A stretch of 64,000 nucleotides of DNA, taken from contig OX597840.1 of assembly GCA_951406725.2 (NCBI GenBank), positions 32,178,001-32,242,000 of the forward strand. The letters are read 5' to 3'. Shown here piece by piece: positions 1 to 64,000 of this stretch. The stretch's first letter is position 1, and each line of letters starts with the position of its first letter. Made by a program: the position numbers and the translations under genes. The stretch comes from Octopus vulgaris (lineage: Eukaryota). Under the pieces are notes generated by a model. It was not told where the DNA came from. It did not search any database and worked only from the letters and a program-made list of their open reading frames with translations.

Positions 1-2336
1 GCGCAGCGTGGCAACAGATCAACCATTCGGTCTCTAATAGATCAACAGGGATGCAGTTTACTCGAACCCGAAAGGATGTGTGAGGCCTTTCAACAGCACT
101 TTGCTCGACTGTTTGGTGCGAGTGGTGGGTCGGAACGAGGGATGGATTTCAGTGCCTACCTGACCGACCTGCCGCGGCTCTCGGCAAGAGAAGCGGAGTG
201 TTGTGAAAGTCCCATCACAGCCGCTGACGTGTGGGATGCGATGGCGGGCTGCGCGAGGGATAAGTCGCCTGGATTGGATGGTTTACCCTACGAGCTGTAT
301 TGTCGAATGCCAGACTTGTTTGGCGACCTCTTGGCATCAGTCTACTGCAACTGGCAACAAAACGGGAGAATCCCCGGTTTCGTGAGCCGAGGTGCAGTGA
401 CGTTGCTGAAGAAAGACTCAAACAAGGGGAATTTTATAGATAATTTCAGGCCCATCACTCTGCTCAACGCAGATTTGAAAATTTTGGCCAAAGTAATAGC
501 CGAGAGGTTGGCGCTTGTCATTGGTAAACTGGTCGACAGGGCGCAAACATGCGCCGTGCCGGGCAGAACCATACATGACAACCTCCATCTGATGCGCTAC
601 ATTGTGGACAGGGTAGTTAAGGATCCTGGCATGGGTGGGGCGCTGATAAATTTGGATCAGTCTAAAGCCTTCGATAGGGTCGACCATCGGTACTTGGCGG
701 CCGTCCTCAGGGCGGCTGACTTCGGTCCCGTCTTCCGCGGTTGGATCGCTGCCTTGTATAGCGGCATCCGATCGGTGATTCGGGTGAACGGTCACCTGTC
801 TAAACCGTTTAACATCACGCGTTCGGTCCGTCAGGGTGTCCCCTGTCGGCGCTTCTGTATGTATTGACTCTCGAGCCGCTACTGCGGAAGCTGGCGACAC
901 TGAGGGGCATCCCACGGGAACTGGGTTGCGGGACGAGCGTGTCGGCATATGCGGACGATGTCACCGTCATAGTGTCGAGCTACCAGCACATCGAGCTGGT
1001 CGGCGAGACACTAAGAAAATATGAAACGGTGACGGGAGCAAAGATTAACCCGGAAAAGTCAGTGGGTTTGCTACTCGGCACCTGGAGAAGCAAGCCCATG
1101 CCGTCCGACTGCGGCTCAGTAGTGGGACGCTGGACGGACGGACCGGTTAAATTGCTCGGGGTCTGGTTCAGTCCGGACCTCCAAATGGATAAGAACTGGG
1201 ACGAGATCACGAGTAGAGTGGTCGCTCTCAGCCAAACATGGGCCGAGAGAAAGCTGTCTCTAAAAGGCCGGGCGGAGGTGGCGAACGCGTACATCGCATC
1301 CGTCATCGATTACCGCCTGACCGTCGTACCTTGTCCCAACGCCACCGTCACCAAACTGGAACGCATACTCTTCCGCTTCCTGTGGAAGGGTGGCGTTTCG
1401 ATGGTGAGGAAGTCCATTTGCTGTCAACATCCGTTGAATGGAGGACTGGGCATGCCGTGGTTGATGATGCGCAGGCATGCGCTGAGACTGCGACATCTCT
1501 GGAAATTCATCGACGACGGTGAACAGGTGTGGGCGCCGTTTGTGAGGCGCGACTTCCCGCAGCTCGTCTCACTGACCGAACTGCAAACGTGGATCAAAAA
1601 GAGACCGAAACTGGGCGATTGGCACCGAGAGTGTCGCCAAGCTCTACAGCAGCTCTGCCGACCGGGGTCAAACTTGTGCAACTTCCAAACGACTAAAGCG
1701 TTCTATAGAGGACTAGTGGAGGGGAGGTCCGACGACACACTCGGGGCAAACCTGGGCGTCGACGAGGAATTCCTAACCCGCCTGTTCAGGACGACGTTCG
1801 GGCCGGGGCCTATGGATAACTTCCAGAAATCCCTGGCTTGGCAGTGCTATCGAGACGCACTACCTGTTCGAGAGAAGAGCTACAGACACGGTTCGAAAAC
1901 CATCACCGGACCGACCTGCCCGAGATGCGGTCAGAGCGACGAAACCGTTCTGCACGCACTCGTGCAGTGTCCAGATATTTCAGAGCTGTGGTCCTTCGTC
2001 GAACAGCTGTTGTCACGTGTAGGTCAGGCTCGCCTATCGGCCGAGTCTATTGTGAATATTGTTCCACCACCTTCCTTTAAACGGGAAGGGAAAACGGTTT
2101 TCGTTACGCTGATGGCTATGGCGAAAGAATGTGTGTGGTGGACGCGTTTGAAAGGACTGCAAACAAACACCTTCCTCTCTGGTCAGTCTCTCGTCAACTT
2201 TTTCAAGTACCACTTGAAAAGGAGGATGAGAATAGAGAGGAAGGCTTTGTCGAACGAATGTTTTAATAAAAAGTGGGTAAAAGTGGCAAAAATGGTCAGT
2301 ATGAAAGACGACACTATTTTAAGCATAAATCTGTAA
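1..2336 (+). pseudogene. ORF2 reverse transcriptase of Tx1 copy 1, one frameshift near 840-864
   Basis: ORFs 76-867 and 864-2336 join into one RT plus zinc-finger protein; relative to copy 3 the shift is a missing base in a C run (decay or assembly error). Confidence 0.9.
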
Positions 2337-2637
2337 CCAAAAGAGACAACGAGAAGTAAGGCGACTTACTCATGTGTTCTTTTTCGAACTGTCTGAGGTG
2401 ACCTTAGTCTTTTTTGTAGGTTTTTCTTTCCAAGGCTACACCTAAACTGTGAACCTTATATATATATATATATTGCTTTTTTATACACCACACAACCCAC
2501 AGATCCCTATTGATCAAACGTTTTTTTTTTTTTTTTTTTTTTTTGCCCCACCCATCCCACCTCGAAAAGAAAAAATTCTACATTGTATTTCGTCCATTTT
2601 TATTCTGTGTTTAGCCCTGTGTGGCAACAATAAAAAG

Positions 2638-2640
<3 letters not shown>
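1..2640 (+). mobile_element. Tx1/L1-clade non-LTR retrotransposon, copy 1 (5' end outside window)
   Basis: RT motifs KSPGLDG, NFRPITLLN, LDQSKAFD, SVRQG, YADD and C-terminal CPRC..ETVLHALVQC; T-rich 3'UTR ending CCCTGTGTGGC-AATAAA, then (TCTA)n. Confidence 0.95.
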
Positions 2641-2707
<67 letters not shown>

Positions 2708-2736
2708 GTCTATCTATCCATCTATCTATCTATCCA

Positions 2737-3563
2737 TCTACAGACACGGCTCGAGAAACACGGGGCCGACCTGCCCGAGATGCGGTCAGAGCGACGAAAC
2801 CGTTCTGCACGCACTCGTGCAGTGTCCAACAATTTCCGACCTGTGGGCTTATGTCGAACAACTGCTGTCACGTGTGGGACGAGTCGGTTTATCAGCTGAG
2901 TCTATCGTCAATATTGTCACGCCTCCCTCCTTCAAACGGGAAGGAAGAGCTATTTTCATCATCCTTGTGGCTATGGCGAAAGAATGTATCTGGTGGACGC
3001 GTTTGAAAGGATTGGAGACAAACACTTTCCTCTCTGGTCAATCTCTCATCAACTTCTTCAAGTACCACTTCAAAAGGAAAGTGAGAGTAGAGAGGCAAGT
3101 TTTGTCTAGCGAATGTTTTAAAAAAAGATGGGTGAATGTAGCAAGAATGGCACGTATGAATGACGAAGCCACCTTGAGCATGATCCTATGAACCCAGAAA
3201 TTGAAAACAGAGAGTTGCTTATTCGCAAAAAAAAAAAAAAAAAGAAATATAACATGTGACTCCATTGACCGAGGTTACCGTGGTCTTTTCCGTAGGCTTT
3301 TCTTTCCACGGGTAAACCTCACCTGTCCTCCCCTTTACACTTCATATTGACATTTCTGTGATAACGATCCCTATTGATCAATTTTTTTTTCCTCTCCCCC
3401 TTTTTTTTAACCCCCTTTTTTTTGTCCTCTTTCTCTCCTTTTACGATCCCTTTTGATCGAAACTCCCCCTTCCTTTTTTTTTTTTTTTAAACCTTCAAAA
3501 GAAAAGCTCTACCTTGTAACTTGTCCCATCTGTGTGCAGCCCTGTGTGGCCAATAAAGAAACT
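2737..3563 (+). mobile_element. 5'-truncated Tx1 copy 2 inserted in the (TCTA)n tract after copy 1
   Basis: ORF 2817-3191 matches the C-terminus of copy 1 ORF2; same 3' terminal motif; TCTA tracts on both sides. Confidence 0.92.
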
Positions 3564-3584
3564 TATCTATCTATCTATCCATCC

Positions 3585-3629
<45 letters not shown>

Positions 3630-3662
3630 CCTATCTGTCTATCTATCTATCTTTCTATCTAT

Positions 3663-3704
<42 letters not shown>

Positions 3705-3742
3705 GTCTGTATGTCTGTCTGTCTATCTATCTTATCTATCTA

Positions 3743-3778
<36 letters not shown>

Positions 3779-4028
3779 GCTAACTAGCTAGCTATTTATC
3801 CATCAGTCTGCCTATCAGTTTATGAATGTCTTGTCTGCCTATCGGTTTGTCTGCCTATTTCCCTGTCATTCTGTTAGTCTACAGTTTATCTGCCTATAAA
3901 TTTGCTAACCGGTCCAACCGTCTGGTTATATATCTCTCTGTTTACTTGACTGTCTGGCTGGCTGTTTGTCTATGCATATGTATCTATATTTGGCTTTTCA
4001 ATTGCATCCATGTATCTATGTGTATATG

Positions 4029-4088
<60 letters not shown>

Positions 4089-4266
4089 CATCTACCTATC
4101 TATCTATTTATCTGTCTGTCTGTCTGTCTGTCTCTCTGTCTGGGTACCTACCCCTATCTATCTATATTTGTCTATACCTGTATCTGTCTGTCTACTCAAG
4201 TTACGCTCTTGGCTTATCATGACACCCGCCGATCCACCCACACACGTCTATATATGTGCGTGGGTG

Positions 4267-4302
<36 letters not shown>

Positions 4303-4312
4303 TAGATAGATA

Positions 4313-4346
<34 letters not shown>

Positions 4347-4400
4347 CATATATATAGATACACATACATATATATAGATACACACACGTACACAAACACA

Positions 4401-4480
<80 letters not shown>
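3564..4480. repeat. compound (TCTA/TCTG)n, (TA)n, (CA)n microsatellite region
   Basis: direct reading. Confidence 0.9.
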
Positions 4481-4481
<1 letters not shown>

Positions 4482-4590
4482 CGTCGGAGGTTTTGTTGAT
4501 TGTATGTACGTCTATATACGTCATACTGTCTGGGTATGTCGAAGTATTGCGTACGTTAAGACGACTGCATATGCGAACGTGTGAGCGTGT

Positions 4591-4628
<38 letters not shown>

Positions 4629-5133
4629 AAGGCGTGTCTGTCTGTCTGTCTGTCTGTGTGTCATCTCAAGCCAAGCCACCGGATGGTGGAGAAGAGTGGA
4701 AAGAGGAGGAGGAGGAGGTAGGAAAGAGGTTTTTGTCTGGAAATACAGATGGAAAGGCCTCAGATATCCGAACAATTTTTGCGTTCGTTTGTGGAAGTTG
4801 GCAGCAAATTCGGTCAGTCCGATTGTTGTAGTTATTGTCGTCGTCGTTGTTGTTGTTGTTGTTGTTGTTGTTGTTGATTTTGGTGGTCTGGTTATTGTTG
4901 CTGTTCCTGTTCTTCATGTTGTTGTTGACCTTGTTGATGACGTTAAACGATAAAAATGGTGGCGAAGTTTTATTTGCGAAAAGTATGACGTCGGTGGTGA
5001 AAAAATAGCCATGGAGATGCCGGCGCTGATGATGACGTCGATGATGATGATGATGATGAAGATGATGATGATGATGATGATAATGATGATGATAATGATG
5101 ATGCTCAAATAAATACATACATACATACATACA

Positions 5134-5214
<81 letters not shown>

Positions 5215-5252
5215 ATATATGTATGTATGTAAGTATATATATATATATACAT

Positions 5253-5663
5253 AGGCGTAGGAGTGGCTGTGTTGTAAGTAGCTTGCTTACCAACCACATG
5301 GTTCCGGGTTCAGTCCCACTGCGTGGCACCTTGGGCAAGTGTCTTCTACTATAGCCTCAGGCCGACCAAAGCCTTGTGAGTGGATTTAGTAGACGGAAAC
5401 TGAAAGAAGCCTGTCGTATATATGTATATATATATATGTATGTGTGTGTATGTGTTTGTGTGTCTGTGTTTGTCCCCCCCCAACATCGCTTGACAACCGA
5501 TGCTGGTGTGTTTACGTCCCCGTCACTTAGCGGTTCGGCAAAAGAGACCGATAGAATAAGTACTGGGCTTACAAAGAATAAGTCCCGGGGTCGATTTGCT
5601 CGACTAAAGGCGGTGCTCCAGCATGGCCACAGTCAAATAACTGAAACAAATAAAAAATAAAAA
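5253..5663 (+). mobile_element. tRNA-derived SINE family A (most abundant family)
   Basis: A box TGGCTGTGTKG, B box GGTTCAGTCCC, CCTTGGGCAAGT segment, internal TA/TG tract, A-rich tail; more than 20 near-identical copies in window. Confidence 0.92.
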
Positions 5664-5865
5664 ATATATATACGTATGTATATAATCAGGCACACTTCAG
5701 TTTACGTCGGTAATTGCTAGTTGCTACCAAGACATGCGACTTATCTCGTAAACGATGAAACTCGAAACCACATTAAGAAATTTTATTAACGCATATATAT
5801 TTTAATAAATAATTGGTACAAATTTTCACTTACATTTAATTTCACTTCCAACTTCAGCATTGATT

Positions 5866-6199
5866 ACTCTTTTACTCTTTTACTTGTTTCAGTCATTTGA
5901 CTGCGGCCATGCTGGAGCACCGCCTTTAGTCGAGCAAATCGACCCCGGGACTTATTCTTTTGTAAGCCCAGTACTTATTCTATCGGTCTCTTTTGCCGAA
6001 CCGCTAAGTGACGGCGACGTAAACACACCAGCATCGGTTGTCAAGCAATGTTAGGGGGACAAACACAGACACACAAACACACACATACATATACATATAT
6101 ACGACAGGCTTCTTTCAGTTTCCGTCTACCAAATCCACTCACAAGGTGCCACGCAGTGGGACTGAACCCGGAACCATGAGGTTGGTAAACAAGCTACTT
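5866..6199 (-). mobile_element. SINE A, body; head split off by the 6200-8350 insertion
   Basis: consensus stops at ..AAGCTACTT (6199) and resumes at 8351. Confidence 0.9.
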
Positions 6200-8350
6200 T
6201 ATTTCAACAATTTTGCCACTAGGGCAGTACACAGAGTAGCTGCGGGCTGGACAAAGACATTAATGGATGATGGTGGTGGTGGATGAAGATGGTGATGGGA
6301 GAAGTCAAAAAGCGCCCGCCGACTTCCGCTTCTCTAAGACATTGTTCTTTTTTTCAATAAGTTCAATTTTCTTTTTTCTTTAGTTTCAATAAATCGACAT
6401 GAGGTTGCAAACCTCTTACACGAAGGAGGCACTAAAACCTCTTACAAAGTTCTTTTTTTCATTTCTTTTGCCACAAGGGCAGTATATGAATTCACAAAAA
6501 TTCTCCCTGTCAGGTCCCCGAAGCAAATTGTCTTGCCGCCTGCAGACAACTCTGCGACGACAAGTCGAGGGCCTGCAAAGAGAAAAGTAAAATGTTTCCT
6601 CTCAAAGGCCTTTGTGACCCTTGACAAAATGTTTTCCGTTACTACCTCCGCAGCAACCCGCGGAGGCCATAACGGACTCCTTGAGCTGACCGTGTCCTTG
6701 CGTTCTCGGTCACCTAAGCCATTCAAAAACTTTTCCACCTTCCCTCCCTTGTGGTAAAGGAGGAGAAACAACTCCTCTTCACAGGAAGGGACCTCACACT
6801 GATCCGTCAGTGGCACACTTTCCACTGACGGAGCACTGTCCGCGGGTGGCACACGTCCCACCCGCGGCTCCGTCGGCGACACAGAAACATCAGCCGTCCG
6901 ACCTCTTTTTCTTTTTTTCCTCTTTTTTTTAGAGGCCGCTAGCCCGGGGTCTCCTTCGACGGACACGGGGAGGTCGCTATCCTCCTCCTCCGTCTGTACG
7001 TTTTTTGGTGAGCAACCATTGTTGCTCACCTGTCTTTTTCTTTTCGTGGATGCAACCTCCTCCACGACTTCCACCGTCTCCCCCTCCAGTGAGGGGGCAG
7101 CGGGCACCTTTTCCTTTTCATGCTCCGGGGCAGCACCACGGCCACCGGGACACTTCCTCTTGATATGTCCAGGCTCCAGGCACAGGTGACACTTGGGGGG
7201 CGTCCCTCAAGCATCACCGGATACCTGTACCCGGCCATCCTCAAAAAGTCCGGTAAAACCAGACTTTTGGCTGACTGGGTCCATAGGGTCAAAACAGCTC
7301 TTGACCCCTCCCAATCAGCCGCAGGCTGTACTTTTACGTTCAGTAGCTTGGAACTGCTACCATCCAAGCCCCGGCGGATAGAGTCCTCTATCCACTCGGG
7401 CTCAACGCCTGGTGGTAAGCCGCAGATCCAAGCTCTCAACAATTTTTCTCCCTTGTAATTTGGGAGAAACAATATTTGTTTGCCCTCAATGGGCTGGCTT
7501 GCAAATTCGCAAGCTGCTTTAGGGGAGTCAAATAGCAACCAAACCGTTGCGTATTTAACTCCCCGTGCGATATATTTAACGGCTGGCATGTAGTCTGCCA
7601 GCTCGTTAACAATAGTGGCCTTTGGAAAGACTGCTATGGTGTCGAGCGACTTCGAATATGTCCTCAGCACCACGGTCCTTTCCTCGAGCTCATTCAAATA
7701 TTTTTGGGAGGTGTCAAATCCCACACAGTGAATTTCTTTGCCATAACGTAAGATTTAAAAACAGTTCAAAATGTGATAAAATAAAATAAGACACAGAAAG
7801 GAGAATGAAAAATACAACAGAAGGGAAGAAATAAAATTAGAAATAGCAGTTCAAAAAAAGTTATTTTTTAAAAAAATAAATTATAGACGGAGAAAGAGAG
7901 TTCAAATCCAGACAAAGGAATTAATTTTTTCTTTTTTCTTTTTGTTTTCACTTTTTTCGGCCAAAAAATTGTATTCCAGGCCAAATGCACAGTTGGTAAA
8001 ACACCTTGATAAAATAATCCTTGGTACTCCTTGGTAATTCCCGTGGATAACACAAAGACAATTTCAAAAACAATTTTTGCAGACGGACTACGCCGCTTTA
8101 AAAATACAATTCTCACTGCAAAGTGAGTCTTTACACTCGACAACAGGCAGAAAAATTATATCTGGAGCAAAGTGGAGTTTATTATCTGCTAAAAAATATT
8201 TAATGCTAAAAAACATTAAATGCAAGCAATAGACTTCCAAAATAGACTTCGCTCCCAAAAATGCAAAACGCCTACCTGTAGTCGAGTCAAAAGTTCAATA
8301 TTTCACGTTAACACGTGACATTTGCCGGAGCAAAAAAAACACGTCTGTCT
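6200..8350 (-). mobile_element. ORF1-only (HAL1-like) non-autonomous non-LTR retroelement, apparently full length (~2.15 kb)
   Basis: 5' end AGACAGACGTGTTTTTTTTGCTCC, ~600-bp 5'UTR, gag-like ORF1, ~240-bp 3'UTR ending AATAAA, degenerate ~16-bp TSD (6184-6199 / 8351-8365); no RT or endonuclease ORF. Confidence 0.82.
6442..7744 (-). pseudogene. gag-like ORF1 with CCHC zinc knuckle, two homopolymer frameshifts (~7700, ~7197)
   Basis: ATG at 7744; shifting frame in the G run at 7195-7200 gives EGRPP-KCHLCLEPGHIKRKC (CX2CX4HX4C), continuing into ORF 6442-7107 with basic KKKRKKRKR tract. Confidence 0.82.
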
Positions 8351-8386
8351 GGTAAGAAGCTATTTACCACACAGCCACTCCTGCGC
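8351..8386 (-). mobile_element. remaining 5' head of the split SINE A
   Basis: GGTAAGAAGCTATTTACCACACAGCCACTCCTGCGC matches the SINE A head. Confidence 0.88.
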
Positions 8387-8570
8387 TATTGATTCTTAAT
8401 TTTTTTAAAGAATTTTTATGTTTGAAATTTGTTCGCTGAGACCGACGTAATATAGAATAAATCGACTGAAGTCGAAGTCTGCTTTTTCATCTATTTTCTT
8501 TAAAAGTAAAAAACGCGACATGGAATGGAAAACGAAGTGACTCGAAACAACGGAGCATCATGTGGATGAC

Positions 8571-8734
8571 ACATGTGGCTGTATAATAAGAAGCTTGCTT
8601 CCCAACCACATGGTTCCGGGTTCAATCTCATTGCGTGACACCTTGCGCGTGTGTCTTCTAGTATAGCCTCGGGCCGACCAAAGCCTTGTGGTGGATTTGG
8701 TAGGAGGAAACTGAAAGCAGCCCGTCGTATATAT

Positions 8735-8769
<35 letters not shown>

Positions 8770-8962
8770 TGTGTGTGTGTGTGCGTGTGTGTGTGTGTGT
8801 ATTTGTATTCTCTGATTGTCCCCCCCACCTTGACAACCGATGTTGGTGTGTATACGTCCCCGTAACTTAGCGGTTCGGAAAATAAGATCGAATTGTTCGA
8901 CTAAAAGCGGTGTTCCAACATGGCTACAGTCAGATGGTTTAAACACGTAAAACAATAAAAGA
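8571..8962 (+). mobile_element. SINE A, diverged copy
   Basis: alignment by eye to other copies. Confidence 0.85.
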
Positions 8963-9113
8963 CTCTATATATATATATATATATATATATACATACACAT
9001 ATAAAATATAAGTTTGAGATAAAACCACTATTATGCAACTCAAACAGTGATAGACATAAACCAATAATTTAAATTTTTCCCTGTAAGTTTGATGTTATAC
9101 TCCCTAATATTAT

Positions 9114-9144
<31 letters not shown>

Positions 9145-9256
9145 TAATCTGGTGGTAATCACAAAAAGTGCTCCTTTAGTAGAGAGGGCTACGATTAGCA
9201 TAGTAAACGAAAACAAAGGAGTGTAATGTGTAGTCCGTTTGCAGTTGATATGCAGT

Positions 9257-9644
9257 GATGGAAGCACTCCGTCGGTTACGACGATGAGGGTTCCGTTTGA
9301 TCCGAATCAACGGAACAGCCTGCTCGTGAAATTAACGTGTAAGTGGCTGAGCACTCCACAGACACGTGCATCCTTAACGTAGTTCTCGGGGATATTCAGC
9401 GTGACATAGAGAGTGACAAGGCCGGCCCCTTGAAATACAGGTACGACAGAAACAGGAAGTAAGAGTGAGAGAAAGTTGTGGTGAAATAGTACAGCAGGGA
9501 TCACCACCATCCCCTGCCGGAGCCTCGTGGAGCTTTTAGGTGTTTTCGCTCAATAAACACTCACAACGCCCGGTCTGGGAATCGAAACCGCGATCTTATG
9601 ACCGCGAGTCCGCTGCCCTAACCACTGGGCCATTGCGCCTCCAC
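9257..9644 (-). mobile_element. tRNA-derived SINE family B with 11-bp TSD
   Basis: head GGAGGCGCAATGGCCCAGTGGTTAGGGC..GGTTTCGATTCC; TSD TGATATGCAGT at 9246-9256 and 9645-9655. Confidence 0.93.
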
Positions 9645-9686
9645 TGATATGCAGTAAATCCAATCAGGGAAGACATATACAGAATA

Positions 9687-10030
9687 TAAAGAAAGTCAAG
9701 AGATATGAGATGAATATATTTATATCAACAGTCGATATCCATAGGATGACGGCCCTTTTGCAGCTAGCACCATGTAAGAATAATTTGTTTTAGTTTATAA
9801 TAAAATATTTTACATGTCTGCACCTGTGTGTATGTTATAATTTGCATAGAATAATAGATTATCATGGTTACATCAAATTTTCGATGGTACTATGCAATAG
9901 TAACTTACGCCCTGGTGCAGACATGTAAAACAATTTATTGCAAACTAAACTGAAATACTTTTGAATGATGCTGGCTGCGAAACAGCCGTCACCTTATGGG
10001 TATCAACTAGTGATATGGATATATTAATCT
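9687..10030 (+). repeat. ~345-nt imperfect inverted repeat (rod-like hairpin)
   Basis: nested pairings AAAGAAAGTCA/TGACTTTCTTT, TGACGGC/GCCGTCA, TTTTACATGTCTGCACC/GGTGCAGACATGTAAAA, TTGCATAG/CTATGCAA. Confidence 0.85.
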
Positions 10031-10145
10031 CATGCCTGCTGACTTTCTTTATAATATCTCTCTTTCTTTCTTTCTTTCTTTCTTTCTATCTATCTATCTA
10101 TCTATCTATCTATCAATCTATTTTCTTTCTCTCTCTCTCTCTTTG

Positions 10146-10606
<461 letters not shown>

Positions 10607-10732
10607 CAGATATATATATGTATGTATGTATAAGTTCAGTAAAATTTAGATTCAGTTGAATATAGTACTTAAGCTAGAGGCACCAGAATTTCGTATGGTA
10701 TTATCCATATAATTCAAAATGGGATGATTACA

Positions 10733-10850
10733 ATCAAAATAAGCAACAAGTATATCCAGATGTAATGCAGTACGATCGTTTCATGCGACTCCATTTAAAC
10801 GGAGTCGGATGAAACGATCGTACTGCATTACCTTGTTGCTTATTTTGATT
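10733..10850. repeat. fold-back with half hammerhead motif (GAAACGATCGTA)
   Basis: arms GTAATGCAGTACGATCGTTTCAT / ATGAAACGATCGTACTGCATTAC. Confidence 0.75.
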
Positions 10851-10856
10851 ATATAT

Positions 10857-11115
10857 ACTCTTTTTACTTGTTTCAGTCATCGGTTGTCAAGCAATGCTAG
10901 GGGGACAAACACAGACACACAAACACACATATATATATATATACATATATACGACAGGCTTCTTTCAGTTTCCGTCTACCAAATCCACTCACAAGGCATT
11001 GGTCGGCCCGGGGCTATAGTAGAAGACACTTCCCCAAAGTGCCACGCAGTGGGACTGAACCCGGAACCATGTGGTTGGTTAGCAAGCTACTTACCACACA
11101 GCAACTCCTGCGCCT
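10857..11115 (-). mobile_element. SINE A, internally deleted
   Basis: match to family consensus. Confidence 0.88.
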
Positions 11116-11303
11116 ATATGTATATATATATATGTATATATGCATATATTTATATGCCTGACGATTGACTCACAAATAGAGAAATGAAAAGAGGAAGATA
11201 GCATGGCAAAGCTAGAGGATGAAGAATTGAAATGACTCTGACAGTAGAGTTTAAGGATAAAACAAAGGAATTACCCAGTTTCCACTTTTTAATACTTCCT
11301 GTA

Positions 11304-11472
11304 CGCAGGAGTGGCTGTGTGGTAAGTAGCTTGCTAACCAACCACATGGTTCCGGGTTCAGTCCCACTGCGTGGCACCTTGGGCAAGTGTCTTCTGCTAT
11401 AGCCCCGGGCCGACCAATGCCTTGTGAGTGGATTTGGTAGACGGAAACTGAAAGAAGCCTGTCGTATATATG

Positions 11473-11503
<31 letters not shown>

Positions 11504-11722
11504 TTGTGTTTGTCCCTCTAGCATTGCTTGACAACCGATGCTGGTGTGTTTACGTCACCGTCACCTAGCGGTTCGGCAAATAGAGACCGATAGAATAAGT
11601 ACTGGGCTTACAAAGGATAAGTCCTGGGATCGATTTGCTCGACTAAAGGCGGTGCTCCAGCATGGCCGCAGTCAAATGACTGAAACAAGTAAAAGAGAGT
11701 AAAAGTAAAAGTAAGAGTAAAA
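11304..11722 (+). mobile_element. SINE A
   Basis: match to family consensus. Confidence 0.92.
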
Positions 11723-12070
11723 AAAGCACGCTAACGTTGTTTAGCGTTCCCCATCGACTGCCGCCAATCGCACAAATCTTTGTTCCTCACCTGCGTCACT
11801 TTAACCCTGATGAAGGTCTCTACTCGAAAGCGTGTATATATCACCCACTTCAGACTTATTTTCTCTTACTCTTCCCTTTGCTTTTTGCAAATAATCCAAA
11901 GTCCATCACAAACAGATCGGTATCTCACATTCTGTTTCGTTTAATGTATATTTGTTTTATCTGAGAAGGAGAAAAAAGAGAGTGAGGAAGATAGAGAGAA
12001 ACAGATGTGATTTTGCTATTAACGCTGTTATTTTCCATCTTCGTGTTATGTGATTCTTATACATACACAG

Positions 12071-12122
<52 letters not shown>

Positions 12123-12485
12123 GTGTGTGTCTATACAAGTATTGTGGAATGGAGAAGATAAAATCCAGGCTACATATGTTTCATGGCGAGCGGAACCTCG
12201 GAACTATTAATCGCGCTAACCGCGAACTATAAGATTAACTTCTTTTGCAACCTGTCTTACTTCGATATGGGAAGAATTCGCAATCCTCTGCACCAGTAAA
12301 CCACTATTCTTCCTGTAGGTTGTTTTTTTATATCTTCTGGGGATTGCTTGAAGCTCACTAACTTCCTACATACATTTATACCGGAGTAAGCACATAAATG
12401 CGAAACAAGGTGGAAAAAAGAGTACTCAAATACCAGAAGTAGAGTAATATGCTTTATTTAAAAGCAGCAGAAATATAACAAAAGG

Positions 12486-12521
12486 TGTTACTCAGAGTTT
12501 CACGTTCCCATTCGTCGGACA
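12486..12521 (-). ncRNA. minimal type I hammerhead-like motif (U4C variant)
   Basis: TGT-CCGACGA-ATGGGAACGT-GAAACTCTGAGTA-ACA: 3-bp stem I, stem II, palindromic stem III, GUA site. Confidence 0.6.
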
Positions 12522-12552
12522 GTTTTGTTAAAAATACATACATACATACATG

Positions 12553-13120
<568 letters not shown>

Positions 13121-13348
13121 GAATAATATCGATATTTAAATATCGATCTTATCAGGTAGCCAGCATGGAAATAAATACCATACAAGGGTAACAATTATTT
13201 AAAACTATAAATTAGGGTATCTGAGAGATACCACCATGCTGAAATAGCAGTCAAAACCCTGACCCTAAAGCCACCTTAAATGTTCATATCACGCCAGGAG
13301 AGAAGAGAGAGAGACAAAATAAACGAGCAAAAAAGATTTTTCTGGATA

Positions 13349-13407
13349 ATTCAAGATCCTGGATGTCTGGCTTTGCATCAGAGAAGCTCTGCCTTCTTCA
13401 GTTGAAT
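13349..13407 (-). ncRNA. degenerate type I hammerhead
   Basis: ATTCAA-CTGAAGA-AGGC..GCCA-GAC-ATCCAGGAT-C-TTGAAT; the GAA core is mutated to GAC. Confidence 0.5.
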
Positions 13408-13430
13408 ATACCAGACAAGCACATAAATAC

Positions 13431-13484
<54 letters not shown>

Positions 13485-13942
13485 GTAAATATGCCATTTG
13501 AATATGGCTAACCCCTAAGGGTGAATGCTACTGTAGTTTTTAGCCCCAGGAAGACATCTCCTCCAGCTGGCTATAGACACACTTTCTGTGCCCTATCAGT
13601 ATTTCTTCAGGTTGAGTAGCCCATCCCGCTCAAACGGTCCCTGAATAAGGGTTGTTTAAGGATGTTGAAAGAACCACCCATGTTTCCAGAGGTGAATTAT
13701 TCAAACCCCAAAGAATCTCTCTCAACACACGGCTATGATGCTCCCCCACTACTTCTTCTTGTGATCAGAGATGCACATATCGTCAGCCACTAAGGGACAT
13801 GCTCAACTGGTTAAGGCCAAACAACTGACAAGCAAATCTGTGGTATTGAGCAGAATATTTGCTGTAGCCCATCTTTTATACCAAGACAAAACAATGTACA
13901 TGATAACACTTCCAATCAGTTAAGATCAGAAGCCATGAGAGC

Positions 13943-13948
13943 TTATTA

Positions 13949-13997
<49 letters not shown>

Positions 13998-14015
13998 CAT
14001 TATTATTATTATTTA

Positions 14016-14050
<35 letters not shown>

Positions 14051-14051
14051 A

Positions 14052-14096
<45 letters not shown>

Positions 14097-14230
14097 CAGT
14101 AGTAGTAGTAGTAGTAGTAGTGTTAGTAGTAGTAGTAGTAGTAGTAGCAGCAGCAGTAGCAGTACTGTTAGTAGTAGTAGTAGTAGTAGTAGCAGTGATG
14201 GTTGTGGTGGTGTTGGTGGTGGTGGTGGAT
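13943..14230. repeat. (TTA)n/(GTA)n/(GTG)n microsatellites
   Basis: direct reading. Confidence 0.92.
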
Positions 14231-14759
14231 GCGTTTAAATACAGCGATGCGCTTTCAGAGAGAGAGAGAAAGAGAGAGAGAGAGTCCTATAAACAAAATG
14301 GATGAACAAACAAACAGAGCGAACGTAAATATAGGTGTGGACTTTACATTAAAGGCTTACGCTATCTGTCGGAGATGCTTGCCAAAAAACAGAACAGACT
14401 CTTCTTTCTGTGTCTGAGTAGGATCTGTGTGAGCCAGCCCGCGCGCGTGTGTCTGTGTCTGTGTGTGTGTGCGTGTGTGGTGTGTGGTGTGTATATAATG
14501 TGCTATGTGCTGCTGCTGTGTTGTGTATACATGTAACTACATGTATAATCACATGCAACACATATGTATACATACATATATCTCAACATGTTTACATTTT
14601 CGTTTTGTTCTCTCTTCCACTCTGTCTATGTATGTGTGTATGTGTGTGTGTGTATGTGTGTGTGTATGTGTGTGTGTGTATGTGTGTGTGTGTATGTGTA
14701 TTATAAATGTAAATGTCTATCTATCCATCTATCTATCTATCTAACTATCTATCTATCTA

Positions 14760-14788
<29 letters not shown>

Positions 14789-14790
<2 letters not shown>

Positions 14791-15002
14791 TCTTTTACTC
14801 TTTTACTTGTTTCAGTCATTTGACTGCGGCCATGCTGGAGCACCACCTTTTAGTCGAGCAAATCGACCCCGGGACTTATTCATTTTGTAAGCCCAGTACT
14901 TATTCTATCGGTCTCTTTTTGCCGAACCGCTAAGTGACGGGGACGTAAACACACCAGCATCGGTTGTCAAGCAATGCTAGGGGGACAAACACAGACACAC
15001 AA

Positions 15003-15033
<31 letters not shown>

Positions 15034-15167
15034 CATATATACGACAGGCTTCTTTCAGTTTCCGTCTACCAAATCCACTCACAAGGCATTGGTCGGCCCG
15101 GGGCTATAGCAGAAGACACTTGCCCAAGATGCCACGCAGTGGGACTGAACCCGGAACAATGTGGTTA
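14789..15167 (-). mobile_element. SINE A, head truncated
   Basis: match to family consensus. Confidence 0.9.
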
Positions 15168-15242
15168 TATATATATATGTATATATATATCGTCTGTTTT
15201 TTCTATCTATCTATCTATCTATCTATATATATATATATAACT

Positions 15243-15562
15243 CGCAGGAGTGGCTGTGTGGTGAGTAGCTTGCTTATCAACTACATGGTTCCGGGTTCAG
15301 TCCCACTGCATGTCACCTTCGGCAAGGGCCTTCTAAGCCTCGGGCTGACCAAAGACTTGTATTTCTTCCCCCAACATCGCTTGACAACCGATGCTGGTGT
15401 GTTTATGTACCCGTAACTTAGCTATTCGGCAAAAGAGACCGATAGAATAAGTACTAGGCTTACAAAGAATAAGTCCTGGGGTCGATTTTCTCGACTAAAG
15501 GAGGTGCTCCAGCATGGCCACAGTCAAATGACTGCAACAAGTAAAAGAGTACAAGTGAAAGA
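15243..15562 (+). mobile_element. SINE A, internally deleted
   Basis: match to family consensus. Confidence 0.87.
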
Positions 15563-15565
15563 ATA

Positions 15566-15596
<31 letters not shown>

Positions 15597-15600
15597 ATAT

Positions 15601-15803
15601 AGGGAAGCTTTATGAAAATAAACAAAAGACGAAGGCAGGTGGAGTACAAACAAACAATTGTATTAGTATGGCGCTCAGGAATATAAATAAAACAAGTCGT
15701 CTTTTACATTTCGAGCCTACGCTCTTCAACAGAAAGATACACAGAAAAGAAACACGGAGACAAACAAGGAGAGAGAAAAAATGCGTGCAGGAGCTAGCGA
15801 TTC
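15601..15803 (-). mobile_element. solo Penelope pLTR-like repeat with hammerhead-like motif
   Basis: CTGTTGA-A-GAGC-GTAG-GCTC-GAAA; homologs at 17.8, 43.1 and 50.2 kb. Confidence 0.7.
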
Positions 15804-15904
15804 AACAAAGGAATTCCAACCTTGTCTGATTTTCACGTTTTATTTACAATCTTATAATGATATAATATAAGATAATATAAAATAAAATAAAATAATAAAA
15901 TATA

Positions 15905-16087
15905 AGGTGCAGGAGTGGCTGTGTGGTAAGTAGCTTGTTTACCAACCACATGGTTCCGGGTTCAATCCCACTGCGTGGCACTTTGCGCAGGTGTCTTCTA
16001 CTATAGCCTCGGGCCGACCAAAGCCTTGTGAGTGGATTTGGTAGACGGAAACTGAAAGAAGCCCGTCGTATATATGTATATATATAT

Positions 16088-16126
<39 letters not shown>

Positions 16127-16339
16127 TGTGTTTGTCCCCCTAGCATTGCTTGATAACCGATACTGGTACGTTTATGTCCCCGTCACCTAGCGGTTCGGCA
16201 AAAGAGACCGATAGAATAAGTACTGGGCTTACAAAAGAATAGGTCCCGGGGTCGAGTTGCTCGATTAAAAGGCGGTGCTCCAGCATGGCCGCAGTCAAAT
16301 GACTGAAACAGGTAAAAGAGTGAAAAAGAGTAAAAGAGA
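15905..16339 (+). mobile_element. SINE A
   Basis: match to family consensus. Confidence 0.92.
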
Positions 16340-16679
16340 ATGTTAGATGTTCATGCATTAAATTCTGCAATCTTCAGGTTCATGTAGTAGTGGTGACAGT
16401 CATGCTTCACAATTTTTGACTGTCCCCTACATTCTCTATCTAATCCCTCCTCTCTCCTCTCTTCCTCTCACAAGGTTCTTTGAAATCATTGGTGGGACTC
16501 AAACAATGCAGAGCGCATTGTGACCAGCGATGTGTAGCAACATCTGATAGCCTGGTTGGTCACGGTGACATACTCAAACGTCACATTCAACATAAGCATT
16601 GTGAATGATAAAGAAAGAGTAGAGAGTCGGATCCTCATGCGTTTAAACCGACGTGAGAGTTCATCATATATATATACAC

Positions 16680-17100
16680 AGGCGCAGTAGTGGCTGTGTG
16701 GTAAGTAGCTTGCTAACCAACCATATGGTTCCGGGTTCAGTCCTACTGCGTGGCATCTTGGGCAAGTGTCTTCTGCTATAGCCCCGGGCCGACCAATGCC
16801 TTGTGAGTGGATTTGGTAGACGGAAACTGAAAGAAGCCTGTCGTATATATGTATATATATATATGTATGTGTGTGTGTGTGTTTGTGTGTCTGTGTTTGT
16901 CCCCCTAGCATTGCTTGACAACCGATGCTGGTGTGTTTACGTCCCCGTCACTTGGCGGTTCGGCAAAAGAGACCGATAGAATAAGTACTGGGCTTACAAA
17001 GAATAAGTCCTGGGGTCGATTTGCTCGACTAAAAAAAGGCGGTGCTCCAGCATGGCCGCAGTCAAATGACTGAAACAAGTAAAAGAGAAATAAAAGAGAG
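16680..17100 (+). mobile_element. SINE A
   Basis: match to family consensus. Confidence 0.92.
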
Positions 17101-17109
17101 AATATATAT

Positions 17110-17402
17110 CACTGTGACCAACCAGGCTATCAGATGTTGTTACACATCGCTGGTCACAATGCGCTCTGCATTGTTTTCGCCTTCAAATGACGCCACTCCG
17201 CTGGCTAAGCGAGCAGGCCAAAAGAAAGAGTGAGAGAAAGTTGCTGTGAAAGAGTACAGCAGGGATCGCCACCATCCCCTGCCGGAGCCTCATGGAACTT
17301 TAGGTGTTTTCGCTCAATAAACACTCACAACGCCCGGACTGGGAGTCGAAACAGCGATCCTCCGACCGTGAGTCCGCTGACCTAGCCACTGGGCCATTGC
17401 GC

Positions 17403-17405
<3 letters not shown>
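17110..17405 (-). mobile_element. SINE family G (family B head, different tail)
   Basis: 5' ~180 nt match SINE B; the tail matches 16501-16569 in opposite orientation. Confidence 0.8.
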
Positions 17406-17496
<91 letters not shown>

Positions 17497-17497
<1 letters not shown>

Positions 17498-17745
17498 CGA
17501 GCAAAATACCCTGCGTCCAATGGACGGTGCTGAGTTGTCAAACATTTAAACCAAATTTTCTCAAATCAACTTGTCTTTATTGATCGTATTTTCATCTGGA
17601 ATAGATTTTTGTAATTTTTCAAGAGTTATACATGCCCTGATACCGTCGGTATCTACATATCAAATTTGAGCGCAATCGGATGGAGGATGCCTGAGATCCT
17701 AGAAGACACACATACAGACAGACAGAACGGATTTTATATAATAGA
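17497..17745 (-). mobile_element. possible non-autonomous Helitron
   Basis: 5' TCTATTATATAAAA followed by TCTG/TG tract as in the other two Helitrons; 3' end degenerate. Confidence 0.5.
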
Positions 17746-17774
17746 TGTGTGTGTGTGTGTTTTGTGTATAGTTG

Positions 17775-19219
17775 GAATTTTTAAAAAAAACAAATAAGAC
17801 GAACACGGGTGTATAAACAACAAACAGGTGTATTAGTTTAACGCTCGGGAAGTGAGGAAGTATTTTACGTTTCGAGCCTACGCTCTTCAACAGAAAGGAA
17901 CACGATGAAATAAATAGGGAGGGGAAATAAAAAAAAAAAAACGTTTAGTGCCTAGGGATCAATCAGGGCGAATGCCGACAGAGGTGGTCAGACAGGAGAT
18001 CTAGGAAGAAGGGGAGATAATAAAGTAGTGGTGATCCCAAAACAAAGGTGCGCGTGTGTGTGTGTGTATGTGTGAGCGTGTATGAACGTGTGGAAGGGGG
18101 CTGGTGACCTTGGCGTGTGAGTGTGCGCATGTGTAGGTGTGTGAATGATGGTGTGGGAGCTGGGAAGTGGACAGTTCTAGTGTGTGCGGGGTGGTGTGAT
18201 GTGGTGTGGTGCTTTAGCACGCCGGGCGAAATGCTTAGCGGTATTTCGTCTGCGTTACGTTGTGAGTTCGAATTCCGTCGAGGTCGACTTTGCCTTTCAT
18301 CCTTTCGGGGTCGATAAATTAAGTACCAGTTACGCACTGGGGTCGATGTAATCGACTTAATACCTATGTCTGTCCTTGTTTGTCCCCTCTGTGTTTGGCC
18401 CCTGGTGGGTAATAAAGAAATAGGTGTGTGGTGTGGTGGTATGTGGTGTGGCAAGATGCGGTATGGTGGTGTGTGGTGTGGTGTGGTGTGGTGTGGTAGT
18501 GTTGAGGTGTAGGGGAGGCGAGGGTGGGGGAAGCAAGAGTGGGTGTGGGATACAGGTGAGAGTGGGGTATGCGGGAGTGCGGTTTAAGGGGAGGGGTGGG
18601 GTCTGTAGGAGTTGATGGTATGTGGGGGTAACATGGGATGTATAGGGATGTTGGGTTTGGAATGTGTAGGGGTGCTGTAACGATGATGAAGGGGTGGAAG
18701 GGAGAAGGGTGTGAGTGAAGAGAGGAAGTAGGTGTAAGAGGAAGAGAGGAGAGGGGAGGTGTTAGATAAAGAAGGGCGAAGAGTTGAGCCCATGTGGCGC
18801 AAAGGAGCGAAGAGAGAAGATTAATTCCTGTTCACGACGAAGATGGGAGTCCGGATGGCCCCTGGGCGAGAACAATCCGAATACCGACAGGTGTTGTAAA
18901 GAAAGACCGGTAGAGTGGGAATGGCGCGAGACCGGGGTATCGTTGCCGAGTCTGATGTCTCAGAGGTGTTCCGCGAACAGGTCAGCCAAGCGGCGTCCCG
19001 TTTGACAGATGTACAGAGAAGGACAGACACAGCAGAAAGATGCAGTAGACGACGTTGCTAGAAGTGCAGGTGAAGGAGTCAGTGATATGATAGGGTCGAT
19101 GATCGGTGCCTATGAGGAAGGCGGTGTTGGGGAGGTAAGGGCAAGTACGTCAGCGTGGGCGGGAGCAGGGGAACGAGTCGATTTGGGAGGTTGAGTTAGG
19201 GAAGAAACTGTGGACCAGG

Positions 19220-19220
<1 letters not shown>
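17775..19220 (-). mobile_element. Penelope-like element (Neptune-type) 3' part: GIY-YIG endonuclease remnant plus terminal repeat
   Basis: manual translation 19220-18775: LVHS..FPCSRPR*RTCPY..DSFTCTSSNVVYCI..CPSLYICQTGRRLADLFAEHL..REQELIFSLRSFAPHGLN; hammerhead-like pLTR at ~17830-17900. Confidence 0.85.
18215..18425 (+). mobile_element. SINE family C (central GACTTTGCCTTTCATCCTTTCGGGGTCGATAAATTAAGTACC domain)
   Basis: B box GAGTTCGAATTCC; homologs at 19.3-20.45, 22.3, 30.3 and 39 kb. Confidence 0.85.
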
Positions 19221-19258
<38 letters not shown>

Positions 19259-19294
19259 TGCTTCTAACAAAATATATTTGCCAATATATAGAAG

Positions 19295-20450
19295 TTGATT
19301 AAATAAGTACCAGTTACGCACTGGGGTCGATATAATCGATTTAATCCGTTTGTCTGTCCTTGTTTGTCCCCTAGATGTTTAGCCCCTTGTGGGTAGTAAA
19401 GAAATAGGTATTTCATCTGCGTTCTGAGTTAAAATTCCGCCGAGGTCGACTTTGCCTTTCATCCTTTCGGGGTCGACAAATTAAGTACCAGTTACGCACT
19501 GGGGTCGATATAATCGACTTAATCCGTTTGTCTGTCCTTGTTTGTCCCCTCTGTGTTTAGCCCCTTGTGGGTAGTAAAGAAATAGATATTTCATCTGCGT
19601 TCTGAGTTAAAATTCCGCCGAGGTCGACTTTGCCTTTCATCCTTTCCGGGTCGATTAAATAAGTACCAGTTACACACTGGGGTCGATATAATCGCCTTAA
19701 TCCGTTTGTCTGTCCTTGTTTGTCCCCTAGATGTTTAGCCCCTTATGGGTAGTAAAGAAATAAGTATTTCGTCTGCAACTACGTTCTGAGTTCAAATTCG
19801 GCCGATGTCGACTTTGCCTTTCATCCTTTCGGGGTCAATTAAATAAGTACCAGTTACACACTGGGGTCGATATAATCGACTTAATCCGTTTGTCCGTCCT
19901 TGTTTGTCCCCTCTATGTTTAGCCCCTTGTGGGTAGTAAAGAAATAAGTATTTCGTCTGCCACTACGTTCTGAGTTCAAATTCGGCCGATGTCGACTTTG
20001 CCTTTCATCCTTTCGGGGTCAATTAAATAAGTACCAGTTACGCACTGGGGTCGATGTAATCGACTTAATCCGTTTGTCCGTCCTTGTTTGTCCCCTCTAT
20101 GTTTAGCCCCTTATGGGTAGTAAAGAAATAAGTATTTCGTCTGCAACTACGTTCTGAGTTCAAATTCGGCCGATGTCGACTTTGCCTTTCATCCTTTCGG
20201 GGTCAATTAAATAAGTATCAGTTACACACTGGGGTCGATGTAATCGACTTAATCCGTTTGTCCGTCCTTGTTTGTCCCCTCTATGTTTAGCCCCTTATGG
20301 GTAGTAAAGAAATAAGTATTTCGTCTGCCACTACGTTCTGAGTTCAAATTCGGCCGATGACGACTTTGCCTTTCATCCTTTCGGGGTCAATTAAATAAGT
20401 ACCAGTTACGCACTGGGGTCGATGTAATCGACTTAATCCCTATGTCCTTG
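19295..20450 (+). repeat. tandem array of ~6.4 units (178-184 bp) of the SINE C body
   Basis: AAGTACCAG-type anchor recurs near 19305, 19483, 19661, 19845, 20029, 20213, 20397. Confidence 0.93.
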
Positions 20451-20497
20451 TCCAGTGGGTTTCATATAGTAAATAACCAACACAAAGAGAACTGATG

Positions 20498-20536
<39 letters not shown>

Positions 20537-20666
20537 CAAGGGAAATAACTCTTAGATTATTCGTATCTTAATGTCTTATTGACTGGTAAAAGTTGGCATC
20601 GTCAGAAATTCGGGACATGAAATCTCTTTGCAGAATCACTAATAGTGCCATGGCTATTCCATGGTG

Positions 20667-21052
20667 TGGAGACGCAATGGCCCAGTGGTTAGGGCAGCGG
20701 ACTCGCGGTCATAGGATCGCGGTTTCGATTCCCAGACCGGGCGTTGTGAGTGTTTATTGAGCGAAAACATCTAAAGCTCCACGAGGCTCCGGCAGGGGAT
20801 GGTGGTGATCCCTGCTGTACTCTTTCACCACAACTTTCTCTCACTCTTACTTCCTGTTTCTGTTGTACCTGTATTTCAAAGGGCCGGCCTTGTCACTCTC
20901 TGTGTCACGCTGAATATCCCCGAGAACTACGTTAAGGGTACACGTGTCTGTGGAGTGCTCAGCCACTTACACGTTAATTTCACGAGCAGGCTGTTCCGTT
21001 GATTCGGATCAACCGGAACCCTCATCGTCGTAACCGACGGAGTGCTTCCACC
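20667..21052 (+). mobile_element. SINE B with TSD ATTCCATGGT
   Basis: family match plus flanking duplication. Confidence 0.92.
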
Positions 21053-21321
21053 ACACATTCCATGGTATTTTAACTCACGGCCCAGAAATCCATAGTCTCA
21101 GGTTCAAATCTCATCGAAGCCAATAGTTCACTTTTTTTTTGTTTGTTTTTGTCGCTCCATGTTGGTTAAAATTGTGTATTGGTCAAGTGCTGGGGGTCAA
21201 CTTAATCGACTAGCTCAGTGGTCCTCAACCAGGATCCACTGGCCCTTCGGGGACCATATTAGATTTTATTGTTAAAATTCCTGTGCAATAAATTGGTTAC
21301 AGTAATATGAACCGCCGGAAT

Positions 21322-21490
21322 AGGTGCAAGCGTGGATGCGTGGTAAGATGCTTGCTTCTCAACCACGTGGTTGAGGAGAGTTCAATCCCATTGCGTGGCA
21401 ACTTGGGTAGCTGTCTTTTACTCTAGCCTCGGGCCGACCAGAGCCTTGTCAGTGGATGTGGTAGACGGAAACTAAAAGAAGTCCGTCGTA
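21322..21490 (+). mobile_element. SINE A 5' half, diverged
   Basis: match to family consensus. Confidence 0.8.
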
Positions 21491-21499
21491 TATACATAC

Positions 21500-21599
<100 letters not shown>

Positions 21600-21851
21600 T
21601 AATATTGAGGGGTCAGCAAAAGAAATGCATCACCACATACCGAAGTTCAGAAATAGCAGCCAAAATCTAAGCCATTTCTTCTACTTAAAAAAAGGGTCTA
21701 CCAGAGAAACCATAATACTTGAATCTTATTCATCCAGGCAGAGGGTAACGTAACGAAAATCAATTGAAACAAAAGCACCCGGCATGAGGGACGCCTTGTT
21801 TCAAGGCTGAGAAATTTTATGAGGAGTTGATTTGCCAACACCCAGATGGAT

Positions 21852-22233
21852 AGAAGCACTCCGTCGGTTTCGACGATGAGGGTTCCGGTTGATCCGACCA
21901 ACAGAACAGCCTGCTCGTGAAATTAACGTGTAAGTGGCTGAGCACTCCACAGACACGTGTACCCTTAACGTAGTTCTCGGGGATATTCAGCGTGACACAG
22001 AGAGTGACAAGGCCGGCCCTTTGAAATACAGGTACAACAGAAACAGGAAGTGAGAGTGAGAGAAAGTTGTGGTGAAAGAGTACAGTAGGGATCACCACCA
22101 TCCCCTGCCGGAGCCTCGTGGAGCTTTTAGGTGTTTTCGCTCAATAAACACTCACAACGCCCGGTCTGGGAATCGAAACCGCGATGCTACGACCGCGAGT
22201 CCGCTGCCCTAACCACTGGGCCATTGCGCCTCC
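21852..22233 (-). mobile_element. SINE B with TSD CAACACCCAGAT
   Basis: family match plus flanking duplication. Confidence 0.92.
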
Positions 22234-22379
22234 AACAACACCCAGATACACCAACTGAGGAAAAGCTTTGGTTTTCAAAAAGCTGGATGAAAGCACAGAC
22301 AAAGGGATAAAGTCAATTACATCGGCCCCAGTTCGTAACTGGTACTTAATTTATCGACCCCGAAAGGATGAAAGGCAAA

Positions 22380-22830
22380 GAGTATGGGGTTTCATTGAAA
22401 TTTCCAAACACGCATTTCCGTCTCCAAAAAGCAATGGGTTGAGCGAATTCAGGATTATTTGAAGAACGTATGGAGTATGCTTCGTTATTTCCTTGATCTT
22501 GCATAGATCTCCCTATTATCAATGGAGATCAAATGCCCTTGCACCGGAATAAAAGTAGCGGTCCAGCTCCCTTATCATTCAGAAATCAAGATACGTTCGT
22601 CAAAAGAAACCACCATTTGTTAAGGGAACGTATCACAGTGTTCGCCCGGGTTGACAATGATACCAAAATCAATCTTATCCCAGAGTTTGTATTTAAAGGA
22701 ACTGGAAAAAGGTTGTAATTCCCCCTTATGTTATATCCATCCGTCCATCTGAGCCCAATCAGATTGTAATGTCCCTTATCTATGGTGTCCCCTTATGCGA
22801 AATAAAAAATCACTCACCATCTCACTGAAG
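22380..22830 (+). pseudogene. pogo-like DDE_1 transposase remnant
   Basis: PIINGDQMPLHRN..RERITVFA..PEFVFKGTG resembles the pogo N-x-D-Q/E-x-P and P-x-x-V-F-K-G motifs. Confidence 0.65.
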
Positions 22831-23440
22831 AAGTGGTTCTCCGAAGGTGAAAAGTAGCCGTGAGATGTCTTAAAGGTTTTGAAAGATAATATTTATCGCC
22901 ACTTAAATACCGATGTTTTGTTGGAACAAACTATACTTCAATCGATACCACGAGAGACATTCTAATATTGGCTTTTTAGTGTAAATACACTCTTGTTTAC
23001 ACCGGTACCTCCAGCGCTAAACCATCAAATTACGTGGTTTCGAACTGGTTTGGTTTTGTCAATGATGGAAGTAGCGGGGTTTTATTTCCCCACTAACAAT
23101 ATAAAAATAAATACATTTTGTAACGCAAAGCCAGTATGAGAGCTTCTCTCGTGGTAACTATTGCAGTATAGTTTGTTCTAAGAGAACATCTACATTTATA
23201 GTGATATCAATATTACCTTCGTACTAATGCTGCCACTGTCATTAAAAAAATATTTTTTGAAAGATGTCGGTTAAACAAGGTACGGAACTCTTGTTGAATT
23301 TTTTTGCGGTTTCAATAATTGTATGAAGGGTTATCTCCCTTGCATTTTATTTCAGCTCTAAACTTGTATAGCCAAGAACTGATGGAAACGTGAGTTCTTT
23401 GTTGCGTGTGTGCGTACGTGCGCGCGTGTGTGTGTATGCA

Positions 23441-23495
<55 letters not shown>

Positions 23496-23550
23496 TTTAG
23501 ATGTGACATATTTTCATTAAAGCGGAAAGCTAGTCAGAACCGTTATTATT

Positions 23551-23866
23551 CATCCATCTATCTATCTATCCGCTCAGTCGAAGTCGACTCTCGGTCACTC
23601 GTTGGATCAGTGTCCTCCATCCAGTTCTATCCTGGGCCACTTCTTTCAGATTGGCTATGGCGATTCCCGTGTCACTCTTGATGGTGTCAAGCAAGCGGGT
23701 TCTTGGTCGGCCTCTTCCTCTCTTGCCACTGACCATTCCAAGCATGATGTCCTTCTCCAGGGATTTTCTCCGCATAATATGACCAAAATATGCCATTCTA
23801 TGCTTGGTGATCCTAGCTTCTAGTGACAGTTTCAGCTTGATCTGGTTAAGAACTTCTCCATTGGTA
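23551..23866 (-). mobile_element. RTE (BovB-like) LINE 3' end with (GATA)n tail
   Basis: TNGEVL..MAYFGHIMRRKSLEKDIMLGMVSGKRGRGRPRTR..W. Confidence 0.9.
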
Positions 23867-26800
23867 AACGTCTCGTCCTTTACTTTTAGTGGGGGATTGG
23901 AATGCCACCCTGGACACGCATCTAGACTACGTGGGCAGAGATAGCAATAGAAGGGGATGCAAATGCCTCAAAGACCTGCTCAGACGTTTCCAACTGTCTG
24001 ACAGGTACCAACTGGACCACCCGAATGTGCCAATGTGGACATGGAGTAACCGCATCGGGTCGTCCAGATCATACTTAGATAGAGTATTCTGTAGGACAAT
24101 AGATAAAAATAGTGTAGGTTGTCCACAATTTCATATAGTCAGTTACACAGATCACAAGTTTGTGACTTGTACACTTGACTTAGATAAGACACATAGGCAG
24201 GGTCCTGGTTACTGGAAACTGAACGCGTCTTTTACAGCACGACAGGTCTACAGGGACCGGATCAGCACATTAGTTAAGAGAGCTTTGACGGGTACCATCA
24301 TCAACAACAGATGGTGGTATACCCTAAAAAAAGCAATTAAAGCAGAATCAGTCAGATACAGTAAAGCCCTAGCATTAGACGGAAATAGAATAGAGGGAGA
24401 ATTAGTTAAGGTTTTAGAAGAGGCACTTAGAACTGGCATCGCGTCCAACGCGCTGGCGGCGAGATTGGCCCTCGACCAACACCTCAACGCCAAACACGAG
24501 GGATGCGTTGTCAGAGCTAGGATGCGTGCTCTGAGGAACGAAGGAGTTGGAGCCGCCCAAGACGCCCGAGTGGTGGAGACGCAACGAGGCAACAGAGCCA
24601 CCATCAAGTCTCTTATAGATGAACAGAGGCGCGAATTTCTCGAGCCTAAAAGGATGTGTGGGGCTTTTCAGCAACACTTCACCCAACTGTTTGGGACAAG
24701 TGGTGGGTCAGAACGCAGAGTGGATTTTAGTGCCTACCTGCATGCCTTGTCACGACTCTCAGCAAGAGAGGTGGAGTCTTGTGAAAGGCCTATCACAGCT
24801 GCGGACGTACAGGATGCGATGGTAGGCTGCGCGAGAGACAAGTCACCAGGCTTGGATGGTCTGCCCTACGAACTTTATTTTCATATGCCAGACTTGTTTG
24901 GAGGCGTCTTGGCAGCTGTCTACTGCAACTGGCAGCAGAACGGGAGTATTCCTGCTTTTGTAAAGCGAGGAGCAGTGGCACTGATTAAGAAAGACCCAAA
25001 CAAGGGGGACGTCATAGATAATTTCAGGCCCATCACTCTGCTCAACGTAGATTTGAAAATTTTGACCAAGGTGTTAGCCGAGAGGTTGGCGCTTGTCATC
25101 AAGAAACTAATCGACAAGGCGCAAACATGCGCCGTGCCGGGTAGAAGTATTCATGACAACCTCCATCTGATGCGCTACATCATAGACAGGGTAGTTAAGA
25201 ATCCCGGCATGGGTGGGGCGCTGATCAATTTGGATCAATCAAAAGCTTTCGATGGGTAGATCATCACTGCTTGGAGGCTGTCCTTAAAGCGGCTGGTTTC
25301 GGTCCAGTTTTCCGCGGTTGGATCGCTGCCTTATACAGCGGCATCCGCTCAGTAGTTCGCGTAAATGGTCATCTATCCAGACCTTTTAACATCATGCGTT
25401 CGGTTCGTCAGGGATGCCCCCTCTCATCGCTGCTGTATGTATTGACTCTTGAGCCACTACTGCGGAAACTGGCGACGCTGAGGGGCATCCCACGAGAGCT
25501 GGGATGCGGGAGGAGCGTGTCTGCATACGCAGATGACGTCACCGTCATAGTGTCGAGCTACGAGCACATCGAGCTGGTCGGCGAGACACTAAAAGAATAC
25601 GAAGCGGTAACGGGAGCAAAAATTAACCGGGAAAAGTCAGTGGGCTTGCGGCTCGGCACCTGGAGAAGCAGGCCCATGCCGTCCAACAGCGTCTCCATCG
25701 TGGGACGCTGGACGGACGGACCGGTTAAATTGCTCGGGGTCTGGTTCGGTCCGGACCTCCAAATGGAGAAGAACTGGGGCGAGATAACGACTAGGGTGGC
25801 TACTCTCACCCAGAAATGGGTTGAGAGAAAGCTATCCCTAAAAGGTCTGGCGGAGGTGGCGAACGCGTACATCGCATCCATCATCGAGTATCGTCTGACC
25901 GTCGTGCCTTGTCCTTACCATCACCAAATTGGAACGTATACTCTTCCGCTTCCTGTGGAAGGGAAACGTTCGGATGGTTAGGCGATCCATTTGCTGTCAA
26001 CACTCGCTAAATGGAGGGCTGGGCATGCCGTGGTTGATGATGCGCAGACATGCGCTGAGACTGCGACATCTCCGGCGCTTCATAGACGACGGTGAACAGG
26101 TGTGGTCGCCTTTTGTGCGGCGCGCTTTCCCGCAGCTCGTTTCCTTGGACGAACTACAGTCACGGATCAAGCAGAGACCGAGGCTAGGCGAATGGCACCG
26201 CGAGTGTCGCGTTGCTCTCAAGCAAATCTGCCGTCCGGGATCGAACATGTGCGACTCCATCACAACAAAGGCATTCTATAGTGGATTAGTGGAGGGGAGG
26301 TACAACGACGAACTCGGGCAGAGTCTGGGCGTCGACGAGGAACACCTGACCCGCCTGTTCAGGACAACTTTCGGGCCGGGACCTATGAACAATCACCAAA
26401 GATCCCTGGCCTGGCAGTGCTATTGAGAAGCATTACCTGTTCGGGATAAGCTCTACAGACACGGTTCCAGATACACTGGACCGACTTGCCCGAGATGCGG
26501 TCAGAGCGACGAAACCGTTCTGCACGCACTCGTGCAATGTCCAACCATTTCAGACCTGTGGGCTTATGCCGAACGGCTGCTGTCACGTGTGGGACGAATC
26601 CGCCTATCGGCCGAGTCTATCGTGGGTATTGCTCCGCCCCCTTCCCTCAACCGGGAAGGCAAGGCAGTTTTCATCGTATTGGTGGCCATGGTGAAAGAAT
26701 GTGTGTGGTGGACCCGAGCGAAAGTATTAGAGACAAACACTTACCTCTCTGGCCAATCGCTCATCAACTTTTTCAAGTACCACTTGAAAAGGAAGGTGAG

Positions 26801-27215
26801 AATGGAGAGGGAAGTTTTGTCTCGCGAAAGATTCAAAGAACGATGGGTGAATGTTGCAAAGATGGTGCGTGCTAGTAACGAAACCATTTTGAGCATGATC
26901 CTGTAGATCGTAAAAAAAGAAAGAAAGAGAGCATTTTGATCTCATGTGGTTATTTCCTCCCTGACTGGGGTTCCCGTGGTCTTTTCTGTAGGCTTTTCTT
27001 CCCACGGATGAACCCAATCTTGTTATATCAATGTTTATATCATTATTTCTGTGATACACGATTTCCTTTTTTTTTCCTTTTTTTCCCTCCTCTCGATCCC
27101 TTTTGATCGCAATCTTACATTTATTTTATTTTTTTTCCACCCTTGAAAAGAAAAGCTCTGCATTTGTATTTGTCCCCTCTGTATTCAGCCCTGTGTGGCT
27201 AATAAAAGAAAGTTA
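23867..27215 (+). mobile_element. Tx1 copy 3: partial APE endonuclease, RT and 3'UTR, several frameshifts
   Basis: LVGDWNA, SYLDRV and YTDHK APE motifs; YADD; same 3' end as copies 1 and 2; ORFs 23889-25259, 25271-25981, 25929-26426, 26532-26906. Confidence 0.95.
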
Positions 27216-27277
27216 TCTCTATCTATCTATCTATCTGTCTCTCTATCTCTCTATCTATCTATCTATCCATCTATCAG

Positions 27278-27325
<48 letters not shown>

Positions 27326-27349
27326 GTCTGTCTGTCTGTCTATCTATCA

Positions 27350-27393
<44 letters not shown>

Positions 27394-27429
27394 GTCTGTC
27401 TGTCTGTCTATCTATCAATCTATCTTTAT

Positions 27430-27482
<53 letters not shown>

Positions 27483-27495
27483 CATCTATCAATGA

Positions 27496-27551
<56 letters not shown>

Positions 27552-27614
27552 GTCTGTCTGTCTGTCTATCTATCAATCTATCTTTATTTATCTATCTATC
27601 TATCTATCTATCTA

Positions 27615-27664
<50 letters not shown>

Positions 27665-27673
27665 AATCTATCT

Positions 27674-27759
<86 letters not shown>

Positions 27760-27860
27760 GTCTGCCTGTCTGCCTGTCTTCCCATTTATACATCCTCCCC
27801 GCTATCTACCTACCTACCTACCTACCTACCTACCTACCTACCTACCCATCTACCTATTTA
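27216..27860. repeat. (TCTA/TCTG/CCTA)n tract
   Basis: direct reading. Confidence 0.92.
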
Positions 27861-28135
27861 TCACCTCTCAACTTATTAATCAATTTATCATTGTCAATAA
27901 AGTCGATTTAATAATGTACACTCTACTCCCCCTCCCCGCCCCCCTCCCCCCTCCCCTTAACTCCGCCGCAAAACTTCCCTCATAATTCGATATTACATTT
28001 CCGATCCACTCTTCTTGAAATTGTGACATCATAATCACCATGGTTATCAGGTTATTTTCGTTAGATCGACCTCCATGATTATCGTGATGACGTCACATTC
28101 TAAGTTCATTTAATTTAATGGAATTACCTTGTATA

Positions 28136-28897
28136 CACCACCACCACCACCACCACCACCACTACCACTACCACCATTGCTAACACCACTACCAACGCCA
28201 GCAACCAACACCACTACCACCATCACGAGCGCCACCACCACCACCACCACTGCAAACAGTACCATCGCTACCACCACTACCACTGCCAACATCACCACCA
28301 TCACTAACACCTCCACCATCGCTAACTCCACCATCACTACCGCCACCGCCACCACCACCACCACCACCACCACACCACCACCATCACCAGCATCCCCAAT
28401 ACCAACACCACTACCAAAGCCACCACCACCGCCGACAACACCCTCACAAACACCACCACCACCATCGCTAACACCAACACTATCGCCAACACCAACACCA
28501 CTACCACCACCACGATCACTACCAGCACCAGCACCAGCGCCACCGTCTCCATTGCTGACACAACCACCACTACCACACCACCGCCACCACCTCCACCACC
28601 ACCACAACCACCACTACCACCACCACCACCACCACCACCACCACCACCACCACCACCACTACCACCACCTCTACCACCACCACCACCACCATCACCGCCG
28701 CCGCCGCCGCTCTCAGCTCTTTTTTTATCATCTGCACACTAGGGCAAATAATTGTAGCTACTGCTAAAACTCTTCTTACTCCTCTACCTCCATACCTCTT
28801 CCTCCTCCTCCTCTTCCTCCTCTTCTTCCTCCTCCTCTTCTTCCTCCTCCTCCTCCTCCTACCACTACTACTACTACTACTGCTGCTGTTGCTGCTG

Positions 28898-28900
<3 letters not shown>
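28136..28900. repeat. degenerate (CCA)n and (CCT)n trinucleotide tracts
   Basis: direct reading. Confidence 0.88.
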
Positions 28901-28928
<28 letters not shown>

Positions 28929-28946
28929 TACATAATACATACATAT

Positions 28947-29352
28947 AGGCGCAGGAGTGGCTGTGTGGTAAGCAGCTTGCTAACCAACCACATGGTTCCG
29001 GGTTCAGTCCCACTGCGTGGCACCTTGGGCAAGTGTCTTCTGCTATAGCCTCGGGCCGACCAATGCTTTGTGAGTGGATTTGGTAGACGGAAACTGAAAG
29101 AAGCCTGTCGTATATATGTATATATATATATATTTATATATATATGTATGTGTGTGTGTGTGTTCCCCCTAGCATTGCTTGACAACCGATGCTAGTGTGT
29201 TTACGTCCCCGTCACTTAGCGGTTCGGCAAAAGAGACCGATAGAATAAGTACTGGGCTTAAAAAGAATAAGTCCCGGGGTCGAGTTGCTCGACTAAAGGC
29301 GGTGCTCCAGCATGGCCGCAGTCAAATGACTGAAACAAGTAAAAGAGTAAAA
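28947..29352 (+). mobile_element. SINE A
   Basis: match to family consensus. Confidence 0.92.
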
Positions 29353-29360
29353 TAAGTATA

Positions 29361-30720
29361 TATTAGGTTGGCAAGAAAGTAATTTCGTTTTTTTTATTGT
29401 GAAATAAAAGTCATTTTTTTTCTCATACATAAAAAATGAACTTTAATGAATTTTATTTCTTTTTCATTTAGTTCAATGACCTTTTGCCATCTTCCTGGCA
29501 ACTTCATGATTCCATGCTTATAGAACTTCCGGTCCTTATCAGCCAAAAACAGAAGCAAGTGGGATTTCAGGTCATCATCATTATTTAAAGTTTTACCATT
29601 CAAAGAATTTTGCAAACTTCCAAATGAATGGTAATCCGATGGTGCAAGGTCAGGACTATATGATGGATGTGACATCACTTCCTAACCAGGCTTCAATAAT
29701 TTTTCATGAGTTAGCAAAGACATGTGTGGTCTAGTGTTGTCATGGTGGAACCTGATTCCTTTACGATTTGCCAATTCTGGCAGTTTTTCTTTCATTGAAT
29801 GCCTCACCCAGTTTCATTAGTTGTTGACAGTAAACATCTGAATTGATCGTTTGGTTCCTTGGAAGCAGCTCAAAACACACAACACCTTTATAATCCCACC
29901 AAACTGACAACACGACCTTTTTTTATGTAATTGAGCTTTCGATCTGGTTTCTGCTGGTTGGTTCATTATGCTTGGACTATGATCGTTTTCGATTGATGCT
30001 ATTGTAGACAATCCATCTTTCATCCCCACTGATGATTCCTTTCAAAAAAGGTCGATTTCATTGCGTTTGAGATACATATCACAAATACTGATTCGTTGTG
30101 TTAAGTGAATCTCTTTCAATTAATGTGGAACCCAAGTATCGAGCTTCTGAACGAGTCCAAGACATCTCAGTTGATTTTCAGTTTTTTAGTGCGATACTAC
30201 ATTTAACCACTCTGCAATCTCTCGAACAGTTGTATGACAATCAGATTCAATTATGGCTTTGATTCGGTAATCATCAATTAGCACACCGGGCGAAATGCTT
30301 TGCGGTACTTCGTCTGCCGTTACGTTGTGAGTTCAAATTCCGCCGAGGTCGACTTTGCCGTTCATCCTTTCGGGGTCGATAAATTAAGTACCAGTTACGC
30401 ACTGGGGTCGATGTAATCGACATGATACCTATGCCTGTCCTTGTTTGTCCCCTCTGTGTTTAGCCCCTTGTGGGTAATAAAGAAATAGGTAATCATCAAT
30501 TTCAGTAGGTCGACCAGAACTTTGGTCATCTTTGAGTGAAAAATCTCCAGAGCGGAATTCTTAAAACCATTTCTGACATGTGCATTCTGCTAAGCAATCA
30601 ACACCATAATCTACACATATATCTTTGTGAGCCGCAGCAGCTTTCTTGCTTTTACGGAAATAAAAAAAAAGCAAGTATAGCGAAAATGTTTGTGTTTGCA
30701 CTCCATGTTAAAATTGACAC
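29361..30720 (-). mobile_element. degenerate mariner transposon
   Basis: HPSYSPDLAPSDY motif, HHDNTRPH, WVPH; TIR-like TATTAGGTTGGCAAGAAAGTAATTTCG at 29361. Confidence 0.9.
30279..30490 (+). mobile_element. SINE C inserted in the mariner, TSD GGTAATCATCAATT
   Basis: 14-bp flanking duplication. Confidence 0.88.
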
Positions 30721-31019
30721 TGAATTAACAGCTGGAAACAAAATTATATACCATTTGCTTCTAAAGTAAGCTTAAAGTAACGTATATCAAATATTACAAG
30801 GAAAAATCATAACACAGAGCGCTCCTGGTAACATGTAACCAAGTACGATCTGTTGTATCGTCGGGTCGTCAGAGACTAAACTGGCAACCTCACCGAACTT
30901 GCTTGGTGAGAGGGGTGCTTGTTGGACACCCTTCGGGACTAAAAGTAGGACCCCTCAAAGGGTGGAGGAATTCCTGAGAACTCAACGATCTTTCAACAAA
31001 AATGCCGTGGGGGTCGAAA

Positions 31020-31056
<37 letters not shown>

Positions 31057-31059
<3 letters not shown>

Positions 31060-31465
31060 TTTTCTCTTTTCTCTTTTACTTGTTTCAGTCATTTTGAATG
31101 CGGCCATGCTGGAGCACCGCCTTTAATTGGGGGAACTCGACCCCGGGACTTATTCTTTTTTGTAAGCCCAGTACTTATTCTATCGGTCTCTTTTGCCGAA
31201 CCGCTAAGTGACGGCGACGTAAACACACCAGCATCGGTTGTCAAGCAATGCTAGGGGGACAAATACAGACACACAAACATACACGCACATACATATATAT
31301 ACGACTGGCTTCTTTCAGTTTCCGCCTACCAAATCCATTCACAAGGCATTGGTCGGCCCGAGGCTATAGTAGAAGACACTTGCCCAAGGTGCCACGCAGT
31401 GGGACTGAACCTGGAACCATGTGGTTGGTTAGCAAGCTACTTACCACACAGACACTCCTGCGCCT
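31057..31465 (-). mobile_element. SINE A
   Basis: match to family consensus. Confidence 0.9.
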
Positions 31466-31539
31466 ATATTATATATATATATATATGTAGAGAGAGAGAG
31501 ACAGACAGACATTCAGAAGGAAACTGAAAGAAGCCCTTC

Positions 31540-31580
<41 letters not shown>

Positions 31581-31977
31581 GACCTGTACGCCTAGAATGG
31601 TCACCATGATGCCACCGAAGATTGCACTTTCTACTCAACTTACGCCATTTTTCAATTAATTTATATTAATTTCAATATGATTATTATCTCCCCTTTTATA
31701 TGTTTGTTTACGCACAATAATTTATTACGGCGCTAATATTTTAACGCTGCTCATTAGTTAATTAAAATTTCTTGGTTTTCTACATTAATTAATCGAGCAC
31801 TTGCTTTATTAAGCTTTTAATTTCTCCAATAGACTTTACATGTTACCGATTTATCTCTCTTCCGGTCTCTCTCACTCTCTCTCTCTCCATCACTCCCTCG
31901 CTTCCTTTCATTTTGTGTGTATGTCTATGCTTATACATACATACGTACCCCCACAACCACACCCACACCCACCCACC

Positions 31978-32023
<46 letters not shown>

Positions 32024-32030
32024 ATATAAT

Positions 32031-32121
<91 letters not shown>

Positions 32122-32138
32122 CATGCATACACACACAA

Positions 32139-32206
<68 letters not shown>

Positions 32207-32269
32207 AATATATATATACATATATATAGATGTATATATATATATATGCGTATATGCATACACACACAA

Positions 32270-32346
<77 letters not shown>

Positions 32347-32419
32347 CCTAGACATTTCTGAGTATGCTAGTATGTGTGTGTGTGTGTGTTATTCTTTTTA
32401 AATCTACAATTCACTGTCA

Positions 32420-32426
32420 TCCTCTA

Positions 32427-32474
<48 letters not shown>

Positions 32475-32995
32475 TCTCTCTCTCTCAATCATCCTTTCTT
32501 CTATATTTCTCTTTCCCTGTCTCTTTCTCTCATATTTCCTTTTCTTCTTCTCTTCGCTGTATTTTATTTCGTCCCGCCCCCTCTCTCTCTCTTTCTCATT
32601 CTCTCTGTCTCTCGCCTTTCTCTTCCTCTCTCTCTCTCTCTCTCTCTCTTACCCCTCTACTTCTCTTTCTCTCTTCTTTCTCCATCTCTATCTTTCTCGT
32701 TTTCTCTCTCTCTCTCTTCCTCTCTGTATGCTCCTTCCTCACTCTTTCTCCCACTCTCCACCTTTCGCTCTCTCCCTATCTCTCTCAGTTGCTCTCTCTT
32801 TCTCTCTACGTCTCTCTTTCGCTACTCCGTATATATTGCTTTCTGTCATTCCGTATCTCTTTCTCTCTTCCTGCTTTTCTCTCTTTCTTTACTCTCTGTG
32901 TCTTCCTCCCCTTCTCTCTCCCTCTCATACTCTCCCACATCCTCCTCTCCCTCTTTCTTCCCTCCCTTTCTCCCTCCTTCCACCACTCTCACTAA
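32420..32995. repeat. degenerate (CT)n polypyrimidine tract
   Basis: direct reading. Confidence 0.88.
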
Positions 32996-33196
32996 CACTC
33001 CCAACTATAATTGTCACTCTTTGAAAATATTTCTGATTTCTGTTTAGACAAAAGTTTAATCAACAAAATTGCTTCCTTAATAACCTAATATTAATTAGAA
33101 GTTGTAGAAATGTAGATTTTTGAATTAGATTAGCAACCAACGGGTTGATAGTTCGCTTCGCACAAATGGAATATCAGCATTCTTCGGATATACTCT

Positions 33197-33772
33197 CTCT
33201 TTTCTACTCTTCTACTTGTTTCAGTCATTTGACTGCGGCCATGCTGGAGCACCGCCTTTAGTCGAGCAAATCGAACCCCAGGACTTATTCTTTGTAAGCC
33301 CAGTACTTATTCTATCGGTATCTTTTGCTGAACCGCTAAGTGACGGAGATGTAAACACACCAGCATCGGTCGTCAAGCAATGCTAGGGGGACAAACACAC
33401 ACACATACACACATATACATATATATACGACAGGCTTCTTTCAGTTTCCGTCTACCAAATCCACTCACAAGGCTTTGGTCGGCCCGGGGCTATAGCAGAA
33501 GACACTTGCCCAAGATGCCACGCAGTGGGACTGAACTCAGAACCATGTGGTTGGTTAGCAAGCTACTTACCACACAGCCACTCCTGCGCCTATATATATA
33601 CATATATACGACAGGCTTCTTTCAGTTTCCGACTACCAAATCCACTCACAAGGCATTGGTCGGCCCGGGGCTATAGCAGAAGACACTTGCCCAAGATGCC
33701 ACGCAGTGGGACTGAACCCGGAACCATGTGGCTGGTTAGCAAGCTACTTACCACACAGCCACTCCTGCACCT
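33197..33772 (-). mobile_element. SINE A plus duplicated 5' half
   Basis: 33197-33591 full copy, 33605-33772 second head. Confidence 0.9.
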
Positions 33773-34029
33773 ATATAACCAAATTATTTCAATTTCCAAC
33801 AAGTTAATCCACCAAATTACATTAGTACGTGAGATCAATCTATTGTTGATCTTCAGGTTAGTTCGATCAGGTTATTCGATCAGACCTACGATCAATTCAG
33901 GCCATCTCTATCTCGTCTTCGTTTTAATTGTTGGCGGCCATATTGTATAACCTGAGGTTCCTTTTTCATTTCTACAGACAGTTTTATAAGATTTGTATAT
34001 ATGTATATATATATGTATATATGTGTGTA

Positions 34030-34241
34030 TGTGTGTGTGTTTGTCCCCCTAGCATTGCTTGACAACCGATGCTGGTGTGTTCACGTCCCCCGTCACTTAG
34101 CGGTTCGGCAAAAAGAGACCGATAGAATAAGTACTGGGCTTACAAAGAATAAGTCCCGGGGTCGAGTTGCTCGACTAAAGGCGGTGCTCCAGCATGGCCG
34201 CAGTCAAATGACTGAAACAAGTAGAAGAGTAGAAGAGAGAG
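34030..34241 (+). mobile_element. SINE A 3' half
   Basis: match to family consensus. Confidence 0.88.
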
Positions 34242-34488
34242 TATATCCGAAGAATGATGATATTCCATTTGTGCGAAGCGAACTATCAACCCGTTGGTTG
34301 CTAATCTAATTGTTGGCGGCCATATTGTATAATCTGAGGTTCCTTTTTCATTTCTACAGACAGTTTTATAGGATTTGAGGGAAATTTCGCTGCCGTATCT
34401 AGAAGATCGACCGACCGCATACAGGATATCTTTCAGATCGTGTTGTCAAGATCACAAGTTTGAGTTTAATAGAAAGTTTTCTTTTATT

Positions 34489-34759
34489 ACAATTGCAGCG
34501 TGGAAGGTGTTTATAAGCCATTTAAGAAACGCACAAAAGCCGTTCGATTCACTTCAACATTTAAGTTTAATTTGTCAAAATATTTTCGTCGCTAAAATCC
34601 GAAAATATTTTGACAAATTAAACTTAAATGTTGAAGTAAATCGAACGGCTTTTGTGTGTTTCTTAAATGGCTTATAAACACCTTCCACGCTGCAATTGTT
34701 TTCGTTTCAGCACACGTTCTCAGATCAGGTCACTTGCTATGCGAGTACATCTCCGTAAT
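34489..34759. mobile_element. second fold-back copy of the 12.7-kb element
   Basis: arms 34489-34588 / 34600-34699, different fold point from the first copy. Confidence 0.8.
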
Positions 34760-34772
34760 ATTCTTTTATTGT

Positions 34773-35425
34773 ATTATTTTGTTTGTTTCAGTGATTTGAC
34801 TGAGGCCATGCCGAAGCACCGTCTTTAGTCGAAGAAATCGACCTCAGGTCTCATTCCTTGTAAGCCTAGTACGTATCCTATCGCTCTCTTTTGCCGAACT
34901 GTTAAGTTACGGGGAGGTAAACACACCAACATCGGTTGTCAAGCGATGGTGGGAGTGGGACAAACACACACACGCACACGCGCACACACACACACATACA
35001 CATATATGTGGAGGCGCGTGGCTTAGTGGTTAGGGTGCCAGCATCATGATCGTAAGATTGTGGTTTCGACTCCTGGACCGGGCGACGCGTTATGTTCTTG
35101 AGCAAAACACTTCATTTCACGTTGCTCCAGTCCACTCAGCTGGCAAAAATAAGTAACGCTGCGATGGACTGGCGTCCCATCAAGCTGGGGAACACATACA
35201 CCATGGAAACCGGGAAACCCGGCCCATGAGCCTGGTTAGGCTTTAAAAGGGCGCATTTATTTATTATTATTATATATATATATATACGACGGGCTTCTTT
35301 CAGTTTCCGTCTAAAAATCCACTCACAAGGCTTTGGTCGGCCCGAAGCTATTGTAGAAGACATTTGCCAAAGGTGCCACGAAGTGGGACTGAGCCCGAAA
35401 CCATGTGGTTGGTAAACAAGCTACT
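34773..35425 (-). mobile_element. SINE A split by SINE E and truncated at the HAL1-like target site
   Basis: 3' half 34773-34966, 5' half 35285-35425 ending at AAGCTACTT. Confidence 0.82.
35009..35258 (+). mobile_element. tRNA-derived SINE family E
   Basis: A box TGGCTTAGTGG, B box GGTTTCGACTCC, CORE-like centre, tail shared with family F. Confidence 0.82.
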
Positions 35426-35570
35426 TTATTTCATACAATTTGCGACAGGGGCATGACATGGAGTAGCTGCGAGCTGGACGATTACTTTAACGGGATTAAA
35501 TAAATATAAAATATAAATGAGGGAAACGAACGGCGCCCGCCGACCGCCTGTCTCCCTAAGACAATGTTCT
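35426..35570 (-). mobile_element. 5'-truncated 3' end of the HAL1-like family
   Basis: colinear motifs GTCTTAG..GTCGGCGGGCGC..GTCCAG-N-CGCAGCTACTC..TGAAATAAAG shared with 6200-6350. Confidence 0.8.
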
Positions 35571-35587
35571 ATCTATCTATCTATCTA

Positions 35588-35648
<61 letters not shown>

Positions 35649-36010
35649 CTATCTAGCTATCTAGCTATCTGTCTGTCTATATATCTATAATATAGATAAT
35701 ATATATGTATGCATATATACATACTTGTACATACATACATGTATACAAATATGTATGTATGTATGTATATATATATATATATAATTAATCAATATAGGGT
35801 GGCAAAAAAAATTTTTGTAGAATTCTTTTGCCACCAGCGGCCTAGTAGGAAAAAATTAAATAGTCATAAACTATTTTTACGTTCAACATCACAATCAAGG
35901 AACGGCCATAATAGGCCATTCACCCACTAGAAATAACAGCCAAAAGCTTTAACCGCAAAATAACATTAATTCCATAAACCAGGAGAAAATTGAAAAACTT
36001 TTACCCTGTA

Positions 36011-36117
36011 ATTTCTTAGACGATGCACCGTTTCATCTACCGTTTAATGGTAAACTAACCTGATTAAATTAAATCAAGCCAATCCACCATAGGCCCTTAG
36101 ACTCATCAGTAAGAAAT
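36011..36117 (-). ncRNA. type I hammerhead ribozyme, copy 1
   Basis: reverse complement of 36878-36984. Confidence 0.82.
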
Positions 36118-36503
36118 AGCCAAGTCGGAACAGATATTTTTTACGAGGCATTCCTCTTGCTACCTCGGCAATATCTGACCTAAAATTTTCAAATCGTCGC
36201 ACTCGCGCCAAATTTATCGGCAGCAAATAAATATAAGCCACCGATTCCATTACGGAACTAACCAGAAAATTCATAATTAATCAATATAGGGTGGCAAAAA
36301 AAAATTTTTGTAGAATTCTTTTGCCACCAGCGGCCTAGTAGGAAAAAATTAAATAGTCATAAACTATTTTTACGTTCAACATCACAATCAAGGAACGGCC
36401 ATAATAGGCCATTCACCCACTAGAAATAACAGCCAAAAGCTTTAACCGCAAAATAACATTAATTCCATAAACCAGGAGAAAATTGAAAAACTTTTACCCT
36501 GTA

Positions 36504-36610
36504 ATTTCTTAGACGATGCACCGTTTCATCTACCGTTTAATGGTAAACTAACCTGATTAAATTAAATCAAGCCAATCCACCATAGGCCCTTAGACTCATC
36601 AGTAAGAAAT
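36504..36610 (-). ncRNA. type I hammerhead ribozyme, copy 2
   Basis: reverse complement of 36878-36984. Confidence 0.82.
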
Positions 36611-36877
36611 AGCCAAGTCGGAACAGATATTTTTTACGAGGCATTCCTCTTGCTACCTCGGCAATATCTGACCTAAAGAATTCTACAAAAATTTTTTTTG
36701 CCACCCTATATTGATTAATTATGAATTTTCTGGTTAGTTCCGTAATGGAATCGGTGGCTTATATTTATTTGCTGCCGATAAATTTGGCGCGAGTGCGACG
36801 ATTTGAAAATTTTAGGTCAGATATTGCCGAGGTAGCAAGAGGAATGCCTCGTAAAAAATATCTGTTCCGACTTGGCT

Positions 36878-36984
36878 ATTTCTTACTGATGAGTCTAAGG
36901 GCCTATGGTGGATTGGCTTGATTTAATTTAATCAGGTTAGTTTACCATTAAACGGTAGATGAAACGGTGCATCGTCTAAGAAAT
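36878..36984 (+). ncRNA. type I hammerhead ribozyme, copy 3
   Basis: ATTTCTTA-CTGATGA-GTCTA..TAGAT-GAAACGGTGCATCGTC-TAAGAAAT; predicted cleavage after C36976. Confidence 0.82.
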
Positions 36985-37102
36985 TACAGGGTAAAAGTTT
37001 TTCAATTTTCTCCTGGTTTATGGAATTAATGTTATTTTGCGGTTAAAGCTTTTGGCTGTTATTTCTAGTGGGTGAATGGCCTATTATGGCCGTTCCTTGA
37101 TT

Positions 37103-37175
<73 letters not shown>

Positions 37176-37582
37176 ACTCTTTTACTCTTTTACTTGTTTC
37201 AGTCATTTGACTGCGGCCATGCTGGAGCACCGCCTTTAGTCGAACAAATCGACCCCAGGACTTATTCTTTGTAAGCCCAGTACTTATTCTATCAGTCTCT
37301 TTTGCCGAACCGCTAGGTGACGGGGACGTAAACACACCAGCATCGGTTGTCAAGCAAATGCTAGGGGGACAAACACAGACACACAAACATACACACACAC
37401 ACATATATATATACATACATATATACGACGGGTTTCTTTCAGTTTCCATCTTCCAAATCCACTCACAAGGCTTTGGTCGGCTATAGTAGAAGACACTTGC
37501 CCAAGATGCCACGCAGTGGGACTGAACCCGGAACTATGTGGTTGGTAGACAAGCTACTTACCACACAGCCACTCCTGCGCCT
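37176..37582 (-). mobile_element. SINE A
   Basis: match to family consensus. Confidence 0.9.
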
Positions 37583-37880
37583 ATGTATGTATGTATGTAT
37601 GTACGTATGTATATATCGAGTGAAAAACGGGATGGACGCTTTGTTTTTGTTTTTGTGCCTCTGTCTGTTGTACACGACTATGAGGATTTGCATCCCCAAC
37701 GTAAATCGTCTTTTTCCAAACTTATAATGTAATACATGTCCTTGAAGTAGTAATTGTGCGCGGCTGAAGAAGGCTATTGACATACATATTACATCAATTA
37801 TGCATTGATATAAACCGTCTAATAAAAGCCAGAAACATATGTAGCGCTAAATCATTTGCATCATGTTTTTCTTTTGATAA

Positions 37881-37968
<88 letters not shown>

Positions 37969-38352
37969 GGAAGCACTCCGTCGGTTACGAAGATGAGGGT
38001 TCCGGTTGATCCGAATCAACGGAACAGTCTGCTCGTGAAATTAACGTGTAAGTGGCTGAGCACTCCACAGACACGTGCACCCTTAACGTAGTTCTCGGGG
38101 ATATTCAGCGTGACACAGAGAGTGACAAGGCCGGCCCCTTGAAATACAGGTACAACAGAAACAGGAAGTAAGAGTGAGAAAAAGTTGTGGTGAAAGAGTA
38201 CAGCAGGGATCACCACCATCCCCTGCCGGAGCCTCGTGGAGCTTTTTAGGTGTTTTCGCTCAATAAACACTCACAACGCCCGGTCTGGGAATCGAAACCA
38301 CGATCCTATGACCGCGAGTCCGCTGCCCTAACCACTGGGCCATTGCGCCTCC
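37969..38352 (-). mobile_element. SINE B
   Basis: match to family consensus. Confidence 0.92.
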
Positions 38353-38475
38353 TATAACATGACATATGAAAACAAATGAGTTCAATACGCAAAGAACGAG
38401 AGAGGGAAATGGAAAACAGGACGAATAGTACAAGGTTCATGTTGTTTACTGTCGGTGACGTCCTGTACTCATATA

Positions 38476-38565
<90 letters not shown>

Positions 38566-38567
38566 TG

Positions 38568-38785
38568 TTCTTTTATTCTTTTACATGTTTCAGTCACATG
38601 ACTGCGGCCATGCTGGAGCACCGCCTTTAATCGAGCAACTCGACCCCGGGACTTATTTTTTTTTGTAAGCCCAGTACTTATTCTATCGGTCTCTTTTGCC
38701 GAACCGCTAAGTAACGGGGACATAAACACGCCACCATCGGTTGTCAAGCAATGCTAGGGGGACAAACACAGACACACAAACATAT

Positions 38786-38852
<67 letters not shown>

Positions 38853-38908
38853 TACGACAGGCTTCTTTCAGTTTCCATCTACCAAATCCACTCAGAAGGC
38901 TTTGGTCG
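38568..38908 (-). mobile_element. SINE A, head missing
   Basis: match to family consensus. Confidence 0.88.
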
Positions 38909-38971
38909 TGTGTGGATATTTATATATATACTTATACGCGAAGCACATATGTGTTACATATATAATATATA

Positions 38972-39345
38972 AATTTCTTTACTACCCACAAGGGGCTAAA
39001 CACAGAGGGGACAAACAAGGACAGACAACTGGTACTTATTTAATCGACCCCGAAAAAATGAAAGGTAAAGTCGATATCGGCGAAATTTGAACTCAGAACA
39101 TAAAGACAGACGAAATACCTATTTCTTTACCACCCACAAGGGACTAAATATAGAGGGGACAAACAGGGACAGACAAACGGATTAAGTCGATTATATGGAC
39201 CCCAGTGCGTAACTGGTACTTAATTTATCGACCCCGAAAGGATGAAAGTCGAGCTCGGCGGAATTTGAACTCAGAACGTAAAGGCATACGGAATGCCGCT
39301 AAGCATTTCGCCCGGCGTGCTAACAATTCTGCCAGGTCACTGCCC
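38972..39345 (-). mobile_element. SINE C with full head and two tandem body units
   Basis: head GGCAGTGACCTGGCAGAATTGTTAGCACGCC; body repeated via the GAAATAGGT-ATTTCGTCTG junction. Confidence 0.82.
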
Positions 39346-39401
<56 letters not shown>

Positions 39402-39567
39402 TTATACAAACACACATATAATTATATATATATATGTACATATATATTTATATATATAATATACAAACACACACACATGTATAGATATATATTGATAAAC
39501 ACAATGATATTGGATATACATATATATGTCTGCGTGTTTGTCTATATATATATATATAATGTGTGTG

Positions 39568-39617
<50 letters not shown>

Positions 39618-39623
39618 CGTATA

Positions 39624-39656
<33 letters not shown>

Positions 39657-40310
39657 TTATATATATATAATATATAATATATATTTATATATTTATTATA
39701 TATATAATTTATGAATGATACATACGTATATATATACATATGCATATATAGTCATACTTGCTGGCATATATGTATGCATGTACTCATGGTGTTATTTCTT
39801 ACATTAGTGCAAGATCTGGTATACACAGTAAGGTTCATATTTCCTGTGTATGGAATTTTCCGATCGATCCGACGGATATCCATTACTTTATTATATTTTG
39901 ACACGAACAAATAGCAACAATCCATTCCTGGATCAGCGGTGATGATCCCTCTTTATACATTACATGGATCAAAACTAATAACAGTATATTCAAACACACA
40001 CACACGTACACACAAACACACACACAAGCACACACGCATAGCAATATATACATATACATATACAAAGACACATATAAGTATATATATATATATATGTACA
40101 TATATATTTATACATACACACACACATGTATAGATATATATTGATAAACACAATGATATTGGATATACATATATATGTCTGCGTGTTTGTCTATATATAT
40201 ATAATGTGTGTGTGTGTATATATATATACATACATACTTATACACACACACACATATATATATATGTACATACACATACATACACGTATATATATGAATG
40301 TGGGTATGAC

Positions 40311-40341
<31 letters not shown>

Positions 40342-40374
40342 ATATATATATATATGTATATATGTATACTTATG

Positions 40375-40407
<33 letters not shown>

Positions 40408-40584
40408 ATGTATGTATAGCTACATTATATATGAATATCGTCATATGAAAATGCATGCAAAAGTATCCATACATGTACGTGTGTGTACGCGCGTTGTGTG
40501 CATGTATGTGTGTGTGACGTATATGTATATATGAGTATGCTCTGGAAATATATACATGTTGTGTATACATACATACATACACAC

Positions 40585-40615
<31 letters not shown>

Positions 40616-40764
40616 GGAAGATATAGATCTATAATTATATAAATATATTATATATAAGTATGTATATAAATGCATTTATCAATCTATCATTCTTTCTTTC
40701 TCTCTATATATATATGTATGTATATAAATATATATATCGTATATTACATATATACATGTATATT

Positions 40765-40809
<45 letters not shown>

Positions 40810-40820
40810 TATATTATATA

Positions 40821-40901
<81 letters not shown>

Positions 40902-41231
40902 CTGACCACATAGTTTGCTTTATGTCCGACAACAGTTAATTAGACATCGAACGCTCGACGTTTTATTATTGTCATTGTACGTGTATATCACAGATTGAAA
41001 CTGGAAAGTTCTGGAAGCGTTCCCTAAGAAATGCCATTAATTAATCAACGGACTTTCGGCATACTGTGGTTCATCCAGTATCCGCCCTTTCATACACCCG
41101 CCACCATGTGTCTTATTTCGATGATTTGTGATGACCCGTATGAATGGGGGTTCGTAATGGAATCGACCGTTAAGACGCAGCAAACTGTGTTGCGCATGCG
41201 CACCCATACTCACACTTGTTGGTGTGTATAT

Positions 41232-41290
<59 letters not shown>

Positions 41291-41351
41291 ATATATATAT
41301 ATATATGTAAATATATATGCATATATATATATATATATATGTATATATATT

Positions 41352-41400
<49 letters not shown>

Positions 41401-41406
<6 letters not shown>

Positions 41407-42510
41407 ATATTTCGGAATGGTCATTTTGCCAGTTTAGCCAATAAAAACACACGCACTATATATTTGGTGTTATTTATTTTTTACATTGATCTTAATCTTA
41501 TTTCGGCCAGAGTTCTTTCGTCACACTCCTGTGACCGCATCAGTGGTCCTTTGTTTTCTTCTTTCTTATTTGTGTCTCTCCTTACTAACCGTCAGCCATT
41601 TTGTATTTCTATTGTATGTCTTCATTTGCGCATGCTTATATCTCTATGTGCGTTTATGTTTATTTAGTGTGTGTATGTGGGGTATGCCTGTAATATTTGT
41701 ATCTTCTGTTTATATATGTTCATGTAATTTGTAATTTTATATGTTCATGTAATTTGTATTTTTTTTATTTATTTTTTTTTTTGTATTTTGTATTTTTTTT
41801 TGTTTATTCTTATTTTGTTCATGTGTTTACATCCACCCATTATTATCATTACATATGCTTGTATGTATGTATGTATGTATGTATAACAATAATACTAGTA
41901 ATAATAATAATAAATTGAATCGAAAAAATAAATAAATAAATAAAATTTAAAAGAAAAAATATATATATATATATATACATATATATACATATACATATAC
42001 ATATACATATATATATATATAGTTATTTATTTCTATTAGTTTATTTATTTAATTATAAAAAAAATTGAAAAAATAAATAAAAATAAAAAAAATACAAATT
42101 ACATGAACATATAAAATTACAAATTACATGAACATATATAAACAGAAGATACAAATATTACAGGCATCCCCCACATACACACACTAAATAAACATAAACA
42201 CACATAGAGATATAAGCATGCGCAAATGAAGGCATACAATAGAAATACAAAATGGCTGACGGTTAGTAAGGAGAGACACAAATAAGAAAGAAGAAAACAA
42301 AGGACCACTGATGCGGTCACAGGAGTGTGACGAAAGAACTCTGGCCGAAATAAGATTAAGATCAATGTAAAAAATAAATAACACTGAAGCAAAATAACAC
42401 CAAATATATAGTGCGTGTGTTTTTATTGGCTAAACTGGCAAAATGACCATTCCTAAATATAACAATATCTGTTTCAACACACGACTTCACATAAAAAATC
42501 TTGCACAACA
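41401..42510. mobile_element. inverted pair of a pLTR-like element with hammerhead-like motif
   Basis: 41401-~41770 is the reverse complement of ~42075-42465; third copy at 48253-48575. Confidence 0.8.
42305..42344 (+). ncRNA. minimal hammerhead-like motif (A9C variant)
   Basis: CCA-CTGATGC-G-GTCAC-AGGAGT-GTGAC-GAAAGAACTC-TGG. Confidence 0.55.
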
Positions 42511-42553
42511 AATATTTAAACATATATATATATGTATATATATATATATATGA

Positions 42554-42653
<100 letters not shown>

Positions 42654-42934
42654 AAATATATGTATATACATATATATACATATATATACATATATATATA
42701 TGTATATATATATGTATATATATATGTATATATATATATGTATATATATATGTATATATATACAGTGCCGGACTAGGTCTGAAAGTATTGGTTGCCAGGC
42801 GAATAAGGAGAATAAGGGGGCCCACCCGCAACTACAAGTATTCTTTTCAGCTGTCTACAATCACAGCTAGGCTGACAATAATGTGTTCTTCCAGGAGTGA
42901 ATAAAAACTTCTCAAACTTGTAGAGATGGTGCCC

Positions 42935-43016
<82 letters not shown>

Positions 43017-43024
43017 ATTTATTA

Positions 43025-43212
43025 GTCGCCATGATAGATCGTTAGCCACTACACACATTTTTTTCTCTCCTTGTTTTTTCTGTGTACCTTTCTGTAGAAG
43101 AGCGTAGGCTCGAAACGTAAAAGACTTTTTCTATTCCTGAGCGTTATACTAATACATCTGTTAGTTTTGTACACCACCTGTCTTCGTCTTTTGTTTTTTT
43201 CGTAAACTCTCC

Positions 43213-43214
<2 letters not shown>
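43025..43214 (+). mobile_element. solo pLTR-like repeat (17.8-kb family)
   Basis: CTGTAGA-A-GAGC-GTAG-GCTC-GAAACG..CGTT at 43092-43145. Confidence 0.7.
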
Positions 43215-43265
<51 letters not shown>

Positions 43266-43308
43266 AAGTAGAATGATATATTTTTCAACGCTAAATACTG
43301 ATAGAACA

Positions 43309-43352
<44 letters not shown>

Positions 43353-43501
43353 GATAATATCCCTTACAGAGTAGAAAAATCTGTCAGCAACCAGCCATAG
43401 CTGGTTGCTTCTTCTTGTACTACAATACATTTCAGCGCTTCAAAAACAAACGTAAGTTTGTTTCATGTGATGTAATTTATATACATATATATAAAACTCT
43501 G

Positions 43502-43616
<115 letters not shown>

Positions 43617-43623
43617 GTCTATT

Positions 43624-43683
<60 letters not shown>

Positions 43684-43724
43684 GACAAATATACACACAC
43701 TCACACATGCACACACACATGCAG

Positions 43725-43757
<33 letters not shown>

Positions 43758-43992
43758 GTATGTATATTTTCCTTTATATGCTATATATGCGTATATACGA
43801 AGTAAGAGGAGGAGACAGAGGAGGAGACAAACAGACAGAAGACGGACCGACCGACAAACAGACATGCAGACAGATTGATAAACAAACTGATAGTCTGTCT
43901 GTCTTTTTATATATGCCTGTGTTTGTGTGTGTGTATGCATCTGAATTTCTGTAATGTGTGCATGTCCATGTGTTCGTTTGTGAATATATATG

Positions 43993-44136
<144 letters not shown>

Positions 44137-44682
44137 GGATATATATACGTGTGTGTGTGTGTGTGTGTGGACAGCTAAATATTTCCGCCGGCCCAAGCCT
44201 AAATCTTATACGCACGTTCGGATCGTATTTCTCCGGGCTACGGGAAGACCTCTAAATGTAGAAGCATCAGATAGAATGCATTTGAATCTTCGTCAGCAAA
44301 TTGTCAGGTTAACCTGAAGCTTCTAAAATTCCAAAAGAATTGGAACTACAAAGAAAATAATCGAAGCATTTATTTGACTTGAAAGAAACTCGTCCGCAGA
44401 GCCGGATGATTTTTGCACATCTCAAATTAATTTCCTGTAAAATAGGAATTGTTAAATTCAAAGCCATTGGATATATTCTACCAGTGTTGTCGTTATTGTC
44501 GACAAGTCATGTAGCAACACCAAATGGCGGTGCCCCAGCATGGCCACAGCTCGTGAGCTGAAACTAGATAAAAATAAAATAAAATTAAATAAAAAATAAA
44601 ATAAAATTTGAATCTTGTATCATTTATCCTTAACTTGTTTCGGTTATTAAGCTACGGTCATGTTGGGGCACCGCCTTGAAGG

Positions 44683-45326
44683 TGGCGGCACATGGTCTAG
44701 TGGTTAGAGCAGCAGACTCGCGGTCGAGGAATCGCGGGTTCGAATCTCAGACCGGGCGATGTGTGTGTTTATGAGCGAAAACACCTAAGCCCCACGCGGC
44801 TCCGGCAGAAGGTAATGGCGAACTTCTGCTGACTCTTTCGCCACAACTTTCTCTCGCTCTTTCCTCCTGCATCTAGCAGCTCACCTGTGACGGACCAGTG
44901 TCCCGTCCAGGTGGGGAACCTATACGCCCAGAATCCGGAAAACCGGCCCTTATGAGCCAGGCATGGCTCGAGAAGGAACAAACAACAACAATATATATGT
45001 GTATGTGTGTGTGTCTGGAGGCACATGGCCTAGTGGTTAGAGCAGTGGACTCACGGTCGAGGGAATCGCGGGTTCGAATCTCAGACCGGGCGATGTGTGT
45101 GTTTATGAGCGAAAACACCAAAGCCCCACGCGGCTCCGGCAGAAGGTAATGGCGAACTTCTGCTGACTCTTTCACCACAACTTTCTCTCGCTCTTTCCTC
45201 CTGCATTTTGCAGCTCACCTGCGATGGACCGGCACCCCGTCCAGGTGGGAAACCTATACGCCAAGGAAACCGGGAAACCGGCCCTTATGAACCAGGCATG
45301 GCTCGAAAAGGAACAAACAAACAAAA
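44683..45326 (+). mobile_element. tandem dimer of SINE family F with one 13-bp TSD
   Basis: copies 44683-44990 and 45016-45326; TSD ACCGCCTTGAAGG at 44670-44682 and 45327-45339. Confidence 0.87.
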
Positions 45327-45572
45327 ACCGCCTTGAAGGGTTTCAATCGAACAAGGTGACCTCAGTACTTGGTTTATATATATTTTTGTTTAATTTCACA
45401 TTCTTCAATTCTTTAAATCGTTTCAGCTTTAAAGTTGCGACCAGACTGGGGCACAATCGTTGACTAGGCTACACCGTTATTTGAAACCTCCTCTAAAATG
45501 TGGCATTTGGTGAATGAAGAAGTTTGATGCTGCTGCTCTCAGCTATGTTTCGTGCCCTGAGGTAGGCTCATA

Positions 45573-45972
45573 CTCTTTACTCTTTTACTTGTTTCAGTCA
45601 TTTGACTGTGGCCATGCTGGAGCACCGCCTTTAGTCGAGCAAATCGACCCCGGGACTTATTCTTTGTAAGCCTAGTACTTATTCTATCGGTCTCTTTTTG
45701 CCGAACAACTAAGTGACAGGGACATAAACACACCAGCATCAGTTGTCAAGCAATGCTAGGGGGACAAACACAGACACACAAGCACACACATATATATATA
45801 CATATATACGACAGGCTTCTTTCAGTTTCCGTCTACCAAATCCACTCACAAGGCATTGGTCGGCCTGGGTCTATAGCAGAAGACACTTGCCCAAGATGCC
45901 ACGCAGTGGGACTGAACCCGGAACCATGTGGTTGGTTAGCAAGCTACTTACCACACAGCCACTCCTGCGCCT
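45573..45972 (-). mobile_element. SINE A
   Basis: match to family consensus. Confidence 0.92.
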
Positions 45973-45974
45973 GG

Positions 45975-46280
45975 AACCCTTGACAAAAGAGATTCAGTTT
46001 TGTTTTGAAGGCCCCTTTGTCCACATCATGCAGGTTTCTCAGGCATTTTGAAAGGATACTGAAGAATTGTGGACCTTTGAAGTCCAAGCTGTTGTACTAT
46101 TTGGTCCTGTATTTTGACGGTGATGCTGGAATCTTTGGCACTTTGTAATAGCGCCCCGTTCTACTGTTTGTGTAGCTTTCAATGCCAAAGTTTGTTCCAA
46201 GGCCTTCCAGGATTTTCCAGATGACACAGGATATAATTCCCACTTTCTGGTATTATTATATCGAATAATTTCTGCCAAAC
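45975..46280 (-). pseudogene. CR1-group LINE ORF2 C-terminal remnant
   Basis: manual frame: FKGPQFFSILSKCLRNLHDVDKGAFKTKLNL. Confidence 0.65.
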
Positions 46281-46590
46281 CGCTAGGCTACGAGGACGGA
46301 AAGAAACACACACACACACACGAAAACAAGTAAGGAGTCGATATCCACCATCATCATCACTACAAGAACTGGAGACTGTTTTAGCTGAAGATTTGACAAA
46401 AATTCCTTTGGAAACAATTCAAACTTTGTATGAGTCCTTACCTCGTAGAATTCAAGCTTATTCAAACTTAGAATTCAAGTAATTATTGACAAAAGCAGTC
46501 CTACCCTATACTAAAATACATTTGTTTGAAATTTTAAGGTGTTTCCATTATTTTTTGCAGCTTCTGTATATATACATATATATATATGTA

Positions 46591-46655
<65 letters not shown>

Positions 46656-46714
46656 ATATGTATTTTTATGTATATACGTATTTCCATGTATATATATATA
46701 TATATATATATATC

Positions 46715-46932
46715 TTACAAAATGTGACCTCATGCGTACCGTTGGCGATGTCTTTTCTTCTGTCTTCCCTCTTCTCTGGATCTTTCCTTCTCCTATGTTT
46801 CCGACGAAGAGCTCCGCTCGAAACGTTAAACCCTCCTTCTTTCCTTCTTTCCTGAGCGTCCGATAATACTATATTTGTTCCACGTCCTCGCGTTGTTGTG
46901 TTTTTTTTTTGTGCTTTCTTGCTTGGATTAAC
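46715..46932 (+). mobile_element. pLTR-like repeat with hammerhead-like motif
   Basis: CCGACGA-A-GAGC-TCC-GCTC-GAAACGTT..AGCGTC at 46801-46860. Confidence 0.6.
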
Positions 46933-46936
46933 TATA

Positions 46937-47448
46937 TCTATATATATAAAACTGTAGTTGTGTGAGTGTCTGTCCCCTTCGATTTAGATTCCTAACTACT
47001 CCCACATTTTGCGGTGCAGTTTAACCAAATTCGGGTATCTTATAGTCGTGATTAATATCGAGCCCGTCTGAGTATTAGCGCGCGTCTACGATGAGTCTAC
47101 GATTTTAAAAATAATTTAACATCATTTTTTATTCCATTTTAATGCATAATTTTTCGTGTGTCGATGGCGGCGGAGTTGGCGTCCATGGTCACACCTGCAC
47201 CTGTTTGCTTCTCCCCCTTCTTCCCTCCCTCGTGAAGCTGTGGGGAAGGGAGTGTAAGAATATCAACGTCGTAAAGCGTTGTCAAGGAGACCAACGTTAT
47301 TTTAGAACAACGACTTCATGGCTTGAAGACACCAAAACAGAAATGGCGAAGAAAGCCCGAATTGGCATCTATAAGGGAAGTAACTCTCTAAAAATGCTTA
47401 TATAGTTATTTCCCTTACAAACCCGAGCAACGCCGGGCGATACTGCTA

Positions 47449-47449
<1 letters not shown>
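46937..47449 (+). mobile_element. non-autonomous Helitron
   Basis: 5' TC, 3' hairpin CCCG..CGGG then CTAG, inserted between A and T; 3' ~60 bp shared with the 62853 element. Confidence 0.85.
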
Positions 47450-47504
<55 letters not shown>

Positions 47505-48054
47505 GCGTGCATATATATCTGAGTTTGTACACAAGATGATCAGAAATGGAACTCTATTGGTCGTAGCTCCATAGCTCTGCATATTCGTTCAAGGTTGATC
47601 TAGGGTTAATCAAAAACAACAACAACAACATCTGGGACCACTTCCACAAACACGACCACAACCGAAGCCAGATACACAGCACAAGCAACAGCTACAACCA
47701 GACCAACACATTCAAAGCATTTGCAGACGAGAATACATCGTAGAGGCGGGAAAGCAATTATCTCTGTCCGTTTTAATGGCTTATCAACACTGTATCTCCC
47801 ACAATAATTTCCGTTCCTATAACTTATTGCCGTCCGTCGGATCTCTGACTTCATTAGACCAAACTGCTGATAATTTTTCGCTATGTTTCTTCATATATTG
47901 CCAGGCTTCACGAAACCATTCCAATATGGACACATCTAATCGTAAACACAAACGCAAAGACTTTAACACACATATACACATGTACATAAATATGCACATA
48001 CGCAGATTTAAAGATATATATATATATATAAACGTATATGTAAATATATATATG

Positions 48055-48108
<54 letters not shown>

Positions 48109-48148
48109 TATATATTTGTGTGTATATATATGTATATATATATATATT

Positions 48149-48203
<55 letters not shown>

Positions 48204-48222
48204 GTGTATATATATATATATT

Positions 48223-48252
<30 letters not shown>

Positions 48253-48253
<1 letters not shown>

Positions 48254-48575
48254 TGTTATATTTCGGAATGGTCATTTTGCCAGTTTAGCCAATAAAAACA
48301 CACGCACTATATATTTGGTGTTATTTTGCTTCAGTGTTATTTATTTTTTACATTAATCTTAATCTTATTTCGGTCAGAGTTCTTTCGTCACACTCCTGTG
48401 ACCGCATCAGTGGTCCTTTGTTTTCTTCTTTCTTATTTGTGTCTCTGAAGCAAAATAACACCAAATATATAGTGTGCGTGCTTTTATTGGCTAAACTGGC
48501 AAAATGACCATTCCGAAATATAACAATATCTGTTTCAACACACGACTTCACATAAAAAATCTTGCACAACAAACA
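48253..48575. mobile_element. fold-back copy of the 41-42 kb element
   Basis: arms ~48253-48334 / ~48446-48526. Confidence 0.8.
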
Positions 48576-48610
48576 TATTATATATATACATAATTTTCAC
48601 TTTGTATAAT

Positions 48611-48655
48611 ATTTTTGATAAGGTTCGTTTTTTCAAGAACCGAAACATGTAAAAT
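48611..48655 (+). ncRNA. minimal type I hammerhead with U3-A8 swap
   Basis: ATTT-TTGATAA-GGTTC..GAACC-GAAACATGTA-AAAT. Confidence 0.62.
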
Positions 48656-48709
48656 TCATAAGAAAATTAAAATTTATCTAATATAGTGGCCGTTTCAAAC
48701 TTCTTTTTT

Positions 48710-48807
<98 letters not shown>

Positions 48808-48809
48808 GT

Positions 48810-49031
48810 TACTCTTTACTATTTTACTCTTTTAATTGTTTGAGTCATTTGACTGAGGCCATGCTGGAGCAACGCCTTTAGTCGAAGAAAGTGACACCAG
48901 GACTTATTCTTTGTAAGCCTAGTACTTATTCTAGCTGTCTCTTTTGCCGAATCGCTAAGTGACGGGGACGTAAACACACCAGCATCAGTTGTCAAGCAAT
49001 GTTGGTGGGACAAACACAGACACACAAACAT

Positions 49032-49095
<64 letters not shown>

Positions 49096-49256
49096 GACGG
49101 GCTTTTTTTCAGTTTCCGTTTACCAAATCCACTCACAAGACTTTGGTCGGCCCGAGGCTATAACAAAAGACACTTGCCCAAGATGCCACACAGTGGGACT
49201 GAACCCGGAACCATGTGGTTGGTAAGCAATCTACTTATCACACAGCCATTCCTGCA
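48810..49256 (-). mobile_element. SINE A
   Basis: match to family consensus. Confidence 0.88.
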
Positions 49257-49684
49257 CTATTTAATATTCTTTTCTTTGAAAACTTTTTCACTGATCTCGG
49301 TCTGTTAATAGCTAGGAATTCAGATGCGTAACACTGGCACTGAGGTAGCGATATTTGAAATTTGGTCTTGGTGAATCTAGTTGATCAGTGAAAAAGTTTT
49401 CAAAGAAAAAATATTAAATAGTGCAATACAGTAGTATTGCTTCCCAGTAAAACAAAGCACCATCAGTTTAAGTATAAATATAGATTAGTAGTACAGAAAT
49501 ACACCAATATTTACTGGAAATAGCAGTCGATAATATACGACGCGATAGTAAAGCTTCACTGTGTATATATATTGGTGGCGAACATAACAAAATTCATATT
49601 ACCTGTAGGAAGACACTTAAATAAATGTATTTTAACTTAGGAATCAATACTACTGTATTTCAGAATTTAATAATGATATATATA

Positions 49685-49925
49685 TATATAGAAAAAAGTA
49701 AAGAGTGAAAAAACTACAGAAGGCTTAAATGTTAAAAAATATATATATTTGCGTCAATATGTCTGAAGAATATTGAAAAGCTACACGCGAAACCGGTCAT
49801 TATAAGAGAAAAAATTTTTTTTTTTAAATTTTCTAATATTCTTCAGACATATTGACGCAAATATATATATTTTTTAACATTTAAGCCTTCTGTAGTTTTT
49901 TCACTCTTTGCTTTTTTCTATATAT
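49685..49925. repeat. fold-back (~88-bp arms) with TTGAAAA-GC..GC-GAAACCGGTC in the spacer
   Basis: arms ~49685-49774 / ~49836-49925. Confidence 0.75.
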
Positions 49926-49966
49926 TCACCCACGTGCTTTCACAAACCAACTTTCTTATCTATCTA

Positions 49967-50058
<92 letters not shown>

Positions 50059-50081
50059 TACATACATACATATATATATAA

Positions 50082-50280
50082 CGGGAAGCTTTATGAAAAT
50101 AAACAAAAGACGAAGGCAGGTGGAAAACAAACGAACAATTGTATTAGTATGGCGCTCAGGAAATATAAATAAAACAAGTCTTTAACGTTTCGAGCCTACG
50201 CTCTTCAACAGAAAGATACACAGAGAGAGAAAAACACAGAAAGAGGAGAGAAAAAAATGCGTGCAGTAGCTAACGAATCA
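50082..50280 (-). mobile_element. solo pLTR-like repeat (17.8-kb family)
   Basis: close match to 15601-15803. Confidence 0.72.
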
Positions 50281-50351
50281 ACATATATATATACATACAT
50301 ATATATATATATACATATATATGTATATATATATGTATATATATGTATATA

Positions 50352-50424
<73 letters not shown>

Positions 50425-51026
50425 AATCGTTAGTTTCAAAGTGAGGATCGCATGTCCTGTTTTGTTCGCCATTAAAACAACCAGTTGCTCAGACAGCCGG
50501 CTCATACCATTTCGCTAGCAACAAGGGGAGTACAGGATGACAGTCAGACAAAACCGTCGCTATGCTGTCTCTCTTCTCTCCTCACTCTGTGGGGTTAATA
50601 TTCTTAATCTTTAGTTTCAGTTTCTCATTCAAACTACATAATAGGCAGAATTGTCGGATTAAGACGGTAGGGTGTTTTTGAGGGAGATTTGGCTGCTATT
50701 TCTACCACGTCCAGCTACCATTTACAGGTCTGCCTCATCTTTGATATTATTCCTTATGCTTTCCAAAATCGAGTCTCAGATGTTGACTTATGGGGTATCA
50801 AACAATTCAGTACTATTTTGGCTACAAATTAAACTTAATTTTTTTCACATATTTGCATTTCAAAAGTTTATTCCTTTCTATAAATCAACAACCTTCTTTC
50901 ATTTTCTTTCTCTGTTCTTTTCGCATTCTCTTCTTTTAATTTGTGCTCTCTTCAAAAAACAATTTCAACGGATACGACTGCTTACAAATATAGGGATCAA
51001 TGTATAATTTCTTTCTATGTTCACAT

Positions 51027-51408
51027 GAAGCACTCCGTCGGTTACGACGACGAGGGTTCCGGTTGATCCGAATCAACGGAACAGCCTGCTCGTGAAATTA
51101 ACGTGTAAGTGGCTGAGCACTCCACAGACACGTGTACCCTTAACGTAGTTCTCGGGGATATTCAGCGTGACACAGAGAGTGACAAGGCCGGCCCTTTGAA
51201 ATACAGGTACAACAGAAACAGGAAGTAAGAGTGAGAGAAAGTTGTGGTGAAAGAGTACAGCAGGAATCACCACCATCCCCTGCCGGAGCCTCGTGGAGCT
51301 TTAGGTGTTTTCGCTCAATAAACACTCACAACGCCCGGTCTGGGAATCGAAACCGCGATCCTATGACCGCGAGTCCGCTGCCCTAACTACTGGGCCATTG
51401 CGCCTCCT
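51027..51408 (-). mobile_element. SINE B
   Basis: family match; TATGTTCA duplicated on flanks. Confidence 0.92.
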
Positions 51409-51411
51409 ATG

Positions 51412-51518
<107 letters not shown>

Positions 51519-51746
51519 AAGCGCAAGCGCTTGCGTATATGAACATGCGCACACATTTGCGCAAATCTTTAAATATATATGTATGCACGTTTGTAAATCT
51601 GTATTGTAAGATCTCTCTACCTTTGATTCTCACTCTCTCTGTCTTTGTCTCTCTTCCTCTCTCTCTCTCTCTCTCTTCCCCTTCTCTCTCCCTCGCGTAT
51701 CAAGTTATAAACCGATCTTGTAAGATTAGTTGGAGGCACGTGACAT

Positions 51747-51991
51747 GTCATCTGCGACGATTTCATCTCAATGGAAGGAGAGGAGCTTTCTCCGTCCGGG
51801 TTGCGGATCCGTGGAACAAGCTGCCAGACGAGATGGTGAAGATGCCGACGATCGCTTTGTTCAAAGCCTCCCTTGACCTCAAGTGGCCTGAAGTCTTTAC
51901 ATGAACACCACCCTGTACTTAACTCCATGTCCCCCTACATGGCCTTGCTATTTGCTTTTGAGCCAAATTAACTAACTAACTAACTAACTAA
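51747..51991 (+). mobile_element. CR1-like LINE 3' end with (TAAC)n tail
   Basis: RRGAFSVRVADPWNKLPDEMV..FKASLD. Confidence 0.85.
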
Positions 51992-52735
51992 TTCTGCCAA
52001 TTTAATGTACCTTCAAGCATGAAACTATTGCTAGTTCTTTTGTAATTGTGCATGTTAAATGCTATGTCTTTCTGGATAGAGTACTTATCTTATGGGCTTA
52101 CCTACTTTAGATCTGTAAACTGTATGCGTGTGTATGTGTGTGTGTGTTTATATGTATGTGTGCGTATGCATATATACACACGTATGCATGTATATACATA
52201 CACATGTATGTCAAATAATACTGACACCTGCATAGATATATCTATAGAGACAGAGAAACCAAGGAAATTGGAAAATATAATTAAATTCTCTGCAATATTG
52301 TCGCTTGCAAATACGTACATTCATTTACGTAAAATCTTTAATTAATTGTTAATTAGAAATATTTAATATTAGATTTGCAAATCGTTTCTTTTTTTAATTT
52401 TTGTGTTTTGTTTCTTCTTTTTGTTATGTTTGCTTTCTAATCTTTTCCTCATACGTCACTTGAAATTTTAATGAAGAAGATGTTGCTCCAGCTTGGCCGT
52501 GGTTATGACTGTTCAACCATTTAATTCTCCCTCTCTGTGAGTGTGTGTGTGTGTGTGTGTGTACTATATGCATGCATTTGTATGTATATATGCATGTTTG
52601 CATATATAAACGTGTTAAGAAGTATATTATATATATATATATATATAAATGGCGGTGCCCCAGCATGGCCACAGCTCATTAGCTGAAACTGGAAAAATCA
52701 AAATCAAAATCATATATATATATATATATATATAT

Positions 52736-53130
52736 CTTTTACTTGTTTCAGTCATTTGACTGTGGCCATGCTGGAGCACCGCCTTTAATCGAGCAACTCG
52801 ACCCCGGGACTTATTCTTTTGTAAGCCCTGTACTTATTCTATCGGTCTCTTTTGCCGAACCGCTGGGTGACGGGGAACGTAAACACACCAGCATCGGTTG
52901 TCATGCAATGCTAGGGGACAAACACAGACACACAAACACACACACGCATATATATATACATATATACGACAGGCTTCTTTCAGTTTCCGTCTACCAAATC
53001 CACTCACAAGGCTTTGGTCGGCCCGAGGCTATAGTAGAAGACACTTGCCCAAGGTGCCACGCAGTGGGACTGAACCCGGAACCATGTGGTTGGTAAACAA
53101 GCTACTTACCACACAGCCACTCCTACGCCT
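52736..53130 (-). mobile_element. SINE A
   Basis: match to family consensus. Confidence 0.92.
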
Positions 53131-53529
53131 TATATATGCATATGCACGCACGCACATACTTAGATGCACATGTCATTGATGAAATATATGTGTATATGAA
53201 TGTAGATCTCTGTACCACCAGCTGCATGCCGTCTCTGTCCCACTATCGTCCGTCTTTGCATCCTCTGAAACTAATGACTGGTAATGCACTTCTGTGAAAG
53301 CACGATGGAATCATGGCCAAATAGCGGCAGTGTTTTAGCGACGTTTACAACACTTTGGCCGGCGTAAGTACTGCTATAATCGAAGGTCTTGCGCAGGGAT
53401 TTGGTGATCCACCAGCTTGATAGTCCACCCACTAATGGTAAAATAACGAAAACTGTAAAATTGAAGAAGCCTGTGAACGCCCCTGCAAATGATGGCATTG
53501 TTGCTAACTGGTATAGCTTTTTTTTGGTT

Positions 53530-53911
53530 GGAAGCACTCCGTCGGTTACCACGACGAGGGTTCCGGTTGATCCGAATCAACGGAACAGCCTGCTCGTGAA
53601 ATTAACGTGTAAGTGGCTGAGCACTCCACAGATACGTGTACCCTTAACGTAGTTCTCGGGGATATTCAGCGTGACACAGAGAGTGACAAGGCCGGCCCTT
53701 TGAAATACAGGTACAACAGAAACAGGAAGTAAGAGTGAGAGAAAGTTGTGGTGAAAGAGTACAACAGGATCACCAACATCCCCTGCCGGAGCCTCGTGGA
53801 GCTTTAGGTGTTTTCGCTCAATAAACACTCACAACGCCCGGTCTGGGAATCGAAACCGCGATCCTATGACCGCGAGTCCGCTGCCCTAACCACTGGGCCA
53901 TTGCGCCTCCA
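53530..53911 (-). mobile_element. SINE B
   Basis: match to family consensus. Confidence 0.92.
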
Positions 53912-53912
53912 C

Positions 53913-53939
53913 GATAATAATAATAATAATAACAACAAC

Positions 53940-54025
<86 letters not shown>

Positions 54026-54065
54026 TGATGATGATGATGATGATGACGATGATAATAATAATAAC

Positions 54066-54111
<46 letters not shown>

Positions 54112-54162
54112 GTAATAATAATAATAATAATGATGATGATGATGATGATGATGATGACGATG

Positions 54163-54250
<88 letters not shown>

Positions 54251-54276
54251 TAATAATAATAATAATAATAATAATG

Positions 54277-54337
<61 letters not shown>

Positions 54338-54340
54338 TAA
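53913..54340. repeat. (AAT)n/(GAT)n microsatellite
   Basis: direct reading. Confidence 0.95.
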
Positions 54341-54600
54341 TTATCTCTGCAGATGGTTTGAGAATCTGTGGAATTTAATGATAATATATATGCTCTCTCG
54401 TACGGATGTAGTCTTAGGAGACTAGTAAAAGGCCATGGGGATTGCACTTCCTTCCTCATTAAACGATATGAAAAGACATTGCATGTCTTCGACTTTGAAT
54501 CTTTTTGGAATAAGTTGGCCTGGTTTAAATAACAATATGAACAACAATAACAGTAACAACAACATGGTCTTTTGTAGCAGAAGTAAAAGAAAAATCTGCA

Positions 54601-54763
54601 TAGGAGATGGCTGTGTGGTAAGTAGCTTGTTTACCAACCACATGATTCCGGGTTCAGTCCCACTGTGTGGCACCTTGGGCAAGTGTCTTCTACTATAGCC
54701 TCGGGCCGACCAATGCCTTGTGAGTGGATTTGGTAGACGGAAACTGAAAAGAAGCCTGTCATA

Positions 54764-54828
<65 letters not shown>

Positions 54829-55079
54829 CTATGTGTGTGTGTGTTTGTGTGTGTGTTTGTCCCCTAGCATTGCTTGACAACCGATGCTGGTGTGTTTATG
54901 TCCCCGTTACTTAGCGGTTCGGCAAAAAGAGACCGATAGAATAAGTACTGGGCTTACAAAAAGAATAAGTCCCGGGGTCGATTTGCTCGACTAAAGGCGG
55001 TACTCCAGCATGGCCGCAGTCAAATGACTGAAACAAGTAAAAGAGTAAAAGAGTAAAAGAGTTAAAAGAGTATAAAAGA
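54601..55079 (+). mobile_element. SINE A
   Basis: match to family consensus. Confidence 0.92.
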
Positions 55080-55295
55080 AATGGTAAAATTCTCGAGAAT
55101 GAATTAATTAAAATTTATTATACGGGTGTAATTAACGGCAAAAACATGATCTATCAGACGTCTAAAACTGCTGCGTCAGTGTAATCGTTAAAGATTTCGT
55201 GTGACCGAATATTAGGCATTGGGATTAAATTGCAGCACATTGAATTTAATGGATTAATTGAATTTGTCAATACTTTGCATGTTTTTACTTCTATC

Positions 55296-55391
<96 letters not shown>

Positions 55392-55392
<1 letters not shown>

Positions 55393-55793
55393 GTCATTTA
55401 CTTTTAATCTGCATGTTTGATGCAATCACTTGCCGGGGCACACCCAGCGCCCTAGGGCAAGTGAAGGTTAAGAGTTGTTGAAATATAGTTGAAAGCTTGG
55501 AGAGGGGAAATAGAGATATATCTCCATGTAATGGAAACACAAACATTTACATTGATAAGGTTTTTCTAAGGATGTGGGCAGTACTTGTTAGCACAATCTT
55601 TTGGATTTCCTTGAGACATGATTCTCCAGGGATATTGTCTAGGTGTTTCTGACATATCTTTTTTATCATACCTAGGGCACCTACAATAACAGGAACAGTT
55701 TTTGTTTTAAGATTCCACATCTTTTGTATTTCGATTTCCAGGTCCTTATATTTACTCTTTTGTATTTCGATTTCCAGGTCCTTATATTTACTA
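55392..55793 (-). mobile_element. R4/Dong-clade LINE 3' end no.1 in (TAA)n
   Basis: KYKDLEIEIQKMWNLKTKTVPVIVGALGMI..IQKIVLTSTAHILRKTLSM*. Confidence 0.88.
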
Positions 55794-55811
55794 TTATTAT
55801 TATTATTATTA

Positions 55812-55859
<48 letters not shown>

Positions 55860-55862
<3 letters not shown>

Positions 55863-56306
55863 GTTTGACTTTTGCTTTATGTCTGTACAAGTTGGCTCCA
55901 AGTCTCACCCAGAGACCTCAAGAGACAACAGGTTGGAAGTTCACGTTGTTGTTATGCCTAGTGTGCCATATATTTGTTTTTTTTTAATTTTTGGTGTTGT
56001 ACTAGTGAATGTCTAATACATAAATTTTAAAAAAAGTTTGTTTTAAACCTTGGCATTACATAGAGAGTATTTTGCGTAGGATATGAGCAGTTCCCATGAG
56101 CACTATCTTTTGAATTTCTGCCATTTCTGAGTTAGGTAGCAATCAGCCCCTTTCGCTATCATTCCCAGGGCACCTATGACAACAGGTATTGTTTTAGTCT
56201 TCAGCTTCCACATTCTGCTGATTTCTATTTCAAGATCTTTATATTTGCTCAGTTTTTGGTAGGTCTTGACAGATACGTTTATATCGATTGGGACAGTCAT
56301 ATCAAT

Positions 56307-56308
<2 letters not shown>
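55860..56308 (-). mobile_element. R4/Dong-clade LINE 3' end no.2
   Basis: IDMTVPIDINVSVKTYQKLSKYKDLEIEISRMW..PVVIGALG. Confidence 0.88.
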
Positions 56309-56350
<42 letters not shown>

Positions 56351-56396
56351 TTTTTTTTTTTTTTTATTATTATCATTATTATTATTATGATTATGA

Positions 56397-56447
<51 letters not shown>

Positions 56448-56529
56448 TTATTATTTTTAATATTTTTATTATTATTATGATTATCATTATTATTACTATT
56501 ATTATTATTATTATTATTGTTGTTGTTGT

Positions 56530-56720
56530 TGCCTTTGCACAGCTTCTAACGCTAAAGATGTACTACGGTGTCAGCTGTTCACTACCAGTGAACTAAGGTA
56601 ACACCTCTTATTTTCCGAGCACTTTCCGGAATATTCGTGCGGTTCCAAGCAGTGCTGTTTTCTGCAAGTGCTCCACCTTTATTGCAGTCCCTATTTGTTC
56701 CATGTACTTCTCAAGATTTA
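56530..56720 (-). mobile_element. R4/Dong-clade LINE 3' end no.3
   Basis: NLEKYMEQIGTAIKVEHLQKTALLGTARIFRKVLGK*. Confidence 0.82.
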
Positions 56721-56721
56721 T

Positions 56722-58537
<1,816 letters not shown>

Positions 58538-59830
58538 TTTTCCTTCGTAACACAGTGTAGGTAAAAGTGCACTGGAGTCTTTAATCATCTCTCAAGTCAC
58601 AACAAGGTCTTCAGACATATAATACTTCCCTTAAGATGTGTGCTGTGCCCAATAAGGCTGCTTTTTGAAAGACATCAATCTTGCATGGGATTTCCAGTTG
58701 CCTGAAGAATTCTTCAAGTTTCAATGGGATTGAGTCCAACGCTCCGATCACGATTGGTATCACTTTTACATTACCCTCTGGCATTTCATACAGTCTTGCC
58801 ATTTCTACTCTCAATTCGGAGCACTTTGTGATTTCTTTCAACCTCTTTACTCACAACATTCATGTCATTTGGTATGGCTACATCAATGATATGACAGTAT
58901 TTGTCTCTCTTATTCAATATGACAATATCCTGCAGGCGCTGTTCAATTACACGATCCGTCTGAAAATCATAGTCCCAGAATATCGTTATTTTCCATCCTC
59001 CTGCATAACTTTACTTGGTACGTGTTCATACCGGTTCCACATTCTGCTGATTTCTATTTCATATTGGTATTTACGACAATACTTCATATTGGTATTTACG
59101 GCATAAAAGCCAATGAAGATACACACACACTTTATTATAGTGGTGCTTGTATTCTCTTTGTACAAGGCTCTCACATCCACTTACCAAGTGGGTCACATTT
59201 TCCACACTCTTTCCACAGAGTTGGCATTTCTGGGTGTCAGAATTTTATAGATGTTATACTTCACTGACTTGGTAGTGAGTGCCTGGTCTTGTGCAGCAAT
59301 GATCAGGCTTTTGGTGGAACGCCTCAAATCACTTCGCTCAAGCCATGCCCAGGATGCTGTATAATCCTTAACGTCCTGTGTATTCCTTTCAAACTGTCCA
59401 TGAATTCTCATTTCAAGAAGGTCTTCTTTTCTCTTCTCCTCAGCTCTTTGGTTAAACTCTTCCTTGCTCATCATTTCCTCTGCATTTACACCCATATCTT
59501 TCACGGCATATTGCAGCAGATTTTCATCCCTGTTTATCAAATACTCAGGAAGCATTCTCCTTTCACTCCTTGCACAATGCTCTATACTAATTAGTACTCT
59601 TCTACCATTCTTTCTTTTCATATACAGTCTGTTGTTTACGTTTGCTTTAGGGTGTAATACCCCATGCAGCGTCATCGACTTTCTCTTCAGGGTTGATATT
59701 TCCTCCTTAGTCCATTTGAAGATGCACGCACTATATCTGACCACTGAAAATGCCCAGATATTCATTGCGGTAATCAAATGTCTTGCATTCAGGTTGAATT
59801 TCAACACCACCTTCACCCCTTTTTGATACG
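58538..59830 (-). mobile_element. R4/Dong-clade LINE no.4, degenerate RT C-terminus, zinc finger and restriction-like endonuclease
   Basis: LHPKANVNNRLYMKRKNGRR, IIAAQDQAL, VIPIVIGALD..QKAALLGTAHILR. Confidence 0.88.
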
Positions 59831-60811
59831 CCTAAAATTTTCCAGGGTGAGCTGAGCTCTGTTGAATGATAATTAGGTTATAGGATAAGTTGTGATGGAG
59901 GGATGTAGATAATTGTTATTTCTTAAATACGGGGCTGCCTTAGAATCCAAATAAAGCCCAAAACAGCTAAATGCAAGGATACATCTAACACTTTCTACCT
60001 ACCTACATTCTTTTGTGAACCTTTAAAAAACAACTCCATGACCCGAAGCTGATACACCTAAATAGACACACCTATTTACAAAGTTCTACATAGATGAATA
60101 TATTCTGAACAATAACAGAAGCCAAAATTTGATCGATGAAAGTTTACTACAACACCTCTCCAGCACAACTTACCCCACAACTTAATAATTCAACAGAGCC
60201 CAGTACACCCTCGAAAGTTTTACTTAACAAAGCAAAGATCAACTCATATGTATCACGCACTGATGATGACTTAGCTTGCCAAAACTTCGAAGATATTGTC
60301 AAAACTATTCTTGAGAAAAAATGATGCGTACGTGTGTGTTACAAAATTGATCGAAAAAAGAGTTTTAATGAAACGGAAAGGAAATCTTCTTTACCCAAAT
60401 AAATAAATAAAGAAAGAAATAAATCATCACATTTGATGACGAACAAGATACATTAGTTTCCACACAGTAAAAACCAGACAACAATACTTTGGAAAAGTAG
60501 GTGTTAAATCAAAATCTGATATTCAAAGAAGCAATGCTTACAAGAATCTTTTTTTTTTTTGTGGGGGTGTATTTGTGTGTGTAATATTTGTTTGTTATTT
60601 TCGTTTGCGTTTTCTGTAGCGAAATTGTTTTCTTCATACTTTTTTTATTCTCTTATTCCAACATTCGGTTTGCCATTCAATAAATTGAATGATTACGAGA
60701 CACGAACTTATTTCCTGTAAAAAGCCCAACCAAAGATTTGATGGTTTTTCCTACTTAAAGACGTTTGATTGTTTTTATTCTTTGAAACGTAGATAAAACT
60801 AAAGTTGACCA

Positions 60812-60853
<42 letters not shown>

Positions 60854-61113
60854 ACCTCTTTTGAGTTGAGAAAGGGCAGAGAGAAAGTAGTAGAAAAGGC
60901 AAGAAAGCTAGGGGGAAACAAGAAAGACACATAGAGACATAGAGAGAAACATTGAAAGAGGGGCACACCCTTTCCCTCTCCGTTCCCATGTCTCTCTTTC
61001 TATGTCTCCTTCTCTTTCATTCTATGTGCCCCTCTTTCAATGTTTCTCTCCATGTCTCTATGTGTCTTTCTATGAATTCGTATCTACGCCTTTCTCTCTC
61101 TCCCTCTCTCTTC

Positions 61114-61148
<35 letters not shown>

Positions 61149-61486
61149 CGTCTCCCTGTCTTTCTATCTATCTCAATCTAAGTGTCTCTTTGTGTATCTC
61201 TGTCTCTATTTCTCATCACGTTTCTCTCTTTCTCTCTATGTCTCCCTCCCTCTCTCCCCTCATCGCCTTCCCTCTCTATCTTTCTCTCACTCTCTCCGCT
61301 CTGAATCCCTTTGCAGTCAATTGTGCTGTTTTTATCCTGTCGGTTTCTATATGACAATTCATCATTAGTATAATCATCAAATGATTTTAATGCCTGGCCA
61401 TCTGGTACCTTTAAAAAACAACTCCATGACCCGAAGCTGATACACCTAAATAGACACACCTATTTACAAAGTTCTACAAAGTTCCC

Positions 61487-61592
61487 TGGTAAAGGGATGC
61501 CTTCACTGTCGACTACCTGTCCCATTTTCATGACTAAAATTGCACATTTTTCTAAGCCAAATTCCATGCCTATATCTTTGCTGAAGAGACTT
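61487..61592 (-). pseudogene. RT fragment, probably upstream part of Dong no.4
   Basis: SLFSKDIGMEFGLEKCAILVMKMGQVVDSEGI. Confidence 0.75.
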
Positions 61593-62064
61593 AGGCTCCA
61601 TTTCACACTTGACTCGGTTCAAACACCTGTAAATCAGAAACCACAATAAATTCAGAGCTGTAATTTGCCACTTACTCTAAAGAGATATAAATGATTGTAC
61701 ATGCAAAATTTCAGCTAGATCAAACAACTGCAAGTGGGTCAGAGGCATTACTTATTGAACGTCCCTCGTACAGTTTGTATAAAGGAAACTGACTAATTTT
61801 TTCTTTATTTATTTCTGATATGGTACCCTACCTTTGCCTTCCTTAATACTAAACTGATAGGGATCAAACAAAAGAAAAATATTAAAGGGGATAAGAAGTC
61901 TCCTTTGACAATTCCTCTCTTGATATTAAATTTCCCAAACATTATTTCTTCTGAGTAGGGATCTACTTTCCATTTCTTCATGCTTGAGCTAAAACTAATT
62001 AATTCTCATATGTTGTTTGCTATTATTATTATCCTTATCATTATCATTATTATTATTATTACTT

Positions 62065-62290
62065 TTTTTTTCTTCTTTCAAATTTGCTTCCATTTCTTGC
62101 CGAGTGTCTTCCTGACTCCTAGGGCAAAGAAACTCATAGTATACATTGGTAGGCCATTAAACCAAACTCAATACTTCGTTCATTTTTTTTTTTCAAGTTA
62201 AATTAAAATACATGAGCAGCAACAGTTCTCACATCGACAATGCTCTTCTCAATACGTGTGATGTACCAGTTAAGACAATCTTTTGCACTT
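62065..62290 (-). mobile_element. R4/Dong-clade LINE 3' end no.5
   Basis: VQKIVLTGTSHVLRRALSM*, flanked by TTA tracts. Confidence 0.8.
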
Positions 62291-62342
62291 ATTATTATTA
62301 TTATTAGTATTAGTATTATTATTATTATTATTATTATAATTT

Positions 62343-62446
<104 letters not shown>

Positions 62447-62852
62447 TTTATCATCATTATTACTATTATTATTATTATTATTATCATTATTATTATTATT
62501 ATAATTATAATAATAATTATTATTATTATTGTTATTATTATTATTATTATTACCTTTAGCCAGCACACAGGATCCCGAATGGCATCCGCAGATAGCTGTG
62601 GAGGTCATAACGTTGCCCGTGTTGCGTACGCTACAGGTCCTCAACAAGGAATATATTTTGTCGCCGGGCGACGCCGACACAGCACACACCTTGTGCTTGA
62701 ATGAGGCGTGGGTGATGGCGGAGGATGGGGGTCACACCCGATGCTGGGGAGGAATATGGATAAGAGGTTGAAACGCCTCAGTGTTATTGAAAGTTCCTAG
62801 TTTGGAAAAAAAATGGTAAGAGGCTTAGCGCCTCATATTTTTTTATTGAATA

Positions 62853-63236
62853 CTAGCAGTATCGCCCGGCGTTGCTCGGGTTTGTAAGGGAAATAACTAT
62901 AAAGCATTTTTAGAGAGTTATAGCCAAAAATTAGCAAAAAGATGGGGAAAAAATTATGGTAATTTTTTTTGAGAGTTAAAAATTTCGCATTGCGTCCCCT
63001 AGACAGTCTGTGGTTTGTGTTTCTGATTCTCGACCCCATGTCGAATTTATCGATTTTTTTTCAGAACTGGGGGAACTTTTCAAAATTTTCGCTGCGTTAG
63101 TTTTGAATTATGACATTGGGCTGTATGTGTGTCAAGTTTCATCAGAATCGGTTGAAAGCCGTGGTCAGGGTGAGGGTACAACCTAACAGACACACAGACA
63201 CACACACAGACAAACTGCCGTTTATATAGAGAGAGA
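62853..63236 (-). mobile_element. non-autonomous Helitron
   Basis: 5' TCTCTCTCTATATAAA, 3' hairpin plus CTAG, A/T target. Confidence 0.85.
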
Positions 63237-63409
63237 TTGTGAACAGTGTTATAGGTTTGTTGCCTCATGAATAATATAAGAGATCAATGTTCTCGGGAAA
63301 GAACGACCGGCAGGCGTCGCTTTTCCTCCCATTAATCATCATTTTCATTTTTCATTTCATATAACTTTATGTCTGTGTCCAGTCCGCAGCTTCCTATCTC
63401 TATGTGGAC

Positions 63410-63794
63410 GGAAGCACTCCGTCGGTTACCACGACGAGGGTTCCGGTTGATCCGAATCAACGGAACAGCCTGCTCGTGAAATCAACGTGTAAGTGGCTGA
63501 GCACTCCACAGACACGTGTACCCTTAACGTAGTTCTCGGGGATATTCAGCGTGACACAGAGAGTGACAAGGCCGGCCCTTTGAAATACAGGTACAACAGA
63601 AACAGGAAGTAAGAGTGAGAGAAAGTTGTGGTGAAAGAGTACAGCAGGGATCACCACCATCCCCTGCCGGAGCATGGTGGAGCTTTAGGTGTTTTCGCTC
63701 AATAAACACTCACAACGCCCGGTCTGGGAATCGAAACCGCGATTCTACGACCGCGAGACCGCTGCCCTAACCACTGGGCCATTGCGCCTCCACA
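63410..63794 (-). mobile_element. SINE B with TSD TATCTCTATGT
   Basis: duplication at 63395-63405 and 63795-63805. Confidence 0.92.
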
Positions 63795-63834
63795 TATCTC
63801 TATGTAAGGCCTTTATGGATGATATAATGAAATA

Positions 63835-63990
63835 AAGAAGCTCGTTTCCCAACCTTCCAACCACATGGCTCCGGGTTCAGTCCCACTGTGTGACATCTTG
63901 GGTAAGTGTCTTCTACAACAGTCTCGGGTCGACCAAGACCTTGTGAGTGGATTTTGGTCAACGGAAACTGAAAGATGCCCGTCGTATACA
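63835..63990 (+). mobile_element. SINE A beginning at the HAL1-like target site, diverged
   Basis: AAGAAGCTCGTTTCCCAAC..CCACATGGCTCCGGGTTCAGTCCC; A box absent. Confidence 0.85.
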
Positions 63991-64000
63991 CACACGCGTG

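Follow-up and report, generated by a model that had tools for sequence, protein, structure and literature searches.

Results

Organisation of the locus

The window analysed here is a 64,000-nucleotide stretch of the Octopus vulgaris genome (assembly GCA_951406725.2, contig OX597840.1, positions 32,178,001 to 32,242,000, forward strand). Near its right-hand end, once a Helitron and a SINE B are excised, positions 62553-63834 are the 3' quarter of a 2.0-2.3 kb retrotransposon that carries ORF1 only and belongs to subfamily B. Further copies of the same family lie elsewhere in the window, and the relevant features are as follows.

62553..62763, plus strand: 3' end of ORF1, subfamily B, with the family stop TAA at 62761-62763
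62764..62779, plus strand: GAGG-n-CCTC hairpin 1, directly 3' of the family stop
62820..62834, plus strand: GAGG-n-CCTC hairpin 2
62853..63236, minus strand: non-autonomous Helitron of 384 bp with TC...CTAG ends, inserted at AT
63237..63405, plus strand: middle part of the 3' UTR
63252..63266, plus strand: hairpin 3, left arm mutated (TAGG) in the window copy and perfect in the B consensus
63388..63393, plus strand: tail motif AGCTTC, the complement of the GAAGCT target variant that subfamily B uses
63406..63794, minus strand: SINE B, flanked by an 11-bp duplication (63395-63405 / 63795-63805)
63806..63834, plus strand: 3' terminus, with the terminal 4-bp hairpin at 63808-63820 (degenerate here) and the TGAAATA end
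63835..64000, plus strand: 3' target duplication (AAGAAGC variant), then the remainder of an older-variant SINE A that continues beyond the window end
6200..8350, minus strand: full-length young copy, subfamily A1, with a 5' UTR of ~600 bp and ORF1 from 7744 to the family stop at 6512-6510
6401-6444, minus strand: two hairpins of the A1 copy, before the tail
8351..8386, minus strand: 5' portion of the split SINE A head, containing the 5' target copy (8365-8351); the 3' counterpart of that target copy lies at 6199-6184
35407..35560, minus strand: second window copy, reduced to a short stretch of the family's 3' end and located at the SINE A site used by the others

A sequence-only reading of this DNA had proposed that removing the two insertions restores an ORF end homologous to the C-terminus at 6442-7107. 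This is borne out by the alignment of the excised 62553-63860 with the minus strand of 6180-6780, which scored 98 against a mean of 25 and a maximum of 36 in 200 shuffles. The excised copy diverges by 7.0% from a consensus of 20 B copies that were themselves chosen for likeness to it (mean of those copies, 7.1%). Subfamily B is the older subfamily, and its window copy is a dead, decayed 3' fragment and ordinary debris. An extra G near 62730 shifts its frame, it lacks the 5' three quarters of the element as well as the 5' target duplication, and it is preceded by an (ATT)n tract. Beside the 62553 copy the window does not contain the portion of B elements that lies further upstream, and therefore the 5' part of this copy has been truncated or deleted.

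The boundaries originally given for the Helitron proved exact, with the TC...CTAG ends lying between A and T in 11 of 12 fetched loci, the window copy included. The element displays the features of its class (5' TC, 3' CTRR with a subterminal hairpin, insertion between A and T without duplication), the site is empty in 19 of 29 subfamily-B copies, and at least 40 other matches have 95-96% identity. The insertion of SINE B is likewise supported by an empty site in 28 of 29 B copies, with the left edge moving to 63406, 4 bp left of the 63410 first assigned; this SINE is young, with 95-97% identity to six other window copies. The identities of both insertions are consistent with their arrival after the element. 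The locus had been described as triple-nested, and three layers are indeed present, but they do not form a chain of three nestings, as the Helitron and SINE B are neighbours within the element. Nor is the element joined to the head of SINE A, as had been supposed; it is inserted within SINE A, and the duplicated target and the SINE remainder follow from 63835. A short CCAACC duplication is found at 63845-63860, just 3' of the 3' target copy.

An ORF1-only family

Searches covered the 2.8 Gb genome (227 contigs), with only the best 40-101 candidates scored. With 62553-62852 as the query, 40 matches were obtained in the best 40 of 781 candidates, and 6200-7800 yielded 52 pieces from the best 40 of 2774. 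The element consists of a 5' UTR, a single ORF of ~400-430 aa and a 3' UTR of ~200-310 nt; open ORF1 frames of 400-430 aa occur in many matches, and intact A-type frames stop ~285-310 nt before the 3' end. The lack of ORF2 is a family trait, as had been suggested, with 30 of 30 ORF1 protein matches reaching the 3' target junction without ORF2 similarity over distances of 173-662 bp (30 fetched ORF1 loci, overlapping the earlier loci). No ORF2 match occurred among 45 units delimited by target motifs on both sides (mostly 2.0-2.3 kb), at least three of which were mis-bounded and hence uninformative. The ORF1 end placed at 6442 in the window A copy is the product of a frameshift, a one-base insertion near 6568-6570; intact A copies use a stop codon equivalent to 6512-6510, and contigs of four public runs (RNA or DNA origin) hold family relatives without the extra base. 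The 5' UTRs of seven loci (L012, L022, L023, L025-L027 and L030) contain one to three tandem units of ~220-260 bp, resembling promoter monomers.

ORF1 is ordered as an RRM-like region, a CCHC knuckle, a basic linker and a C-terminal block. The protein resembles CCHC and ZCCHC3-type clusters, and the label "RRM-like" is a putative one that draws on this resemblance. Pfam zf-CCHC was matched at E=0.0013, below the curated cut-off; a PDB sequence search returned weak knuckle matches only, the phage collection gave no match, and AlphaFold2 run on a six-sequence alignment was unusable (pLDDT 33). The sole protein-database homolog is an Octopus sinensis protein with 58% identity.

Purifying selection, anticipated for ORF1, was found in the RRM-like region and is weak in the C-terminal block on which the sequence-only reading had relied. 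Across 170-171 codons of this N-terminal region in six subfamily consensuses, dN/dS (Nei-Gojobori throughout) is 0.13-0.21, and every one of the 15 pairs reaches p<1e-10. For the C-terminal block, dN/dS is 0.43-0.62 between deep lineages (p<0.05 in 4/9 pairs) and 0.8-1.2 within A, where changes are few. Subfamilies A1-A4 differ at dS 0.47-0.70 in the N-terminal region versus 0.02-0.11 in the C-terminal block, and their tails (L001-L027) are nearly identical, like the C-terminal halves. This pattern suggests module exchange, which may have occurred by recombination or template switching between subfamilies.

A fixed target within SINE A

The principal claim of the sequence-only reading, an ORF1-to-3' UTR architecture supported by this divergent copy, stands, though site-specific insertion in SINE A and a full-length partner LINE had been overlooked. 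The 3' end of the element meets the SINE between GGT and AAG(T/A)AGC with a target duplication of 7-17 bp; A loci show the AAG(T/A)AGC junction in 29 of 30 cases and B loci in 26 of 29. Genome-wide, exact junction patterns number 476 for the T variant and 70 for the A variant (reversed-pattern controls, 0), and the unsplit SINE head pattern of the T variant, representing empty sites, has 59,332 exact matches. The 5' half of the split SINE was recovered in 11 of 20 extended B loci, lying 2040-2215 bp upstream in the nine with both ends matched. In nine picked loci, mostly 5'-truncated or short, the duplications of 7-17 bp all begin at the same base, and at L146 a locus-specific variant is present on both sides of the insertion. 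Target duplication, a fixed 3' end and 5' truncation show that the family spread by retrotransposition. The head of SINE A bears what we take to be A- and B-box-like motifs, judged by eye against the consensus; ARAGORN and Rfam returned no match within the window.

Each duplication restores an intact target, and copies are stacked in head-to-tail order. Immediately downstream of 30 ORF1 loci lies another element in 20 and the SINE remainder in nine, with one unclear case, so that stacking (20/30) far exceeds the ~1% site occupancy, and arrays hold up to six junctions. At the 5' junctions of full-length copies such as L001, L004, L101 and L142, the 5' target copy has a right half that matches the element family and not the local SINE, as if the RNA started in target-like sequence and annealed during second-strand priming. 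Locus L065 (G000:C1:39262076-39265105) holds a 106-bp insertion in which the 5' end of an element is fused to the element's final 45 bases and flanked by a complete target duplication; it amounts to a bipartite derivative of minimal size. At L176, a truncated copy of 50 bp has its 5' junction on the AGCT common to target and tail motif. Upstream of the 35407-35560 fragment, a block of ~480 bp is repeated head to tail at 35790-36600.

A candidate helper and other occupants of the site

Loci L101-L103 contain an element of 5.45 kb whose ORF1 encodes 467 aa and whose ORF2 comprises endonuclease, RT and zinc motif; each copy of the element has breaks. All 40 scored matches are 99-100% identical, and this LINE is thus young; a split SINE head was found in 22 of 23 examined loci. 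Because it inserts at the same base and has the same terminal hairpin as the ORF1-only elements, it is likely their helper, and it is from this common site and tail that mobilisation in trans is inferred. The best solved-structure matches of its endonuclease are L1 ORF2p. Two ORFs, an AP-like L1-group endonuclease, RT, a C-terminal zinc motif and target specificity are all features of the Tx1 clade, and the helper appears to be of L1/Tx1 type, with target specificity and domain order favouring Tx1 over another placement in the L1 group. The helper ORF1 had no homolog in the protein-database search. It is 26-29% identical to the ORF1 of the element (E about 1e-18 to 1e-23), and because of this low identity the element is not a recent deletion derivative. 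A direct autonomous parent was not found among the best 40-101 candidates per genome search.

Other elements also use the site. Upstream of the first 30 T-variant junctions are lineage-1 ORF1 (16), ORF2 (8) or no match (6); upstream of the first 30 A-variant junctions are lineage-1 ORF1 (13), ORF2 (3), a second ORF1 type (2) or no match (12). Three older ORF2-bearing copies occupy the B-type target, all 5'-truncated and without a comparable ORF1. Two additional ORF1-only lineages were located.

L093; L091 from oriented 5976; L212, L213: second and third ORF1-only lineages, same SINE site

Lineage 2 (L093 oriented 7793-9315; G000:C10:101177000-101186900, minus strand) spans 1.5 kb, with an open ORF1 of 408 aa that is 39% identical to that of the helper, and it has a helper-like tail without GAGG hairpins. 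The ORF1 of the third lineage is 31% identical to that of the helper.

Related L1/Tx1-type LINEs with (TATC)n ends and a similar terminal hairpin occur in the window at 1-2640, 2740-3570 and 23868-27200, two of them stacked in tandem. Those at 1-2640 and 23868-27200 were considered as the helper and rejected, as they end in a microsatellite and not in the SINE. Decayed fragments of other LINE-like ORFs lie at 58540-59830 and 23566-23870 (both minus strand), the latter adjoining and capping the 5'-truncated LINE at 23868; Pfam gave no match for 59196-59831.

RNA hairpins of the tail

The terminal 4-bp hairpin is common to helper and passengers, with 94.7% of 209 cells paired across 53 distinct tails and 17 cells changed on both sides, mainly from U-A to G-C. 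None of 500 shuffles reached the observed pairing and slid controls were 13-53% paired, although the copies are related, and their lack of independence weakens every shuffle control and inflates this test.

Conservation of the GAGG-n-CCTC hairpins was confirmed, with one to three in each of 77 of 92 distinct lineage-1 tails. In the window B copy, those at 62764-62779 and 62820-62834 are perfect, and the third, at 63252-63266, has its intact form in the B consensus. Only in B does hairpin 1 adjoin the stop; the hairpins of A lie ~65-110 nt after it. Of 127 hairpins, 108 have U-G, U-A or C-G as their fifth pair, and consensus UTRs contain one to three hairpins versus 0.004-0.024 expected. Folding is no better than in shuffles (z -0.7 to -1.6), and no compensatory change was seen in the four core pairs, which the search pattern itself fixed. 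It is possible that GAGG is a sequence motif without structure. None of the 14 helper or lineage-2 tails, several of them interrupted, has the hairpins. A role as the helper-recognition signal was rejected on these grounds, and because the helper has no such hairpins, ORF2p probably recognises some other feature. A longer AAGG...CCTT stem is predicted after the helper ORF2 stop (z about +0.6); it might be distantly equivalent to the GAGG hairpins. Separately, the flank of the GTAAGAGG hairpin resembles the target.

Tail motif and target variant

The tail motif covaries with the target variant. T-type targets were accompanied by AGCTAC in 19 of 19 scored tails and A-type targets by AGCTTC in 11 tails and AGCTAC in six (Fisher p=2e-5, with copies not independent), and 24 of 60 tails had neither motif. 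Among DNA-selected sets, AGCTAC occurs in 23 of 29 A tails and AGCTTC in 22 of 26 B tails. The window B copy fits this pairing, with AGCTTC at 63388-63393 and an A-variant target at 63835, and the switch is seen in both the helper (9 vs 1 copy) and the ORF1-only lineage.

One explanation is that the motif pairs with the top strand of the target, or with read-through target RNA, and so helps to fix the insertion site. The change of motif with target variant in both helper and ORF1-only lineage speaks for such RNA-assisted targeting, as do predicted read-through folds in which the motif pairs with the duplicated target over 6 and 10 bp (z -0.8 and -2.0). On the other hand, 6 of 17 combinations are mismatched (one of them, L176, a junction artefact), C and lineage 2 use the site without the exact motif, and in the other target-specific APE LINEs described in PMC4494074 and PMC7265360 it is the endonuclease that sets the site. 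On balance, we regard a role of pairing in site choice as rather doubtful. A broader scheme is less likely still: the LINE and its ORF1-only parasites would read the target through a bottom-strand tail motif of 6-10 nt that pairs with the SINE top strand and frees the nicked primer strand, the motif would have been re-tuned in separate lineages, and the tandem GAGG hairpins would be operators for the parasite's ORF1p in a SINE-hosted, helper-dependent community.

Discussion

Origin and mobilisation of the element

We conclude with considerable confidence that the locus preserves the decayed 3' end of a non-LTR retrotransposon that has ORF1 alone, exists in many copies and inserts at one fixed base of SINE A, with a full-length L1/Tx1-type LINE found at that base as its likely source of copying in trans. 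Mobilisation may proceed through packaging of the RNA in cis by the element's own ORF1p, after which the helper ORF2p would recognise the common terminal hairpin and the TGAAATA end, the helper endonuclease would nick the SINE at this base, and the copy would be inserted by target-primed reverse transcription. The lineage-specific GAGG hairpins would most likely act in cis, either in ORF1p binding or in RNA stability after the stop codon. The window B copy would later have been struck by the Helitron and SINE B and have lost its 5' part.

The subfamilies could instead be recent, separate deletion derivatives of an autonomous LINE, with the selection on ORF1 having accrued in autonomous parents. 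HAL1 arose repeatedly in mammals (PMC5753468), at least two ORF1 types exist at the octopus site, the second being nearer to the helper (39%) with a helper-like tail, and with only the best 40-101 candidates scored rare parents could be missed. Yet all six lineage-1 subfamilies, separated by dS of up to about 1.2, are without ORF2 and have a common 3' UTR that is absent from the helper, and ORF2 was found in 0 of 30 ORF1 loci; such an origin is therefore improbable. Movement of the element and SINE A as one composite, with the head as promoter, the body as tail and a junction inherited from one ancestral event, agrees with the SINE head 5' and SINE body 3' of nearly all full-length copies and with a 5' target copy that is often family-typed, unlike the 3' copy (L001, L004, L101), but is largely refuted and very improbable because 5'-truncated copies of 50-1651 bp carry their own duplications at the same base, while the helper and lineages 1, 2 and 3 occupy that base stacked with single target units between them, and an RNA that starts within target-like sequence would account for the family-typed 5' copy.

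Relation to known systems

Non-autonomous LINEs in which ORF1 is present include HeT-A (Jockey), HAL1 (L1 clade) and Ag-Sponge (CR1) (PMC5786205), with HAL1 further described in PMC5753468. Like these, the octopus element has one ORF1-type protein, no ORF2 and a LINE-like 3' end, and comprises several lineages in which ORF1 is kept under selection. Unlike them, it has an L1/Tx1-type helper, a strict single-base SINE target, insertions without a poly(A) tail, and lineage-specific GAGG hairpins. It works like HAL1 but is not HAL1 proper, a mammalian L1 derivative, given its CCHC-type ORF1 and sole database homolog in Octopus sinensis.

Targets reported for the Tx1 clade comprise Tx1D for Tx1, U2 for Keno, microsatellites for Kibi and Koshi, and Mariner-N4_AMi for Tx1-Mar with its passenger SINEU-3 (PMC4494074); Mutsu inserts in 5S rDNA with subfamilies matched to 5S variants (PMC5340908) and Dewa in tRNA spacers (PMC3706591). 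The octopus system is similar in its endonuclease-RT LINE, fixed multicopy target, tandem insertion and non-autonomous passengers at the same target and, as in Mutsu, its subfamilies are matched to target variants. It differs in that its target is a putatively tRNA-like SINE head, SINEs not being among the Tx1 targets listed in PMC4494074, and in that its passengers are protein-coding ORF1-only elements and not SINEs. ZfL2 and UnaL2 of the L2 clade have stringent-type 3' stem-loops that were tested experimentally (PMC4176376). The octopus system likewise has a short terminal stem-loop common to helper and passenger with compensatory changes, although here the stem-loop is known from comparative evidence alone.

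L1-Tx1 families of Octopus vulgaris are given as counts without target analysis in PMC13282606, and the supplement or library deposited with that work may hold these consensus sequences. Within the freely searchable full-text literature, no SINE-targeting ORF1-only element was found. What is new in the family is that it unites two known habits, HAL1-like ORF1-only parasitism and Tx1-like targeting.

Significance

The window copy itself contributes only a dated nesting layer. For genome annotation, these elements split SINE copies and get called uncharacterised host genes. The system as a whole joins ORF1-only parasitism to Tx1-like site specificity and uses an abundant SINE as its landing pad, of which some 59,000 exact sites stand empty and 476 are occupied. 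Because the helper is young (99-100% identity) and many passengers have open ORF1 frames, the system lends itself to asking why non-autonomous elements retain ORF1p, which features a helper ORF2p recognises in trans, and whether pairing between RNA and target shapes the choice of site.
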